64,000 nt of DNA from a virus (lineage: Duplodnaviria; Heunggongvirae; Uroviricota; Caudoviricetes). Location: the IMG/VR virus record IMGVR_UViG_3300046542_000259; one strand, given 5' to 3'. The notes beneath the pieces are model-generated. The model was not told the DNA's origin, made no database searches, and saw only the letters and a program-made list of their open reading frames with translations. This document shows positions 1-64,000 of this stretch, piece by piece. The first letter of the stretch is position 1. Every line of letters starts with the position of its first letter. The translations under genes and the position numbers were made by a program.

Positions 1-901
1 AATTAACGAGCTTATGCGGCTCGGCATCGCACAAATTCCGGGGGCGATCTATTGGGATGTCAACCAAGTTCGTTCCAAGCCAGCACTTGCCCTCGCTGGG
101 GCGCAGTATACGAATTACGTCGTATCAGACGCCACACACAGCACGATGGCTGGCGCTGTAGCCGAAGCACACGCCTTGTGGAACCGGGTACTGAGCAAGC
201 TATTGCCCGTTCGTGCGAGCATCCTGCCTTCCAGCGATGATGTTTACCACGCCACTCTGAACCCTTACGGATGGATGACCAACGCCACAGCAGCCAGTGC
301 AAATTTCCGCCTTTCTGGTTCAGCCGCTGCGGCAGCAACCGGCACATCTGGCTTCAAGCCAACTAATACCACCTTCGACCGCTTGGCTGGGGACGGCACT
401 GCCGTTGGCTCGAAGCTCACTGCGTCAGATGGGAACACGTCAGACGGCAGCGATACCCTTGAGGACGCGGCTCGTATCGTTCTTACGCCAGTATCGACAG
501 ACACCACGATGCAATTGCGTTTCGGCACATTTCTTCACGGCTTGCCAGTTGGCACATGGGTCGAAGGAATGGCGTATGTCGATATCAAAGGTGCAACCGA
601 TTTCTTTAAGGGCGTGCCGTTTCAGGTCAAGGATATAACGAACGCCGGGAGTGTCACGAATTTCACTTCGACCGGATTGGCGGCTTATGACCCCGGCTCA
701 TCGGGGCATGTGACTGGACAGCGCTCGCTTCCGAATAAGAACATGTGCGGCACTATCTGGTCTCCCCCTTTTCAAGTCATCGGGGATGCTTTCAGCCTCA
801 ACATTCCAATCAGCTACTGGGGCGGCGCATCCGGGACGGGGCAAGTCGATGCACTCTTCCTTGGTGTTCGTCCTATCCCCGATCCGACTGTAGTGTTCTA
901 A
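1..901 (+). CDS. Tail fibre distal segment, 5' end runs off the window
   Basis: The frame of ORF 14..901 stays open to base 2. Long Gly/Ser/Thr/Ala low-complexity tracts fit a fibre shaft. GC is visibly higher than in the rest of the window. A C10 tract and an intrinsic terminator follow. Confidence 0.45.
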   Translation, partial: INELMRLGIAQIPGAIYWDVNQVRSKPALALAGAQYTNYVVSDATHSTMAGAVAEAHALWNRVLSKLLPVRASILPSSDDVYHATLNPYGWMTNATAASANFRLSGSAAAAATGTSGFKPTNTTFDRLAGDGTAVGSKLTASDGNTSDGSDTLEDAARIVLTPVSTDTTMQLRFGTFLHGLPVGTWVEGMAYVDIKGATDFFKGVPFQVKDITNAGSVTNFTSTGLAAYDPGSSGHVTGQRSLPNKNMCGTIWSPPFQVIGDAFSLNIPISYWGGASGTGQVDALFLGVRPIPDPTVVF

Positions 902-949
902 CCCCCCCCCCGCACCCTCTGATCACCTGAGCCGTGTCTCAATCAAGGA

Positions 950-975
950 CCCACCCTTCGGTGGGTTTCTTTTTT
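950..975 (+). terminator. Rho-independent terminator
   Basis: Stem CCCACC / loop CTTC / GGTGGG, followed by TTTCTTTTTT. Confidence 0.7.
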
Positions 976-1015
976 GAGTCTAGTGATTTAACAAAATGTA
1001 CAAAGTCATTATAGC

Positions 1016-1043
1016 TTGACTTTTTAAATTTTAATGTTATAAT
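1016..1043 (+). promoter_or_regulatory. sigma70-like promoter
   Basis: TTGACT (1016-1021), 16-nt AT-rich spacer, TATAAT (1038-1043), upstream of the 1081 start. Confidence 0.5.
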
Positions 1044-1080
1044 ATACAGAAATAATACATACCTAAATTGAGACTTCGTC

Positions 1081-2799
1081 ATGGCTAGACCTAAAAATAT
1101 TCACCATAACCCAAATACTGGCCTTTTGGTTGTCCCCGGTTACGCCAATACGTCATCCTTATCCACTACGGTAGGAATGTCCAAGACTCAAAAAGCCTTA
1201 ACCATTCCACGAAGCCGAGAAAGAGGCCCAATCGATACAGGTATTGTGGATCGTTTAGCCACTCGCGTCCTAGGACCGGCGCATAGCACGGGTACTGCTC
1301 CACTAACTGGTGATGGGACACAAAAGACGTATAGCGCTACATTTGTAAATGAAAGTGGCGCTGCAATAACATTGATGTCAGTCGTGCTACAAGGATGGTC
1401 TATTTCAACCACTGGAACAAATGCGGCGGGAAATACTTTCGATGTTACTGGTAACGTCGAATATCCAGTTGGTGGCACCACAACTGCAATCACCATTGAT
1501 GGCCTATCTACTGTTACTGTACCAGATGGCTCTCATATCAAAACAGATAGAGTTGTGCCAGCAACTACTATCCCAGCCGGTGCAAGTTTTAAAGTAAATC
1601 TATTCTCAACCATACCAAATGGCCTTAAGTACATCGCTAATCTAGGTTTTGCCGGACTATTGACCACGGCGCATAAATCACTACTGAAAAAAGAAGCCAT
1701 TTTTGCCATCGGTGATAGTATTATGACGAACAACGGCGGCGCGTTATACACCGTCACATCGGGCCGTTGCCCTTGCTACCAAATCAGCATCAGTGGAACC
1801 ACGGCGCAAACTTATGGAGCATCCGGCGCGGCTAATTTTACACGCCAAGTCGCACTCGCCGCCGCGATGGGGATTACACGCTTCGTCTCCAATTTTGGCA
1901 CCAATGATTTTGGTGCAATGACTACAGTAGATAATTTAAAAACCTACCTCGTAGCAATGAAAACTTTAGCTAATGCGTCAAAGATTTTATTTACTCAAAC
2001 AACTATGATTCCGAGAGTCACAAAACTGGCAAATATCACGGCCACGTCAGTCACTTCAGCCGGGAACATAATGACAGTAGTTGTTCCAGATGCGACGAAG
2101 TTCGTGGTAGGTAAATCGTATCTCACCGCTGGGGCTACTCAAACCGAATATAACCAAGTCATGGTTTGCCGTACCATCGATACGCAAACAAACACATTGA
2201 CTTTCCTATTCCCCGGATCAGGTACAACCCCAGCCACTGGAACTATTACCTTAACGTCTCAGAAATATGTAAACACGATTGAGTTTCAAACCGCGTTTTC
2301 TAGTAAATTTACTTTTGGTAGTGGCTCAGACCGTGCCATTTTTAACGCTTGGGTCAGAGCGGGTGGTCTCGATGACTACATGGAATGGGCCGATGCTTTT
2401 GAACCGGCTCGTGACAGTGGTCGTTTCATCGTTGGTGGTGAAACACCGCTGGTTAATGATGTCCAGACCTGTGCCGTTGTAACCGGAACACCGCTGACTA
2501 ACACTCGTTTCCAGACCAACTATACCGTTGGCACAAGCACTACCGCGAATGGTGGGGCGCAATTCATTACAGGAGCCAATATTGGTGGCTATAGAACCGC
2601 AAATGGCAACACTGCTGGTGATTACACCTCAAGTAGCGCATTTGCCAATATTCCAACAGTAGGTGATACGTTATACATCATACCGGGAACTTGTTCCCTG
2701 TCTGACGATGGAACTCACCCACGAGTCGCATCTGGCGGCAAAGGTGGACAAGCCGTGTTAGAAGAAGCGGCCACTACTAAATTGCTTACGTGGTTGTAA
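1081..2799 (+). CDS. Tail fibre/spike protein with an SGNH (GDSL) hydrolase domain
   Basis: Thr/Gly/Ser-rich structural-type sequence. SGNH block I FAIGDSIM, block III GTNDF and block V DDGTHP (DxxH) appear in the expected order. Confidence 0.6.
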   Translation: MARPKNIHHNPNTGLLVVPGYANTSSLSTTVGMSKTQKALTIPRSRERGPIDTGIVDRLATRVLGPAHSTGTAPLTGDGTQKTYSATFVNESGAAITLMSVVLQGWSISTTGTNAAGNTFDVTGNVEYPVGGTTTAITIDGLSTVTVPDGSHIKTDRVVPATTIPAGASFKVNLFSTIPNGLKYIANLGFAGLLTTAHKSLLKKEAIFAIGDSIMTNNGGALYTVTSGRCPCYQISISGTTAQTYGASGAANFTRQVALAAAMGITRFVSNFGTNDFGAMTTVDNLKTYLVAMKTLANASKILFTQTTMIPRVTKLANITATSVTSAGNIMTVVVPDATKFVVGKSYLTAGATQTEYNQVMVCRTIDTQTNTLTFLFPGSGTTPATGTITLTSQKYVNTIEFQTAFSSKFTFGSGSDRAIFNAWVRAGGLDDYMEWADAFEPARDSGRFIVGGETPLVNDVQTCAVVTGTPLTNTRFQTNYTVGTSTTANGGAQFITGANIGGYRTANGNTAGDYTSSSAFANIPTVGDTLYIIPGTCSLSDDGTHPRVASGGKGGQAVLEEAATTKLLTWL

Positions 2800-2832
2800 T
2801 TTTATGGAACTAAATAAGAAAAGTATTTTATA

Positions 2833-4512
2833 ATGGCAACGATTCAGAAAAATGTAAACCAAGTCACGGCCACTGGAGCCACCTCTCTCCTTGGAACGAA
2901 GCCGGATGGGAAACTTGCGTCCAAACCTGTGTCCGAGCTTGCCACGGCTGTCCAAGGAACTAAGGCAGATACAGCGATTCAACCAAGTGATATTGGAACC
3001 AGTGTCCAAGCTTACAACGCAAATTTAAATTCTGTGCCTGCCGAAGTAGCTGTTCGAGTCATTGAGTTTGATATCCGCATGTCTCAATTTGCTGGGGGTG
3101 CGGCATGGGATGATAGTACTGACGATACCCCAGCAATGGCAGCAGCCATCGCCTATTTCCAAACACTTGGTGGCTTAAACCAATATGAAGGCCAAAATTC
3201 CGCTGTACTACGTTTACCTCGTGGGGTCGGTCGTATATCCAACCTTGACCTAACTCTTGCTAAAAACGTAACCATTACCGGTCTAAGTGATGGTGCTACC
3301 ACTATTCGTAACATCAATAATAATACTTGCCTCAAGACTACAAACGTTACAGGTGTGAATGACTTGTTTCGTCTTAAATTGAAGGACTTTACCATAATCG
3401 GTCCCGGTAGGGCAAACACGAGTGCATTCGGTATTGACTTCTTCGCCGTTAATCACGGCAGCATCGAGAACGTGCGTGTATATTCTTGTCATGCCGCTAT
3501 GAGGTTTAAGAACAACTGGCAAACCCAAGTTATTCGTCCGATGATCGATGGCGGACCAACCGTTGGGAGCTTGTCTTGCATGGATGGTATCCAAATGCTC
3601 GACGGTCCCGGCTCCGTTGTGGAAAATTGTATCAAACTCAACGGAGGCGTCATCTCAGGGGTGGAGCGGTATGGCTTCCGAGGCGAGAGTGTTTGTGGGT
3701 CTCTTATTAGCGGACTGGAAATGCTGGCGTGCGGTAGTACGGCAATGTACTTAGGCGATAGCCCATCAGGGAAAGACCTAAAATGGTTTTCTGCTGTTGG
3801 ATTGATGTTCGACACATCAGGAGATTTGCTCATTATCAATAAGGGCTCATCTACGATAGCTGAGCAATTACATTTCTCCAGTCTCTGGATGGGCAATGCA
3901 ACAGCCGGAGCGGGCCAAGGCGATGCTATCCGTATAAATGGGCTAATAGACTCAACCTTTCAAGCTGACCTTATCAGCCTCGTGGACACAGCATTTGTAG
4001 CAAATGATTGTTCTAGATTGATGTTTGATTTCAGAAATATCAATGATTACGACAAATCTCTAGTCGGAGCCGTACCCATAATATTAAACAACAGCCAGAA
4101 TATGTCTGTTCGGGGAGGTCCGATGATTAAAAACACAGGCTCACCTGCTACCCTTGTTTTGGCAGAAACCGGGACCACTAATTATAGTAATATTCAAGGT
4201 ATTAACGGCGACGGTGGCATGACCATCATTGGCGCAAATAGCATCGTCAAGGGAAATATTGGGTATAAGACACATAACTCGGGCCTAGTCAATGTGCTAA
4301 CCACTACTACAAGCACGGTAGTAAATCATGGATTAGGCAGAACTCCTACAGATGGAGATATTATTGCCACACCAAAATTCAATATCGGCTCCGTTGGCGT
4401 CACTGATTTCTGGATCGACACCATCACAGCAACCCAATTCACGATTCACACAAACGCTGCACCATCAAGCAATCTTGGCTTCCACTGGCAAGCTGATGTT
4501 TCAAGAGGGTAA
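2833..4512 (+). CDS. Tailspike-like protein, probable beta-helix receptor-binding or depolymerase protein
   Basis: It follows the fibre genes. Repeated short beta-strand-like N/G/T-rich segments (NVTITGLSDGATTIRNINNN...) resemble pectate-lyase-type beta-helices. No catalytic motif was recognised. Confidence 0.35.
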   Translation: MATIQKNVNQVTATGATSLLGTKPDGKLASKPVSELATAVQGTKADTAIQPSDIGTSVQAYNANLNSVPAEVAVRVIEFDIRMSQFAGGAAWDDSTDDTPAMAAAIAYFQTLGGLNQYEGQNSAVLRLPRGVGRISNLDLTLAKNVTITGLSDGATTIRNINNNTCLKTTNVTGVNDLFRLKLKDFTIIGPGRANTSAFGIDFFAVNHGSIENVRVYSCHAAMRFKNNWQTQVIRPMIDGGPTVGSLSCMDGIQMLDGPGSVVENCIKLNGGVISGVERYGFRGESVCGSLISGLEMLACGSTAMYLGDSPSGKDLKWFSAVGLMFDTSGDLLIINKGSSTIAEQLHFSSLWMGNATAGAGQGDAIRINGLIDSTFQADLISLVDTAFVANDCSRLMFDFRNINDYDKSLVGAVPIILNNSQNMSVRGGPMIKNTGSPATLVLAETGTTNYSNIQGINGDGGMTIIGANSIVKGNIGYKTHNSGLVNVLTTTTSTVVNHGLGRTPTDGDIIATPKFNIGSVGVTDFWIDTITATQFTIHTNAAPSSNLGFHWQADVSRG

Positions 4513-4570
4513 CTATCCATCTTTAAACTAGCCTGACAATTCATTAATAAAAGACTTGAAAATTTTAATA

Positions 4571-4595
4571 ACCCGCCTGTGGCGGGTTATTTTTT
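4571..4595. terminator. Intrinsic terminator, probably bidirectional
   Basis: ACCCGCC-TGT-GGCGGGT followed by TATTTTTT. It sits between the + fibre gene and the converging minus-strand gene. Confidence 0.7.
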
Positions 4596-5259
4596 AATCA
4601 ATAATAGCTTGATCCGCAACGGCAAATGGTCTTTTCCTCAACATACGACACGTCTGCGTAATGATTTGACGCCCCGTTAGTCCGAGAATCATTCGTTCCA
4701 CCAGCTTCATCATATTATCTTTAGACTGATAAGGTAAAGCCGTATCGCGGCACACCTCAAGCAGTTCTTCGCGCCACAAGAGTTGAAGCACTGCCCTTAA
4801 TTCAGGCGTTGGAAAACTGTCTTGCTTTGAACCGCGTGGGACGATTTTCCATGTGTGATCAAGACTGAAATCAGTTTTCTTTGGTTCGGGGTAATACCAG
4901 AGATTTTTATTAGTACCATAACCTTTTAAAGATTTAAATTCTTCCGGCTCTACGATAAAAGGTCTCACCCTATTGGTATGATTGCTTATGGTGAAAAACT
5001 TTTTATCGAGGACTAGATATGTTTGATGGCTGCAAGCACTAAACGCCTCCCATTGTTTGGCCAAACGTTTCAAAACATCTTTCTCTGATTTAATCTCAAA
5101 CAACAGAATTTCAGCACGCCCGACACAAGCAAGATCGGCGCGAGGACTACCCGTGCCCGCCGTATTCAATTCGTGAATTATTCGTGATTCGGGTCTAAAT
5201 GCTCTAAGTTTGTCGATAACGCAAAGGCGCATCTCTTTCTCGTGTATGCTTCCGGCCAA
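4594..5259 (-). CDS. Hypothetical protein with a possible PD-(D/E)XK nuclease-like motif
   Basis: Minus-strand ORF in a + strand region. The N-terminal half contains ...ADLACVG...LFEIKSEKD, a D-(x)n-E-x-K pattern. The listed start is TTG; the first ATG gives MRLCVIDKL at 5232. Confidence 0.3.
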   Translation of the reverse strand: MAGSIHEKEMRLCVIDKLRAFRPESRIIHELNTAGTGSPRADLACVGRAEILLFEIKSEKDVLKRLAKQWEAFSACSHQTYLVLDKKFFTISNHTNRVRPFIVEPEEFKSLKGYGTNKNLWYYPEPKKTDFSLDHTWKIVPRGSKQDSFPTPELRAVLQLLWREELLEVCRDTALPYQSKDNMMKLVERMILGLTGRQIITQTCRMLRKRPFAVADQAIID

Positions 5260-5471
5260 AGTTCTTTCCTATATTTGCTAAAAATTCGTTCGATATTATC
5301 AATGTTGACAGTTGTTATGTCATATCCGATATGCATTAAATGGACGGCTAAAAATCGCCCATTTTCATAATAACCTCCGGTGAAATGATCTTTATAATCA
5401 TCTATGGCAAAGGGCTCGTTGTTAATTTTCTGCTTGAAGCCGCGCCACAACGCTTCATAATAAGCTTTCAA
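5178..5471 (-). CDS. Hypothetical protein
   Basis: Minus-strand ORF directly upstream of 4594..5259, overlapping it by 82 nt in another frame. Confidence 0.35.
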   Translation of the reverse strand: MKAYYEALWRGFKQKINNEPFAIDDYKDHFTGGYYENGRFLAVHLMHIGYDITTVNIDNIERIFSKYRKELWPEAYTRKRCAFALSTNLEHLDPNHE

Positions 5472-5491
5472 AGTTTTCTCCTTAAACGTTT

Positions 5492-5600
5492 ATCTTTCCG
5501 CCATAAACGGCAGAAACATGCTTGACAAAGTGATTGAAACGGTCTATAACGGGTTTAAATGATTTTGTCAAGTGATCTTCTGCCGTTTATGGCGGAAGAT
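5492..5600. promoter_or_regulatory. 23-bp inverted repeat enclosing two overlapping outward-facing sigma70-like promoters
   Basis: The arms are ATCTTTCCGCCATAAACGGCAGAA (5492-5515) and TTCTGCCGTTTATGGCGGAAGAT (5578-5600). The + promoter is TTGACA (5522-5527), 17 nt, TATAAC (5545-5550). The minus promoter reads TTGACA on the complement of 5566-5571, 17 nt, TATAGA on the complement of 5543-5548. Confidence 0.5.
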
Positions 5601-5621
5601 TTTTAAGGAGAAATTTTTTTT

Positions 5622-5789
5622 TTGAGAGAACTGATTGAAAAACTTCGCCAAGGCGTCCAATTTCGTGAAGAACGTTGGCCGGGAAATGATGGCAGCGACG
5701 TTGTCCGTGACATAGCAGGAGCTAATGCTGTTATGGTGCTAGCCGCAGAAGCATTGTCTAAACTTATTGAAGAGAGGGGAGTGCGATGA
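5622..5789 (+). CDS. Small hypothetical protein (55 aa), TTG start
   Basis: AAGGAG at 5605-5610 precedes the start. I translated the ORF by hand, and its stop overlaps the next start (ATGA). Confidence 0.3.
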   Translation: MRELIEKLRQGVQFREERWPGNDGSDVVRDIAGANAVMVLAAEALSKLIEERGVR

Positions 5790-5956
5790 AACACCGACAC
5801 GTAGCGATTTACGACATGGGCGAACGTTACGTCCCCGACGATATTTATGCCAAAATTGATCACGTCAAGATTCGTGCCGCCGTTATCATTTCCTCCGGTG
5901 GTTCTATCGATGAGCTTTGGAAACTATTGATGATGCTGCCGAGTGATGCGACATGA
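5786..5956 (+). CDS. Small hypothetical protein (56 aa)
   Basis: Hand-translated ORF MKHRHVAIYDMGERY..., with ATGA overlap on both sides. Confidence 0.35.
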   Translation: MKHRHVAIYDMGERYVPDDIYAKIDHVKIRAAVIISSGGSIDELWKLLMMLPSDAT

Positions 5957-6126
5957 GGGTATCTGTTAGACGTTCTGCCGTGATTAACGATGCATTTGAA
6001 GTCGTAATTAATAACAGTCTAGTGGCTTATTATAACAAAGATGTTGACAAATGCCTTATGTGGGCTAAATTGCATTACAAATTAAGTGAGACAGAATTGG
6101 AGGAGCTTGGTAATGGAACGCAATAA
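5953..6126 (+). CDS. Small hypothetical protein (57 aa)
   Basis: Hand-translated ORF MRVSVRRSAVINDAFEV..., translationally coupled to its neighbours. Confidence 0.35.
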   Translation: MRVSVRRSAVINDAFEVVINNSLVAYYNKDVDKCLMWAKLHYKLSETELEELGNGTQ

Positions 6127-6319
6127 AATTACGTCTATCGGCTGTCTTGGCCAGATAAAATGTTACCTTAACGTTCCGAAGGTTGGAGCGATTCGACGCT
6201 ATTGCGAAACATACGGATTTGAGTCTGAAGAAATGTTGCTTAGGGACGGTCTGATGATTCGAGAATTTGAATTTGAGGATACGTTTGGCGCTTATGATAT
6301 TTATGAGGACACGGAGTGA
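6113..6319 (+). CDS. Hypothetical protein (68 aa)
   Basis: ATG at 6113 preceded by GGAGGAG. This trims the 6086..6319 ORF. Confidence 0.35.
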   Translation: MERNKITSIGCLGQIKCYLNVPKVGAIRRYCETYGFESEEMLLRDGLMIREFEFEDTFGAYDIYEDTE

Positions 6320-6495
6320 TGTTTAAGTTTGTCATCATCGCCGCGTCCTTGAATCAGCCCAATGATCTAACCATGAGTTTCATCTATGAAGACTTGACTT
6401 CGGTTCAAGAATGTATCACGAAGCAGCCCGAACTAATGGCTGCTATCCCCGAAAATTATGAAATTATTGGCTACAGGTGTGAAAAGGTTGAATGA
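6319..6495 (+). CDS. Small hypothetical protein (58 aa)
   Basis: Hand-translated ORF MFKFVIIAASLNQPND..., with TGATG overlap at its start. Confidence 0.35.
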   Translation: MFKFVIIAASLNQPNDLTMSFIYEDLTSVQECITKQPELMAAIPENYEIIGYRCEKVE

Positions 6496-6605
6496 TGAAA
6501 GTAATTAATTATTTCAGTTATGCCATTGCGTTGATAGTGTTGGGTATTTTGGCTTACAATTATCAGCTTGTTTGGATCGGTATTCTTATTCTGTTTGGAG
6601 CTTAA
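6492..6605 (+). CDS. Small membrane protein (37 aa)
   Basis: MMKVINYFSYAIALIVLGILAYNYQLVWIGILILFGA is a single hydrophobic span. Confidence 0.3.
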   Translation: MMKVINYFSYAIALIVLGILAYNYQLVWIGILILFGA

Positions 6606-6612
6606 TTAATAA

Positions 6613-7512
6613 ATGATTTATAAACCAGATATTTGCTTTTATCACTCTCCTTGTTCAGATGGATTCGGCGCGGCATATGCTATTTGGCATCGCTGGCCCG
6701 ATATTGAATTTATTCCCATCAATCATGGCGAGCCTATTAACAGCGGAACAATTCGTGGAAAAAATGTCTTATTCGTAGATTTTTCCTTGAAGAAGGATAA
6801 AATTTGGGCCATGGCTCAACTCGCTAAGTCCGTCATCATTTTGGACCATCACAAAAGCGCCGAAAGTGAACTAAAAGATTTTGGCACGTTCAACGGAGAG
6901 TTAATCGATCTAGAAGATATTTTGAGTTACGAGCATAACAATGTCGTGGCTCACTTTGACATGCTTCACAGCGGAGCCGTGCTGGCATGGCGATTCGCTA
7001 ACCCGCTCGAAGAAATACCACAAGCGTTGCTTTATATTGAGGACCGCGACCTATGGAAGTGGGAATTGAGTGGATCAAAGGAATTTGGCCTAGCCACGGC
7101 TTCTATTCCTTTTATCTTTGAAACATGGCGTGACAATGTCATTAGCAATAATGATACCCACGATCTGGTCCGTCGTGGCGCTGCCGTTGTTGAATATGAA
7201 GATAAACTTGTTCGGCAAATCGTCGGTAACGCTTATTGGGATACGTTATGGTACGTGCGAGAAAATGGTAATCGTGATGGGCACGTAGCCATTTTCTGTA
7301 ACACTTCTGTGCTTCAATCTGAAGTCGGTAACGCTCTGATCAAGGCTTATCCCGAGGCTCAATTTGCTGCGGTTTGGTACATCACTGCTGAGGGTGAAAC
7401 ACGCTATTCGCTCAGATCGGAAGAGGGTAGGGCTGATGTCTCAATCATTGCGTCACGTCATGGAGGCGGGGGTCACAGGAACGCTTCCGGGTTCACGGTG
7501 GAACGACAATAA
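6613..7512 (+). CDS. DHH/DHHA1-family phosphoesterase (NrnA/RecJ-like)
   Basis: Contains the DHH motif ILDHHKS and the DHHA1 GGGGH motif (SRHGGGGHRNASGF) near the C-terminus. 299 aa. Confidence 0.6.
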   Translation: MIYKPDICFYHSPCSDGFGAAYAIWHRWPDIEFIPINHGEPINSGTIRGKNVLFVDFSLKKDKIWAMAQLAKSVIILDHHKSAESELKDFGTFNGELIDLEDILSYEHNNVVAHFDMLHSGAVLAWRFANPLEEIPQALLYIEDRDLWKWELSGSKEFGLATASIPFIFETWRDNVISNNDTHDLVRRGAAVVEYEDKLVRQIVGNAYWDTLWYVRENGNRDGHVAIFCNTSVLQSEVGNALIKAYPEAQFAAVWYITAEGETRYSLRSEEGRADVSIIASRHGGGGHRNASGFTVERQ

Positions 7513-7733
7513 TGAAAATTACCGATTCTTTGGGCCGTGAGTATTCCCTTTCTGATGCAATTGAACTAAGAATTGAGGATATGCGCGAATATAGGAATGA
7601 GCCTGACGTGGTCTCGGAACTTGAGTTGCTGGTACAAATTTTTGCAAAATTGTGTGAGATTTTAGAACGAAATAATTTGTTGCATAAAACTGAGGTGCAA
7701 GAATTGATCGGTCATGGATTTAACGTGGAATAA
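7512..7733 (+). CDS. Hypothetical protein
   Basis: Its start overlaps the DHH gene stop (TAATG). Confidence 0.35.
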   Translation: MKITDSLGREYSLSDAIELRIEDMREYRNEPDVVSELELLVQIFAKLCEILERNNLLHKTEVQELIGHGFNVE

Positions 7734-7745
7734 GGAGAACCGGTA

Positions 7746-7961
7746 ATGATCACGACTATAATCGGCCTTATTTTTGGTGTGGCCACTACATTTTTCATGG
7801 TGCTGATGGGTTATGGTCTACACAAATGGATCGAAGACAATTGGGTAGCATCCTTTGAAGGTGCATTAGGGAATGCCTTTGTTGGAATCATTACTACTTT
7901 GATATTTCCGTTACTTATGGGAATTATAGTGGCCAAATATACGGCTAGCTTGTTTATATAA
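7746..7961 (+). CDS. Small membrane protein, two hydrophobic spans
   Basis: The hydrophobic segments are IIGLIFGVATTFFMVLMGY and FVGIITTLIFPLLMGIIVA. Confidence 0.35.
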   Translation: MITTIIGLIFGVATTFFMVLMGYGLHKWIEDNWVASFEGALGNAFVGIITTLIFPLLMGIIVAKYTASLFI

Positions 7962-8127
7962 GGAGCACACGAATGACTGAAAAAGATATCGAAACCCATG
8001 CCGCGAGCGATGCTAAATTTGATGGCTATGACTGGATCGGGATGAGTAATACGGCTAAGGCGCGGTACACGGAGAGAGTCCGTCGCGGTTATGACGCGGT
8101 ACGTGACAGTAAGACAGAAGGTGCGTA

Positions 8128-8499
8128 ATGTCATTTGAAGTAGGTAAGAGATATAGACAAACAGGAACCAATAATTTGTTTGAACCTATTTACGTAGGAG
8201 AAAAACAAACGTTCGGGACAATGACCTATAATTATTCGGACAAGACCTGCAAAGATGAAGTATGTCGCCCAAATCAACACGCAGACGCCGGATGTTATAT
8301 CGAGATTAGGGAGCCTCGCTCGATTGAGTCTCTCTGGTTTAATATCTTTGTAAATATGAGCGACCCGGATAGAATTTGGGTATCCGCAACCCCTTTTGCA
8401 TCGAAGGCACAGGCTCAGAACTATGCCGCGAGATGCATGTCTGGAACCATTTTGGTAGATACCATTGAAATCACGTACACCGAGAAACTTGACACATAA
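8128..8499 (+). CDS. Hypothetical protein
   Basis: Co-directional ORF. No motif recognised. Confidence 0.35.
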   Translation: MSFEVGKRYRQTGTNNLFEPIYVGEKQTFGTMTYNYSDKTCKDEVCRPNQHADAGCYIEIREPRSIESLWFNIFVNMSDPDRIWVSATPFASKAQAQNYAARCMSGTILVDTIEITYTEKLDT

Positions 8500-8528
8500 T
8501 GATTTAATTTTGGAGGCTCGTCGTTTAA

Positions 8529-8906
8529 GTGACTAAAAATATGAAAAATAAGAAACGCCGACCCGATAAATTAGACCTAGCATTTTTTAGAGTATATCGT
8601 GAAGAAGCTAGAGTGGTGCAGCATAGTCAGTGTGATTATTGCTACGAACCTCTGACATATCGTACCGCAACTGCGGATCATGTCGTGTCTCGCATGGATA
8701 ACGGCCTTGACCGCAAGGAAAATCTTGTCGCTGCATGTGAACCTTGCAACAAGGCCAAGGGCCATATGTCTGTGAATCAATTTAAAAAACTGATTAAGAC
8801 TCAACCCTTTGGTCATGAACTTCGTTTCACGATGTGTTGGGTCAGGCGTCGGCTCAATCTTGCTCTGAATCGTTTGGAGCGGAACGTTATGGCACGGTGT
8901 AAATAA
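8529..8906 (+). CDS. HNH endonuclease
   Basis: Contains CDYC...ADHVVSRMDNGLD...NLVAACEPCNKAKG, with the H-N-H residues flanked by Cys pairs. Confidence 0.6.
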   Translation: MTKNMKNKKRRPDKLDLAFFRVYREEARVVQHSQCDYCYEPLTYRTATADHVVSRMDNGLDRKENLVAACEPCNKAKGHMSVNQFKKLIKTQPFGHELRFTMCWVRRRLNLALNRLERNVMARCK

Positions 8907-9112
8907 TGAAAGTCTCTGACATGAATTGTTGTGCCGAAGACCCTCATCTTAGAACTAAGATTGAGCTTGTCGTGGCGAGACACAAACCAGCGATGAATAC
9001 CATTATTGAACAAGCTGAGTCATACGCGGCTGAGACCCGGAAACAAATTGATAGTATTAGCGATCCAGTGCTGCGACAGAGCGTGCTAGATGAATTGAAG
9101 AGTCATATTTGA
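8906..9112 (+). CDS. Hypothetical protein
   Basis: Coupled ORF (TAATG). Confidence 0.3.
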   Translation: MKVSDMNCCAEDPHLRTKIELVVARHKPAMNTIIEQAESYAAETRKQIDSISDPVLRQSVLDELKSHI

Positions 9113-9408
9113 TGTTAACCTTAAATTTTTATTCGTTTAAAGAAAAAATGCCTAAGCATGGCGAAGAAATTCTTTATCTCGCTCAAACTAGTAGTTTTGG
9201 GTATGAGAGCTACGATCTTCAATATGTCACGGCGGAATATATGTGGGACGATGAAGAAGAAACCTGTATCACCTATACCGAAGGCGAAACTGCGCCAGAG
9301 GGTTTCGCCTTGGTCCTGACTCTCGATGGGTATCAGCCAGATAAAAATGAATTCTGGATCACTGATGCTGAATATTGGATCGCGTTTGAAAAGGCGCAAA
9401 AGTCGTGA
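9109..9408 (+). CDS. Hypothetical acidic protein
   Basis: Coupled ORF. Confidence 0.35.
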   Translation: MMLTLNFYSFKEKMPKHGEEILYLAQTSSFGYESYDLQYVTAEYMWDDEEETCITYTEGETAPEGFALVLTLDGYQPDKNEFWITDAEYWIAFEKAQKS

Positions 9409-9533
9409 ATGAGAGTAGCGGCACAATTGTAGCTGTCATGCCTAATATTTTTAATTCTAGAAAAGCAATTTTGGGTCCCCATAGTCAAGGGATCGAGCCT
9501 TATCATGACAGTGAATATACAAGGAGAGTTATA

Positions 9534-9974
9534 ATGGATGACGATAAACGTTGCGAAGAGACTAAGGCTGTGATTCAGCGTTACAAGGAACGATTGACTA
9601 ATTCCTTCGGCCCTACCAGAACGCTTACCGGTCTTCATGTTGATGTTGTTCCCGGTGCTGATCCGGGGGAACTGGAACGTGAATTGAGTAAGATACAAGA
9701 CCTATTTGATGTTAGAGCAAAGATTGATCCTCTCACGCTGGCGCAAGCCAAGATAGAGAGGTACGAGGTGCTTCTATCAAAGATTTCCGCATTAGGAAAG
9801 ACTAATATCAAAGATTTAGCGACTCAATCCTCAGAGGTTTTTGAATTAAAAAATCAAATTAATATTTTGACTTCTATGTTCACTGCGGAAAATATCTCCC
9901 ACGACATCGAATTTGCCACGAAACACGGAAGATTGCTGCCGGAGCAATATTATGGATGTGAGAAAGACGCGTAA
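9534..9974 (+). CDS. Hypothetical protein with a coiled-coil-like C-terminus
   Basis: ATG at 9534 preceded by AAGGAGAG. I prefer it over the upstream start of ORF 9405. Confidence 0.35.
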   Translation: MDDDKRCEETKAVIQRYKERLTNSFGPTRTLTGLHVDVVPGADPGELERELSKIQDLFDVRAKIDPLTLAQAKIERYEVLLSKISALGKTNIKDLATQSSEVFELKNQINILTSMFTAENISHDIEFATKHGRLLPEQYYGCEKDA

Positions 9975-10807
9975 TGACGGCAAAGTGGTGTATCGATGAG
10001 TATTTATTTGATAATAATCCGTTGTATCGAACCATACCCGATGTTTTTAAAGAATTAGGAATTACGTACCACATAGCCAAGTATGTACCTTTTGCCGAGA
10101 TTCAAGATTATGGTGGTTATGACAACGGCGATAACGTTGTTCTCTATGGCACTATTGGTTATATCAAGAAATGCCCGAAGCAATTCTATCCCGGCGCTTT
10201 TGGCTTCACGCCAAATCGTCAATGTAACGTCTATATGTCAAACATCCCTTACAATTGGTTCCTCAATTCTGACTATGTCATGCTCACTTGGGGTGATTTG
10301 AAGGCGCGTGGGACATGGATTTATAATCTCATGGATACGGATGAGATTTTCATCAGGCCGGTAAGTGGCGATAAGAGTTTTACAGGTCAAACCATTCATC
10401 GCTATGATTTCGCATACGAAATCAACACGTCTCAGCAACTAACCTCTGTAACCGATGAATCGATCATCATGATCGCACCGTCGAAGCGCAAACAGATCAT
10501 GGGTGAGTTTCGCTTCATCATTGGAGATGGTCAAGTCATAGCGGGCTCTGAGTATCGTTGGGACGGTAAGCTTGATGTGCGCCGCGATTATCCCGAAGAA
10601 TGTTCTGACATGGCTAGGCGTGTCGCTAAATTACCATGGCAACTCGATACGGTCTATACCTGTGACGTTGCGTTGATGGAAAATGGTGATCCAAAAATTG
10701 TAGAACTAAACAGTTTTGCCAGCGCGGGATGGTACGCCTGTGATCAGAAAAAAGTAATTAGCGCTGTAACAGATATAGCAGAAAGAGAATTTAATGGGAA
10801 GCTTTGA
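9974..10807 (+). CDS. Hypothetical protein, possible ATP-grasp-like C-terminus
   Basis: The C-terminal KIVELNSFASAGWY is an E-x-N-like motif. Support is weak. Confidence 0.25.
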   Translation: MTAKWCIDEYLFDNNPLYRTIPDVFKELGITYHIAKYVPFAEIQDYGGYDNGDNVVLYGTIGYIKKCPKQFYPGAFGFTPNRQCNVYMSNIPYNWFLNSDYVMLTWGDLKARGTWIYNLMDTDEIFIRPVSGDKSFTGQTIHRYDFAYEINTSQQLTSVTDESIIMIAPSKRKQIMGEFRFIIGDGQVIAGSEYRWDGKLDVRRDYPEECSDMARRVAKLPWQLDTVYTCDVALMENGDPKIVELNSFASAGWYACDQKKVISAVTDIAEREFNGKL

Positions 10808-11600
10808 TAAGGTATGTGGAATTTCTGGCATGACGATCCGGGGCGATGAGCCTTGCTACGTCACGGGCCTTGAGAAACAGAGGTTCGTGTACCGCAACGG
10901 CGCAAATATTTTTCACGTGGATCAGGAGTGGCAACCCATTTCTTTCCCACAACTCACAACGTATTATGATTATGGCTATATCGCTGAGGACTTTAAACCT
11001 TCTCCGTTGAATTTACTGCTTGGATTCGATGCGGGGCAGGCACAAAATAGTGATGAAAAGATGGAGGATGAAGAGGAAGACGGCGCTAAATATCGACTAG
11101 CAGATACTTTTTTTCTCGTACATAAGACCGTGCATGACACTTTTTCCAAAGAAATCATCGATCCAGATATTTTTGGGTATCGCAAAGAAATTTTGGAGCA
11201 AGGGCCAGAGTATTTCATCAAAGCTTTTGAAGATGCGAAGGAACTAGCCGCCTCAAGAGAACCGGAAAAACCTTACAAGTTCTCCATGTTCCCGCTGTAC
11301 CTAGAAAATACCAGAGCTTTTGGCTGGAAGATCAGTAAGATTGGTTGGAAGATACTTCATCAGGTCCAAGAGGATCAGTCTTTCGATTTCTTGGACCGTG
11401 CCATTGAATCTGGCCTAGCCGATGCTCTCTATCGACAATTCATTTTTGAGCAAAACATGGGTACTATGTGGAAACATTATAGACCCTCCAATTACGGCGG
11501 TCAACAAGACAACAGAGAGATTTATGAGGTTTTGGCCGACACGATTAAGAAAGTCTCGGCTGAGAAGTTAGAACGTGAAGCGCAATGGGAGAATGAGTAA
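10794..11600 (+). CDS. Hypothetical acidic protein
   Basis: Coupled ORF with an acidic stretch MEDEEEDG. Confidence 0.35.
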   Translation: MGSFDKVCGISGMTIRGDEPCYVTGLEKQRFVYRNGANIFHVDQEWQPISFPQLTTYYDYGYIAEDFKPSPLNLLLGFDAGQAQNSDEKMEDEEEDGAKYRLADTFFLVHKTVHDTFSKEIIDPDIFGYRKEILEQGPEYFIKAFEDAKELAASREPEKPYKFSMFPLYLENTRAFGWKISKIGWKILHQVQEDQSFDFLDRAIESGLADALYRQFIFEQNMGTMWKHYRPSNYGGQQDNREIYEVLADTIKKVSAEKLEREAQWENE

Positions 11601-11854
11601 TGGCGACAGGCGTAAATTTTAGCGGAACAAACCGCTTTTATGGCCCACCAGAAGGCATGGAAAATGAGGTTGTAGGTATTCCTGCCATGAAAACAGACAG
11701 GTGTATCGTAACGGCTTGGCAATTGACGCCAGAAGAACTGGCTGAGGTCGCCAAAACTGGAATCGTTTTCCTCTCTTTTATGAGTGAAAACCTCGTTCCT
11801 CACTATGTCGGAAGCGTCGTAAGCATGTCAGAATTTCTTGAATACGAAAAATAA
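11600..11854 (+). CDS. Hypothetical protein
   Basis: Coupled ORF (TAATG). Confidence 0.35.
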   Translation: MATGVNFSGTNRFYGPPEGMENEVVGIPAMKTDRCIVTAWQLTPEELAEVAKTGIVFLSFMSENLVPHYVGSVVSMSEFLEYEK

Positions 11855-12000
11855 TCGTTTAGAAACAATCATTTGTGAAAAAAGTGCTATCGCGACAAAA
11901 AAGTTTGGAACCTTGTTTGATTTGATGCATTATCTAGGCAGCACCGAAACAGAAAAATCCGGGGCACTTAGAGAGAAGCAACAAACATAGGAGACACGTC

Positions 12001-12420
12001 ATGACCGCATTGAACGAAATCAAAGTCAGCGACATCACTTGGAGCGGACGCACCAGAACGGCTCTTAAGAATGGGGGCCTGACCAACAAGACGCTGGCTG
12101 ATCTGGACCGGATCAAGCCTGAAGAATTCCTCTCCGTCAACCGCCTTGGCCGTGGATCGCTTCAGGAAATCAGTAATAAGATTGCTGATGCAAAATTGCG
12201 AAACGCTAGTGACAGATCAAAGGAACGTGAACTGAGGATGCAGGCTCGGCAGGAAAATACCGAAACGTCTAACGAGGTCGTCACCACGCCTGTTACCACG
12301 AAAGACAATACGAGCCGAATCGAAGTCGAAAGCGATGACGTTCTAGTCTTTGCCAACAAGCACCGCTCCACGATTCAGGCGCTGATGAATGGTGAAATGG
12401 TCTTAACGCTTCGCCCATAG
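12001..12420 (+). CDS. Protein with an N-terminal RNA polymerase alpha-subunit CTD-like (helix-hairpin-helix) domain
   Basis: Residues about 5-65 align by eye with the E. coli RpoA CTD ([55 protein letters not shown]). Confidence 0.4.
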   Translation: MTALNEIKVSDITWSGRTRTALKNGGLTNKTLADLDRIKPEEFLSVNRLGRGSLQEISNKIADAKLRNASDRSKERELRMQARQENTETSNEVVTTPVTTKDNTSRIEVESDDVLVFANKHRSTIQALMNGEMVLTLRP

Positions 12421-12456
12421 ACCTAAGCCGGCTCCACCAAAAGTGGTACATGGGGC

Positions 12457-12485
12457 TTGACAAAATCACTAAGTTCTGCTAAATA
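12457..12485 (+). promoter_or_regulatory. sigma70-like promoter
   Basis: TTGACA (12457-12462), 17 nt, TAAATA (12480-12485). Confidence 0.4.
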
Positions 12486-12519
12486 CTCCCTTCAATTGAT
12501 TTTGAGGGGAGTATTTTTT
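12484..12519 (+). terminator. Intrinsic terminator overlapping the promoter -10
   Basis: TACTCCC / 16-nt loop / GGGAGTA, followed by TTTTTT. Confidence 0.5.
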
Positions 12520-12814
12520 GGCAAATAAAATTACGTTTCAAAATAAACCCGCCTATCAAGAAGGCCCATTTGCTTTGGTCAAGGATGACTCGGATGGCCT
12601 GTGGCGGGTTTACCACATACAGACTGGTAAATTGTGTATGTGGATAATACAGCCTTTCAAACAAAAGCGCGATGCCCTAAGTTATGCTGAAGCTCTGGCC
12701 CAATCACGTTTTGATTGGAACGTCAATAGTGATACAGAACTAGTTGACCGAAACGGGGTAGAGCCGATATACGCCTATTTGTCACAAATTTATTGGGGAA
12801 TGGAGAAGAAATGA
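12518..12814 (+). CDS. Hypothetical protein
   Basis: ORF after the promoter/terminator unit. Confidence 0.35.
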   Translation: MANKITFQNKPAYQEGPFALVKDDSDGLWRVYHIQTGKLCMWIIQPFKQKRDALSYAEALAQSRFDWNVNSDTELVDRNGVEPIYAYLSQIYWGMEKK

Positions 12815-13044
12815 GTCGCTGGAATGCTACGGTTCGGTACAAGCCTACAGATGACACGGAGAAAACGAAAGTTTTTGGCTTTGATGACACGGACCAACTA
12901 GAAAACATTATTAATAGTTTCGATTGGTTCTGCGTCATAGACATCAACATAAAGTATATCAACAACAACGGTAAGATTTTGAGCATGGCCCATCTCTTGT
13001 CCCAAAACGACCTAGAGATGACATCCAGCCAAGCGTTTCACTAA
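12793..13044 (+). CDS. Hypothetical protein
   Basis: Overlapping coupled ORF. Confidence 0.3.
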   Translation: MGNGEEMSRWNATVRYKPTDDTEKTKVFGFDDTDQLENIINSFDWFCVIDINIKYINNNGKILSMAHLLSQNDLEMTSSQAFH

Positions 13045-13055
13045 AAATATCATGA

Positions 13056-13090
13056 TCCCTCCCTGAGCGAGACAGGGAGGGATTTATTTT
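13056..13090 (+). terminator. Rho-independent terminator
   Basis: TCCCTCCCTG / AGCGAGA / CAGGGAGGGA, followed by TTTATTTT. Confidence 0.7.
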
Positions 13091-13111
13091 AAAAATTTTT
13101 AAAAGGAATAA

Positions 13112-13429
13112 TTGGGAGATAATCCAATGAAATGTCGCTGCGGAGCAAGAGTGGTTCAACTCTCCTACGGGCTTGGCTGTCCCAACAGCCAAAAGGAAGA
13201 CGAGCTATTTGTCTACCATGACATAGAGGCTCAACGCTTCCCTCCCGAAGCTTTGAACTGGATCGTGATTCAGGAAGAATACCAATTTCGCCCCTGCGCC
13301 GGGGGCGAGAAAGGCCCAAAACTTTTCCCTACTGAAAAAGAAGCATGGCAGGAACTAGAAAACCTATATTGGGGACACTCAGATTGGGAGTGGCCCGATG
13401 ATCAAACACAAGAGGAATATATTTTATGA
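13112..13429 (+). CDS. Hypothetical protein with an N-terminal Cys cluster
   Basis: KCRCGARVV...GCPNSQ and ...RPCAGG. A possible zinc ribbon. Confidence 0.3.
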   Translation: MGDNPMKCRCGARVVQLSYGLGCPNSQKEDELFVYHDIEAQRFPPEALNWIVIQEEYQFRPCAGGEKGPKLFPTEKEAWQELENLYWGHSDWEWPDDQTQEEYIL

Positions 13430-13812
13430 CAATTAGAGCAAATTCGGAATGGCTTTACCATGGCACACTGTTTGCCACGGCGGTCCAAGATTCTTTTGGT
13501 ACGATCAAATTGACCATGACAAGGGGCACGTATGACGTTGAGCCTACTTCTGTCGGAGATTCATGGTTTTGGCAAGGCACTGACGAAGATTTCCTTTTAC
13601 ATTGGACCTTTGTCCAAGAAGTTGATCCTACCATCCCTTCGATCTGGATCAACGTGATTCGCTGGGCCGATGGAACAACGTCTTTTGATCATAGCGAGCC
13701 TTTCAAGAGCCGGGAAGAGGCTGTAACGGCGTTTAAAGCTGAGCCTTATGACATTGATACCAATGAGCCCTGTGAGCTTGTCGATACGGTCGAGGTGACT
13801 TGGCGTGGGTGA
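13426..13812 (+). CDS. Hypothetical protein
   Basis: Coupled ORF. Confidence 0.35.
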   Translation: MTIRANSEWLYHGTLFATAVQDSFGTIKLTMTRGTYDVEPTSVGDSWFWQGTDEDFLLHWTFVQEVDPTIPSIWINVIRWADGTTSFDHSEPFKSREEAVTAFKAEPYDIDTNEPCELVDTVEVTWRG

Positions 13813-14437
13813 AAAATATAGGATTATTGGCGACGTGCATGGAAAAATGGGCCAATACCTCGCCATCTTGGACCACGCCAAGATTAAAGGCATTGAGCGC
13901 TCGATTCAGGTAGGGGATTTCGGAATAGGATTTCAACCTAACCCTGTAGAACTTTATGACGTACACAACCACTGGTTTATTCGTGGCAACCATGATTCCC
14001 CAATGGGATGCCGTGACGAGCCTAATTACATCCCTGACGGGACGTTTTGGGAAAAAGAATCCATCATGTTCGTGGGCGGCGCAGTTTCCATCGATAAAGA
14101 ATATAGAACTCCCGGCGTGTCGTGGTGGGAAGATGAAGAGCTTTCCATGGAGGAGCTTTACAACATTTATGACAAATACGTGATGACCAAACCTCGTGTC
14201 ATGATCACTCACGAAACGCCTGAGTTTATCGCGGATCAAGTCATGGCTTCGGTGAGTCGTACCAAGTATGAAATATCGAGTAGAACTAGGCAGTGTTTCC
14301 AGTCCATGTTTGAAAGCTCTGGACACAAGCCGGACGAATGGTATTTTGGGCATTGGCACGTTAATTTTGATAGAGTCATCCTAGGCACTAGATTTGTATG
14401 CCTAAATGAGCTACACTATATAGATATTGAGTTATGA
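13805..14437 (+). CDS. Calcineurin-like metallophosphoesterase
   Basis: GDVHG, GDFGIG and GNHD motifs appear in order. GTG start. Confidence 0.5.
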   Translation: MGEKYRIIGDVHGKMGQYLAILDHAKIKGIERSIQVGDFGIGFQPNPVELYDVHNHWFIRGNHDSPMGCRDEPNYIPDGTFWEKESIMFVGGAVSIDKEYRTPGVSWWEDEELSMEELYNIYDKYVMTKPRVMITHETPEFIADQVMASVSRTKYEISSRTRQCFQSMFESSGHKPDEWYFGHWHVNFDRVILGTRFVCLNELHYIDIEL

Positions 14438-15550
14438 TTTAGGTAATCTACCGTACACCCAACCTGAAGGAATTTCTTCTTGTCTAGGATGTTTTTTACA
14501 GGTAATTCCATTATTTATCAAACATGTGGAAAAATCTCTATTTTTAAGAATTTTTGTTTTGCCTAAGTAAAAATTAACAGGTATTGGGCTGGTTTCATAT
14601 ATTTTTCTATTGATCCTTCCATTTGTTATCCAAATTTGTTTACGTCTCAAAACCCCTAATTTAAAACCTTCCGGTATAGGATCAATAGCTTCATGTCTAA
14701 TGTTCTCTTTTCCATTATTTATCCAAATAGTGCCAAAATTAGAGTTATTGAAACCAGAAGTATCTTTTTTAGTCATACCTCTATACCAATTATCTGGAAT
14801 TATAAAATCTTTTTCCACAGTTAAATTACTATATCCGTCAGTAATAGTAATTTTATTTAGCTTCGGATGCACCCAACCATTCTCATATCTTTGTAAAGTA
14901 TCAGCTCTATTTTTCTCCCTACCTTCAATTGTTTTTGAATAAATCATTCCATATTTTTCATTCATAGTTTCATGCATTTTTTCTATTATAGAATCTCTGA
15001 TTTCTGGTATTTTGGTAATATGATCTACTCCGTAATTTTTTAATATGGTATTTTTCACCTTTTCTTTACTTTCAGGTAGTTGTGCCCAAAAGTCTACGCC
15101 ATATCTTTCTCTACAGGTTTGTTTTGTTCTTTCAATTTGGATAATTAATTTGCTCTTCTTTTTATCATATTTTTCTGACAGGATTTTTAAAATTTCTTCT
15201 TCTATTAAAATGTTTTCATCTAAGTGATCGTCCAAGACCTTCTCACATTTTGCGTGTGTTCCAGATTTATTACCAACCCCGCCGGGGATTTGATTATAAT
15301 TGCTAGACAATTTTATAAAATCTAGTGTAACCAATTCTTCTTCTTTGTCAGAAGCTTCTTTAAGAGTATCAAAAATAAATAGAATTCTTTTATTAAAGTG
15401 TTCTCTACCATATTTCTTGATAGCTTGTTTAATAATATTACCAGAACCTAAATACGTGTCGTGAATATTTTTAGTTCTATGGATTCCTATGTAAATTTTT
15501 CCATTGACTAAATTAGTTGTCTCGTATACTGTGTAATAAATTTTTTGCAT
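14432..15550 (-). CDS. GIY-YIG homing endonuclease (Seg/I-TevI-like) with C-terminal NUMOD-like repeats
   Basis: The N-terminus reads YYTVYETTNLVNGKIYIGIHRT. The C-terminus has repeated xWINNG/WITNG/LINNG motifs. The gene sits on the minus strand within a + region, and its locus is very AT-rich (14.4-15.7 kb). Confidence 0.7.
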   Translation of the reverse strand: MQKIYYTVYETTNLVNGKIYIGIHRTKNIHDTYLGSGNIIKQAIKKYGREHFNKRILFIFDTLKEASDKEEELVTLDFIKLSSNYNQIPGGVGNKSGTHAKCEKVLDDHLDENILIEEEILKILSEKYDKKKSKLIIQIERTKQTCRERYGVDFWAQLPESKEKVKNTILKNYGVDHITKIPEIRDSIIEKMHETMNEKYGMIYSKTIEGREKNRADTLQRYENGWVHPKLNKITITDGYSNLTVEKDFIIPDNWYRGMTKKDTSGFNNSNFGTIWINNGKENIRHEAIDPIPEGFKLGVLRRKQIWITNGRINRKIYETSPIPVNFYLGKTKILKNRDFSTCLINNGITCKKHPRQEEIPSGWVYGRLPKS

Positions 15551-15695
15551 TAATTCAACTGTCCGATTAAATTAATTATTATAGCATATTAAATTTTAAA
15601 AGTCAAGTTTAATTATTTGTTTTGTCCTCTACTTGACAAGAGCTATTAATTAAATTAACGACTTTAGTCGTGGTTACTAACTATGGAGCTTTGAG

Positions 15696-15905
15696 ATGAC
15701 AAACGTGGTTGACATTAAGCAATTTAAGACACATAAGAACGTCGTCACACCCAAACCAAAAGAATTTGTGTTTGGCTGTAGATATCAGCTAGACGGGGTA
15801 GAGCTTGAACTAGAAATTGTCGCCACGAGTTACATGGATGCTCAAATCAAGCTCAAAGCCATCAGAGAAACAGCACTTGTTAAAGTCAAAAAGAGGGAGA
15901 TTTAA
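15696..15905 (+). CDS. Hypothetical protein
   Basis: ORF preceded by GGAG. Confidence 0.3.
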   Translation: MTNVVDIKQFKTHKNVVTPKPKEFVFGCRYQLDGVELELEIVATSYMDAQIKLKAIRETALVKVKKREI

Positions 15906-16040
15906 AATGATCAAGAATCTGAAGTCTCTGTTACAGACAAAGAAAAGCGTTTCGTGTAACACAAAGTGATTGACAGTAGCCCTTAAATGGGCTACTGCTG
16001 TTTTTAAGTGATTAAGTATTGGAGGTGAGAACAAATTCTA

Positions 16041-16241
16041 ATGAATAAAACACTCGTATCACTTGTCGTAGTCTATCTACTCATTGGTCTGGCGTTTCAA
16101 AAAGAATATGATGATCGCTTTAACCGAATCTGCTACAGTAATAACTATCCCGGTGCCTCAGCGATTGTTCTCCTTTGGCCAAAATTCATGTATAACAGAG
16201 TGTTCGATAAAGATGCCCCGTTCGTAGTTTCTTGTCGTTAA
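16041..16241 (+). CDS. Small membrane protein
   Basis: N-terminal hydrophobic span LVSLVVVYLLIGLAF. Confidence 0.3.
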   Translation: MNKTLVSLVVVYLLIGLAFQKEYDDRFNRICYSNNYPGASAIVLLWPKFMYNRVFDKDAPFVVSCR

Positions 16242-16471
16242 CAGAAAAGGAGATTGAAATGGCCCGATATAACAATTCAATGACTACTAATAAATTGATG
16301 AATCTTGCTCTTTCGGAGCCGGATCAATATTACGAAATTAATAAAGGCGAAGATACTATCGGCGTCGGAATTACCTTTGTCGGTACAGTGGTTTGGTTCA
16401 TCAATAATCGGATGACGACGGAAGAAGGCGTGGCGGAAGTTATGGCTCGATGGGCCGTAGAAGGGGTTTGA
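16232..16471 (+). CDS. Hypothetical protein
   Basis: ORF with AAGGAG upstream. Confidence 0.35.
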   Translation: MSLTEKEIEMARYNNSMTTNKLMNLALSEPDQYYEINKGEDTIGVGITFVGTVVWFINNRMTTEEGVAEVMARWAVEGV

Positions 16472-16592
16472 TTTTTGATTAAGAAGTGGCCAGAAAGCGC
16501 TTCTAACATTAGAGACACAGATTTGCTTTCAATTATTAGGTACTCCGAAATATTTAAAACAAAAGCGTAGAAGAACTTTACGAAAAATTTAG

Positions 16593-16621
16593 CTTGACAA
16601 AATGAGATTTCTATGTTGTAA
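16593..16621 (+). promoter_or_regulatory. sigma70-like promoter
   Basis: TTGACA (16593-16598), 17 nt, TGTAAT (16616-16621). Confidence 0.45.
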
Positions 16622-16666
16622 TGACTGACAATATAAAAATTGAAGAGTTTGAAAGAGACTAAAGAC

Positions 16667-17035
16667 ATGACTAACCTTACAAGTAGTGAAGATGCAGTTG
16701 TTGGCGATATAGTCGAATATATTGGTGGAGGCGATGAATATTTTAGTAAAGAATTCTTCACCGTAGGAACACATTACGTCGTCGGCGGCAAGTATTACAA
16801 GTATTACGATGACTACGTTGGCGTGATCGAAGATGATAGAGGCAAACCAGACGGCCATCATTTTAGCAGATTTAAAAAAGTTGATTCTCTCAGCGTAGAG
16901 CCACCAGCTTTTGATGAATTCGATCCATGGTGGAACAAGTATTATCCTCAAGAATATGGACACAACTCTGAGTTCCGTGACATCGTGACACGACATGCAA
17001 GGCGTGCGTTTGAACAAGGGAAACGTTCACAATGA
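16667..17035 (+). CDS. Hypothetical protein
   Basis: ATG at 16667 within listed ORF 16640..17035. Confidence 0.35.
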   Translation: MTNLTSSEDAVVGDIVEYIGGGDEYFSKEFFTVGTHYVVGGKYYKYYDDYVGVIEDDRGKPDGHHFSRFKKVDSLSVEPPAFDEFDPWWNKYYPQEYGHNSEFRDIVTRHARRAFEQGKRSQ

Positions 17036-17217
17036 ATTGGAACCATGTCATTTTCTGGTTACAGACGTTCGCCGTTGATCTGTTTTTCTCCTTCATAATC
17101 TTCCTCGCCATCTTCGGCGCGGCGTTCTTGCTTCAGCCGTCTGATTTATTTCTCACCATAGCGATATGGATCATTTCGTTCGCCGCGTATAGCGCGACAC
17201 GTCGTTATAAATTCTAA
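17032..17217 (+). CDS. Small membrane protein
   Basis: Two hydrophobic spans. Coupled ATGA start. Confidence 0.3.
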   Translation: MNWNHVIFWLQTFAVDLFFSFIIFLAIFGAAFLLQPSDLFLTIAIWIISFAAYSATRRYKF

Positions 17218-17230
17218 ACAGGATAGCTAA

Positions 17231-17518
17231 ATGAATCTTTATAAATTTTATTGGGACTGCGGACGTATGGGCGATGTTGAAGGTCTTTTCGCCGCGAACC
17301 AAGAAGACATTGATAGCGCCATTGGTAAAGAGATTTACTTCGGTGAAATTCTCGGCAAACATTCAGAAATTTATGGTAAATTAGATGCCTATGATTTGAC
17401 AAAACTAGAAGTTCCTGAAGATGTTGTAGCCCTCTTGGTTAAGGAACTGGATGGTCCAAATATCAGTGGATATAATCCGCTAGACTATCTCCCTGAAGAA
17501 TATGAGGATGAAGAATAA
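17231..17518 (+). CDS. Hypothetical acidic protein
   Basis: ORF with no recognised motif. Confidence 0.35.
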   Translation: MNLYKFYWDCGRMGDVEGLFAANQEDIDSAIGKEIYFGEILGKHSEIYGKLDAYDLTKLEVPEDVVALLVKELDGPNISGYNPLDYLPEEYEDEE

Positions 17519-17548
17519 TGTCGATTGATGTAAAAACGAAGTAAACCG

Positions 17549-18124
17549 TTGAATAAAGATGAATTAATAAGTCAAACCGTATTGAAAGAACTGTTAGAGT
17601 ACAACCCAGAATCCGGCAAGCTTTACTGGAAGAGGCGGGACCTATCTTGGTTCGAGGATGGCCCAAGATTTTCGGCTCAAGCCATCTGTAATGTGTGGAA
17701 TGCTAATAGAGCCGAAAAAGAAGCTTTTACTAAGCTTAACGCTCAAGGCTATTTTGTCGGAGTATTGTCTAGAAACCATTTTTTAGGTAAGGAATTTCGG
17801 GCAAATAGAATAATTTGGTTGTGGAATTATGGTTATTTGCCACCGGTGGTGGAACATATTAATGGGATTAGGTCTGACAATAGGCTTCATAACCTCCGAG
17901 ACGCCACACAATTAATAAACATGCAGAACGTGGCGCGAAGTATTAAGAATAAAAGTGGGACTACAGGAATTTTTTGGCGGGAAGATAAGCAGAGATGGGT
18001 AGCATATATTAATCAAAATGGTGTACGTTACTATTTAGGCCATTTTTTAAACGAACAAGACGCTATCAATGCAAGAAAACATGCTGCTACAGAAATGGGT
18101 TTTGGTCCCAACCATGGAAAATAA
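17549..18124 (+). CDS. HNH (HNH_3-type) homing endonuclease with a C-terminal AP2-like DNA-binding domain
   Basis: EHINGIRSDNRLHNLR, then GIFWREDKQRWVAYINQNGVRYYLGHF...AINARKHAA. TTG start. Confidence 0.55.
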   Translation: MNKDELISQTVLKELLEYNPESGKLYWKRRDLSWFEDGPRFSAQAICNVWNANRAEKEAFTKLNAQGYFVGVLSRNHFLGKEFRANRIIWLWNYGYLPPVVEHINGIRSDNRLHNLRDATQLINMQNVARSIKNKSGTTGIFWREDKQRWVAYINQNGVRYYLGHFLNEQDAINARKHAATEMGFGPNHGK

Positions 18125-18135
18125 GGATTTAAATA

Positions 18136-18549
18136 ATGACTATTAATTATAAGTGGCTCACATTCAACTGTGTCACGCTGTTTATCATGGCTTTTTTAAT
18201 TCAGTTCTACGACGTTTTTAATCTCGTCTGGATCATGGATAAAACACATGTCACCCTTGGCATTACAGCGATCTACTTCCTATGTTCTGGTTATCTAGGA
18301 TGCATGGGCGACAAAGCTAATTTCAAAGCCGTGTCGTATTACTGCTCCCGCCTTCCCGCATTAGGGCTTATTGGCACATTGACCGCGATCTATATGATGA
18401 TGGATGGAGCAAAAGACTTGGAAGCGTTCCGCGCCAATATTATGCCAGAACTAGCTCCGGTGTTCCTAACCGCGCTTTTCGGCATTGGTTCCAGCTATCT
18501 CATGGATATGCAAATCGGCTCTTGCTTTTCTCAGTACGAGAAAGAATAA
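18136..18549 (+). CDS. MotA/TolQ/ExbB-family-like small membrane protein (minimal)
   Basis: Four hydrophobic segments. LPALGLIGTLTAI matches the conserved LPF[VI]GL[LF]GTV[WI]G signature of TolQ/ExbB as I recall it. Confidence 0.4.
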   Translation: MTINYKWLTFNCVTLFIMAFLIQFYDVFNLVWIMDKTHVTLGITAIYFLCSGYLGCMGDKANFKAVSYYCSRLPALGLIGTLTAIYMMMDGAKDLEAFRANIMPELAPVFLTALFGIGSSYLMDMQIGSCFSQYEKE

Positions 18550-18579
18550 ATACCTCTAAGTTTCAAGGGATTTAGGCCA

Positions 18580-19167
18580 ATGATGCCGAAATCAACAGCT
18601 ACGGCGTACATCGATGTCCTGACCACTTTGTTTGTCATCTTCGTAACAATGTTTCTCTTATCTGAGGCTAAGAAAGCCGAAGAAAAAGGGAATCACATCG
18701 ATCCGTCTCAGTACCTCATAGAATTGACGTGGGACGACGATTCAGTTAACGATGTCGATCTTTGGGTGTCTAATGAAAAGGGTGAGATCGTTTTCTTCCG
18801 AGATCGTGAAATAGGCGGTATGACTCTTGATACTGACAATATGGGTATCAATAACCGTATCAAAAATGAATTGGGTGAAATGAAAAGTGCTCCCGGCAGG
18901 CGTGAAGTCATTAGTATTAGAGGTATTGTGCCGGGAACTTACACCGTCAATGTCATGATGTATGCCAATAGAACGCATGAGACGGAAAAAGTAAAGGTCG
19001 TGGTTCGTAAGCTTAATCCTTATAAGGAAATCACGGAACGCAGCGTTGATCTACTGGATGATGGTACGGAAGAAACTATAACCCAATTTACTGTGGATGA
19101 AAAAGGTAATTTCATTTCAAAGAATGAAACTGACAAGGTTTCTCTTTTCGCAAGGTTAAAGACATGA
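18580..19167 (+). CDS. ExbD/TolR-like N-terminal membrane anchor fused to an unrecognised beta-rich domain
   Basis: AYIDVLTTLFVIFVTMFLL resembles the ExbD/TolR transmembrane helix (FIDVMLVLLIIFMV) including the Asp. The remaining ~150 aa are unrelated. Confidence 0.35.
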   Translation: MMPKSTATAYIDVLTTLFVIFVTMFLLSEAKKAEEKGNHIDPSQYLIELTWDDDSVNDVDLWVSNEKGEIVFFRDREIGGMTLDTDNMGINNRIKNELGEMKSAPGRREVISIRGIVPGTYTVNVMMYANRTHETEKVKVVVRKLNPYKEITERSVDLLDDGTEETITQFTVDEKGNFISKNETDKVSLFARLKT

Positions 19168-19631
19168 TTTTTAGTATCGCTATATTCGGCCTTGTCCTAC
19201 TCACGCTTATTATTCTTGCTAAGTATAATTGGAAAATGGCAGTTGCCGCACTTATTCCGCTGACTTACTTAGGATACTATCAAGCCGTTACAGAAGTCCC
19301 AAAGTATTTTGGATATGCCGTTCCACTTAATTTCACTGAATTGGATCAAGCCAGATTTCTTGGCGGGACAATGAATGAGAAAACGATTTCCATTCTAATC
19401 ATGGAAAAAGATAAAACGGAACCGCGTCTAATCAGTATCCCTAATACGGAACAGAATAAAAAGGCTTTCGAGCAATTGCAGAAGACGGCGAAAAACGGTG
19501 CAGCCGTGCTTCGTAAAGGTGGCAAGAAGAGTGATAAACAGGGAGAGGGCGGTAATGCAACGCTCAACGCCCACGGCGATATTGAATCAGTACCTATGAA
19601 GGAACAGGAGATTATTAGGAAAGATGGCTGA
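19164..19631 (+). CDS. Membrane-anchored hypothetical protein
   Basis: Coupled ATGA start. N-terminal hydrophobic spans are followed by a Lys-rich soluble tail. Confidence 0.3.
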   Translation: MIFSIAIFGLVLLTLIILAKYNWKMAVAALIPLTYLGYYQAVTEVPKYFGYAVPLNFTELDQARFLGGTMNEKTISILIMEKDKTEPRLISIPNTEQNKKAFEQLQKTAKNGAAVLRKGGKKSDKQGEGGNATLNAHGDIESVPMKEQEIIRKDG

Positions 19632-19842
19632 ACCTTATTTTTACGTCGATGACGAATTATGCACCGCGTATGTCGAAAAAGTTACATGGTTCTTTTTCTG
19701 GAATCAGTGGTATTGGAACGCCAAATTTTATAATAAGAAAGAAGCTTTAACTCCTCATGCTATTTATGATGGTTATGCAGATTCTGAAGACGAAGCCTTT
19801 AAAGCTATTTGCGATCAATATAAGGTGGAGAAGCACAGATGA
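19624..19842 (+). CDS. Hypothetical protein
   Basis: Coupled ORF. Confidence 0.3.
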   Translation: MAEPYFYVDDELCTAYVEKVTWFFFWNQWYWNAKFYNKKEALTPHAIYDGYADSEDEAFKAICDQYKVEKHR

Positions 19843-20159
19843 GCGAAGCACCGAGAGCTTACACCAAAGAAGAAGTCAGAGAAAATTTTTTACAAGCAAT
19901 AAGAAGTCTTCCTAAGTATTGGGCCAATGTTGATAATGGCTACACCACTGAGGAAAAAATCTCTGGCGCGTTCCATTCCTTCCTAAGCCTTCTAGACGGT
20001 TCGTCCCACCTCCCATGTTTTGACCTTGTCCTTAGACCACATCACGACGACAAGGATTTTCATATCGAAGAAGGTGAAAATTATTATGAGGATGGAATGG
20101 TTATTAATGATGATTGTCTCCTTCATGAAATATTTTATAAAAGGATTATGACTCAATGA
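19839..20159 (+). CDS. Hypothetical protein
   Basis: Coupled ORF. Confidence 0.35.
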   Translation: MSEAPRAYTKEEVRENFLQAIRSLPKYWANVDNGYTTEEKISGAFHSFLSLLDGSSHLPCFDLVLRPHHDDKDFHIEEGENYYEDGMVINDDCLLHEIFYKRIMTQ

Positions 20160-20377
20160 CGAGAGCCGTAGCTGTTTATCAAGCCGAAGATGATAATCAA
20201 TCGTTTCAATTTGCTTTGTCACGTGAAGGTAAGGTGTATCGGCGCGATTTCAAGCGCCACACCCGATTTGGTAAGAAATGGGATAGCTGGAACATCACTT
20301 CGTTTGAAGAAGTGATTAAAACTGGATTTGATCAATTTAAACGCATTGACAAAGACGTTAAGGTTGTACTACCATGA
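20156..20377 (+). CDS. Hypothetical protein
   Basis: Coupled ORF. Confidence 0.35.
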   Translation: MTRAVAVYQAEDDNQSFQFALSREGKVYRRDFKRHTRFGKKWDSWNITSFEEVIKTGFDQFKRIDKDVKVVLP

Positions 20378-20565
20378 TTGTTAAGGGACTTATGATTATT
20401 TGGCTCAGTGCTTATAACAATGGTCAGACATTGACGGTACAAAAATTTGATACCGTGGCAGAATGTGTCGCGGCTAAGAAAGGCATTGTCCGCCATTACG
20501 AAGATGGTTGGGTCGGAATTTCTGACTCTGATATCGAATGCATCCCTTACGAAACGGTTGAATAA
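20374..20565 (+). CDS. Hypothetical protein
   Basis: Coupled ORF. Confidence 0.3.
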   Translation: MIVKGLMIIWLSAYNNGQTLTVQKFDTVAECVAAKKGIVRHYEDGWVGISDSDIECIPYETVE

Positions 20566-20566
20566 T

Positions 20567-20833
20567 ATGTTTTTAACAATTACAATTACTGCCATTATTT
20601 CCGGCGCTATTTCTGGTGCATTGGTTTATTACGCGTCTAGGAATAACAGTCATTTCAAGGTGAAACACAAGGTTCGCGGCACGATATATGAAGTTATTAC
20701 GAACGCAACGGTTCAAACTGAAATTCCTTTAGTTGATTATGATAGAGTTTTTGTGTATCGAGATATTGAAACAGGCGAAACATATGCTAGACGTGCCGCT
20801 GAAATGGATGATGGAAGGTTTGAAATTTTATAA
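20567..20833 (+). CDS. Membrane-anchored hypothetical protein
   Basis: ATG at 20567. N-terminal span MFLTITITAIISGAISGALVYY. Confidence 0.35.
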   Translation: MFLTITITAIISGAISGALVYYASRNNSHFKVKHKVRGTIYEVITNATVQTEIPLVDYDRVFVYRDIETGETYARRAAEMDDGRFEIL

Positions 20834-21309
20834 TGCCAACAATTACAAAAACTAAAATTCTGGTCAAAGCCGCGCTTTCGGGACAGAAGGATAAGCAAGG
20901 CGTTTCAAAATACGATCATTGTCTCCGTGTCGCGGACAATATGGTTTCTCTGATTCGTAGATATAAACTTAACGCGGTCTCGGATTACATCCATGTCGCA
21001 TTGCTTCATGATGTTATTGAAGATAGTGATATTACTGAAGACGATCTCCATATCTTTGGTTACAACAATAAGACGATTGACGCGGTAAAACTTCTGACAC
21101 ATGATGAAGGTAACGATTACAATGATTATATCGACGCGTTATGCGCCAGCGGTAATCTAACCGCATTGCTTGGCAAACTAGCCGATAACCTAGATAATGA
21201 TAATCCTGATCGCTTAGGCGGATTGGATGAGAAATTTAGATCGTACCTGACCAAGAGATATGTCGGGGTTAGGGAGAAATTAGAAAAGGCTATTGAAACA
21301 TGTCTGTAA
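20833..21309 (+). CDS. RelA/SpoT-type HD-domain hydrolase (small alarmone hydrolase-like)
   Basis: HCLRVAD...VALLHDVIEDS...GKLADNLDN matches the H..., HDxxED and KLADRLHN pattern of (p)ppGpp hydrolase domains. Confidence 0.5.
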   Translation: MPTITKTKILVKAALSGQKDKQGVSKYDHCLRVADNMVSLIRRYKLNAVSDYIHVALLHDVIEDSDITEDDLHIFGYNNKTIDAVKLLTHDEGNDYNDYIDALCASGNLTALLGKLADNLDNDNPDRLGGLDEKFRSYLTKRYVGVREKLEKAIETCL

Positions 21310-21566
21310 CAATGTTCTTCCTGATCTGGTACATCATTGGCGCGACAATGAAGTTGTTACGCCGCTGGCCGAACAATTTAGTATTTCCGAAGGTGACGCA
21401 TATGAAGCCGTCACTATGGCTATAGAAAGCTTGAGAGATTAGTTATGGAAACTTGGCCCGACCCTTTGGTAAGTATTGTCGCTATTGCGGCGGTATACTA
21501 TACCGTGAAGTGGATCATGATTATTATTAACAACAAAATTAATGGTACAAGGAATGGATTATTTTA

Positions 21567-21764
21567 ATGGGTACTCAGATTAATAATAATAATAACGGCA
21601 TTGGTTTCGTCGGTCTTCTCACAATCTTGTTCATTGGCTTAAAGCTAACCGGCTTTATTTCGTGGTCTTGGCTTTGGGTCTTGTCCCCGCTCTGGATCGC
21701 GTTTGGTATTTGGGGTTTCGTGATCCTTGTCGCCCTTCTAGCTCTTTTGATTGTAAATAAATAA
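21567..21764 (+). CDS. Small membrane protein
   Basis: Two hydrophobic spans. Confidence 0.3.
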   Translation: MGTQINNNNNGIGFVGLLTILFIGLKLTGFISWSWLWVLSPLWIAFGIWGFVILVALLALLIVNK

Positions 21765-21845
21765 TTATGGCTAAATTAGAAGAGCTTAGAACAAAAAAAG
21801 GATTGTTTGTGGATTGACAAACGGCTCACAATGCTGTAACCTCCT

Positions 21846-22094
21846 GTGGCTTATCAATTTTACGGGAGGTTTGAAATGTTAGCTCTAATCGGTGCCTTAA
21901 CCACCAATGTCATCTTTATCCTAAATGGTCAGGTTCAAGTCGGTGAAGTTGTCAAAGAATCGGGGAACGTGGTTTACGTAATCCCTTGTGAAAATTACAA
22001 TAAGTTGAATCGGATTCAGTTGAACAAACGAGAAGTCGATGTAGTGGATTGGACTTGCCGCGACTATAACGAATTTGTGAGGGAGGCTAGGTGA
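21846..22094 (+). CDS. Hypothetical protein
   Basis: ORF with no recognised motif. Confidence 0.3.
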   Translation: MAYQFYGRFEMLALIGALTTNVIFILNGQVQVGEVVKESGNVVYVIPCENYNKLNRIQLNKREVDVVDWTCRDYNEFVREAR

Positions 22095-22324
22095 TGAGAT
22101 ATTTAATGATTGGAGGCTTCATCACTCTTATGGCTTCAAGCGCCACGGCCCAAGATGTGTTTTCTATCCCCGGTGATACCCTTCCTCCTATCGATGAAAC
22201 TTACGAATTTAAAGATACTTCGTATTACACCATCAGAGAATTTACGCCTAAACATGGAAACAAGATTTGTGTCGTGGTGACTACATTTCAAGGAGTAGCC
22301 ATGGATTGCTACGATAGGAAGTGA
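22091..22324 (+). CDS. Secreted or membrane-anchored hypothetical protein
   Basis: N-terminal hydrophobic signal-like segment IGGFITLMASSATAQ. Confidence 0.3.
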   Translation: MMRYLMIGGFITLMASSATAQDVFSIPGDTLPPIDETYEFKDTSYYTIREFTPKHGNKICVVVTTFQGVAMDCYDRK

Positions 22325-22325
22325 C

Positions 22326-22529
22326 ATGTCGTTGTTTATAAATTGGATCATCTACGGCATAACTATTTGGGCCATTTATCTTGTCATGGTGATTAGTGCG
22401 TTTCATGTCGTGGATCGTTATGGTCAATTTCGGCATATGGTCTTTTACATTTCTACGGTTCGGACCTTGTTATGGGTCATCCCTCTTTCTTGGCTTTGTT
22501 ATGGAATCTATTTGGTACTTGGAATTTAA
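22326..22529 (+). CDS. Small membrane protein
   Basis: Three hydrophobic spans. Conflicts with the overlapping ORF 22396. Confidence 0.25.
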   Translation: MSLFINWIIYGITIWAIYLVMVISAFHVVDRYGQFRHMVFYISTVRTLLWVIPLSWLCYGIYLVLGI

Positions 22530-22731
22530 AAGAGTTTGGTGTTATCCAAAGCTTTGGCGAAAGTGGCTCCCTCGATTCAGTCGCTGTGAATATTGTAATG
22601 AATTTCATATGACTTCATTTCATGAAATTACTTTTGCTTCGAGTCGTAAAGCTTGGCTTTGTGATGTTTGCTCTGAACATAGTGATGAGGTTTGTCGGCA
22701 GGCGATGAGAGATTTTTATAGTTGGTATTAA
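22501..22731 (+). CDS. Hypothetical Cys-rich (zinc-ribbon-like) protein
   Basis: CEYCNEFH...CDVCSEH. Internal ATG of ORF 22396..22731. Confidence 0.25.
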   Translation: MESIWYLEFKRVWCYPKLWRKWLPRFSRCEYCNEFHMTSFHEITFASSRKAWLCDVCSEHSDEVCRQAMRDFYSWY

Positions 22732-22746
22732 TTTAAGGAAGTGTAA

Positions 22747-22974
22747 ATGAAAATTGTAATTGTGAATGGTGATACTTGGAGAGGGCTCTACATCAACGGA
22801 GTGTTGGTGTGTCAGGGCCATAACGTTACGGCAAGAGAATTGGGTGAAGCAATTTGTGAACGCCTGCCACGTCTCGATATGACTTATGATGAAAAGTACG
22901 CTGATCTGGATTGGCTCGACGGCGAAGGTTATCTCCCTGAAACTTTAGAAGAAGTGAAATTTGAAGATGGTTGA
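22747..22974 (+). CDS. Hypothetical protein
   Basis: ORF preceded by AAGGAAG. Confidence 0.35.
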   Translation: MKIVIVNGDTWRGLYINGVLVCQGHNVTARELGEAICERLPRLDMTYDEKYADLDWLDGEGYLPETLEEVKFEDG

Positions 22975-23362
22975 ATTAGAGATCGAAGACGAAGAATTTG
23001 ATGCGTTAGAAATGTTTAGCGAAGAATGGCATGAAGCCAACCGCATTCGCATCGAAAAATGGAACGCGGAACGTGCGGCTGAGGTAGAAAAGCTTAACGC
23101 CGAAGGTATTACCGGCGTGCTAGAAAGCGTGGCTTTCACTCAGAAAACGGAGTGGGACAATCGTTATCCGAATCTGTCTGGCCGAGTCATTATTGACGCT
23201 AGGGGTAGATTTAACTACCGAGACTTGGTTTATACGAGTAAATTGAAAAAGATTTATGTCAAGGATGGCCGAACCTTTGCCAAGACTCATTACTCAACCT
23301 ACGAGTTGATTGATTTTAATCCAGAAATTGTTCCAGAGGACTTCCGCTATGCCTACGAATAA
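22961..23362 (+). CDS. Hypothetical protein
   Basis: Overlapping coupled ORF. Confidence 0.35.
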   Translation: MKMVELEIEDEEFDALEMFSEEWHEANRIRIEKWNAERAAEVEKLNAEGITGVLESVAFTQKTEWDNRYPNLSGRVIIDARGRFNYRDLVYTSKLKKIYVKDGRTFAKTHYSTYELIDFNPEIVPEDFRYAYE

Positions 23363-23642
23363 ATACCCAAAAGAATATCTTCAAGACTTGATTTGGGAAG
23401 AAGAGATTCACGACCTTAAACTTATTGAAGATGAAATCACTGACAATGGTCGTTGGAGCATTCATCACGAGATGGTTTTCCAAGACGTTAAGTCAGGAAA
23501 ATTCTACTTGACTCACTATTCAGTTGGTGCTACGGAACAACAGGATGAACGTCCTTTTGAATACGATGATGACGAAATTTCTTGTAAAGAAGTTGAGCCG
23601 AAGGAAGTTACAGTGATTCAGTACATTGAAATCCCCGGCTAA
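23349..23642 (+). CDS. Hypothetical protein
   Basis: ATG at 23349 within ORF 23310..23642. Confidence 0.3.
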   Translation: MPTNKYPKEYLQDLIWEEEIHDLKLIEDEITDNGRWSIHHEMVFQDVKSGKFYLTHYSVGATEQQDERPFEYDDDEISCKEVEPKEVTVIQYIEIPG

Positions 23643-23664
23643 TTGTCTAATTGTTACGTCCCAC

Positions 23665-23692
23665 TTGACTTATTTTCAAAATCTGTTATATT
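23665..23692 (+). promoter_or_regulatory. sigma70-like promoter
   Basis: TTGACT (23665-23670), 16 nt, TATATT (23687-23692). Confidence 0.45.
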
Positions 23693-23737
23693 TTGGTGAG
23701 ATTAAACGTTGTGAAAGTTTTGACGAAAGGAAATGAA

Positions 23738-23977
23738 ATGACTGAGCAATTAGAATACGATAACATCTTCGATTCGATCTATCCCGACGAACCGGAAAAG
23801 GCGGCGGAACTCAAACTGATCGGAGAACTCTGCATGAAGCACGATATCGTCCCATTTTCAGGCACAAATCGTTACAAGGACATGCGAGACGCGGCGTCAA
23901 AGTTCTACGCCCTAGAAGCAGCTGGCGTAGATAATTGGGAAGGTTATGAAGAAGCTTTGGCGGATCAGGACGATTAA
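23738..23977 (+). CDS. Hypothetical protein
   Basis: ATG at 23738 with GGAAATGAA upstream. Confidence 0.35.
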   Translation: MTEQLEYDNIFDSIYPDEPEKAAELKLIGELCMKHDIVPFSGTNRYKDMRDAASKFYALEAAGVDNWEGYEEALADQDD

Positions 23978-24001
23978 TTTAATTCTAAATCACTTAAGCC
24001 C

Positions 24002-24030
24002 TTGACAAACACGTTATAGTTTGTTATGTA
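24002..24030 (+). promoter_or_regulatory. sigma70-like promoter
   Basis: TTGACA (24002-24007), 17 nt, TATGTA (24025-24030). The spacer contains the dyad ACAAAC...GTTTGT. Confidence 0.45.
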
Positions 24031-24067
24031 ATGATTGTTGAACCAGTAAAAGCATAAAAGGAATAGC

Positions 24068-24211
24068 ATGTCTAAAATTAATGAGAGCCGTACCGAAAAG
24101 ATGCGGGTCAAGAGCATGGAAGAACTTAAGGCAATTATCGAAAGCGGAAGCCTTAGCTCAGCCGCAGCGGAATACGAAATGAACCGTCGCATGGCAAAGG
24201 GAAATAAGTGA
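24068..24211 (+). CDS. Small hypothetical protein (47 aa)
   Basis: Hand-translated ORF MSKINESRTEKMRVKSMEEL... Confidence 0.3.
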   Translation: MSKINESRTEKMRVKSMEELKAIIESGSLSSAAAEYEMNRRMAKGNK

Positions 24212-24396
24212 TTAAACTATATCTCAAGGCTATCGCCGCAGCGTTTATAGGTATTGGGGCGTATGGTTACGTCGCCCCGGCCTACATTAGCTCAACCGAT
24301 AATGTTGAAGTCCTAATTGGTGTGCTGGTATGTCTATCCGCTCCCGTCGTAATGTTTTCAATTTTTAAAAAGGAGATTACAAAATATGTTTCTTAA
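24208..24396 (+). CDS. Small membrane protein
   Basis: GTG start coupled to the previous stop. Two hydrophobic spans. Confidence 0.3.
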   Translation: MIKLYLKAIAAAFIGIGAYGYVAPAYISSTDNVEVLIGVLVCLSAPVVMFSIFKKEITKYVS

Positions 24397-25228
24397 GAAG
24401 ATCGCCGCTCTCCTCCTGATCAGCGTTTCAGTTGTAGCATGTTCCAAGGTTCCGGCTGGTAATGTGGGCGTTAAGGTTTATCTGCTTGGTCAGGAGAAGG
24501 GTGTTGATAAAGAAATTCTAGGGCCGGGGCGTTATTGGATCGGAATGAATGAAGACTTGTTCCTATTCCCCACCTTTACTCAGAATTATTCCTTCACCGA
24601 AGAAGGTGAGAGAATGATTTTCCAGACCAAGGATGGTATGACGGTAAAGACTGGTGTTGGCGTTTCTTACTCCATCAATCCTGATAAGGTCTCTGATATT
24701 TTCCAGAAGTATCGGAAAGGTGTTGACGAAATCACTAGCATGGTATTGCGTAACATGATTCGTGACGCTTTTAACACTGAAGCCTCGACTCGTCCTATCG
24801 AATCGGTGTATGGCGGTGGTAAGGCCGCACTTATCGCAGCTGTTGAAAAGAGAGTCCGGGAACAGGTCCAGCCTATCGGAATCAATGTTGAGCGTATTTT
24901 CTTGATCGGTGAGCTTGAACTTCCTCCTCAGATCGTTGAACGGATCAATGCCACAATTGATGCACAACAGAAGACTCAGCAGAAACTCTTCGAAGTTGAT
25001 CAGCAGAAAGCGGAAGCGGCCAAGAGAATTGAAGATGCAAAGGGAGATGCTGAATCTATTAGGCTACGCTCCGAAGCAGAAGCTAAAGCTAATAAAATTC
25101 TAGCCGAAAGCTTGACTAGTGATTTGGTAAAATATAAAATGATTGAAAAGTGGAATGGATCGACGCCGAAGGTTACGGGTGGTGGTTCCCAAATTCTGAT
25201 CGAAGACTCTGAACTACTGAAAGAATAG
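24386..25228 (+). CDS. SPFH/band-7 (HflK/C-, stomatin-like) lipoprotein
   Basis: Lipoprotein-type signal LLISVSVVAC|S. An SPFH-like core (VGVKVYLLGQEKGVD...) is followed by a charged coiled-coil tail (QQKTQQKLFEVDQQKAEAAKRIEDAKGDAESIRLRSEAEAKA). Confidence 0.5.
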   Translation: MFLKKIAALLLISVSVVACSKVPAGNVGVKVYLLGQEKGVDKEILGPGRYWIGMNEDLFLFPTFTQNYSFTEEGERMIFQTKDGMTVKTGVGVSYSINPDKVSDIFQKYRKGVDEITSMVLRNMIRDAFNTEASTRPIESVYGGGKAALIAAVEKRVREQVQPIGINVERIFLIGELELPPQIVERINATIDAQQKTQQKLFEVDQQKAEAAKRIEDAKGDAESIRLRSEAEAKANKILAESLTSDLVKYKMIEKWNGSTPKVTGGGSQILIEDSELLKE

Positions 25229-25265
25229 TAGATATTACACTAACCCTAGAAAAAGGAACCCGAAA

Positions 25266-25406
25266 ATGATTAATCTTATCCTCGCCGCCGTCATTGTCTA
25301 TGCCGGTTATCAGGCTTACAAGACTTATACCGACCGTGGCAACTCAATTTCTCCTCTTGATGAATATTTTAATGCTTTTGTCAAGCGACTCCTACTCAAG
25401 AAGTAA
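25266..25406 (+). CDS. Small membrane-anchored protein (46 aa)
   Basis: AAGGAA RBS. Reads MINLILAAVIVYAGYQAY... Confidence 0.3.
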   Translation: MINLILAAVIVYAGYQAYKTYTDRGNSISPLDEYFNAFVKRLLLKK

Positions 25407-25429
25407 GTGATTGAAATTCCTAATAAAAA

Positions 25430-25466
25430 GCTCTGTCAAGAGATTGGCAGAGCTTTTTATTTTTTA
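25430..25466 (+). terminator. Rho-independent terminator
   Basis: GCTCTGTCAA / GAGA / TTGGCAGAGC followed by TTTTTATTTTTT. Confidence 0.65.
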
Positions 25467-25538
25467 AATTTTCATTTAATCCATTGACTTTTTTGTCTAA
25501 TTGTGCCATAAACACTCACACAATAAAAAGGCGCATTA

Positions 25539-28500
25539 ATGCTTATTACTGAGACAGAGCTTGAAAGGCTTATCGGTGGACTATTTGGTAATGGTTTAAC
25601 CGAAGGCAATATTGTATTTTTTGATAAAGACGACAAAGAATTAAAGACAAGAGACATTGATGAAGTAATTGATTTTGATCCGACCCACTTAAGCCTAGAA
25701 ACTGAAGCTGCCGAACTGGTTGGTTTTGGTCTAGCCGTTACTGACACTCCATCACATTACCCCGAACCTTCGGCGGTTGGGAAAGGACTAAATCTTTGGT
25801 TCTTCGAAACGGCCATTGATAATGATCTCCTGCCTCACTATAACGGCATTGTTGAGATTCCTTTATTTAATTATGAAATATCTGACAACTTCTACACCGA
25901 ATTCGATTTCGATGAAATCGAAGAAGTGGGTCAAGCTCCTATTTCCAAAATTGATACTTCTAAATCTGTAACGTTTGCCATGGCCAGTACGGCTCGTAGC
26001 GGTAAAGATCAATGGGAAAATCAAACCGGCAATGTTGGTCAATTTATCGAAATGCTTCTGGCCCACGTCGAGGGTAAAAAGGATGGAGCTTGTTTCCTTC
26101 AAGGCGAAATTGCGGGCAGTGGCAGATCAGCAAAAGCGCTGATCAAGAACTACTTCATTGGACTCGATCTCGATACAGGTGAAACAGCTGAAGAAATCGA
26201 CACACGGCTTGCTGAGACAGGTCTAGCTTATATTCGCTATACCACTCACTCCCACTTGAAAGACACGTCTGAGGCTAAGCGCGACAGCTTTTTCAAGTGG
26301 TGCGGCATGGATGCGACTAAGAACGTCGATCCTCGCCAGCTAAAGAAATACCTTCAAGAAGTGAAGGGTATTATCCCCCGCGTGTTAGAGACATTTGAAA
26401 TCTTGGAAGACAACAAAGTTTCTGAAGAAGGTACTTTGACCATTGTTCGCCACGCCCCTATGCCAAAGCATAGAATTATCTTCTTCTTGTCCGAGCCTTT
26501 CGTTTTTCAAGGAAAAGCGAATCAAACTGAAGAAATTAAGGCTTGGAAAGAACATTATCACGGCTTTGGTACTACACTTGGTTTCGTGTATGATAAGTCC
26601 TGCCTCGATCCGGCACGTCTTTTCTATCTCCCGCGACATGCCAAAAATCAACCATTTGAGACAAAATTTGTAGACGGAGACTATGTCGATCTTCGCTGTT
26701 ATGATCGTGTCGTCATGTCTCGCGATACAAACACTCAATCAGTTAACGCCTTCACCAGTGCAGCTGGGGCTCTAGGCGCCAACAGTGATGGGATGTTTGT
26801 CGAAGGTTACAATCTCAAGCGTTGGATCGCGACGCATGATTGTGACATTGTTAGCCTGATCGAAGAATATTACCCCGACGCTATTAAATCCCCTAGAACG
26901 AATGGTCCCGGCTTCCACATCGAGTGCCCTTTTGAAGATGAGCATTCAAAGGCTGGCGGCTTAGGCACATTTGCGATTAATGGCAGCGATAATGACAAGG
27001 GGTTTCATATTCATTGTACCCACGATTCTTGCCATGGTAGACAAAAACTCGATTACATAAAGAAGATGGTGGAACTGGAATGGTTTCCTGTAGCTGCGCT
27101 TCAAGATGAGACATATTGCCCCAGCATCGTTAAGGATGAAGATTCCACGATAGAACGCGATGAGGACGAAGAAGAATTAGACATTGACGGACTGATTGAC
27201 ACACTTGATAAAGAATCTACCAAAGATGATGCAATCGATGTTCTTAGAAAAATCGGTAGACTGGCTGATTTAGACAAAGAAGAATACGACGCGATCATTG
27301 GTAAAATTGGCAGAAAGACTAAGGTCAAGAAACGCGAACTGGCAAAATTCGTCCCGACAAAATTCAAAAAGTCGGCGGAAGAGTCATCTAAAATTCTTGA
27401 CGAAGCTGAAAAAGTTTTAATGGCCTACAATGATCGCTACGCAATGGTTGACACTGGCTCTAAAGTCGTTATCATGGATTTCAACAAGAAAGATATGTCT
27501 TTCATGAATCGAGATGACTGGAAAGCGTTGAAAGCGAATGAGAAAATTCTAGTAAGTGTAAGTCAAAACGAATCGAAGATGGAATCGGTGGCTAAGGTTT
27601 GGTGCGAGTGGAGTCAGCGTCGAACCTATGAAGGCGTATCATTCGATCCAAGACCGGCTCCTGATAAAACAAAAATGAATCTTTTTAATGGCTTCGTTAA
27701 AGTTCCGCGTAAGGGAAATTGGGACCTATTAAAAAATCACATTTTCACCGTACTCTGTCATAGCAATGAGCACGAATTCATGTGGCTCTTGACGTGGATG
27801 GCTCACATTTTTCAGCGCCCATGGGAAAAAATGGGCTCAGCCATCGTGGTTCGTGGCACAAAAGGTGCCGGTAAATCTATCGCGTTCGGTTTCTTGAAAG
27901 ACCTACTCGATAAATACGCCATGAGTTCGGCTAACTCCTCTCATATCACTGGTAACTTCAACTGGCACTTCAGAGATAAGCTTTTGCTCATCGCGGAAGA
28001 AGGTTTGTTCGCCGGTAGCGCCAAGGACGATTCAGTTCTGAAGGAACTGATTACGGGCAAGACTCTCACCATGGAACCGAAAGGCATTGACGCCTTCGAC
28101 ATGGAAAATTTCGTTCGCCTAATCATTATTTCGAACGAAGAATGGGTCATTAACGCCACGCCGGATGAGCGTCGTTATTATGTCACTGAAGCCCTCGATA
28201 CCCACAAAGACAATTTACAGTACTTCGAAGCAATTACGGAGCAAATGGAAAATGGTGGGTACGAAGCGATGATGTACGATCTTCTCAATTTTGAGCCTCC
28301 CTTCGAAGAAGGTTGGAAGATTTTGAGACGGCCACCAAAGACTAAGGCTCTGGCGAAGCAGATCAGCCGTTCCACTCACGCTTGGGAACGCTTCTTCATC
28401 AGCTTGGTCGAGAATATGGGTGTCAGTGAAGCCACGAGTGACATTGAACCGATTGAGTTAGAATATGATGAATCAACATTGGTGAGACCGGATGACTTAA

Positions 28501-28730
28501 GATATTATTATTACAACAGTCTAAGAACTAGCAGTTCAAAATATTACCAAACACCGGAGGCATTTAGGGAATTTTTGAAGAAATACTTCCCCGGTGTAAA
28601 AAACGTCAAAGTCACATTAGGAGCTAGAAAAGAAGTTTATCTCAAAATTCCCCCTCTAGCCGAAGTCATTCCTCACATTGAAAACAACCTAAAAATCAAA
28701 CTAGACATGATTGAATTTGAAAGCGAGTAA
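25539..28730 (+). CDS. Primase-polymerase (AEP) fused to an SF3 (D5/P4-alpha-like) helicase
   Basis: The N-terminus has AEP motifs IGLDLD (DxD) and YTTHSH (sxH). The middle has a Cys/His cluster (HIECPFEDEHS...HIHCTHDSCHG). The C-terminus has Walker A VVRGTKGAGKS and Walker B LLLIAEEG. 1063 aa. Confidence 0.7.
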   Translation: MLITETELERLIGGLFGNGLTEGNIVFFDKDDKELKTRDIDEVIDFDPTHLSLETEAAELVGFGLAVTDTPSHYPEPSAVGKGLNLWFFETAIDNDLLPHYNGIVEIPLFNYEISDNFYTEFDFDEIEEVGQAPISKIDTSKSVTFAMASTARSGKDQWENQTGNVGQFIEMLLAHVEGKKDGACFLQGEIAGSGRSAKALIKNYFIGLDLDTGETAEEIDTRLAETGLAYIRYTTHSHLKDTSEAKRDSFFKWCGMDATKNVDPRQLKKYLQEVKGIIPRVLETFEILEDNKVSEEGTLTIVRHAPMPKHRIIFFLSEPFVFQGKANQTEEIKAWKEHYHGFGTTLGFVYDKSCLDPARLFYLPRHAKNQPFETKFVDGDYVDLRCYDRVVMSRDTNTQSVNAFTSAAGALGANSDGMFVEGYNLKRWIATHDCDIVSLIEEYYPDAIKSPRTNGPGFHIECPFEDEHSKAGGLGTFAINGSDNDKGFHIHCTHDSCHGRQKLDYIKKMVELEWFPVAALQDETYCPSIVKDEDSTIERDEDEEELDIDGLIDTLDKESTKDDAIDVLRKIGRLADLDKEEYDAIIGKIGRKTKVKKRELAKFVPTKFKKSAEESSKILDEAEKVLMAYNDRYAMVDTGSKVVIMDFNKKDMSFMNRDDWKALKANEKILVSVSQNESKMESVAKVWCEWSQRRTYEGVSFDPRPAPDKTKMNLFNGFVKVPRKGNWDLLKNHIFTVLCHSNEHEFMWLLTWMAHIFQRPWEKMGSAIVVRGTKGAGKSIAFGFLKDLLDKYAMSSANSSHITGNFNWHFRDKLLLIAEEGLFAGSAKDDSVLKELITGKTLTMEPKGIDAFDMENFVRLIIISNEEWVINATPDERRYYVTEALDTHKDNLQYFEAITEQMENGGYEAMMYDLLNFEPPFEEGWKILRRPPKTKALAKQISRSTHAWERFFISLVENMGVSEATSDIEPIELEYDESTLVRPDDLRYYYYNSLRTSSSKYYQTPEAFREFLKKYFPGVKNVKVTLGARKEVYLKIPPLAEVIPHIENNLKIKLDMIEFESE

Positions 28731-28989
28731 AAGTAACATGGACTACAACCTATTTCAAGAAAAGATTATCCAGAACCTAGACGACATGGAAGAAGCGTTG
28801 GAAGGTTATGAAATTGACGAGTTCTACGTCACTGTTGAGAGAGATCGGGATGAGGGGTATAAGGCGTACTTCTTCCTCACCGCAGACGGCGAGCCACTAG
28901 CCTCCACAGAAGGATGGGGCAACGTTAAAACCACATTGATTGATGATATTAAGTCAGTGTTTGGCGAAGAAGTAGATATTGAGCTATGA
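28711..28989 (+). CDS. Hypothetical acidic protein
   Basis: Coupled ORF. Confidence 0.35.
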   Translation: MNLKASKSNMDYNLFQEKIIQNLDDMEEALEGYEIDEFYVTVERDRDEGYKAYFFLTADGEPLASTEGWGNVKTTLIDDIKSVFGEEVDIEL

Positions 28990-29168
28990 GTTCTGATCTA
29001 AAAGATTATATGGAAGAACTTATTGAAGCTTTCGAAGAAGCCAACTCTTTGTGTCGCAGCATGAATTCCATCGCTGAGAGGAATGGAGAATACACAAATT
29101 GGGAAGCTTTTAGGAAAAGATTATCAGAAGCTTTGGTTAGGCAGCATAGTATTTTATATTATCGATAA
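28986..29168 (+). CDS. Hypothetical protein
   Basis: Coupled ORF. Confidence 0.3.
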   Translation: MSSDLKDYMEELIEAFEEANSLCRSMNSIAERNGEYTNWEAFRKRLSEALVRQHSILYYR

Positions 29169-29170
29169 AT

Positions 29171-29224
29171 ATAAAAATGGAGAAAGTCGTTATAAATTGA
29201 CTTTCTCCATTTTTGTGTTATGAT
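29171..29224 (+). promoter_or_regulatory. Hairpin plus sigma70-like promoter element, copy 1
   Basis: 15-bp perfect inverted repeat AAAATGGAGAAAGTC (29174-29188) / GACTTTCTCCATTTT (29199-29213). TTGACT lies in the right arm (29197-29202), 16 nt, TATGAT (29219-29224). Confidence 0.5.
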
Positions 29225-29253
29225 AGTGCTTTTATCTCTTTGAAAGTCTTATT

Positions 29254-30240
29254 ATGCCTACAGCCGTTTCATACCCGTTTGGAAAGAAAAGTTTTTCCGG
29301 CCCGAACACGCTAAAGTACGGTCTTCTTAATAAGAAGAAAATCTGTTTCAGGGGATGGGTTCCGCCTATTAACGTCACGCCTCCCGCCATTACTGGTAAC
29401 AGATGGATAGGTCAAACGCTAAGCACCACCAATGGAGAGTGGGACGACGCAGGCTCAACTATCTCGGCTTACACTTATCAATGGAAGCGGAACGGCGCAG
29501 TTATTGTTGGAGCAACGGCAATCACCTATGTCCTTGTCGCCGCAGATGGTGGAACAACCATCACATGCACTGTGACCGCCATCAATATGGGCGGCGGCAC
29601 TAGTGCTGAGACAGCAGCAGTTTCCGCCATGTCACCGTCTAAGAGTTTCATTGAAGGCCGTACCGCTGTGACAGCGGGAACGACGACTCATACAGCTGTT
29701 AGCTTCGGGGAAATCGCACCAGCGGGCGAAAAACGTTATGTCGTAGTTTGCATCGCTTACGAAGACCTGTCATCGGCACGCACGATCACTTCCGTTACTG
29801 TGGGAGGAATAGCCGCGACACGAGTGATTCGTTCACAAGCCGATGCATCTTTATCCGGCTCGGAAATTTGGATCGCTGATGTACCGACTGGAACTTCTGG
29901 TACGATCTCCTTTACCTCCAGCGCCAACCGTACTTCGATTTCTGTATATAGAGTGATGAATATCACCAGCGCCACAGCAACATCGACGGCAATCATTGCG
30001 ACTAGCGGTAATGGCCCTGCGAATCTGAGTGTCACAACAGGCGATGTGGTCCTAGCGGTACAAGCGACGTTTGGAACGACGGATGTTACCTTCACCGCTG
30101 TCACTGAGGATTATGACGTGACGGCTGGTTCGTTCCATCGTGGAGCGAGTGGGTCGTCAATTGCTGCCACAACTGGTACGCTTGGAGTTAATAGCTCGCC
30201 TGTCAGTGGACGGCAATTGTGTGTCGCGGCTTTCCGTTAA
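29254..30240 (+). CDS. Tail fibre protein (receptor-binding cassette A)
   Basis: N-terminal MPTAVSYPFGKK... adaptor segment shared with ORF 30350. Thr/Ala/Gly-rich body. Confidence 0.4.
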   Translation: MPTAVSYPFGKKSFSGPNTLKYGLLNKKKICFRGWVPPINVTPPAITGNRWIGQTLSTTNGEWDDAGSTISAYTYQWKRNGAVIVGATAITYVLVAADGGTTITCTVTAINMGGGTSAETAAVSAMSPSKSFIEGRTAVTAGTTTHTAVSFGEIAPAGEKRYVVVCIAYEDLSSARTITSVTVGGIAATRVIRSQADASLSGSEIWIADVPTGTSGTISFTSSANRTSISVYRVMNITSATATSTAIIATSGNGPANLSVTTGDVVLAVQATFGTTDVTFTAVTEDYDVTAGSFHRGASGSSIAATTGTLGVNSSPVSGRQLCVAAFR

Positions 30241-30262
30241 CTAAGCTTTAATTTAATTTTTT

Positions 30263-30312
30263 TTCTGGAGAAAGTCAGTATAAATTGACTTTCTCCATTT
30301 GTATGTTATAAT
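30263..30312 (+). promoter_or_regulatory. Hairpin plus sigma70-like promoter element, copy 2
   Basis: GGAGAAAGTC (30267-30276) / GACTTTCTCC (30287-30296). TTGACT (30285-30290), 16 nt, TATAAT (30307-30312). Confidence 0.5.
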
Positions 30313-30349
30313 GCAGTCTTTATAATTTTTTATTTAAAGGATTTTTATT

Positions 30350-30559
30350 TTGCCTACAATTATTACATTCCCTTTTGGGAAAAAGACATACCCAAATCCG
30401 AGCCAGAAAAAGAATAAAATTAAGAACAGAGCCGCGCCTTCTGATGGAGGGATGGTGCCTGCCGGATATACACAGACGTTTAATAATGGTGTTCCAGTTA
30501 CTTATAACGGCAAGCCGGTCTTTGATGACGGAACCAATTTTTATGTGAGATCAGCATGA
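30350..30559 (+). CDS. Stand-alone N-terminal fibre adaptor segment (69 aa)
   Basis: MPTIITFPFGKKTYPNP... is paralogous to the N-terminus of 29254..30240. Its stop overlaps the next start (ATGA). Confidence 0.35.
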   Translation: MPTIITFPFGKKTYPNPSQKKNKIKNRAAPSDGGMVPAGYTQTFNNGVPVTYNGKPVFDDGTNFYVRSA

Positions 30560-32139
30560 GCGAATTTGTAGATGTACTTTATGAATCCGGCATCCCTCAT
30601 GGAATAGTTGGATCAAACCGTTTTAATCCATTTGACTCGAATGTGATGCTGAATTATTACATTGAGTCCACAGACGGAATTGCTTATCTTTCAAACGCTG
30701 GAGCCACGAAGTATCATCTTTCCGGGTATATTCCGGTTAAACCCGGAGTCACGTATCGAAAAAGTTCCAATAGTGGACCTATTGGATATTTTGATAGGAA
30801 TCTTGTTTGGCTATCCGGCGTTCTGTCCCCCGGCAATACTTTCACTCCTCCTTCCGGGGCCTCTTATGTCCGCCTTTCGATTCCAAGAACTGCATGGTCC
30901 AGTTTCTATGTAATCATTGACGGAGAATCGGCAGTTTGGACACCGTATGGAAATAGACCAGCGAATGTTCCGACAAATCCGTTGAACATTGGATTTATGA
31001 GGAAATCGAAGCACCTTCTCATGAAGCGTCTGCTACCGTCGCCGGAATCGGCCCGTGTCATTTTTAACTGCGCCGGAGATAGTTACACCCACAACGCAAG
31101 TCGTTGGACCAAGTATTTCGCGGAATATATGGTCGCAAAATATGGTGATGGCGGCGGCGGATGGTGTGGTTTCAGCTACTCGTCGGCTGGCACACCTCCT
31201 TACGGAGTAGGAAATCAGCCTTCGTCTCTCAACGGAAATGTTAGAGCGGCTACTTACCCTACATTAATCTTCGCAACTCCAATCGCCTCTTATGCTTCGA
31301 AAAATATGCCTGATATCAGTGCATTGACGTTAGCAGCTACGGGCCAATATGCATTTCAGGCATTTCCAGCTTTGCCAGTACATAACGGAATAGATTTGTT
31401 CTTCGAAGGTACGACAGATGGAGTGGTAAAATATAGACACGGCACTTACGTATCCGGGGCTGTGGATGATCCCGCTAGCTACTCATGGGGAAGCAACACA
31501 AACATCAACCTTCAAGGAACTGTAGGCGCGACACAGATTGCAGACATAAAAACTGGAATGACTAGCGGAGCGGGTGCTGTAATTGTAGAATGGGTCTCAG
31601 GAACGTCAATCGTATCAGGGGTAAACCTAAAATCTACCGCTAATGGCGTGGTCGTCAACAAGATTGCGGCGAGCGGGTCTCAGGCGAATAGCTGGTACAG
31701 CAGAGATGCAACTAATTGGCAAACCGGCATTGCCGCGCTCGGCGGTGACGTTTTTATATACATGGATGGACCTAACAGTCAGTCCTCAACCGTTACTCCC
31801 GCGACATGGGGCGCGTATGTTGAAACGATTATGACAAGGGTTAGAGTCGCCCTACCCGGAAGTGATATTCTTGTCGTAACGCCCCCGGAAAATCAGAGAA
31901 CCGATAACCGTATTTCTATCTTGAGCTACCAAGTTGAAGCCGTTGCTAGGGCTATTAAGAATAGATACACTTTTCTCGATCTTCAGACCGCGTTTGGTGA
32001 TGGCGGGAATGCGACTGAATACGGGAGCGCTGGTATCATACCCCTGTTTAACGCAGACCTTCTTCACCCGGAGCCTGCAACTGGCGGTCGTCTGATGCTA
32101 AAAGAATTTCTTCGAACTATCGAGCCATTATCGACCTAA
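30556..32139 (+). CDS. Tail fibre/spike protein with an SGNH hydrolase domain (cassette B)
   Basis: Block I NCAGDSYT, GPNS (block III-like) and C-terminal DLLHPEP (DxxH). Confidence 0.5.
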   Translation: MSEFVDVLYESGIPHGIVGSNRFNPFDSNVMLNYYIESTDGIAYLSNAGATKYHLSGYIPVKPGVTYRKSSNSGPIGYFDRNLVWLSGVLSPGNTFTPPSGASYVRLSIPRTAWSSFYVIIDGESAVWTPYGNRPANVPTNPLNIGFMRKSKHLLMKRLLPSPESARVIFNCAGDSYTHNASRWTKYFAEYMVAKYGDGGGGWCGFSYSSAGTPPYGVGNQPSSLNGNVRAATYPTLIFATPIASYASKNMPDISALTLAATGQYAFQAFPALPVHNGIDLFFEGTTDGVVKYRHGTYVSGAVDDPASYSWGSNTNINLQGTVGATQIADIKTGMTSGAGAVIVEWVSGTSIVSGVNLKSTANGVVVNKIAASGSQANSWYSRDATNWQTGIAALGGDVFIYMDGPNSQSSTVTPATWGAYVETIMTRVRVALPGSDILVVTPPENQRTDNRISILSYQVEAVARAIKNRYTFLDLQTAFGDGGNATEYGSAGIIPLFNADLLHPEPATGGRLMLKEFLRTIEPLST

Positions 32140-32158
32140 TCAGTTTATCCATAAAAAT

Positions 32159-32190
32159 AAAGCCCGCCAATGGCGGGGCTTTAATCTTTT
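32159..32190 (+). terminator. Rho-independent terminator
   Basis: AGCCCGCC / AATG / GGCGGGGCT followed by TTAATCTTTT. Confidence 0.65.
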
Positions 32191-32202
32191 AGGGGTAGCA
32201 TA

Positions 32203-32325
32203 TGCCCTTGATGGCTGGTTCGTTCCATCGAGGAGCGAGCGGGGTCGGTAATTGCCGCTTCGACCGGAACGCTGGGGTTAATAGTTCTCCTGTCAGTGGT
32301 CGGCAATTATGTGTCGCGGCTTTCC
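32203..32325 (+). pseudogene. Duplicated relic of the 3' end of fibre gene 29254..30240
   Basis: 32209..32330 is an imperfect direct repeat of 30119..30240. It keeps a 40-codon frame, MAGSFHRGASGVGNCRFDRNAGVNSSPVSGRQLCVAAFH, versus ...AGSFHRGASGSSIAATTGTLGVNSSPVSGRQLCVAAFR. Confidence 0.5.
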
Positions 32326-32369
32326 ATTAAAACATTTGAACTAGAAATTGCTTAATTCAGTTAATAATT

Positions 32370-33341
32370 ATGAGTAAACATGTATATCCACGCCTTAAAG
32401 AAGGTGATCAATTCAATTATTTAACCGTAATAGAATACGGTGGAAGGCAAAAAGCTTACAAATATAAGTGCGAGTGTGTATGTGGAAAAATAACATATGT
32501 TGTTAGTACAAATTTAAGGAACGGTAGAGCTAAATCATGCGGCTGTAAAGCTAGCGAGTTTAATATTAAAAATTTGCCTCGAAAACAAAGAGTAACGCCT
32601 ATCATAAACAAAATGTTTAGAGATTACAAATTAGGTGCTACTACAAGAAATTATGAATTTGATCTTTCTCTTTCGGAGTTTGAAGTGTTAATATTTAGGA
32701 GCTGCCATTATTGCGGATCACCGCCTAGCACACCTAAAAAGTCCAGAGCGGTTAAGGAAGCAAACGTCGAAGATTTGTACGTGAATGGAATAGATAGATT
32801 AGATAACAGTAAGGGGTATCATGCAAATAATGTTGTCCCATGTTGTAAAACTTGTAACTATGCTAAGGGTCCATTAACTGTTGAAGAGTGGATTTCTTGG
32901 ATAAGGCGTGTAATTACTTACAAATATTCCGAAAATAAAAATACCCTTGACTTTAATATTCGTTCCACTGAAGAAGATGGTCTTGGAGCTATTACATTAA
33001 AGCTTTATAGAGGCTACAGGAATGATGCCAAGAAAAGAGGTTACGAATTTTCTCTTCCTTACGACGATTTCTCTGTTTTAATTCAAAATAATTGTTCATA
33101 TTGTAATTCACCGCCCTCCACGAAAAAATCTCCGAGAAAAAATAAGTTTAAGAAATTGAAATCATTTCTATTGAATGGAGTTGATAGAATCGATAATTCA
33201 ATAGGCTATGCCGGATACAATTGTGTGCCCTGCTGTAAAATTTGTAATTACGCAAAACATAAATTAGATTTCAGTGATTGGATTAAATGGCTGGAGAATA
33301 TAAGGTTATATAATTATCCAGATAAAATAAAGCCCTCTTAA
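32370..33341 (+). CDS. Tandem-domain HNH-family endonuclease (homing-endonuclease-like)
   Basis: Two copies of CxYCxSPPS...NG[IV]DR[LI]DNSxGY...VPCCK[TI]CNYAK. Very AT-rich gene. Confidence 0.5.
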   Translation: MSKHVYPRLKEGDQFNYLTVIEYGGRQKAYKYKCECVCGKITYVVSTNLRNGRAKSCGCKASEFNIKNLPRKQRVTPIINKMFRDYKLGATTRNYEFDLSLSEFEVLIFRSCHYCGSPPSTPKKSRAVKEANVEDLYVNGIDRLDNSKGYHANNVVPCCKTCNYAKGPLTVEEWISWIRRVITYKYSENKNTLDFNIRSTEEDGLGAITLKLYRGYRNDAKKRGYEFSLPYDDFSVLIQNNCSYCNSPPSTKKSPRKNKFKKLKSFLLNGVDRIDNSIGYAGYNCVPCCKICNYAKHKLDFSDWIKWLENIRLYNYPDKIKPS

Positions 33342-33353
33342 GAGGGCTTTTTA
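33329..33353. terminator. Bidirectional intrinsic terminator (perfect palindrome)
   Basis: AAAGCCCTCTTAAGAGGGCTTTTT between the converging HNH (+) and NAMPT (-) genes. Confidence 0.65.
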
Positions 33354-33356
33354 GTT

Positions 33357-34778
33357 TTAAATTTTAGAGTTAGCTCGAACCTCGGAGAATTTAATTGGTG
33401 GTCGCAGATATTTACCACCCTCCCAAACCGGCTCAAGGAAGTTCTTAGTTCCGTGGCTTGCATTATCCAGATCAGCTTTCTTAATGGAAACTAGTTTGTC
33501 TCCATTAAAAACGACTGCCTGCCTACCTGCTTTACTAGCTTTGGACATATCCGTCTTTGGTCTCTTCTGGACATCGGTTCTGACGCCGTTAATAGTGACT
33601 TCGTTAGTCTTCATGGCCCACGAGAAATCGTCACGCATCGGAGCCTGAAGAAGTTGCCCTCCCATACCAAAAACTACGTTCTCGGCAGAGAATCCAGCAG
33701 AAGCGACGGCAAAAAGAATGTCGTTGATTGATTTACGGTTTACACCGTCTCCCTGAATAACTCGAACCTTTGGATTAAGAACTTTAAATTCTTTGGAATT
33801 AATCGTTGATCCAAATTTTTCGTCAAGCATTCTTAGAACACGCGGAACAACTTCCGTAGGCTCACCACTATCCGGTCTGACCACGATCCAGCCATCACGA
33901 GCTTCAATCTTTTCCTTATAAACCGTGCCGATGTACTCTGTAACGAAGCGATCAAGATCATAGCTGTCTGCAACAATCGAGATGATTGGATATCCCATAT
34001 CAGTAAAAGTATCAATCACCTTACCAATGAAAGCAGATTCTCCATCTTCTCCATTCATAGTCGTTACACTATGTTCCGTAGCGGGTACGGAAATAATTAC
34101 TGGACCATCTTTTTCTAGATCATGATCGTAGTAAACCACGGCGGCTTCGATGGCCTCAAGAGTATCCGATCCTAAGAAGGACAAGGCATGAGCCATACCA
34201 CCTAGAGACGCGGTTTCACCAGATGACACGCCGCGACCGGCGAAGTCATTCAGCGCACAAGCAAGAGTCATCGGATTATGGATATCCAGATCGGAAGTTT
34301 TCTTGTAAAATTCCGCAATATTTTTCTTGATTGCGCGAGAAAGCGTGGCGACCGTTGACGGATACCATATAGCCCGCAACAGACTCGTCTCAATTTCCGC
34401 CACGATCTCAGGCATTACGTCTGAGGAGATTTGAACCACCGGCACGCCATGAGGAACTACAGTACCTTCAGCAAGAGCTTCAATTTTTACCGGTACATAT
34501 CCATCGAATTCGTTAACAACTCTCTCCCACGTCTTGCGGCTGAAAGGAATCATGGCTGACTTAGCGTAACGTTCTGCCTTATCGATATCCTGAATTGTGA
34601 CTCGTTTCATCAGATATTCCCTGATGTAAGCCTGAAGCCCGAAGAATACAATTTCATCGGTCCAACCGGACCGAGCTTCGATGTAAGATACAGCTGATGT
34701 GATATCTTCTCGAACCACAAAAAGATGGCTGAATTTGTAAGCATCATTTGATGTAATAATATTTCTAGTAAGTAACAT
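33357..34778 (-). CDS. nadV: Nicotinamide phosphoribosyltransferase (NAMPT)
   Basis: The N-terminal NIITSNDAYKFSH matches the NAMPT [TS]DSYKxxH motif. 473 aa. AGGAGA RBS. Confidence 0.75.
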   Translation of the reverse strand: MLLTRNIITSNDAYKFSHLFVVREDITSAVSYIEARSGWTDEIVFFGLQAYIREYLMKRVTIQDIDKAERYAKSAMIPFSRKTWERVVNEFDGYVPVKIEALAEGTVVPHGVPVVQISSDVMPEIVAEIETSLLRAIWYPSTVATLSRAIKKNIAEFYKKTSDLDIHNPMTLACALNDFAGRGVSSGETASLGGMAHALSFLGSDTLEAIEAAVVYYDHDLEKDGPVIISVPATEHSVTTMNGEDGESAFIGKVIDTFTDMGYPIISIVADSYDLDRFVTEYIGTVYKEKIEARDGWIVVRPDSGEPTEVVPRVLRMLDEKFGSTINSKEFKVLNPKVRVIQGDGVNRKSINDILFAVASAGFSAENVVFGMGGQLLQAPMRDDFSWAMKTNEVTINGVRTDVQKRPKTDMSKASKAGRQAVVFNGDKLVSIKKADLDNASHGTKNFLEPVWEGGKYLRPPIKFSEVRANSKI

Positions 34779-34809
34779 TAAAATTTTCTCCTAAGTTATT
34801 GAATTAAAT

Positions 34810-35832
34810 TTAGATTCCGAGCATCGTCTCTATAATATCTCCGTGATCGTCAAATAATTCATCACGACGAATATCCTCAATTTTAATCCACTTAGCTTTC
34901 TTAGCATCGTCCCCACCTTTAACTTTTGGTAGTGGGCCACCTCCTCGCAACTTAATCAAGAAAGCATCGGTAATAACTCTTCCCCTAAGACTTCTGAAAG
35001 GATGATCGAATCTACGGGACCAAGAAATTGAACTAAGGATTTCTTCTTCTTTTAATTTAATTGTAGTTTCTTGAGTAAGTTCCGCTATCAAAGCCTCAAG
35101 AATAGTTTGGTCCTGCTCAATAAAGCCTCCCGGCAAAGCCCATAGATTTTTCCCCGGAAGCATTTTCCTCTGAATCATTAGGATACAACCGTTTTTTACT
35201 ACGACCGCATCTACTGTGTTAAAAGTTGGAGGAAATGGCGACGAAGCCCACTTAAGTTTATAATCTTTATAGTGTTGATATTCGTCTACAAGATTTTTAT
35301 AATCCTCGGTGTTGCTAAATTTGTACAACTCATTTAAAACATTAGGATGAACTAATTCTTCTGAAATCAATTCTCCTTCAAAAAACTTAGCACGAAGATC
35401 AGTAGCATTAATTTTCAAGTGGTTCTCAATTTCAATCGTGTCCCATTCATGAAAATTGCGGATATAAGCTCCGTGCTTATCTTTCACGTGACCGATAATA
35501 CCTATTTTTTTAGGCTTGTCAGTAAACCCATAAATCGACGTTGTTGTAGCATCTACCGCACTACGAACACTAGTCACGTATTTATCGTTGTTGTAAGGGT
35601 AGTCCCGTTGACCCAAAAAGTGAATACGCTTATTCGTTGATTCACCATAACATGACTGAATCATTTTTGCGCGTTCTGAAGCGGTAAAGGGATTTCGTGG
35701 GTTTCTAGCGATGTCAGCCGAACCTAAAATGGTGATGACATGCGGTGCTCGATCCAGAGCTTCGTCCAACAAGCGCTTGTGGGCGCGACTAAAGAGTTGG
35801 AATCTTCCATTCAATACGAGTGTATCGTACAT
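34810..35832 (-). CDS. natV: Bifunctional NMN adenylyltransferase / Nudix ADP-ribose pyrophosphatase (NadM-Nudix)
   Basis: N-terminal LNGRFQLFSRAH resembles the NadM GRFQPFHxGH motif. C-terminal Nudix box GGFIEQDQTILEALIAELTQET. ATG at 35832 with AGGAGA is preferred over the listed 35901 start. Confidence 0.7.
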   Translation of the reverse strand: MYDTLVLNGRFQLFSRAHKRLLDEALDRAPHVITILGSADIARNPRNPFTASERAKMIQSCYGESTNKRIHFLGQRDYPYNNDKYVTSVRSAVDATTTSIYGFTDKPKKIGIIGHVKDKHGAYIRNFHEWDTIEIENHLKINATDLRAKFFEGELISEELVHPNVLNELYKFSNTEDYKNLVDEYQHYKDYKLKWASSPFPPTFNTVDAVVVKNGCILMIQRKMLPGKNLWALPGGFIEQDQTILEALIAELTQETTIKLKEEEILSSISWSRRFDHPFRSLRGRVITDAFLIKLRGGGPLPKVKGGDDAKKAKWIKIEDIRRDELFDDHGDIIETMLGI

Positions 35833-35944
35833 TTTCACACATTCTCCTGTGGTAGTTCGGTTAGGTAGTCCACCATACTTCTTCGCATGATGTAAAGGCA
35901 CCTTAACATAATAAAATGATTATGTCAAGAACTTTTTGAATGAT

Positions 35945-35976
35945 CCATAAAATAAAGAGGCCCGCTGACGCGGGCC
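35945..35976 (-). terminator. Intrinsic terminator for the minus-strand block
   Basis: GGCCCGC / TGAC / GCGGGCC, with a T-run on the minus strand (complement of AAAATAAAGAG). Confidence 0.5.
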
Positions 35977-36010
35977 ATCCCTTAACTCATCAACTTTAAC
36001 TCCAACAACT

Positions 36011-36205
36011 CTAATAGTCCTCGTCACTCAAACCTAGATCGTGTACATAACTACGATACTCTTCATCATCTACCTCGTTAAGTTCGGCGTAAATATCGGC
36101 ATAATCTGCCAGAATGTCTACGTCTTTTTTAGTAGCGATTTTATTTGGAGTCATTTGAGTTGATCGTTCCAATTTTCTTAATCTCCTTCCAATATTTCTC
36201 GTCAC
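36011..36205 (-). CDS. Hypothetical acidic protein
   Basis: Minus-strand ORF in the NAD-salvage block. Confidence 0.3.
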   Translation of the reverse strand: MTRNIGRRLRKLERSTQMTPNKIATKKDVDILADYADIYAELNEVDDEEYRSYVHDLGLSDEDY

Positions 36206-36267
36206 CTGTTTTGAAATGCATATGCAACAAGAATTCTGCTATGCTTTCATATTGAGCCAGCAGTTCG

Positions 36268-36666
36268 TCAGATGTACTGTCCATAAATTTTCCTCATTGA
36301 TTGAATACCACCCACGATGTACTGATTAATTTTTGGGGCTCGTGTCGGTAGTTCTGATAGGCCGGTCCCTAACCCATCGCTGGGAACGACGACTACACCT
36401 CCTTGATCCAAATGTTCGTCAACCCTTTCCATGTCTTCGTCATAATGAGTTAGAAAAAGCTCCATGTCTGCATCGCTGAAAAAACTATCTTCGAATAGAG
36501 AAGGCTTTTTCTTTGTCGCGATCCCTACTGCGTTAGGTTCGCCACGCATTTCTTTGGCCTGACCTCCCATACCTTTGCGCTCCAAATTGTCGCCAAAGAG
36601 ATAGAGAACGTCGCGATTATTTACTAGGTCTTCTCTACTGATCCATTTCTGGAAAATCACTGGCAT
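36268..36666 (-). CDS. Hypothetical protein (LYLFGDNLERKGMGGQAKEMRG... family not recognised)
   Basis: Minus-strand ORF directly upstream of the nadV/natV operon. Confidence 0.3.
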   Translation of the reverse strand: MPVIFQKWISREDLVNNRDVLYLFGDNLERKGMGGQAKEMRGEPNAVGIATKKKPSLFEDSFFSDADMELFLTHYDEDMERVDEHLDQGGVVVVPSDGLGTGLSELPTRAPKINQYIVGGIQSMRKIYGQYI

Positions 36667-36771
36667 TGGATCGCGGCCTCCTTAGCCATCAATTTAGCTT
36701 TCTCTTTCGGTACGTCAGAGTGAGACATAATGACTTGCCTCAATGCTAGTTCAAACAGCTGCCGCTTCATG

Positions 36772-37002
36772 TTAGATGTGATCACTCTTTTCTCCACTTT
36801 CTGTTAGGCGTTTAAATCCATGCACGGCACAATCTTTGTGATACCGTGCATAAATCTGATTGTTATTTCGGATAAAGTCAATAGCTTCATCTGCTTTAAT
36901 TTCACTTTGACTAGGATTACAGCTACAAATTTTTTCTTCAGTCATTTTGTTTTTCTCTTTAACGTACTTCCTCAAATAAATTTGAGAAAGCGCACTTGAC
37001 AT
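36772..37002 (-). CDS. Hypothetical Cys-containing protein
   Basis: Minus-strand ORF containing CSCN...DCAVHGF. Confidence 0.3.
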   Translation of the reverse strand: MSSALSQIYLRKYVKEKNKMTEEKICSCNPSQSEIKADEAIDFIRNNNQIYARYHKDCAVHGFKRLTESGEKSDHI

Positions 37003-37050
37003 TACGATAAAAGCATGATATCACGAAAATAAATGAAAGTCAATAATTAA

Positions 37051-37257
37051 ATGATTGAAATATACGAATTTTACGAGTGGATCAAATTTGACATCATTTT
37101 CGACGGTGAACAAATTTCTGGCCTAGTTATGGCAATGCCTGATCCTGTGAATCGAAACCCAATTATTCACGACATTGAATTTTATGACGATGACCTATTG
37201 ACATCCCAAAATGATTATGATAGATGTATCGACCTTATTGAACAGGACCTTTATTAA
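37051..37257 (+). CDS. Hypothetical protein
   Basis: ORF directly upstream of rIIA. Confidence 0.3.
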   Translation: MIEIYEFYEWIKFDIIFDGEQISGLVMAMPDPVNRNPIIHDIEFYDDDLLTSQNDYDRCIDLIEQDLY

Positions 37258-37259
37258 GC

Positions 37260-39386
37260 ATGAAATCAAATAATTTAGCAATGACAGATGTTGTGGTACA
37301 CGGTGCCCAACAATCAGGAAATTTTTCCATCGCCGCAAATGGTAAAGCTTTTAAAATCCTAATCGACGGCCTTTATTCAAATAAAATTCAAGCCATTGTT
37401 CGCGAACTTTCAAGTAATGCGTTTGATGCTCAAATCGCAGCATCTCGGGGCGATAAGCCTTTCGATCTCCAGCTTCCAAATCTCCTAGACCCAACATTTA
37501 GTGTTCGAGATTATGGCACGTCACTGTCTCACGACGACATTATGGGCCTGTATACCACAGTGTTTCAAAGCACCAAGGAAGACACAAATAACGCCGTGGG
37601 CAAATTTGGTCTAGGCTCAAAAACACCATTTGCTTACACCGATAGTTTTACTGTAACAGCCTTCATGCGCGGCACAAAACGTGTATATGGAGCTTATATC
37701 AATGTCAATGGCATTCCGCAAATTTCACTCATGGCGTCGGAAGATACCAATGAGCTTGACGGATTAATGGTCTCATTTCCTGTCAACTCAAAAGACTGTG
37801 AACAGTTTAGGGTTGAAACTGAGCGAGTTGTTCGTGGTTTTGACGTTAAGCCCAATGTTCGAGGCAATCAAATCGACGTGTCTGAAGTGGAACCTATTTA
37901 TACCGGTTCTTGCTTTAAGATTTTCAAGGGTCACGGCGTTCCGAGAGTCCGTCAAGGATGCGTCATTTATCCGATTAACACCACTAACCTACCCAAGCCT
38001 TGGAACGTGGCGCATGAGAATATTTTCAATACAAATATTCTAATTGATTTTCCAATAGGCGACTTGGATGTGACACCAAGTCGCGAAACACTCAGCTATG
38101 ATGATGTAACTATCAAAAACATCATGGACAGAGCCGCGTTAATCGATGCAGAGATCGTGGCTGAATATAGCGAACGCTTTGCCAAGGTCAGAACGTATTA
38201 CGAGGCTCAATGTTTTCAAGGCGACAATGGCCATCAAGTCCTTAAAAGCGTTCAGAGCTACCTCAATAATCTCGTTCATAATGGTAGAAGGGTTAACCCC
38301 TATAAACAGGTTCCTCGTGATAGGTTGAAGCATAATTATGGCTGCACCATCATGCATCATAGTGAATATGATGTGAACCAATCATCCAAAACTTTGAAAT
38401 TTAAAGTTAGCAATTATCATTGCGATTGGTCCGTAAATTCTGACACCATGTTCATCATTGAACATCCTGGCAAAAAGCTTCAGCACATTAATGCAAGAAT
38501 TCGCAATAATCTTAACGGCAAAACGAATGTTGTGTGGATCAAGAATATCGATGCCACGCCTAGACAGCTTCGTAAACTGAAGAAGCTTTTGGGCTATCCC
38601 CTAATTCATGACATAGCTGATCTCAAACTACCAGAACGTAGGAAGCCTGATCCGAACGATATCAGTCCCCGCATTAAAAAAACTGAGTGCAGGATTGAGC
38701 GTTTCAAGAGTCCCGGAAGCAGTTACACCTCAGAAGACGTGGTTAATTTGGAGGACCTTGACAAAGATACTCGCTATATCGTTGCCTATAGTGATTGGTT
38801 CCTGATTGATCCCGACGATAAGGAAACGACAGCATCTTTCTATGACTTGTCGCGATTTGTCACTGATTTAGATAAATTAATCATCGTTCGGCGTCAAAAC
38901 GCTCATAAGTTCAAAACATTTGGGTTTACCAATGCCCTGATCGAGGCACGTGATAAATTATTTGCAGAAATAGATTTTGAAAAATTTAAGGAAGGTGTTA
39001 CACTAGAAGTCATTAACGACGACAATTTCAGTGGTTTCAGTGGATTTTTTACCAATAAGGTATATACAGAAGACACTTCGTACAAGAAAGTGCTTGACTT
39101 TTTAGAAAAATATGGTAAAAAGCCTAACTATGCTGAAATTGATGCTAAGGTATGGTCTTGGAAAGCACTGGTTCCTGTCGCGACATATCAAGACGCGGTG
39201 AAGCAAGACATAGGTACAATCCCCGAAGAAGATAAATTAAGTCATTGGATCGCACAAATTCAAAACGACTATCCCCTCACGAAATACATTCTTGCAACGT
39301 ATTACAAATTCGATCAAGCCAAGGCTGACGAATTACACGATTATATTACTATAATGGATCATTATAAGAAAGAGAAAATGGCATGA
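37260..39386 (+). CDS. rIIA: rIIA protein (GHKL-ATPase-fold N-terminus)
   Basis: [29 protein letters not shown] aligns with T4 rIIA [51 protein letters not shown] aligns with [22 protein letters not shown]. 708 aa against 725 in T4. Confidence 0.85.
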   Translation: [708 protein letters not shown]

Positions 39387-40420
39387 GTAATTTTGGATTT
39401 ATTCAAACAGGTAAGGGCGTAACTCTATTTTTTGGAGCAAAGCCAGTTCCGGTGGATCAGAGCCACCTTTATTATGAAGAGATTGTAAAAGAATTGAAGA
39501 CCGGCGATCCTGATATTGCCAAGATTCTTGAACTTTCTGACGTTCCTGAAGCGATTAAGGGTAAGCTCTACGGCGACGTTACCGTTACAGACGGTGAGAT
39601 TTACTACCGCAACAAGCCGGTCCACAACATTTTGACCACAAAAATGATTCAGCTGATGAAAGAAGGCTGGGACATCAGTATTTGGGCCAACTTCCTTAAT
39701 AATTTGATGAAAAACCCGTCTCAGGTGGCGATTAACGAACTGTATCTTTTCCTTGAAAAGGCGCAGATGCCACTAACACCAGATGGACATTTTCTCGCAT
39801 TTAAAAAGGTACGCAATGATTACACCTCAATTCACGACGGTAAGACAGACAACAGTGTTGGCTCTCGTCCATCTATGCCACGTGAAGAAGTTGATCCCGA
39901 CCGTGACCGTCATTGCAGCCGTGGTCTTCATTTTTGTGCTCATAGTTACTTAACTCATTTTGGTGGTTCCACCGACCATCGCGTCGTTATTGTCAAGATT
40001 AATCCAGCCGACGTTGTAGCCATTCCTTCGGACTATGATAATGCTAAGGGCCGCGCTTGGACCTACGAAGTTGTGGATGAAATCCCAAATCCCGGTGTTG
40101 GGGACCGAGACAAGCGTTTCGATAAGGCCGTGGATGACAGCTGGGACGCGCCTGAAATCGTTGAGTCTGAATTAGAACCGGTTATTGATGAGCTACAATT
40201 TGCTCACGACATTGGCGCTATTTCAAATGAGGAACTGATTAAGGCTAGAACAGCCAACGATGACAGTGAGCTTCTGTTCGGTGACATCTACACCGCAGCA
40301 GAAATTGTAGCTAAGGTCAAGGAAATTGGCTCAGTTCGTGGCGCGGGTCGAGCCCTTGGTATTGCTAAGTCAACCTTTGGTGATTGGTACAAGAAGGCTA
40401 AGGAAGCTACGAATGGCTGA
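39383..40420 (+). CDS. rIIB: rIIB protein
   Basis: NFLNNLMKNPSQVAI...CSRGLHFCAHSYLTHFGGSTDHRVVIVKINPADVVAIPSDYDNAKGR aligns with T4 rIIB FLENLLENPSQKAV...CSRGLHVCSKSYIRHFGSSTDRVVKVKVHPRDVVSIPIDYNDAKMR. Confidence 0.85.
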   Translation: MSNFGFIQTGKGVTLFFGAKPVPVDQSHLYYEEIVKELKTGDPDIAKILELSDVPEAIKGKLYGDVTVTDGEIYYRNKPVHNILTTKMIQLMKEGWDISIWANFLNNLMKNPSQVAINELYLFLEKAQMPLTPDGHFLAFKKVRNDYTSIHDGKTDNSVGSRPSMPREEVDPDRDRHCSRGLHFCAHSYLTHFGGSTDHRVVIVKINPADVVAIPSDYDNAKGRAWTYEVVDEIPNPGVGDRDKRFDKAVDDSWDAPEIVESELEPVIDELQFAHDIGAISNEELIKARTANDDSELLFGDIYTAAEIVAKVKEIGSVRGAGRALGIAKSTFGDWYKKAKEATNG

Positions 40421-40655
40421 TTCCGAAATTTTTGATTTTGTCAAAAACTGTTTAGTCACTTATATTGGTGTTGATCCTACAACTGTCACGCCTGACGCCG
40501 ATCTCGTCTCTGACTTTGAGCTAGATTCTTTCGATTTAATCGAGCTTATAATGATTGTGGAAGAAAAATACAACATTGAAGTGAATGAGCGAGACATGAC
40601 AAAAGTTTCAACAATTCAAGACATGATCGATGTTATCAAAAAGGTATCGAAATGA
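40413..40655 (+). CDS. Acyl-carrier-protein-like (phosphopantetheine-binding fold) protein
   Basis: 80 aa. DFELDSFDLIELIMIVEEKYNIEV resembles the ACP D[LS]GxDSLDxVELVMxxEExF motif, with Ser in the DSF position. Its ATG overlaps the rIIB stop. Confidence 0.45.
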   Translation: MADSEIFDFVKNCLVTYIGVDPTTVTPDADLVSDFELDSFDLIELIMIVEEKYNIEVNERDMTKVSTIQDMIDVIKKVSK

Positions 40656-40999
40656 AAAATTGGGGACGTTATACAATTGGGGCGGCATTAGCCGTCCTCC
40701 TTGTCAGTTCTGGCCTTCGTTACGCCTATGTCGCTGTAACGACCGAAACAGTAACAGACACGTTTGTTAGGGATAGTGAACGTGTCTGTAACTCTGACGA
40801 TGCTCAAAAGTGCCGATACATCGCGTTTGGCGAGAAAGAGACTTATGAAAACACTGATGAATGGATGTTCTTTAAGTGGAACAGTTCTGATGTGAATAAG
40901 AGTCTTGTCAAAGGCGCGACGTGCGAAATGAAGGTTTACGGAATCCGCATCCCCTTCTTTTCTTGGTACAGAAACATCATTGAGGTAAAATGCCAATAG
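40652..40999 (+). CDS. Secreted or membrane-anchored hypothetical protein
   Basis: N-terminal hydrophobic segment IGAALAVLLVSSGL. Confidence 0.3.
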   Translation: MKNWGRYTIGAALAVLLVSSGLRYAYVAVTTETVTDTFVRDSERVCNSDDAQKCRYIAFGEKETYENTDEWMFFKWNSSDVNKSLVKGATCEMKVYGIRIPFFSWYRNIIEVKCQ

Positions 41000-41184
41000 A
41001 TATTCTTTCTGAGTTACAATTTATTCTAGAAGATTATGTAGAGCAATGTGAAGAAGCTAGGACTTGGGGAGGACCAACAATGTACCCTCGTCATCCCATC
41101 ACGGAACATTCGGCAAAATATTACTCAAGAAAATTAAAAGAACTTATTAATGATTTACAAGACCCTTTATCATCTAGACAATAA
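40990..41184 (+). CDS. Hypothetical protein
   Basis: Overlapping ORF. Confidence 0.3.
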   Translation: MPIDILSELQFILEDYVEQCEEARTWGGPTMYPRHPITEHSAKYYSRKLKELINDLQDPLSSRQ

Positions 41185-41206
41185 CAACAATATCCGAACA
41201 TGGTTT

Positions 41207-42286
41207 ATGGAGCGCGACGGGTCACGATACTGCACCCATTCCGGTATTCAAGGCGGTAAGATCGTAACCAGCGAATGGAAACAGGCTGTTGAGAAGAATG
41301 TTGGTAAGACCAATGCCACCACGCCGGAAGAACAAGCCGATTTAGAAGTTGAAGCGATTTATCAGAAGAAGTTGGATCGCAAGTACAGCCTCACGCCTGA
41401 AACGGCGCAGCGTTCCAACTTCCTCCAACCTATGCTTGCCGCCACCTTAGATGAAAAGAAGACGTTGAAAGCTAAGAAGAAATGGTATCTACAACCAAAG
41501 CTCGACGGGCTTCGCTGTGTCATGGACGAAAATGGCGGTACGTCACGAGCCGGTAAGCCCTTCCATACCGTGGCACACATCGTTGACGAATTGAGAGACG
41601 CCGCAGCGAAATACAATGTCACGTTTGACGGCGAACTTTACAACCACGACTACAAACACGACTTTGAAAAAATTGTTTCATTGGTAAAGAAACAGAAACT
41701 TTCCAGTCTGACGGAAGACGATTTAAGTGAAATTGCGGCCAAGGTTCAATTTCACATCTATGACGTTATTTTTTGGGACGATCCAGAGCGCCGGTACGAG
41801 GATCGGCTCGCTTTTCTTGAACAAATTTTTAAGGAAGATTTTTCTGACGCCATTACTCTTAAGCTCGTACCAGCCACGCTCCATGACGATCTCACTTATG
41901 AAGAAGTGGTGGAAATGCATGACAAGTGGTTTGCACTTGGTTATGAAGGTTTAATGCTTAGAGATGCCGATTCCGAATACGAGCACAAGCGTTCCAAGGG
42001 ATTGGTAAAGTTTAAAGATTTTGACGAAGCAGAATTTACTATTGTCTCTTTCATTGAAGGCACAGGCAATTGGGCCGGTGCGCTGAAGTCGGTAGAAGTT
42101 GAAGTCCCTAGCGGTACATCAGAAGCTGGTGTGGCGGGACCATATGAAGTCAATGTTGAACGTCTCGCTAGAGCCAAAGAATATCTAGGCGGCGATGCAA
42201 CGATCAAGCATAAGGGCTGGACCAAGGATGGCAAGCTTCGCCACGGCGTTGCGAAAGCGTTCCATATCGGTAAGAGGGATTATTGA
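41207..42286 (+). CDS. ATP-dependent DNA ligase (T7-type, minimal)
   Basis: Motif I LQPKLDGLRC (KxDG), motif III FDGELY, motif IV EGLMLRD, motif V LVKFK. The start could instead be ATG 41150. Confidence 0.75.
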   Translation: MERDGSRYCTHSGIQGGKIVTSEWKQAVEKNVGKTNATTPEEQADLEVEAIYQKKLDRKYSLTPETAQRSNFLQPMLAATLDEKKTLKAKKKWYLQPKLDGLRCVMDENGGTSRAGKPFHTVAHIVDELRDAAAKYNVTFDGELYNHDYKHDFEKIVSLVKKQKLSSLTEDDLSEIAAKVQFHIYDVIFWDDPERRYEDRLAFLEQIFKEDFSDAITLKLVPATLHDDLTYEEVVEMHDKWFALGYEGLMLRDADSEYEHKRSKGLVKFKDFDEAEFTIVSFIEGTGNWAGALKSVEVEVPSGTSEAGVAGPYEVNVERLARAKEYLGGDATIKHKGWTKDGKLRHGVAKAFHIGKRDY

Positions 42287-42606
42287 TGTTAAATAAAATC
42301 AAAAAATTTCTAGGTCTTGACACCATTCTTACCACCCTGACGCAGGTTCAAGAAAATCAAAGATTTTTATCCCATAAAATAGATGAATTTGATAAACTTA
42401 AGAGCCTCGATATTGATGTAGGTTTTCGCGGCCAATGCACCGTAGTTTTGACGGGAGTGTTTCAAGGAAGAGGTTATGTCAAGTTCTATGACGTATCTAG
42501 AGAAGAATTTGAATATCTTGTTAAAGATTACCGGGAAAGAAAGAAACATTCTCTGGTAAGGAATATTGATGCTCCACCATCTTTTTATGGAGCGTTTGAT
42601 TTATGA
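42283..42606 (+). CDS. Hypothetical protein
   Basis: Coupled ORF. Confidence 0.35.
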   Translation: MMLNKIKKFLGLDTILTTLTQVQENQRFLSHKIDEFDKLKSLDIDVGFRGQCTVVLTGVFQGRGYVKFYDVSREEFEYLVKDYRERKKHSLVRNIDAPPSFYGAFDL

Positions 42607-42851
42607 TTAAACAATACCAAATTATTCCTAAATCCTCAAATTACTATTTGATGAAATATTCCTATGACGGCATTACGTGGCGTTACGTAGAGAATCCTTG
42701 GAACGGCGGGCTGGAAGCTTTAAGTTTCTTTAGCGAAGAGGATTGTAAAAGCTATATTGACAGCCTGATCGCGGAAGAATTGGCACAAAAGCGGCGAGAG
42801 GATCGCCGTTCCGAGTTTGAAGCCAGAAACCCTCCTATTTCATACCCATAA
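42603..42851 (+). CDS. Hypothetical protein
   Basis: Coupled ORF. Confidence 0.35.
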   Translation: MIKQYQIIPKSSNYYLMKYSYDGITWRYVENPWNGGLEALSFFSEEDCKSYIDSLIAEELAQKRREDRRSEFEARNPPISYP

Positions 42852-43197
42852 AGAGTTTATTATGTATCGCGAACCCGAAATTAAACTAAAACAATACCAG
42901 ATGGATGCTATCAATCGCCGCTTAGCCAAGCTAAAAGCTTTAGAAGATGGTGGAGTAGTGAATTGGGAGTATTACACCTACTCGCTACGCCACTGGCAAT
43001 ATGCCGTGGATCAGGAAGATTTGATCCAAGGAATGATAGGAGATATTAACGACCTCATGACTGAAGCTGATGTGGATCAACCCGCTGGATCAGGATGCGG
43101 CTATTCAATTAGTTTTGATGAGGCGCAAATGGCTAAATATCTCAAAGATTTTTTGGTTAAGTACACAGAAATCGAAAACGGAAAACCGAGTGAGTGA
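42817..43197 (+). CDS. Hypothetical protein
   Basis: ORF. The start may be ATG 42862. Confidence 0.3.
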   Translation: MKPETLLFHTHKEFIMYREPEIKLKQYQMDAINRRLAKLKALEDGGVVNWEYYTYSLRHWQYAVDQEDLIQGMIGDINDLMTEADVDQPAGSGCGYSISFDEAQMAKYLKDFLVKYTEIENGKPSE

Positions 43198-43252
43198 GAA
43201 ATTTTTTACCGGGATCGGGTCGAGGCAGACTCCGATAGAAATTTGCGAAGAA

Positions 43253-43678
43253 ATGACAATGATAGCGCAAATTCTTCATGAATGTGGTTATACCCTGCGC
43301 TCTGGTGGCGCGGATCGGGCCGACACAGCGTTTGAACTTGGCGCTGGTGACGTTAAAGAAATCTACCTTCCATGGGACGGATTTAATAACAGGCATGATG
43401 GTATCGTTATGGGAAACAGTTTCGCGGCTCGTAAGATTGCGATGCAGTTTCATCCATATTGGGACAATCTAACTGCTGGCGGCAAGAAGCTTCACACGAG
43501 GAATGTTCCTCAAGTTTTGGGTCGCGATCTTAAAACGCCCTCAGAATTTGTGGTCTGTTGGACCCCCGATGGTGAAGCCAGTGGAGGTACGGGACAAGCA
43601 CTCAGAATCGCGGCCCATTATGGTATCGAGATAATTAACTTAAAAAAGACTAAATTCCCGCTTGACAGATTCCTTTAA
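43253..43678 (+). CDS. Possible SLOG/DprA-like Rossmann-fold protein
   Basis: FTGIGSRQTP...YTLRSGGADRADTAFELGAG resembles the GSR...SGGAxGxD pattern of DprA/Smf/YpsA-type domains. The start is uncertain. Confidence 0.25.
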   Translation: MTMIAQILHECGYTLRSGGADRADTAFELGAGDVKEIYLPWDGFNNRHDGIVMGNSFAARKIAMQFHPYWDNLTAGGKKLHTRNVPQVLGRDLKTPSEFVVCWTPDGEASGGTGQALRIAAHYGIEIINLKKTKFPLDRFL

Positions 43679-43722
43679 TCGTTCTATCTTTTCTTACAAG
43701 TTGCTCAAAAAGGAGATAAGTC

Positions 43723-44046
43723 ATGTATGATCAAGAAATTAGCTACCGCGCCGCGCTTCGTAAGATTATTACGGCTGGGGGTAAAATCATGTCGGCCCGC
43801 TTCGTTAAGGAAGATGGTTCGATCCGTGACATGACATTTCGTCGCAACGTCGCGTCTCAGGTAAAAAACAATCCTGACAACACAAAAAATGATAGTCGTT
43901 TGCGGGTCAAGCGTGGTTCTGTCATCACTGTGGTTGAAATGGATGGGAATCAGGACCGTAAGTGGAAATCGATAAACCTACAAACTTTGCGAGAACTTCG
44001 CGTAAACGGAGAGATTTTTAAAATTGGATCAAGAGCTTATCAATAA
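43723..44046 (+). CDS. Hypothetical protein
   Basis: ORF with AAAGGAG upstream. Confidence 0.35.
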   Translation: MYDQEISYRAALRKIITAGGKIMSARFVKEDGSIRDMTFRRNVASQVKNNPDNTKNDSRLRVKRGSVITVVEMDGNQDRKWKSINLQTLRELRVNGEIFKIGSRAYQ

Positions 44047-44359
44047 CACTTTGTTACAAGTCAAATATAATTACTGCGCCGGAAATTGGCAAAATGTCGT
44101 TGAATATTTTGGCGAAGAGACGGCAGACGTACTAGATTTATTTGATTATTTCGACTACGCCGCTGTATTAGGTCGAGGAGATGTGAAGGAATGCGGAGCG
44201 TATCAGCACCTAGCCGTGATTCAACGCAGCCTAATTACTGCGTTATTTGACTTGGAGAAAAATAAGGTTGCGCTGTCCACCTATGTTGATTTAGAATATT
44301 GGTACTGTAGGCTAAGTGATAAGGTTCAAGGAGTGGGGAAAGCGTTGTGGGTTCATTAA
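44024..44359 (+). CDS. Hypothetical protein
   Basis: Overlapping ORF. Confidence 0.3.
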   Translation: MDQELINNTLLQVKYNYCAGNWQNVVEYFGEETADVLDLFDYFDYAAVLGRGDVKECGAYQHLAVIQRSLITALFDLEKNKVALSTYVDLEYWYCRLSDKVQGVGKALWVH

Positions 44360-44589
44360 TCAGGAAAACGGCTGTAATCTGCTTGACAAGCGAGGATTTT
44401 GAATTAGTATCACAATTAAGACATAAAGAAGGTGTACACGAGTTCTTTCATGTCACGACTCTGGCAAGCTTAAACGAGATTGATTTTTTGACCGATATCA
44501 TTTTTCTAGCTTCGTCCAAGGAATTGTCAGAGTTTGTAGAAATTAGTACCGCAGTTGGAATGAAAGGAGTTACGCAGAGATGGCAGTAA
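44347..44589 (+). CDS. Hypothetical protein
   Basis: Overlapping ORF. Confidence 0.3.
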   Translation: MGSLIRKTAVICLTSEDFELVSQLRHKEGVHEFFHVTTLASLNEIDFLTDIIFLASSKELSEFVEISTAVGMKGVTQRWQ

Positions 44590-45155
44590 AACGAGCGAAA
44601 ATCATTGAACCGGAGGATTTGAAGCGGCTTTTTAAGACTATCGACACGGAGCATAACGAGGCTCTAAGAGATAAGGTAACAGTCCTTCTATCCACTAAGG
44701 CCGGTCTCCGCGCCGCTGAGATAGCTGGTCTTCGCTGGCAAGACGTGACACGGGCTAACGGTCAGGTTGGCGACATTATCAATGTCGGTAGTCATATCGC
44801 CAAGGGCGGAAGAGCTAGGCAAGTCCCCCTCAATGATGAGCTTCGTGCCATGCTTGTAAAACTTCGAAAAGATCGTCCCGGCGATGATTATATCCGATAT
44901 GGGGATTACAAGCCAACGATCAGTGCTAACGCGCTGACGGTCTGGTTTCACCGGCTCTACAAGCAAGCCGGTCTGGAAGGCTGCTCCAGCCATAGCGGAC
45001 GACGTACCTTTATCACAGGTCTGGCCCGAATCGCAAACCTCCACGGCGGCTCTCTAAGGGATGCACAGCTACTAGCTGGGCATGCCAATCTTTCCACCAC
45101 GGAACGGTATATCGAGCCTAGTGAGGCATCTCGTGCCATGGTGAACCATGTCTGA
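44580..45155 (+). CDS. Tyrosine recombinase catalytic domain only (integrase-like, truncated or minimal)
   Basis: TKAGLRAAEI (R), HSGRRTF (H..R), LAGHANLSTTERYIE (H...Y) are the catalytic residues. At 191 aa it has no N-terminal core-binding domain. GC is locally higher. Confidence 0.5.
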   Translation: MAVKRAKIIEPEDLKRLFKTIDTEHNEALRDKVTVLLSTKAGLRAAEIAGLRWQDVTRANGQVGDIINVGSHIAKGGRARQVPLNDELRAMLVKLRKDRPGDDYIRYGDYKPTISANALTVWFHRLYKQAGLEGCSSHSGRRTFITGLARIANLHGGSLRDAQLLAGHANLSTTERYIEPSEASRAMVNHV

Positions 45156-45387
45156 TGGTATTGTGACGTTTCACTATGTCGAGAAATTTCAGATCAGTGG
45201 AAGGGGCGAGCTTTATTGTGGGCCTTGCCCCTTTGACGATCCTGATAGAACGGCGTGGCGCGGAAGAAAAATTTTAGTCGATGGCGTTGTCAGGGAAATT
45301 GCTGGCGCAGAAACGTTCATGAAACGGAATGGGCCTAGTGTCGGTGATTCGGTAGGGTTTTTGTTGAAAAGACTGGGAGAAGTTTAA
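45148..45387 (+). CDS. Hypothetical protein
   Basis: Coupled ORF. Confidence 0.3.
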   Translation: MSDGIVTFHYVEKFQISGRGELYCGPCPFDDPDRTAWRGRKILVDGVVREIAGAETFMKRNGPSVGDSVGFLLKRLGEV

Positions 45388-45632
45388 TGGGCGGAACGCT
45401 TCGTACCTCTAACAGAGAATTGCTGATGAGGAACAAATCTTATCTTGAGACAAAACAGGAACAATATCCATATCGATATACGACTAAGAATGGAATTATC
45501 AAAATAGGCCAAGTTGAAGGGCTGGGATTGGATTTTATTAGAGTTCCCTTGCCGGGTAAAAATCAAGTTGTTTGGGGTTTCGAAAATTACGAATCTCTTG
45601 CTGTGTTTAAAGGATTATTATTAAGTGCGTGA
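45387..45632 (+). CDS. Hypothetical protein
   Basis: Coupled ORF. Confidence 0.3.
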   Translation: MGGTLRTSNRELLMRNKSYLETKQEQYPYRYTTKNGIIKIGQVEGLGLDFIRVPLPGKNQVVWGFENYESLAVFKGLLLSA

Positions 45633-46062
45633 TATTATTGTAGACCTAGACGGTACGGTTGCAGACTGCTCTCACCGCCAGCATTACGTGAATACCAAAC
45701 CTTCCAATTGGCAAGCCTTTGAGGCCGGGATTCCTCACGACGCTCCGCACCAGCACGTCATTGATCTAGTCAATACCCTTTATAAAGCGGGATGGACCAT
45801 TATTCTTTGCTCTGGACGTGGGGAACAATCGCGTCGTGATACTGAGTCGTGGCTCAGTCGCCACGGCGTCAATTATCACCGCCTCTATATGAGAGCGGCT
45901 GGGGATTATAGGCGCGACGACATTGTTAAGATGGAATTGCTAGATCAAATCTTGGCCGAAGGATACAATCCTTCGTTTGCCCTAGACGATCGAGATCAAG
46001 TTGTGGTTGCATGGCGTAGTCGAGGTATTCCTTGCTTCCAAGTCGCGCCGGGAGATTTTTGA
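45625..46062 (+). CDS. Polynucleotide 3'-phosphatase (stand-alone HAD domain homologous to the T4 Pnkp C-terminal domain)
   Basis: DLDGT matches the T4 DVDGT motif. The C-terminus FALDDRDQVVVAWRSRGIPCFQVAPGDF* aligns with the T4 Pnkp end [28 protein letters not shown]. GTG start. Confidence 0.75.
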   Translation: MRDIIVDLDGTVADCSHRQHYVNTKPSNWQAFEAGIPHDAPHQHVIDLVNTLYKAGWTIILCSGRGEQSRRDTESWLSRHGVNYHRLYMRAAGDYRRDDIVKMELLDQILAEGYNPSFALDDRDQVVVAWRSRGIPCFQVAPGDF

Positions 46063-46217
46063 TGTATTCAAATAATTATGGTGTCAGAGATATTGGACCA
46101 TGGAATGAGTCTGCTTTCTATAAGTGGTTTATGAAATCTTTGTCGGAAGGAAAATTCGATAAAGATTATGTAAGTCCATGGTGTTTAGTCAGAGATAGAA
46201 GTATTAAAAATGACTGA
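46032..46217 (+). CDS. Hypothetical protein
   Basis: Overlapping ORF. Confidence 0.25.
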   Translation: MLPSRAGRFLMYSNNYGVRDIGPWNESAFYKWFMKSLSEGKFDKDYVSPWCLVRDRSIKND

Positions 46218-46360
46218 AGAAGATATTAGAGTTTTGGAATCAGCGGTTTGGTGGTTAGAAGGTGCGTTGCAGTGTAAGACGTGGATTTGGGACGAGGATC
46301 AAAGAGAAGCCGCGTCTTGGTCTCTCATAGAATCCACCAAAATTTTAGAAAGTTTGAAAT

Positions 46361-46567
46361 ATGAGTCACTGGCGCGATAATCTTGAAGAAGTGATTTGTT
46401 ATAAACCAGATCATTCTTCTCGGTGGCAAACTATTGAATTATGTTACGATAAAAGTGAAAACAGTTATTGTCTCGTGACAGAGATTATGGCTAGTAATGG
46501 CGCGATTCGTCACGTTTCAGATGAATTTGCTACGGCCTTTGTAGCGGAATTTGGGAGCGTAATATGA
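46361..46567 (+). CDS. Hypothetical protein
   Basis: ORF with no recognised motif. Confidence 0.3.
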   Translation: MSHWRDNLEEVICYKPDHSSRWQTIELCYDKSENSYCLVTEIMASNGAIRHVSDEFATAFVAEFGSVI

Positions 46568-46950
46568 AAATGTACATCGCTGTATTAGATGCCGTGAATG
46601 ACTTCATGGTTCCGACTCTCGTTGCCCATAGTGTTTTAGGCGCTCATCTGGCGTTCGAGAAAAATCCTCGGTATCAAGCTTGGCTACATCTATCATTCAA
46701 AAAATGTACTGTTAGGGTTAATGAGCGAGAATTCGAAAAGATCGCCGCATTGGATCACACTAACCTTAAATCGCCACTAGGGATTTCAATTATTAAGCAC
46801 CACGTCTATCTAGGCCACGAAAATACGACATTAGATGGCCGCAAGAGTTGCGCCATCCTATTACCGGTCCCCGATGAAGATAATCCTAACGTGTTAAAGT
46901 TTGCGAAATTGTGGAAGCCTAAATATGAAGAAACCACTATTACCGAGTGA
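46564..46950 (+). CDS. Hypothetical protein
   Basis: Coupled ORF. Confidence 0.35.
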   Translation: MKMYIAVLDAVNDFMVPTLVAHSVLGAHLAFEKNPRYQAWLHLSFKKCTVRVNEREFEKIAALDHTNLKSPLGISIIKHHVYLGHENTTLDGRKSCAILLPVPDEDNPNVLKFAKLWKPKYEETTITE

Positions 46951-47134
46951 CAAATATTATACCTTAATCCCAAAGACTCCTATTAAAATTGGATGTTTTA
47001 TTTGGTCTAGTTATTCGTATGTTAAAGATGGTGAGGAAATTATCACTTATTGGATTAATATTGAGGACCAAACCAAGCAAATGACTGAAGAAGAATTATT
47101 TTCTTTGTACAACGTTGAAAGTATAGCTAAATGA
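46901..47134 (+). CDS. Hypothetical protein
   Basis: ORF. The start may be ATG 46928. Confidence 0.3.
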   Translation: MRNCGSLNMKKPLLPSDKYYTLIPKTPIKIGCFIWSSYSYVKDGEEIITYWINIEDQTKQMTEEELFSLYNVESIAK

Positions 47135-47481
47135 TTGACCTTGACCCACCGCCTTACCAATCAACGGAACGGGATGATTTGATCGCCGCGTTTCGGGCTT
47201 GGTTAGACGATTATTACTATGGCGAAATTTACGCCTATAATGAGTTGGCCCACAAATACGGAGAGCCAAAACGAGATTATGGCGAGACAGAAAAACATGT
47301 CGCAAATCTCCTCCATAATCTGATGTACAAGGATTTTTTGTCCACCTCTCATTGTGGCGATTGTACCGCTGTGCCTGCGTCATGCGCCCGTTGCATCGCT
47401 GAAGATGTCTATTGTATTCCTTCAACCGTGACATGGAACAAGCACGAGGGCTGGGCCGCGTTTAATAGGCAAGAAAAATAA
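47131..47481 (+). CDS. Hypothetical protein with a Cys cluster
   Basis: HCGDCTAVPASCARC. Confidence 0.3.
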   Translation: MIDLDPPPYQSTERDDLIAAFRAWLDDYYYGEIYAYNELAHKYGEPKRDYGETEKHVANLLHNLMYKDFLSTSHCGDCTAVPASCARCIAEDVYCIPSTVTWNKHEGWAAFNRQEK

Positions 47482-47495
47482 AAGAAAGAAATATT

Positions 47496-48026
47496 TTGGG
47501 TAAACGATCAGACTTCGTTCGTGTCGAGCGAGATTATTATAAAACATTTGATCCTAAAGCAATTCAATCGTTAAAGAATTATATCGAGCCGGGAAAGTCA
47601 TTTGTAGAGCCTTGTGCCGGGGATAGTACCTTGACAAAGCAATTAGTTGAGGTTATGGGTCTCGTTTGTGTCGGAGAATATGACATTGAACCAGAAAATC
47701 ATTCAGTGCTTAAATTGAATGCCTTGACAATTGAAGAAAAGCATGTCATAGATGCAGACCTAATCGTAACAAATCCACCTTGGAACAGAAATTTACTCCA
47801 TCCAATGATCGAAAGATTTGCCACCCTCCGTCCAACATGGCTGTTATTTGATGCGGGATGGGCCTTTACACGTCAGGCCAGACCCTATCTCAAATATTGC
47901 GTCGAAATCGTCAACATCGGGAGATTGAAGTGGATACCTGATACAACTATGTCGGGTAAGGATGATTGTGTTTGGTATCATTTTGATATTAAACATACTG
48001 GACCAACTCTATACCATCCGGTTTAA
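47496..48026 (+). CDS. Small SAM-dependent N6-adenine (amino-)methyltransferase-like protein
   Basis: Motif I-like EPCAGDSTL and motif IV LIVTNPPW (NPPW). 176 aa. TTG start. Confidence 0.4.
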   Translation: MGKRSDFVRVERDYYKTFDPKAIQSLKNYIEPGKSFVEPCAGDSTLTKQLVEVMGLVCVGEYDIEPENHSVLKLNALTIEEKHVIDADLIVTNPPWNRNLLHPMIERFATLRPTWLLFDAGWAFTRQARPYLKYCVEIVNIGRLKWIPDTTMSGKDDCVWYHFDIKHTGPTLYHPV

Positions 48027-48065
48027 CACAACACTAACTGGTAAATCACTGAAAGGGACTACGAA

Positions 48066-48407
48066 ATGAAGCCACAGGTATATTTTGACAACAAGAATAG
48101 CGAGATCATCAACAAGAGCGTAATGGTTAATCTTCAGATTCCACGCGCCACGAACAATGGCGGTAGGGATATGGATAAGCTTCGGCTCCACGTTTTTGAT
48201 TTCCTCGCCCTTGCGCCGGATGAGACTGATACTTATACCGATACAACGTGGGTCAGGTCTTGGAAAGCGGTCTACAATCATTTGACCGATGCGATTCGCG
48301 ACGTTAAGGATATTGGTGATTATCGCCTAGATGCGAAGCGCCGCGAACTTAGCTCAATCGCTTCAGCCCTCCTCCCGGCCCGCCGCGCCGTTTACTGGCT
48401 CGATTAA
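48066..48407 (+). CDS. Hypothetical protein
   Basis: ORF with no recognised motif. Confidence 0.35.
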   Translation: MKPQVYFDNKNSEIINKSVMVNLQIPRATNNGGRDMDKLRLHVFDFLALAPDETDTYTDTTWVRSWKAVYNHLTDAIRDVKDIGDYRLDAKRRELSSIASALLPARRAVYWLD

Positions 48408-48419
48408 AGGTCCCTTCCC

Positions 48420-48806
48420 TTGAAACCATTCATTCATGCCAAGTCAAGTGCGGCCAAATTTGGCGGTACGCCGGATGATTATATAGCGATTCACGAATAT
48501 TTTGACGAAACTAAATCAAGTCATGCAGATGTTAGACATCGTTGTGTACTACATTCCGCATTTGGTATTTATTTAGTGGCAGATGTGTTCGGTCATCACA
48601 TTGTCAACAGCGACGGGAAGACTGTTTCTGTTAGAGATGTTGGGGAGCAGCACGTCATCGAAGACTTGGGCGTTATTCCAAGCCTATCCGATTGGCTGAA
48701 ACATATGACGATTGAAGATTGGATGGCTGGTCCTCATTATAAACTTAAAAAGAAACCAGTATCAACAGAAACAGCACCTGAAATAAAGAGAGATTATATT
48801 GACTGA
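48420..48806 (+). CDS. Hypothetical protein
   Basis: ORF with no recognised motif. Confidence 0.35.
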   Translation: MKPFIHAKSSAAKFGGTPDDYIAIHEYFDETKSSHADVRHRCVLHSAFGIYLVADVFGHHIVNSDGKTVSVRDVGEQHVIEDLGVIPSLSDWLKHMTIEDWMAGPHYKLKKKPVSTETAPEIKRDYID

Positions 48807-49338
48807 CATTAGCAAACTTTTAGAGAAATTAGACGACAGCAGAAAAGCTTACGCAGAGTTTAAAGCTAAACAAGAAGCAGAAATGTTAGAAGCAGCAAAG
48901 GGGCTTTTCACCGCCGTCTTTGAATCTTTTGATTTCCTTGAAGCAATTGTGTGGACTCAATATACTCCCGGCTTCAGTGACGGAGACCCTTGTACATTTA
49001 GCGTACACGATTTTTACGCCATGAGTGCGGGTTATCTAGAAGATGAAGACATGGAAGGACAATATCTAGAAGAAGTTGAATATGTAATTCCAATTGAACG
49101 TCCCAATTATTCCTATGGCGAAATTGCTAAGGGACGTTCGGATGAATACATTTTAGAAGAAGTTGCAAATTGGGAAAGAGTAGTTGAGGCTTACGGAGAA
49201 GAAAACTTGAAAGCCTTAGCGTCTGTTCTCTCAAGCCTAGCTAGTATCCCCGATAAATTTTATGAATCTTTTGGCGAGGGTCTGGTTGTTGTGAGCCGCG
49301 ATGGCATTGAGGTGCAAGAATACGACTGCGGCTATTAA
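48799..49338 (+). CDS. Hypothetical acidic protein
   Basis: Coupled ORF. Confidence 0.35.
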   Translation: MTDISKLLEKLDDSRKAYAEFKAKQEAEMLEAAKGLFTAVFESFDFLEAIVWTQYTPGFSDGDPCTFSVHDFYAMSAGYLEDEDMEGQYLEEVEYVIPIERPNYSYGEIAKGRSDEYILEEVANWERVVEAYGEENLKALASVLSSLASIPDKFYESFGEGLVVVSRDGIEVQEYDCGY

Positions 49339-49353
49339 TTTAAGGAATAATCA

Positions 49354-50529
49354 GTGAACTACGAATTCCCACGAATCGTGCATATCAGCCAAGTCCTTGA
49401 AGCTATTGAAGGTGATGAAGACCTTTTTTACGTCGTTGAGAAAGAAGGCTATACCGTTATCAACTACAAGTTGCCATGCAATAAAACCTTCCCAGCAGTT
49501 GTAGATCGTAACACCGCGATTCGTCGGGAACTTCGGGGTATTAAATTTGATAATATTACTGGCGAAATTCTGGCTAGACCTTTTCATAAGTTCCACAACT
49601 ATGGCGAGAGAGAAGAAACTTTAGCCGCAAACGTTGATCTTTCTGTTGGTTATGATCGTTTAGAAAAGCTTGACGGCTCGATGGTTCACCCGTTGTTTCT
49701 TAACGGAAATTTCCGATGGAGCACCAAGATGGGTATCACTAACACTTCTATGCAGACCGAAACATGGTTGGCCCGCGATCCTCAGCAAGGGTTGTCACAA
49801 TTTATTAAAGAGTGCTGGAATGAGCGTGATACGCCAATATTCGAATGGTGCAGCCGCCAGAACCGCATCGTTGTGGATCATCCCGTAGATCGCCTAGTCC
49901 TTACCGCTGTTCGTAATAATTATAGCGGCGAGTATTGGCGCTATGAGGCATTAGAAGATTGTGGAAGTTACTTTGACATTGAGGTGGTGGCCATCGATAC
50001 CACCCCAATCAAAGATATGAAATCTTACTCTGAATCGATCTACGAAATTAAGAGTGACACAATCACTGAAGGCGAAGTGCTTCGGTTCCATGACGGTCAT
50101 ATGCTAAAGCTGAAGACGCAAGATTACGTCAATCTTCATCGTACCAAAGATAAGATTCAGAAAGAGCGTAATTTAGTCGCTGTCCTTCTCGCTTCTCAGC
50201 TTGACGATCTTAAGCCTTTCATGCTAAAAGAAGATTTGGCGAAGGCCGAGGCTTATGAAAATCAGTTGAGTCAGAACGTGGCTGATATTTGCGCCTCAAT
50301 CACAAGAGAAGCAAATCAGATTGTATCGTCGGAAATGTCACGTAAGGATTTTGCGTTAAATTCGAAAGCCGATCCATTCGTCCGTCAAATCATTTTCCAG
50401 CTATGGGACAAAAATTTTCCTGTGGATATAATTTCTGACGAAGTGATGAAACGCTTAACCGATGCTTGCGAGCATGAGCAGAAATTCGAACGACTTAAAT
50501 CAGTATTGTTAAAGGGGTGCGTGTGGTGA
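49354..50529 (+). CDS. rnlA: RNA ligase 1 (T4 RnlA-like)
   Basis: RGIKFDNITGEILARPFHKFHNYGE and LEKLDGSMV align with T4 Rnl1 [28 protein letters not shown] and TKEDGSLV (motif I lysine). 391 aa against 374. Confidence 0.75.
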   Translation: MNYEFPRIVHISQVLEAIEGDEDLFYVVEKEGYTVINYKLPCNKTFPAVVDRNTAIRRELRGIKFDNITGEILARPFHKFHNYGEREETLAANVDLSVGYDRLEKLDGSMVHPLFLNGNFRWSTKMGITNTSMQTETWLARDPQQGLSQFIKECWNERDTPIFEWCSRQNRIVVDHPVDRLVLTAVRNNYSGEYWRYEALEDCGSYFDIEVVAIDTTPIKDMKSYSESIYEIKSDTITEGEVLRFHDGHMLKLKTQDYVNLHRTKDKIQKERNLVAVLLASQLDDLKPFMLKEDLAKAEAYENQLSQNVADICASITREANQIVSSEMSRKDFALNSKADPFVRQIIFQLWDKNFPVDIISDEVMKRLTDACEHEQKFERLKSVLLKGCVW

Positions 50530-50759
50530 AAAAGATTTTACTAATCACTTTAATTGCTTTGGGTCTATCTTCGTGCGGTCCAGATGTGGGTAAAAACGTT
50601 TACATCGGGGTAACTGGTGGTCCGTCGATCTTGGGCAAGGTGATGGCCAAGAAAACTGATCTTGCCGTGGTTAGAACATGTAGCGGGGAAGTTTATACTG
50701 TCAATGTTGCTTATCTCATTGAAACTGAAGAAACTTGTGCTAATGCCAATGTCCAATAG
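50517..50759 (+). CDS. Small lipoprotein
   Basis: Signal LLITLIALGLSSC|G. Confidence 0.35.
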   Translation: MRVVKKILLITLIALGLSSCGPDVGKNVYIGVTGGPSILGKVMAKKTDLAVVRTCSGEVYTVNVAYLIETEETCANANVQ

Positions 50760-51390
50760 TTGCGCCCTATGCGATACTTGTGTCTTTTCAGAGCCGCGAT
50801 CAGAGCTATATTATGAAATCCATATCACGGTAAACAATTCTGAAAATTTTGTTTCGGATTGCTATGAATTAGGAATTAAGCCAATCATCATCGATATGGG
50901 TGAGGACGTTCCGGCCCATGTCATGACGAGTGCCACGGTCAAGGGAAATGATCAAATCGCGTTTACCACGGCTAACGGCTTCGCCAACGCGTTCCGTGAT
51001 CGCGGCTATGAAGTTCTCAGGATGAAGATCGAAACCGTTCCTTGGCATCCCTGCGCCTCGCATCCTTCCGATGATCAATACTTTGAAACGCATTTCGCTA
51101 TCAGGAAACAAGGCGACAACTACCTATTGAACGAAATCTTAAAAACTGCCCCATTTCTTCATCGATCAAGAAACTTGTTGAAACGCGGCGGCGATTTGAT
51201 CCAGATGGTAACTTTTCGTCTCAATAAAATCAATTCGACGGAGTTTTTGAGTCGGGTAGAACAAATCACCAATAATTTGGAAGCTGCTGGGCTAAAGCTC
51301 GAAAAAGTCATTACAGAATTCGCTCTGTATGACACAAACGTTAAGATGGATGAAGCATGGCTACGATCAACATCCCGAAACCGGAATTAA
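50746..51390 (+). CDS. Hypothetical protein, weak 2H-phosphoesterase-like first motif
   Basis: The first motif HITV is clear. The second, HFAI, is degenerate. ATG at 50746. Confidence 0.2.
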   Translation, partial: PMSNSCALCDTCVFSEPRSELYYEIHITVNNSENFVSDCYELGIKPIIIDMGEDVPAHVMTSATVKGNDQIAFTTANGFANAFRDRGYEVLRMKIETVPWHPCASHPSDDQYFETHFAIRKQGDNYLLNEILKTAPFLHRSRNLLKRGGDLIQMVTFRLNKINSTEFLSRVEQITNNLEAAGLKLEKVITEFALYDTNVKMDEAWLRSTSRNRN

Positions 51391-51710
51391 AAGGTTTTGT
51401 AATTTACAATCCCGCTAATCAACTCTTTTCAGGCGGCGGCTCAATGCCTAAGTGGAAAAAGAAGCCGAAGATTTGGGCCAACATAGGACACTTGAAAAAT
51501 CATCTCCTTGGCGCTCTGGATCGCGGCTGTCCAAGAGATTATTACTCTTCCCCTGTTAAGAAATATGAAGTCTCCTCAGTTTATTTTGGTTGTGAGGTAT
51601 ATGACATTATCAATGATCAGAAGATTGATTTCGATATCTATGAATATTTTGAAAACCATGTGTTAAGCTCTTACTACGGCAAGAACGGCTATAAACTTAT
51701 TTACGTCTAA
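51357..51710 (+). CDS. Hypothetical protein
   Basis: Overlapping ORF. Confidence 0.3.
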   Translation: MATINIPKPELKGFVIYNPANQLFSGGGSMPKWKKKPKIWANIGHLKNHLLGALDRGCPRDYYSSPVKKYEVSSVYFGCEVYDIINDQKIDFDIYEYFENHVLSSYYGKNGYKLIYV

Positions 51711-51726
51711 AAAGGAAAACTACTTA

Positions 51727-52152
51727 ATGGCTTCGAAACTAGCGGCTAAAATCAATGAAATCAAGGAAATCTATCGCCCCGAAACCGACACGGCGGAAGA
51801 AGTCAATCAGAAACTGGAACAGTTGTATGACGAAATTGTTGTACTGGCTGAGGAATATAGAGCCACGCTTGAAGAAGATGATCCTCTGGCCATCTATCTC
51901 AACTACTTCTTGCGTGATCCCCTCACTATTTTGAACGATATGGAAGAAGAACCTCAGCTTTATGCCACGGTGCCCTTGATTGGCGACCCAATTTTGACCA
52001 AGGCTGGCCAGATCAATCCTATGACTACGGTTAAAATTACTCAATGCACGCCACTCGGTGATGTTGGGATTACTGTAAATCTAAAGGCAGAACGCGGGTT
52101 TGAGACTCGTGTATTTTGGGACAGTCTCATTCGTTACAGGACAAAGCCATGA
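51727..52152 (+). CDS. Hypothetical protein
   Basis: ORF with no recognised motif. Confidence 0.35.
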   Translation: MASKLAAKINEIKEIYRPETDTAEEVNQKLEQLYDEIVVLAEEYRATLEEDDPLAIYLNYFLRDPLTILNDMEEEPQLYATVPLIGDPILTKAGQINPMTTVKITQCTPLGDVGITVNLKAERGFETRVFWDSLIRYRTKP

Positions 52153-52320
52153 AAGCTCCCCCATGTCGGACCATTACACGAAAAACGGCGACCGAAATTG
52201 ATCAATTTGGTTATCCCGTGGATGACGGTAAAGATGTTCCCGGCTGGGAATATACAGAATTAAGGACATATGGGACCACAGATGTAATCCGTGTCCCAAC
52301 AAGATATATTGGAAATTATT

Positions 52321-52842
52321 ATGACAACGAAACCTCTTTTGATAGTTTTGGTTGGCTTCCCGGCGACAGGTAAATCTACGTTCCGAGAAGCTTTGAGGCT
52401 AAGGAACGGTTTTTCTTTCATGGCCATTAGTTCTGATGATTACATTGACCATGAAGCTAGATTACAAGGTAAAACCTACACCGAAGTGTTTGACAAAGCC
52501 GTTGGACCGGCAAACGTAGCGATTGAGGCAGATGCGAAAGCAGCTAAAATGCTTGGCGCGAACGTTGTTTGGGATCAAACTAATTTAACTGTGAAGAAAC
52601 GCAAAATAATCCTTGACAAATTCAAGGATTATGATAAAGTATGCGTATATTTTCCAATTCCTAATGATTGGTACAATCGTTTAGATAAACGGGCTGAAGT
52701 TGAGGGTAAGTTAATTCCCCATAATGTCCTAGGAAGTATGCAAGATTGTTTTGAATCTCCACGATTATCTGAGGGATTCTCATGGATTCATACTCCGGAA
52801 TCTTTCCTTAAGTATTTCGAAAATTTAATGGTAAGTAATTGA
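52321..52842 (+). CDS. Polynucleotide 5'-kinase (homologous to the T4 Pnkp N-terminal kinase domain)
   Basis: P-loop LVGFPATGKSTF aligns with T4 TIGCPGSGKSTW. WDQTNLTVKKRKIILDKF and IPHNVLGSMQ align with ISDTNLNPERRLAWETF and IPIDVLRSMY. ATG at 52321 within ORF 52291. Confidence 0.7.
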   Translation: MTTKPLLIVLVGFPATGKSTFREALRLRNGFSFMAISSDDYIDHEARLQGKTYTEVFDKAVGPANVAIEADAKAAKMLGANVVWDQTNLTVKKRKIILDKFKDYDKVCVYFPIPNDWYNRLDKRAEVEGKLIPHNVLGSMQDCFESPRLSEGFSWIHTPESFLKYFENLMVSN

Positions 52843-52843
52843 A

Positions 52844-53371
52844 ATGGCAAATGTATTTTTCACTGGATGTACCCATCTCGGCCATTTAAAAATCCTTACT
52901 CTTGGCCATGGGAGACCCTTTTCTTCCTTGAAAGAGCATGATGAAACTCTGATCAAAAATTGGAACGCCAGAGTAACTACTTCTGACGTAGTATTTCATC
53001 TAGGAGATTTCAACTATAAGTCATCAGTCGATGCGGATTTCTATCTTAAACAATTAAATGGCAAAAAATTCCTCATCATTGGAAATCATGACCATCAGAA
53101 AACTATTACAGCCGATGGTTGGGAAGATACATTCCTCTATCAGGAGATTGAATTAAATAACGAAAAAATCACACTCTGCCATTACCCAATCGCGGAATGG
53201 AACGGGTATTTTAGAGGAGCATGGATGTTGCACAGTCACGTTCATGGGAACGTGACTAAACAAGTACCAATTGTTAAAAACCGAGTGGATGTAGGTGTAG
53301 ACAACTTTAATTTTGCCCCAGCTACGTTCGAAGAAATCAAAAATTATAACAAAATGAAAATCGGAGAATAA
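52844..53371 (+). CDS. Calcineurin-like metallophosphoesterase
   Basis: FTGCTHLGH, LGDFNY and IIGNHDHQ. It directly follows the kinase gene. Confidence 0.5.
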   Translation: MANVFFTGCTHLGHLKILTLGHGRPFSSLKEHDETLIKNWNARVTTSDVVFHLGDFNYKSSVDADFYLKQLNGKKFLIIGNHDHQKTITADGWEDTFLYQEIELNNEKITLCHYPIAEWNGYFRGAWMLHSHVHGNVTKQVPIVKNRVDVGVDNFNFAPATFEEIKNYNKMKIGE

Positions 53372-53372
53372 T

Positions 53373-53864
53373 TTGACTACCATTGTATTTCGTGACGGGA
53401 TTCTTGCGTCTGATTCAAAAATGAGTTTTGGCGGTGTTTATGCGGGGAATTTTAAAAAAGTATTTAAAGTCACAATGGAAGAGAGTCAAAGTTTAGTTGA
53501 TAGACTACTTCATAAACCAATTGAACGAAAAGAATATCTAGTAGGCGCGGCAGGATCAGTCCCAGATATTCAAGAATATTTAGATTATATTTTTGAAGGT
53601 GGCCGCGAACCAAACAACGATTTAGAATGCTCAATCTTAACGATTGAAAAGACTGAAGACGGCGGGTACGATATTCAATATTATGGAGGCGGTGCCAGAC
53701 TATCGCATAACATCGGCGGTGATTATTACGCCATGGGCTCCGGCGCTGATATTGCTTATGGAGCGTTGTATCACGGAGCTTCGGCGGAACAAGCTGTTCG
53801 TGCCGCGATTCATCACGACAATGGCAGCGGCGGTGCGGTTCAGATCGTGAGCTTTGAAGACTAA
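53373..53864 (+). CDS. HslV/ClpQ-like N-terminal-threonine (Ntn) peptidase homologue
   Basis: The N-terminus [30 protein letters not shown] aligns with E. coli HslV [47 protein letters not shown] aligns with AIGSGGPYAQAA. TTG start with a GGAGA RBS. Confidence 0.55.
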   Translation: [163 protein letters not shown]

Positions 53865-54043
53865 TGAAATCCAACATTGATTACGGGGAGCTTCAAAAAT
53901 ATTTTGAACTGCTTCGAAAAGGTAATGTTGTCGCGGCGCGACTTCATAACGGTCAAATTTCTCACCACGCTGCCACTGTTTTATTCAAAAAAGTAATAGA
54001 AGAATTTTGTATCACGTATCAAGAAGAAAAATCCATTAAATGA
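53864..54043 (+). CDS. Small hypothetical protein (59 aa)
   Basis: Hand-translated, TAATG-coupled ORF MKSNIDYGELQKYFELL... Confidence 0.3.
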   Translation: MKSNIDYGELQKYFELLRKGNVVAARLHNGQISHHAATVLFKKVIEEFCITYQEEKSIK

Positions 54044-54372
54044 ATATCATGATTGACTACGACGGAACCTATACCGCAGCGATTGAAATGTGGCGTAAAC
54101 TGATCCCACAGATGCAACTCGCGGATCATAACGTCTATCTAGTCACGTCACGAGGCATGGATACTCCTATTGAATTAGTTCAAGATTTTGTCGCTATGCA
54201 TGTTCCAATCATTTATTGTACTTGGCGAGCCAAAAGAAAAGTGTGTGAAGAACAGGGTATTAGTATAGATATCTGGATCGATAATGATCCTTTTTATATC
54301 GATACAGGATTTGTAGAAGAGCAGGTTCAAGAAATAAAACTAAGGCACGCCAATGACTTGCACAATCTTTAA
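54040..54372 (+). CDS. Possible small HAD-like phosphatase
   Basis: MIDYDGTY (DxDxT motif I-like), VTSR and IDND. Support is weak. Confidence 0.25.
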   Translation: MNIMIDYDGTYTAAIEMWRKLIPQMQLADHNVYLVTSRGMDTPIELVQDFVAMHVPIIYCTWRAKRKVCEEQGISIDIWIDNDPFYIDTGFVEEQVQEIKLRHANDLHNL

Positions 54373-54850
54373 AACTGATCCCGAACTGGTAACACCGTTC
54401 GGGATTTGGCTATCAAATCATTTAAATCGAGGCGCTGATATTGTTTGGCCTTTTGTTCGTCAGCATACCTACGATATTTTAAAGAAGCAATTTTTTAATC
54501 AGACCTACGCCCTCCATGAGTCTTATCGACATCTGGAAGAATTTGAAGAATATCATTTTGGGTCCACCGAGTCCATAATGCCCTTTCCGTCCGGTGTGAT
54601 GAAATATAGCTACGAAGAATATTCACTTCTAGTTGCTCCGGTCGAACGGTTCAGAATCAAATTGGAACCTCTGCGCGGAGAATTTGAGATTGATACTAGG
54701 CATTTGATGGGCAGTCCTACAAAATATGTCCAAGAAAGAATAATTAAACAAATTGGCGAAACATGGCGACAACGGGGTGAAGCCGAAATTAGAAGATTTT
54801 TTGAGAGTTTAGAAGATAATGACCAAATTCGTAAAGTTTCCAAGTATTGA
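54353..54850 (+). CDS. Hypothetical protein
   Basis: Overlapping ORF. Confidence 0.35.
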   Translation: MTCTIFKTDPELVTPFGIWLSNHLNRGADIVWPFVRQHTYDILKKQFFNQTYALHESYRHLEEFEEYHFGSTESIMPFPSGVMKYSYEEYSLLVAPVERFRIKLEPLRGEFEIDTRHLMGSPTKYVQERIIKQIGETWRQRGEAEIRRFFESLEDNDQIRKVSKY

Positions 54851-55802
54851 AAAATTTAGTGACGTTAACGCTCATGTAAAGCGACATTTTGATGTTGAGA
54901 ACCGCCCAAAGGTTTTATACCGTGGTAAATGTAAGCTCCATGGCACTAACGCTTCGATTCGTGTCGATAGTGATGGATTAATTACCTGTGGTAAGCGATC
55001 AGATATTTGCACCATTGAGAGTGATAACGCTGGATTCGCCCGTCACGTAGAAACAATTAAAACTGAAATCCCGGTAATTGGTTTCAATTATGTTCTTTTT
55101 GGTGAATGGGCCGGTCCCGGTATCCAGAAAAAGGCAGCTGTTTCACTGATTGAGAAGAAGACATTTTTTGTTTTCGCTATGCTCAATCTAGAAACTGGCT
55201 ATATCGCTGTTGATCCCACTAGGATTGTGACTTGGCTAGGCACTAATATTCTGCCTTTTGAAATCATTCCTTGGCACTTAGATGCTACGGTTGAAATTGA
55301 CTTCCGACTTCAATCTTCTATGGAAGCTGCGATGAAACAGATCGGGGCATGGGTTGAGGCTTGTGATAAAGTTGACCCTTATGTCAAGGATCGCTACGGC
55401 ATTGAAGGCATTGGCGAAGGGTTCGTATTCACTCCGTTTGTTGATGAAATGCCGTTCACTGATTACAGTAATTATTTGTTCAAGGCAAAAGGGGAGAGCC
55501 ACGCCGGAACTAAGGGTGATAAGGCTAAGATTGAAATCGATCCAGCCGTTCTTGAAGGGGCTACAGCATTTGCGATTCAGTTTGTGACTGAGGCTCGGTG
55601 TAGTCAGGGCGTAACAGAGGCTTGTGACGGCGTAGCCGCGACTAAAAACATTGGACCTTTCATGGCTTGGCTCGGAGCCGATGTCAAGAAAGAATCAGTG
55701 AATGAATTAGAGGCTTCTGGTCTGGAATGGAAGCAAGTATCTAAAGCAGTTAACCAGTATGCAAGAGAATGGTTCTTACTAGAAATTGAAAAGGCGTTAT
55801 AA
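54819..55802 (+). CDS. rnlB: RNA ligase 2 (T4 RnlB-like)
   Basis: KLHGTNASI aligns with T4 Rnl2 KIHGTNFSL (motif I). FGEWAGPGIQKK aligns with FGEFAGPGIQKN. Confidence 0.75.
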   Translation: MTKFVKFPSIEKFSDVNAHVKRHFDVENRPKVLYRGKCKLHGTNASIRVDSDGLITCGKRSDICTIESDNAGFARHVETIKTEIPVIGFNYVLFGEWAGPGIQKKAAVSLIEKKTFFVFAMLNLETGYIAVDPTRIVTWLGTNILPFEIIPWHLDATVEIDFRLQSSMEAAMKQIGAWVEACDKVDPYVKDRYGIEGIGEGFVFTPFVDEMPFTDYSNYLFKAKGESHAGTKGDKAKIEIDPAVLEGATAFAIQFVTEARCSQGVTEACDGVAATKNIGPFMAWLGADVKKESVNELEASGLEWKQVSKAVNQYAREWFLLEIEKAL

Positions 55803-56159
55803 ATGTCAGATGTGAAAATTCAAGTCGGTGACGTATATTATGGTTCTTACGGAGGTGAGGTGGAAGTAGTTTATGTTTCCACCTTTGATGAAGTTGTGTT
55901 TAAATTTGACGACGGCTCCGTATCTATTCATGACAAATCAGATTTTCTCGATATGTTTACCAAAGACACAGTGGTAAGGACTTGGCTAACAGTATCGCGT
56001 GATGTGTCGGACGGTACGCTATTCTTTGACGCCAACAATTACGATAGCGAAAAAGAAGCAATTGATAGTTATCAATCGCATCACGGAATGTACCAACTGG
56101 TGGAAGTTGTTCCGGTAGAGTGGGTTTCTAATGTCAGTAAAGATGAGCCTCATGACTGA
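55803..56159 (+). CDS. Hypothetical protein
   Basis: TAAATG-coupled ORF. Confidence 0.35.
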   Translation: MSDVKIQVGDVYYGSYGGEVEVVYVSTFDEVVFKFDDGSVSIHDKSDFLDMFTKDTVVRTWLTVSRDVSDGTLFFDANNYDSEKEAIDSYQSHHGMYQLVEVVPVEWVSNVSKDEPHD

Positions 56160-56409
56160 TAAACCCGGATACCACCTCGCTATGATTGAGAAAGGCGTTC
56201 TTGGTGAATCTTCGAAAATTATGGAAGAGCTTCTTGAGCTTCAAGACGCGGAAAAGCAAGAATGCAAGATCATGGGACTGGTTGAACTGGCCGATCTTAT
56301 AGGCGCGGTGAAACATTATCTCGAACGTCATCATCCAAGCATCGATCTGTATGACCTAGAAACAATGGCGATCATTACGAAAAGAGCTTTTGATAATGGA
56401 AGACGATGA
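56152..56409 (+). CDS. MazG-like all-alpha nucleotide pyrophosphohydrolase (small)
   Basis: EELLELQDAEKQE...ELADLIGAV is an EExxE ... D acidic-pair pattern. ATGACTGA start/stop overlap. Confidence 0.4.
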   Translation: MTDKPGYHLAMIEKGVLGESSKIMEELLELQDAEKQECKIMGLVELADLIGAVKHYLERHHPSIDLYDLETMAIITKRAFDNGRR

Positions 56410-56608
56410 CGGTTTCATATATTATGATTATGAATATAACGAAGATTATGAAAAACTCAAGGAATTATACATCAGCAGGATTCGGGAGCTTGAAAGGAGA
56501 TATCAAGCGGAGATTAAAGGATATCTAGAACTATTGGCTGATCTTGAATGTACTAGAATTCCTAAATATAGTATAAATAAGGAAGGGTTAGTTAGTGGAA
56601 GACGATGA
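56390..56608 (+). CDS. Hypothetical protein
   Basis: Coupled ORF. Confidence 0.3.
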   Translation: MIMEDDDGFIYYDYEYNEDYEKLKELYISRIRELERRYQAEIKGYLELLADLECTRIPKYSINKEGLVSGRR

Positions 56609-57137
56609 TAGAATTGACTGGCAGTTGATCTCAGAAGCTATGAATTTTTATAAATCCGTTGGTTTCACAGAAATCACAGTTCCGTGGCACGTCATGACAG
56701 AGGTATCAAATATTACTTGCCCTAGTCCAGATAAGGCGTATCCTTTTGAAGACGGTCTTCTCGTCGGCTCGGCGGAACAATCTCTGATCCAGATGGGGAT
56801 TGCAGGGAAATTAGAGACAAACGTTCCTTTCGTGACTTGCACTCCCTGTTTCCGCAACGAATACGAGCTAGATCGTTTTCATCAAAAATATTTCATGAAA
56901 GTCGAACTTTTCATTTGGGGCGAATATGCCGTTGCCTCTTTAATGGGTGTGGCTCGTAAATTTTTCAGAACAAAGACTGGAAAAATACTTGACCTGTCTC
57001 AGCAAAGTACTGGCTTCGATCTAGAAATAAATGGTGTAGAAATTGGTAGTTATAGCTACCGTAAGTTTAGGGACCATAGTTGGACCTGTGGCACAGGACT
57101 GGCGCTACCAAGATTTAGTAAGGTGCGACATGACTAA
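56595..57137 (+). CDS. Truncated class II aminoacyl-tRNA-synthetase catalytic-core-like protein
   Basis: VGFTEITVPW (motif 1-like G[FY]xE[IV]xTP) and CFRNEYELDRFHQKYFMKVELF (motif 2 FRNE...EFTxxE). Aligns by eye to the LysRS/EpmA core. 180 aa. Confidence 0.45.
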   Translation: MEDDDRIDWQLISEAMNFYKSVGFTEITVPWHVMTEVSNITCPSPDKAYPFEDGLLVGSAEQSLIQMGIAGKLETNVPFVTCTPCFRNEYELDRFHQKYFMKVELFIWGEYAVASLMGVARKFFRTKTGKILDLSQQSTGFDLEINGVEIGSYSYRKFRDHSWTCGTGLALPRFSKVRHD

Positions 57138-57285
57138 CATTACATACCTCAATAATTATAAAATAAATAAACTTCACCGAGAGGCTGACACGGCTACGAG
57201 GGCGGGCGATTATGCCGTGGCGTTAGCTAAATTGAGTGAGTCTTTGGAAGTCATTGAATTTATTAAGACAAAGCACGTCGATTAA
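57129..57285 (+). CDS. Small hypothetical protein
   Basis: ATG 57129 within ORF 57043. Confidence 0.25.
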
Positions 57286-57308
57286 AATATTTACTAGGTG
57301 GCTAGCTA

Positions 57309-57542
57309 ATGAAGATAGAATTTGAGACTGAAATAAGCAAAGGCTCTTGGGACACGTGGGAAACTCATAGAGTTAAAGTTGACGGTAAGACTTTTATGTC
57401 CCAATCAGAAGGCATAGAACCTGAAGATGTTTTATTTTATAGAGATTTAACAAGTCCTCACGATTGCGAAGCTATTATAAACGCTGTCATTGCCGCGACA
57501 AAACGTGGTGAAGAAATAGAAATGGTTTATACTGAAGTTTAA
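57309..57542 (+). CDS. Hypothetical protein
   Basis: ORF with no recognised motif. Confidence 0.35.
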   Translation: MKIEFETEISKGSWDTWETHRVKVDGKTFMSQSEGIEPEDVLFYRDLTSPHDCEAIINAVIAATKRGEEIEMVYTEV

Positions 57543-57543
57543 C

Positions 57544-59274
57544 ATGGCAATAACTATTGAAAGACATGACGGGATTTATGTAGCACGATGTCTATATGAA
57601 GATAGGCTCGCACTCAGCCGTGCCGGTTTTACTTTTAATAAAACGTTGAAACGATGGATCACGGCAGATGATGCTATTGCTAAAACGTTTTATGACTATA
57701 CCGTAGGCGACGCACGTGTCAGACTTGATAACATTGAGCGTGTTAAGATTGAACTGGTAGAGGCGTCATTCGCAGAAGATTATGACGGCGATCTGCTATG
57801 TCCAGAAGGGAGGAAATATCTGCCGTTCCAACGTGCTGGTATTGCCTATGCTCTTGGTAAAAAAGATTGCTTAATAGGGGATTCCCCCGGCCTAGGTAAA
57901 ACTATCCAAGCACTCGGTATCATTAACAACGTTGTGGAGGCTAAAAAAATCCTCATCGTTGTCCCTGCTTCACTAAAAATTAATTGGCGAAAAGAAGCTG
58001 AGCGTTGGTTGATGCGTGGTCTCACCGTGGATATCGCTAGACCTAAACAAAAAACTATTATTGATGAAGAAGGGACGAAGAAAAGTGCCCGCGATTATTT
58101 TTGGCCCGACACAGATGTAATCATTTGTAATTACGAAGCCCTAGGTAATTACAGGGATCAGATCGATGGTACTGCATGGGACATTCTGATTTGTGATGAA
58201 GCTCACGTATTAAAGAACGCGAAAGCAGCAAAGTGTATTCAAATTTTTGGGGGAGGAGCTAAAGGCAAAGAACGAATCAAAGCTATCGTGGCGAAGAAAC
58301 GCGTTTTATTGACTGGTACGCCTATCTTGAATCATCCACTTGATATGTTTGTGATGATTGAAGCCTTTGGAATTAAAGAGTTTGGAAATTACATCAGATT
58401 CATTAAACGATATTGCGCCGCTGTTATGACACCTTGGGGACATTGGGACACGTCAGGCGTTGATCACTTAGACGAGTTTCAAGAGATTCTTCGCTCCACC
58501 TTCATGATCCGGCGCATGAAAGAAGATGTATTGAAAGATTTACCTCCGAAACGGAGACAAGTCATTACTCTTCCTCAAGATGGTTTGAGTAAAACTGTTA
58601 AAAAGGAAATGACAGTTTTTGCCGATAATATCAAACAATTAATGATATTAAATGGCGAGAAAACAGAAGCAGATTATGAAGACATGTCGGATGAAGACTT
58701 AGGACTTCTAATTGATACTATTCATGAGCGTACCAAAGATTTTGATGATGTTGAGCTAACTGAATACATGGCTACTCACTTTGAAGCTGTGGCTCATGCC
58801 AGAGAAGAAATTGGTTTAGCTAAATTGCCGATGGTGATTGAGTATGTCAAGAATCTTTTGGAATCAGTGGATAAATGCGTCATTCTCTGCATTCATAAGG
58901 CCGTGGCCGCGAAAATAGCTGAAGCCTTCCCCGGCGCGGTAAAATTTGTGGGAGGCATGAGCGACAAAGAAAAGGACAAAGCCGTTGAAGCGTTTCAATA
59001 TGATCCTGATTGTCGCTTATTTGTTGGGAACATCAATGCTGCTGGCGTGGGGATCACTCTTACAGCGGCTTGGAATCTTGTCATGGCAGAGCTTTGTTTC
59101 GTTCCTGCCCTTCTTGAGCAAGGCGAAGACAGAATCCACAGAATTGGTCAAGAAGATCACGCCCTGATTCACTACTTAATCGTGGAAGGCTCTCTGGAAT
59201 CTCGATTGATTGAGATTATTATGACGAAACAAGAAATGATTAATGAGGCACTTAACAGGAAAAGAACGTCATGA
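57544..59274 (+). CDS. SNF2-family (SF2) DNA helicase/translocase
   Basis: Motif I DSPGLGKT, motif II ICDEAHVLKN, motif VI QGEDRIHRIGQ. Confidence 0.75.
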   Translation: MAITIERHDGIYVARCLYEDRLALSRAGFTFNKTLKRWITADDAIAKTFYDYTVGDARVRLDNIERVKIELVEASFAEDYDGDLLCPEGRKYLPFQRAGIAYALGKKDCLIGDSPGLGKTIQALGIINNVVEAKKILIVVPASLKINWRKEAERWLMRGLTVDIARPKQKTIIDEEGTKKSARDYFWPDTDVIICNYEALGNYRDQIDGTAWDILICDEAHVLKNAKAAKCIQIFGGGAKGKERIKAIVAKKRVLLTGTPILNHPLDMFVMIEAFGIKEFGNYIRFIKRYCAAVMTPWGHWDTSGVDHLDEFQEILRSTFMIRRMKEDVLKDLPPKRRQVITLPQDGLSKTVKKEMTVFADNIKQLMILNGEKTEADYEDMSDEDLGLLIDTIHERTKDFDDVELTEYMATHFEAVAHAREEIGLAKLPMVIEYVKNLLESVDKCVILCIHKAVAAKIAEAFPGAVKFVGGMSDKEKDKAVEAFQYDPDCRLFVGNINAAGVGITLTAAWNLVMAELCFVPALLEQGEDRIHRIGQEDHALIHYLIVEGSLESRLIEIIMTKQEMINEALNRKRTS

Positions 59275-59558
59275 ATAGGACATTTATTAATAGTTACGGC
59301 TCGATCTGTGACTACATCGAAGATATGAAAGAGATTACTGCTAAGTCGGCGGAAATAATCAGAAGTCAAGAATCAGAAATTACAGATTTAAAAACTTTAA
59401 TCGCGGCCATGATTGCTAGTATGGGTGAGATTAAGGTAGAACGTTATGCGCTTCAGATGTGTCAAGGCGATGATCTGACCGGGAAGAATATTATCAAATT
59501 GGAAAATTTGATGGATAACGTTACAATTTACAAATGGAAAGGTTATGGAACTAAATGA
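59271..59558 (+). CDS. Hypothetical protein
   Basis: Coupled ORF. Confidence 0.35.
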   Translation: MNRTFINSYGSICDYIEDMKEITAKSAEIIRSQESEITDLKTLIAAMIASMGEIKVERYALQMCQGDDLTGKNIIKLENLMDNVTIYKWKGYGTK

Positions 59559-59749
59559 CACTTAGAATTAGAGATGGCGCAACGGCTGGAACAACACAAG
59601 ACTTTTTCTACGATATGTTTGACGGTGGCTATATCGATCCAGAAGATTACCTTGTTGCACCTGATGCGGAACGGGTGAGAAAAGCAATGAACCTCATCCT
59701 TGAATTTAGGGAAATTTTGGAACACAGCGATTTAATGGAGTATTATTGA
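59555..59749 (+). CDS. Hypothetical protein
   Basis: Coupled ORF. Confidence 0.3.
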   Translation: MTLRIRDGATAGTTQDFFYDMFDGGYIDPEDYLVAPDAERVRKAMNLILEFREILEHSDLMEYY

Positions 59750-59893
59750 TATGGCACGCAAATTATCGCGAATTAGTGAAAAAAGTCATTGACACCGATA
59801 AATCAGTTTGATATATCGACAATCGTAAACAACTTTCTTACATCTCAAACAAACCCGCTGACTGAAATCAGCGACTTTTAAAGGAGAAACTAC

Positions 59894-60799
59894 ATGATTA
59901 AGAATACTATGCTCGCCGCTGTTATTGCCATTTCTGGTATGGCATTTGCCGCTCCTGTCATGGCTCAAGGTGCTGCACTTCCTGTCCTCAAGCTCTGCAC
60001 CGGAGCAAAGGGTGGTAATTATGAATTCGTTGGTCTAACGACTCAGCGCCAGCTTCGCGGCGTTATCGATGTGCAACTCGTCTCCACCAATGGCGGCGAA
60101 GAAAATCTCAAGCTGATCGCCAATGGTACTTGTGACGCTGGACTGGCACAGTCTGATACGATTTGGGGTGCTGGTTCCATCGACGCCAATTCCATTTCCA
60201 CTCTTTACACCGAGTATGTTCACCTCCTTTGTAACAAGGAAAGTGGAGTCGAATCTTTCTCCGATCTGAAGAAGGGTAATTCGGTCTTCGCTGGGACAAA
60301 GGGCGGCGGTGCAGATTCTACTATTCGCGGCCTCATCAAGGCTGACAAGGAATATGGTGGAAACGATTACGATGGTTTAGCTATTATCAATGAAGATAAT
60401 AAGACTGCGCTGGTTGATCTAACTGAAGGAAATCGGGCTCAGTGCATGGTTTACGTCGGTAGTCCCGGTAACGCTCTGATGGAAAGCGCTGAAAAGCGTA
60501 ACGCAACACTGGAACTTGTTCCGGTTCAGGATAAGGATTTTAATGACGTGACTTATAAGGATAAGAGCGGGACGGAAAGCTCAGTTTGGAATCCTACCAC
60601 TCTCGCCGCTAATTCTTATGGCAAGATCATGCCGGATGGCGCGATGTGGGGCAACGCTGATCTTGAAACCATCGGCGTGCTGGCCAAGTTCCTCGTTTCA
60701 AGTTCTTGGAAGTCAAACAATATTGAGGCTTATGGTGAGCTAGGTGACGCTGTTCTAGGTGTTGGTGATATTGTCCGCGCCGAAAAGAAGCTCAATTGA
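59894..60799 (+). CDS. Secreted periplasmic solute-binding protein (TAXI-TRAP/PhnD-like fold)
   Basis: Signal peptide MIKNTMLAAVIAISGMAFAAPVMA|QG. ENLKLIANGTCDAGLAQSD resembles the TAXI motif ENLRLLRSGEADLALVQSD. AAGGAGAAAC RBS. GC is locally higher. Confidence 0.45.
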   Translation: MIKNTMLAAVIAISGMAFAAPVMAQGAALPVLKLCTGAKGGNYEFVGLTTQRQLRGVIDVQLVSTNGGEENLKLIANGTCDAGLAQSDTIWGAGSIDANSISTLYTEYVHLLCNKESGVESFSDLKKGNSVFAGTKGGGADSTIRGLIKADKEYGGNDYDGLAIINEDNKTALVDLTEGNRAQCMVYVGSPGNALMESAEKRNATLELVPVQDKDFNDVTYKDKSGTESSVWNPTTLAANSYGKIMPDGAMWGNADLETIGVLAKFLVSSSWKSNNIEAYGELGDAVLGVGDIVRAEKKLN

Positions 60800-61086
60800 T
60801 TTTCTTTCCTCCACAATTAACAGGTGACAAAGAGGGCTCTTCATTGAGCCCTCTTTTGATTCCAAATTTATTTACCTCATATAGTGATTTAGATATTGAC
60901 AAAATGATTGAAACGTGCGATAAGTCACGAACAATACGCGAACAGCTGCATGACCAAATAATCAGGGCGGCTGAGAATTTCATCAGACCGAGAATTATGT
61001 TCACAGGGCCGGATGCAAATCACATCATCCGTTATACTATTTACGAAACGGTTATAATTAATGAAAATTACAGTTCAAACAGATAA
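60796..61086 (+). CDS. Hypothetical protein
   Basis: Coupled ORF. Confidence 0.3.
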   Translation: MIFFPPQLTGDKEGSSLSPLLIPNLFTSYSDLDIDKMIETCDKSRTIREQLHDQIIRAAENFIRPRIMFTGPDANHIIRYTIYETVIINENYSSNR

Positions 61087-61315
61087 GATGAATTCTCCAA
61101 AGGTCTACCAGAACGCGATTTCCAGTTACGAAAAAGGTTCGTTCTTTTGTGTACAATACACAGTAGAGGTCCAAGAAACCGTACCAATGGTTTGGTATTA
61201 CGATGGAGTTCAAATCCCCAAACAATTCAACATGTCTACGGAATCTACCAAAACCAAGACCTTCATAGATAAATATCCAATTAACACTTTATTCAGAGTT
61301 ATGGAAGAATATTAA
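61061..61315 (+). CDS. Hypothetical protein
   Basis: Overlapping ORF. Confidence 0.3.
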   Translation: MKITVQTDKMNSPKVYQNAISSYEKGSFFCVQYTVEVQETVPMVWYYDGVQIPKQFNMSTESTKTKTFIDKYPINTLFRVMEEY

Positions 61316-61518
61316 TGGCAATAGATACAAGAACTAGGAATGCTTATGTGACCTTCAAGGACACCAATTTTGGTAGCATTGAATACAAGAATATCTCTTG
61401 GTTTGATTTTAGCGGCGCAAATCTCGAAATTTATGTAGAAGATGGTAGAGGTAAACCGAATAAGGTTTATATTCCTAGAGAAAATGTACATCATTTTGAG
61501 GTTGTTTGGGAAGATTAA
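61315..61518 (+). CDS. Hypothetical protein
   Basis: Coupled ORF. Confidence 0.35.
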   Translation: MAIDTRTRNAYVTFKDTNFGSIEYKNISWFDFSGANLEIYVEDGRGKPNKVYIPRENVHHFEVVWED

Positions 61519-61553
61519 TGAAACAATTAATTAAACTTGATTTTGGTAATTAG
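61518..61553 (+). pseudogene. Orphaned 5' fragment (11 codons, MKQLIKLDFGN*) of the nucleotidyltransferase gene
   Basis: 61521..61547 is 26/27 identical to 62273..62299 at the start of the NTase ORF. Confidence 0.5.
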
Positions 61554-62286
61554 ACGTTTGCTAGACAATTCATATTATGTGTATTTATTACTCAACCCTT
61601 TGAAAAACGATGAACCTTTTTACATCGGTAAAGGTAAGGGAAAAAGAGTTAAGGATCATTACACACCCGGCTACTTAAAACAGAATAACCATAAATCTAA
61701 CATTATCAATCTTTATAGATCAAAGGGATATGAAGATAAATATCTCATACTAAAAGATGGGATGACAAATCAAGAGGCTTATGATTGGGAAACTTGGTTC
61801 ATTCTTGAAATGTATGGGATGAAGAAAGCTGGTGGTCTGCTAGTAAATCAAACTACAGGAGGTGGTGGATCGCCGGGATTTGCCGCACCTAGAACTGACG
61901 AGTGGCGTGAAAAGATTTCTAAAGGAAATAAAGGTAAAAAGAGAACCTCTGCGCAAAACGAGGCAAACTCAAAGCGGACTAAAGCACGGGGGCCTCATCC
62001 TAATGTAGGTGAAAAAATTAGTAAAGCCTTAAAAGGAATCCCAAAAGCTCCTGAACATGTAGATAAAGTTAGAAAAGCTCTTCTAGGAAGAACTTACCCC
62101 GGAAGAGTATATCTTAGAGAAGGCAAAACTTATAATTTAATTTCTCCTTACGGCAAATTATTGGTAGTAACTAATCTGAGTGAATTTTGTAAAATAAATA
62201 ATTTATCCGTTAATTGTATGTATCACGTAGTTAATGGAAGAGCTAGTAATCATAAAGGGTGGAAACTCGGTGAAACAATTAATTAA
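61537..62286 (+). CDS. GIY-YIG homing endonuclease (Seg-like) with NUMOD-type repeats
   Basis: YYVYLLLNPLKNDEPFYIGKGKGKR is the GIY-YIG motif. The C-terminus has Lys-rich repeats EKISKGNKGKK / GEKISKALKG. AT-rich. The start codon is uncertain (TTG 61537 or GTG 61579). Confidence 0.6.
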   Translation: MILVIRRLLDNSYYVYLLLNPLKNDEPFYIGKGKGKRVKDHYTPGYLKQNNHKSNIINLYRSKGYEDKYLILKDGMTNQEAYDWETWFILEMYGMKKAGGLLVNQTTGGGGSPGFAAPRTDEWREKISKGNKGKKRTSAQNEANSKRTKARGPHPNVGEKISKALKGIPKAPEHVDKVRKALLGRTYPGRVYLREGKTYNLISPYGKLLVVTNLSEFCKINNLSVNCMYHVVNGRASNHKGWKLGETIN

Positions 62287-63268
62287 ACTTGAATTTGGGA
62301 GTTCACTTTACGGAACAAAAACTCCTACGAGCGATACGGACTACAAAGGCGTGCATATTCCTTCGGCCCGTTCTCTAGTGATGCAGAACGCGGATCGCGT
62401 CATTTCAAATTCAACTGGCAGTGATAAAGTCAAAAATACTGCGGATGATGTTGATGATGAGAGTTTTTCCCTTCTAAAATTCTTTGCTATGCTGAAGAAG
62501 GGCGACATGGTGGCTCAAGAACTACTACATGTGTCTGTTGAACAGGCTCTTGTCATGTCGCCAGAGTGGGAAAACATTATCCTCCCTAACAAAAATCGCC
62601 TCGTTGCTAGAGATGTTAAAGGCTTTGTAGGCTACTGTAGGCAACAAGCAAACAAATATGGTATACGAGGATCGCGTGTCGCTGCGGCTCGCAATGCAAC
62701 TGAAATGTTCGCGTTCTGGATCGAACAGTACGGGGCAAACACAAAGATCAAAGACGTTCCCGATTTCGAGCACTTTTTTGAGTGTTTCTGTGAACTCAAC
62801 GAACACGCCGAGGTGATTCAACTTCCTGTGGCTAAGGGCAGCACGGAAATGGTTAACTACCTAGAAGTAGTAAACCGTAAAGTTGGCTACACCATCGCGC
62901 TCAAGGAAGCTCATTCTATCTATAAGAGAGCCTTCGATGAATTCGGTTCAAGGGCTCTTGCGGCGGAAAAGAACGAAGGCGTGGACTGGAAAGCCTTGTA
63001 TCACGCGATTCGCGTCTCAGAGCAAGCCATGGAGCTTCTTCAGGACGGTGTGATCACTTTCCCCCGCTGGAACGCTCAAGAGCTTTTGACTATCAAGCGT
63101 GGTGAGCACGATTACAAAGATATAGCGAGAATGCTGGAAGACAATCTAGATAAGCTTGAAGTGCTCATGACCAAATCCGATTTACCTGAGAAGGTAGATA
63201 CTAATTTTATGGATCAAGTCGCTCATGATCTACACCTCAAACAGATCAAAAATGAATATTTTGCTTAA
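62270..63268 (+). CDS. Pol-beta-superfamily nucleotidyltransferase
   Basis: GSSLYGTKTPTSDTDYKGV is the NTase-fold signature [GS]-x9-DxD. GTG start at 62270 regenerates MKQLIKLEFG. 333 aa. Confidence 0.5.
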   Translation: MKQLIKLEFGSSLYGTKTPTSDTDYKGVHIPSARSLVMQNADRVISNSTGSDKVKNTADDVDDESFSLLKFFAMLKKGDMVAQELLHVSVEQALVMSPEWENIILPNKNRLVARDVKGFVGYCRQQANKYGIRGSRVAAARNATEMFAFWIEQYGANTKIKDVPDFEHFFECFCELNEHAEVIQLPVAKGSTEMVNYLEVVNRKVGYTIALKEAHSIYKRAFDEFGSRALAAEKNEGVDWKALYHAIRVSEQAMELLQDGVITFPRWNAQELLTIKRGEHDYKDIARMLEDNLDKLEVLMTKSDLPEKVDTNFMDQVAHDLHLKQIKNEYFA

Positions 63269-63538
63269 ATGACCACGCTAGATCAAGACAAAGAAACATT
63301 TCTCTGGAACCTGATCGAAATCGAATGGAAGCCAGAGATTTGGTGGGACGAAGATTATTTAGAACTTAGTTTTGAGTGGATCGATCAGGGCCGAAACCTT
63401 CACGCCGTCGTCACATTAGATGGCGACGGTCGATACGGTTACTGTTATAAAGTTGGCGATACGTTTGTTCGTGGTGAAGAATTTGATCCGGTTGTGTCAC
63501 GCTTTCCAGATGATTTAAGGGAGTATTTAAATGTCTAG
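63269..63538 (+). CDS. Hypothetical protein
   Basis: TAAATG-coupled to the NTase gene. Confidence 0.35.
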   Translation: MTTLDQDKETFLWNLIEIEWKPEIWWDEDYLELSFEWIDQGRNLHAVVTLDGDGRYGYCYKVGDTFVRGEEFDPVVSRFPDDLREYLNV

Positions 63539-63743
63539 CATTAAGGTAGAAGAATACGAAGATTATTGGCAATGTGGCGATGGCTGTTGTGATAATTATG
63601 ACACAGTTTCTGTGTTTCACTATGAGGGTGAGACATATGAATATCGAAGTTATGATAGTGAAAATAATTTGAAGGCATTTTTAAAAGAAGTTTTAAAAAT
63701 TTCCTTTGAATATGGCGACGTGAGTAATCCAAATGATTTTTAG
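63531..63743 (+). CDS. Hypothetical Cys-rich protein
   Basis: CGDGCCDNYD. Confidence 0.3.
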   Translation: MSSIKVEEYEDYWQCGDGCCDNYDTVSVFHYEGETYEYRSYDSENNLKAFLKEVLKISFEYGDVSNPNDF

Positions 63744-63942
63744 AAAGAAATCTTATGGCGGCGTCCCTGCTTTCTTCAAAGTAATGTGGAAATCTTATAC
63801 TTCTGATAAATATCAACGCCCAATTTACCAATGGCGTAAGAGGCTGTTTCCTCTCACTGATTGGGATTCTTTCTTGGACGGCGGTTCACGTTGGTATAAA
63901 ATTCTGTGGTTAGAAATTTTCGTAGAAATTAACAATGGCTAA
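63733..63942 (+). CDS. Hypothetical protein
   Basis: Overlapping ORF. Confidence 0.3.
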   Translation: MIFRKKSYGGVPAFFKVMWKSYTSDKYQRPIYQWRKRLFPLTDWDSFLDGGSRWYKILWLEIFVEINNG

Positions 63943-64000
63943 ACTTCATTTTTTCTACAGCGTCATGAACGCTGGTAAATCTACTTATCTACTTCAAAGT
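63935..64000 (+). CDS. tk: Thymidine kinase, N-terminus only (3' end runs off the window)
   Basis: MAKLHFFYSVMNAGKSTYLLQS aligns with E. coli Tdk [22 protein letters not shown] (P-loop). Confidence 0.7.
   Translation, partial: MAKLHFFYSVMNAGKSTYLLQS

Follow-up and report, generated by a model that had tools for sequence, protein, structure and literature searches.

How did a homing endonuclease gene come to lie between two copies of the 5' end of a phage nucleotidyltransferase (NTase) gene, and how has the NTase survived it? The question is raised by a 64,000-nucleotide phage sequence, here called the window, in which the following features were recognised at the junctions.

61315..61518, + strand: upstream 67-aa gene (g67), joined to the relic ORF by a TAATG overlap of its own stop with the relic's start; its homologue in contig L020 is alike.
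61518..61553, + strand: relic 11-codon ORF (ATG 61518, TAG stop), recognised by tblastn with the NTase and by its L020-like stop/start context.
61519..61551 (core 61519-61546), no strand: direct repeat copy 1, identical to copy 2 at 27/28 core positions and at 30/33 over the full length.
61552..61557, + strand: spacer from the end of the repeat to the endonuclease start, holding the AG of the relic TAG and no Shine-Dalgarno-like motif.
61558..62286, + strand: free-standing GIY-YIG/NUMOD3 homing endonuclease gene, 242 aa, most likely with a TTG start (PHROG 314, PDB profile, 16-homologue alignment).
61573..61851, + strand: GIY-YIG catalytic domain, aa 6-98, YYVY...FYIGKGKGKR...E78...N97 (invariant columns, PDB profile).
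61894..61941, + strand: predicted NUMOD3-type DNA-binding motif, aa 113-128 (Pfam and internal repeats).
62254..62262, + strand: putative Shine-Dalgarno-like AAAGGGTGG, 7 nt before GTG 62270, its function presumed.
62270..63268, + strand: NrdC.11-type NTase gene, 332 aa, GTG start (Pfam RlaP, PHROG 388, tblastn, homologue N-termini).
62271..62303, no strand: direct repeat copy 2, belonging to the working NTase 5' end and to the last endonuclease codons.

The two genes and the direct repeat

The NTase matches Pfam RlaP (E 3.3e-10, 40.5 bits against a cut-off of 23) and, over residues 1-331, PHROG 388 (E 1.5e-79). With tblastn, 1550 phage records were matched, 'nrdC.11' of phage Bp7 among them, and the protein is 92% identical to P0001 over its full length. 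The closest relative among phage isolates has 49% protein identity, and no near-identical DNA was found among INPHARED phages. As in RlaP-type NTases of the Pol-beta fold, with their hG[GS] x9-13 DxD pattern, the protein has FGS (hG[GS]) at residues 9-11 and DTD at residues 22-24. The GS motif is present in all 22 homologue contigs compared, most of them with FGS, and the homologous proteins begin about 8 residues before it. Thus, the GTG at 62270, which opens VKQLIKLEFGSSLYG... in the frame of the full-length NTase, is by homology the start that gives the canonical N-terminus. The ATG at 62234, used by one JGI gene call, is a possible alternative.

The endonuclease matches PHROG 314 'homing endonuclease' (E 1.3e-22, residues 6-236), and the profile of its family matches PDB entry 9u75 'GIY-YIG domain-containing protein' over positions 6-98 (E 6.6e-16), with a weak match to UvrC in PDB (E 0.05). 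The window protein alone scores 17.6 bits with Pfam GIY-YIG, under the cut-off of 27; 11 of the 17 family members match PF22945 (best E 5.6e-11). NUMOD3 is matched at E 0.011 by the window protein and by 10/17 family members (best E 1.2e-16), and a second NUMOD3-like repeat lies near 62008-62032 (internal repeats D2 and D3). The GIY and YIG motifs are YYVY at residues 6-9 and FYIG at 21-24, and Y7, Y9, Y22, G24, R30, E78 and N97 are invariant in the 17-homologue alignment; R30, E78 and N97 we take to be catalytic by analogy with I-TevI. Judging from this alignment, the gene is intact and has kept every catalytic residue. The identity proposed in the initial annotation, a GIY-YIG homing endonuclease, is thus upheld by the PHROG and PDB matches, the invariant residues and the Pfam matches of the family. 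Its description as AT-rich is accurate (36% GC) but not distinctive, as the neighbouring small genes have 35% (NTase 45%, window 42%).

The interval 61537..62286, originally taken as the endonuclease gene, is correct as the maximal ORF but not as to the start. In the alignment, Met1 of each of the 16 homologues falls at TTG 61558, and the homologue P0122, of contig L022, has an ATG at the matching position. The GTG at 61579 chosen by gene callers has an invariant Tyr upstream of it. TTG 61558, not 61537, is therefore the most likely start. The change from ATG to TTG could mark a decaying endonuclease gene. At the 3' end, 17 nt are shared with the NTase gene, and the ORF runs into the second repeat copy, as had been noted, for 17 nt.

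Positions 61519-61546 and 62271-62298 form a direct repeat with 27/28 identical positions, copy 1 reading TGAAACAATTAATTAAACTTGATTTTGG. In a repeat search of the window the pair could be extended to 33 nt (61519-61551 and 62271-62303, 30/33), the mismatches clustering at the inner end. The earlier count of 26/27 for a 27-nt repeat holds, with coordinates that were one base off (61520-61546 and 62272-62298 are the true ones). With up to 3 mismatches allowed, the 28-mer occurs at two sites in the 64 kb, both of them the repeat copies, and 100 dinucleotide-preserving shuffles gave 0 matches. The 3' limit of the repeat is the Gly codon of the NTase GS (hG[GS]) motif. Copy 2 shares the NTase reading frame, and copy 1 is the relic ORF with its premature stop, which tblastn of the NTase against the window recovers at 9/11 residues. 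No terminal inverted repeats were found at the cassette ends. Small duplications are also present elsewhere in the window, and a 19/25 likeness between the NUMOD3-coding repeat at 62008-62032 and the NTase 5' end at 62269-62293 was set aside as probably due to chance.

The duplication was found in a single genotype. Contigs from three sequencing runs (SRR26076635, SRR26076610 and SRR26077535) are base-for-base identical to the window over the whole arrangement, which is thus no assembly artefact. An exact scan of IMG/VR with the 28-mer gave 0 matches.

Empty and occupied sites in related phages

Seven related phage contigs without the endonuclease (L020, L021, L001, L026, L027, L028 and L109) each have a single continuous NTase 5' end, and relative to these the endonuclease is, on comparative grounds, an insertion, at the NTase 5' end as initially proposed. 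A duplicated NTase 5' end is present in 0/7, and no relative combines the short ORF and the repeat with absence of the endonuclease. L020 and L021 have NTases with 92% amino acid identity to that of the window, and in both the NTase ATG is overlapped as TAATG, in L020 by the stop of a 65-aa homologue of g67. In the window, the 11-codon ORF described in the initial annotation (MKQLIKLDFGN, then a stop) is present at 61518..61553, and its ATG overlaps the g67 TAA in the same way. Because this overlap is that of the empty site in L020, the relic ORF is read, in agreement with the initial annotation, as the displaced native NTase start with the first 9-10 codons. The GTG at 62270 had also been seen as a new start that re-functionalised the NTase; it does give the canonical N-terminus, but is not necessarily a repair of damage, as the native NTase start in L109 is GTG. 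In the repeat stretch, the window differs from its closest endonuclease-less relative at 6/28 positions.

The endonuclease occupies the NTase 5' boundary in two lineages, the window and L022, so that presence or absence is polymorphic with a clean empty site (7 contigs without, 2 lineages with). In L022, a related endonuclease with its own ATG and TAA lies directly upstream of the NTase, and no duplication is detectable (shuffle p 0.15-0.22). The 25-nt spacer before that endonuclease is similar to the stretch of NTase codons 7-10 (CTTGTTTTGAGG and CTTGATTTTGG, respectively); at the same shuffle p (0.15-0.22) this likeness is a lead for a microhomology junction and is not counted as evidence. 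Between the window and L022, identity is 86% in the catalytic domain, 60% in the NTases and 40% in the DNA-binding part of the endonuclease. These unequal values suggest that the endonuclease has moved between phages, with a retargeted binding domain. A third close homologue (P0123) is in an RtcB / HD-domain neighbourhood, away from any NTase. The lineage has at most 32% identity to annotated phage endonucleases in INPHARED, and a metagenome scan with the endonuclease alignment gave 80 loci, all at most 44% identical and none adjoining an NTase.

The upstream flanks are unrelated even among close relatives: L022 and L026 are homologous from 1 nt ahead of the NTase ATG onwards, and the proteins encoded upstream cannot be aligned. 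Look-ups of g67 and the NTase for an endonuclease-less variant of the same strain gave only endonuclease-positive contigs identical to the window, and neither P0121 nor the 344-aa NTase call was matched in exact look-ups.

Origin of the arrangement and its translation

The GIY-YIG/NUMOD3 endonuclease was probably acquired at the very 5' end of the NTase gene in a T4-like phage, through double-strand-break repair with homology on the NTase side only, the first codons of the recipient being left as a relic. From the length of the duplication, the enzyme is predicted to cut endonuclease-less NTase alleles at or slightly 3' of codon 10-11. The break would be repaired from a donor with the endonuclease directly upstream of its own NTase, and, as the small genes upstream are hypervariable among these phages, homology would be confined to the NTase side. 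With no other homology available, the left end, carrying codons 1-10, would be joined illegitimately, perhaps via microhomology, to donor sequence upstream of the endonuclease, and the interval from the endonuclease position to the cut would become duplicated. As a copy of the start would stand on each side of the endonuclease, the host NTase would stay intact and the insertion would be phenotypically silent for it. Recombination between the 28-nt copies would precisely excise the endonuclease, giving back an ATG-started NTase, g67-TAATG-AAACAATT...GGGAGTTCA. One-sided illegitimate double-strand-break repair with joining at microhomology has been shown experimentally in T4 (PMC2988022), and in phage T6 repeats arise from SegB cleavage and microhomology (PMC13096335).

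Two observations count against one-sided repair. The copies differ at 1/28 positions, as against 6/28 for the nearest endonuclease-less relative, so the donor, with its non-homologous upstream flank, would still have needed a near-identical NTase 5' end; otherwise the copies were homogenised later, or the resident sequence was duplicated by another route. Additionally, a co-conversion breakpoint along the NTase was not visible in a sliding identity scan against four relatives, the nearest of which is only about 80% identical in DNA.

An unlikely but not negligible alternative is that the mobile unit comprises the endonuclease plus the opening ~10 NTase codons with their own start codon, and homes into the FGS region, each time leaving the resident 5' end as a relic. 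This would be the mirror image of the mORFs of fungal mitochondrial atp6, atp9, cox2 and nad3, in which an inserted C-terminus is followed by the endonuclease ORF and the displaced native C-terminus (PMC3630166). The window has both an in-frame replacement terminus (copy 2) and a displaced native one (copy 1), and the GTG of copy 2, as in L109, beside the ATG in TAATG of copy 1, as in L020, hints at two parental alleles. Homing endonucleases typically target conserved motifs, and the junction lies inside the hG[GS] motif conserved in 22/22 homologues. However, the inserted terminus in fungi is clearly foreign, being 63.5% identical to the native one (PMC3630166), and the copies here agree at 27/28 positions. 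L022, the only other member of the lineage found adjoining an NTase, has no duplication, and copy 2 keeps the full 28 nt and the sequence downstream, so that an element with its target inside that stretch would not be self-immune.

The initial annotation explained the repeat as a target-site duplication and a preserved homing footprint, and neither term suits it. Homing by double-strand-break repair copying leaves no duplication. A transposase-style event, in which a staggered cut of ~28 nt is filled in after ligation of the cassette, would account for a direct repeat of the target sequence immediately flanking the insert, but is very improbable: 28-33 bp far exceeds typical lengths, GIY-YIG homing enzymes leave 2-nt 3' overhangs as described for I-TevI and SegB, terminal inverted repeats, a transposase and an intron are lacking with the GIY-YIG nuclease as the sole cassette gene, the repeat is imperfect with its mismatches at the inner end, and the related L022 element has no such repeat. 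It is just as hard to credit that an unrelated local duplication, for instance by replication slippage, came first and that the endonuclease landed between its copies later. That order of events fits the single known genotype and the other small duplications of the window, but it needs two rare events to have struck the same 30 nt independently, and endonuclease-less relatives with a duplicated 5' end number 0/7. A self-splicing group I intron, with the relic ORF as exon 1 and MKQLIKLDFG spliced to SSLYG..., has next to no likelihood. Copy 1 joined to the sequence after copy 2 does give a complete NTase frame, and T4 td, nrdB and nrdD carry group I introns (PMC2988022). However, 61200-62600 has 0 Rfam matches even at E up to 10, and there is no space for a ribozyme core, since the non-coding sequence amounts to 4 nt ahead of the endonuclease and 0 nt behind it. 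Folding at the two junctions was no better than in shuffles (z -0.37 and +0.40), and an intron would leave unexplained why exon 1 is present a second time in full, complete with a start codon.

Stop/start overlaps lacking a Shine-Dalgarno motif are the rule in this operon. The relic TAG (61551-61553) lies 4 nt before TTG 61558, also with no Shine-Dalgarno motif, and the relic ORF probably feeds weak re-initiation at this TTG. Coupling would then run from g67 to the relic ORF, to the endonuclease by weak TTG re-initiation, and to the NTase, whose GTG, preceded by the Shine-Dalgarno-like motif, lies 14 nt before the endonuclease stop. That motif, AAAGGGTGG, lies in the codons for HKGWK, the conserved end of the endonuclease. 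For seg and mob genes that have no translation initiation region, coupling or 'scanning' re-initiation has been put forward, as a proposal only (PMC2988022). Around the starts, no RNA hairpins that would mask them in the style of I-TevI or segB were found; sigma-70-like promoters and terminators around the cassette reach weak 9/12 matches at best, and 61000-62400 contains no T4 late-promoter motif TATAAATA. A +1 frameshift joining the relic ORF to the endonuclease was rejected, there being no recognisable shift site in the open +1 stretch 61531-61553 and all homologues beginning at the position of TTG 61558.

In its fullest form, the mobile-unit reading is decidedly unlikely: the endonuclease, start codon and ~10 NTase codons would be a self-contained element that homes into NrdC.11-type FGS codons and brings a replacement 5' end, with the stranded start as a leader metering the element's own translation by termination-reinitiation. 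If true, the mORF strategy of fungal mitochondria would gain its first counterpart in a phage and its first version at a 5' end, and the 28-nt repeats would also permit precise, reversible excision.

Under acquisition by one-sided repair, as preferred here, the locus would be a clean natural case of a free-standing homing endonuclease that has entered a conserved phage gene within the coding sequence, at the catalytic motif, where the gene is not destroyed and the junctions are preserved enough for the repair history to be read. It bears on the reshaping of mosaic phage genomes by double-strand-break repair with one-sided homology and on the reversibility of insertions via flanking repeats. 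The 11-codon leader followed by a TTG lacking a Shine-Dalgarno motif would also make a simple system for the throttling of an endonuclease in a coupled operon. For annotation, the lesson is that gene callers appear to mis-start both genes (endonuclease at GTG 61579; NTase at ATG 62234 in one call).

Comparison with known systems

The closest likeness in gene type is to the free-standing seg genes of T4-like phages (SegA-G), which spread by intronless homing and combine a GIY-YIG domain with NUMOD3-type DNA-binding modules. As with these, the window gene has the same orientation as its neighbours, and scans found no promoter in the cassette; it adjoins a conserved gene, is present or absent among relatives, has no obvious translation initiation region, and overlaps its neighbour. 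However, the T4 seg genes are intergenic and have no known flanking duplicate of a piece of the target gene. The free-standing endonucleases of T4 start with AUG, except mobA with a predicted GUG (PMC2988022), whereas the window gene needs a TTG.

For the proposed mechanism, the parallel is one-sided illegitimate repair in T4, in which homology is on one side, the other junction forms at microhomology and the element enters a new context (PMC2988022). Likewise, the upstream flanks at the window locus are non-homologous among relatives and the NTase side is conserved. The T4 repair, as described, was shown in an engineered plasmid/phage system with an intron, whereas the event in the window is deduced from its end product.

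The fungal mitochondrial mORFs (Allomyces atp6; Glomus atp6, atp9, cox2 and nad3) share with the window an endonuclease ORF in a coding gene whose function is kept by an in-frame terminal copy, and a displaced native terminus that persists as a short relic past the ORF (PMC3630166). They differ in affecting the 3' rather than the 5' end, in duplicating 50-280 nt rather than 28-33 nt (PMC3630166), in having foreign rather than near-identical copies, and in residing in an organelle rather than a phage.

'Transposition-like' insertions of free-standing endonucleases into critical coding regions are represented by Aeh1 mobE in nrdA, T4 mobA in gene 39/60 and seg43 of phage 25 (PMC2988022). The insertion site in the window, the catalytic FGS motif, is comparable to those of such split genes of T4-like phages. 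In the Aeh1, T4 and phage 25 cases, however, two polypeptides must reassemble, whereas the duplication here restores one complete polypeptide and leaves a relic of 10 residues upstream. Finally, T4 mobD, at nrdC.11/mobD.1, is likewise a free-standing endonuclease gene adjoining a member of the NrdC.11 family (PMC2988022). MobD is an HNH enzyme, unlike that of the window, and the table notation, which places mobD between nrdC.11 and mobD.1, is read here as putting it on the opposite side of the gene from the window insertion.

Duplicated 5' end of the nucleotidyltransferase gene

The endonuclease gene lies between two copies of the 5' end of the downstream nucleotidyltransferase (NTase) gene.

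Features of the junction (window coordinates)
61315-61518, upstream gene g67 (67 aa), whose TAA stop overlaps ATG 61518 as TAATG
From 61518, 11-codon relic ORF, ATG AAA CAA TTA ATT AAA CTT GAT TTT GGT AAT TAG (MKQLIKLDFGN*)
61519-61546, copy 1 of the direct repeat, TGAAACAATTAATTAAACTTGATTTTGG
61558-62286, endonuclease gene
62270-63268, NTase gene
62271-62298, copy 2 of the direct repeat, 1 mismatch to copy 1

A repeat search of the window extends the pair to 33 nt (30/33 identical). With up to 3 mismatches allowed, the 28-mer is found at only two sites in the window, and 100 dinucleotide-preserving shuffles gave zero matches. The window is identical throughout the region to contigs from three different sequencing runs, and thus the structure is not an assembly artefact, although the contigs with the duplication represent one genotype only. 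The insertion, flanking duplication and short ORF of the initial annotation are confirmed in the sequence and in the three assemblies; its 27-nt repeat was accurately described, but with coordinates one base too high. The duplication covers the first 9-11 NTase codons, ending at the Gly codon of the catalytic FGS motif (codon 10-11), and the NTase stays intact.

The downstream gene encodes a Pol-beta-fold nucleotidyltransferase of the RlaP/T4 NrdC.11 family (Pfam RlaP, 40.5 bits, cut-off 23; PHROG 388, E 1.5e-79), with tblastn matches in 1550 phage records, T4-like phages for the most part. When 22 homologue contigs are aligned to the window NTase, the N-terminus falls ~8 residues ahead of a conserved GS motif (FGS in most), and an ATG is present at the projected position in most contigs and absent in two. 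GTG 62270, with a Shine-Dalgarno-like AAAGGGTGG 7 nt ahead of it, yields exactly this N-terminus. ATG 62234 is a less likely start, as it would add a 12-residue extension absent from all homologues.

The closest NTase (P0001, 92% amino acid identity) is on contigs L020 and L021. No endonuclease is present there, and the stop of a 65-aa homologue of g67 runs into the NTase ATG as TAATG; copy 1 in the window has exactly this context. The endonuclease is likewise missing from L001, L026, L027, L028 and L109, each with one NTase 5' end only. The relic ORF or repeat without an endonuclease, which the initial annotation had associated with an unrelated local duplication, is found in none of these relatives (L001, L020, L021, L026, L027, L028 and L109). 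The L109 NTase has a native GTG start behind a strong AGGAG, so a GTG start does not by itself point to repair after an insertion. At L109 3653-4647, the NTase is split into ORFs of 239 and 102 aa, apparently by a short deletion in the '...EMVNYLEVVNRKVGY...' region, which makes it a pseudogene unless the assembly is wrong here. Four of these contigs (L001, L026, L028 and L109) share with the window, at the same position, an unusual auxiliary gene in a phage early-gene-like operon (59894-60799), whose product carries a signal peptide and resembles periplasmic solute-binding proteins of the NMT1/TRAP type (Pfam NMT1_3, E 1.8e-13).

The endonuclease and its lineage

The gene between the copies encodes a free-standing GIY-YIG endonuclease that is new and only remotely related to known members of this group. 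Its family matches PHROG 314 'homing endonuclease' (E 1.3e-22), and the family profile matches the solved GIY-YIG domain protein 9u75 (E 6.6e-16). The Pfam LEM-3-like GIY-YIG domain is matched by 11/17 family members and NUMOD3 by 10/17; the window protein alone is under the Pfam cut-off, and in the alignment it keeps all family-invariant residues (Y7, Y9, Y22, G24, R30, E78, N97). The probable start is placed at TTG 61558, because 16/16 homologues start a few residues at most from the YYVY strand, the closest homologue (P0122, contig L022) has ATG CTA GAA at the position of the window TTG CTA GAC, GTG 61579, chosen by gene callers, would cut off an invariant tyrosine, and an in-frame stop at 61528-61530 leaves TTG codons as the sole possible starts. 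TTG 61558 is 4 nt past the TAG of the relic ORF, with no Shine-Dalgarno-like motif found ahead of it, and the TAA stop is 14 nt after GTG 62270.

L022 is the only other site found with this lineage adjoining an NTase. There the endonuclease has an ATG and a TAA of its own and is flanked by an unrelated 59-aa gene on one side and by the NTase on the other; any resemblance to a second NTase 5' end is not significant (p 0.15-0.22). Identity between the window and L022 is 86% in the catalytic domain, 40% in the DNA-binding part and 60% in the NTases, and the upstream genes are not alignable. Homology of L022 to the endonuclease-less L026 begins exactly 1 nt ahead of the NTase ATG. Thus, the left flank of this position is usually non-homologous between phages. 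The pattern fits movement of the element into one and the same position in phages that have diverged. The endonucleases (window 61558-62286, L022 431-1216) evolve in modules, catalytic domain versus DNA-binding half, with an extra NUMOD3-like repeat in L022; this is consistent with a retargeting of the element to NTase 5' sequences that differ between these phages. The third-closest homologue, P0123 (43-45% identity; L023 2676-5837), has no NTase at its locus, with RtcB and metallophosphatase genes upstream and an HD-domain gene downstream, so the lineage is found in at least two kinds of locus.

Elsewhere in the window, the last 122 nt (30119-30240) of a virion-structural-like gene (29254-30240) are repeated at 32209-32330, beyond a tail-fibre-like gene (30556-32139), at ~87-90% identity with frame-breaking indels. 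This copy is directly upstream of an HNH/EndoVII-type endonuclease ORF (32370-33341; PHROG 1035, E 2.7e-32; PHROG 3118 'HNH endonuclease', E 6.5e-25), and the region (29254-33341) may represent another 'displaced gene end' associated with a nuclease in this genome. A 58-nt cassette, present at 29178-29235 and 30266-30323 (83% identity) ahead of two consecutive structural genes, is made up of a GC-rich hairpin (GGAGAAAGTC...GACTTTCTCC), a T-run and a -10-like TATGAT/TATAAT, and looks like a terminator-promoter module.

Origin of the junction

The initial reading, insertion with target-site duplication, is partly supported: insertion and flanking duplication stand, but a transposase-type duplication is excluded or unlikely, as the repeat is imperfect and longer than is typical, no terminal inverted repeats were found at the cassette, and GIY-YIG enzymes leave 2-nt overhangs. 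An intron is likewise excluded or improbable, with no Rfam match, almost no non-coding sequence and structure no better than in shuffled controls. In the favoured model, one-sided repair, the enzyme would cut alleles free of the endonuclease at codon 10-11 or farther on, since the repeat ends there, and the repair template would be a donor whose NTase directly follows the endonuclease gene. Homology would exist on the NTase side only, and therefore the left end, retaining codons 1-10, would be illegitimately joined to donor sequence just upstream of the endonuclease gene. One-sided repair events with microhomology junctions have been described in T4, in an engineered plasmid/phage system with an intron (PMC2988022), and SegB cleavage with microhomology led to 718-bp repeats in phage T6 (PMC13096335).

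The main weakness of one-sided repair is the near-identity of the copies, which calls for a donor that was a close relative, for homogenisation of the copies afterwards, or for another route duplicating resident sequence. No co-conversion breakpoint is visible along the NTase in an identity scan against four relatives, the nearest ~80% identical in DNA. The strongest alternative mirrors the mobile endonuclease ORFs (mORFs) of fungal mitochondria, which supply the gene with a replacement terminus while the native one persists as a relic (PMC3630166). This matches the architecture, but is at odds with both the near-identity of the copies and the repeat-free L022.

Proposed expression of the operon after insertion

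The junction structure is unusual for phages: the 5' end of a gene is duplicated, a relic leader ORF is present, and both genes start with codons other than ATG. Genes of the operon are linked through stop/start overlaps that lack Shine-Dalgarno motifs, and the insertion would preserve this chain, from g67 to the relic ORF via TAATG and then to termination 4 nt ahead of the TTG. NTase initiation would take place at the GTG within the last codons of the endonuclease. If the 28-nt copies recombined, the endonuclease would be excised exactly, leaving an NTase that again starts with ATG. Translation of the endonuclease from the TTG would be weak re-initiation, of the kind put forward, as yet hypothetically, for T4 seg and mob genes without initiation regions (PMC2988022), and would hold endonuclease levels low.
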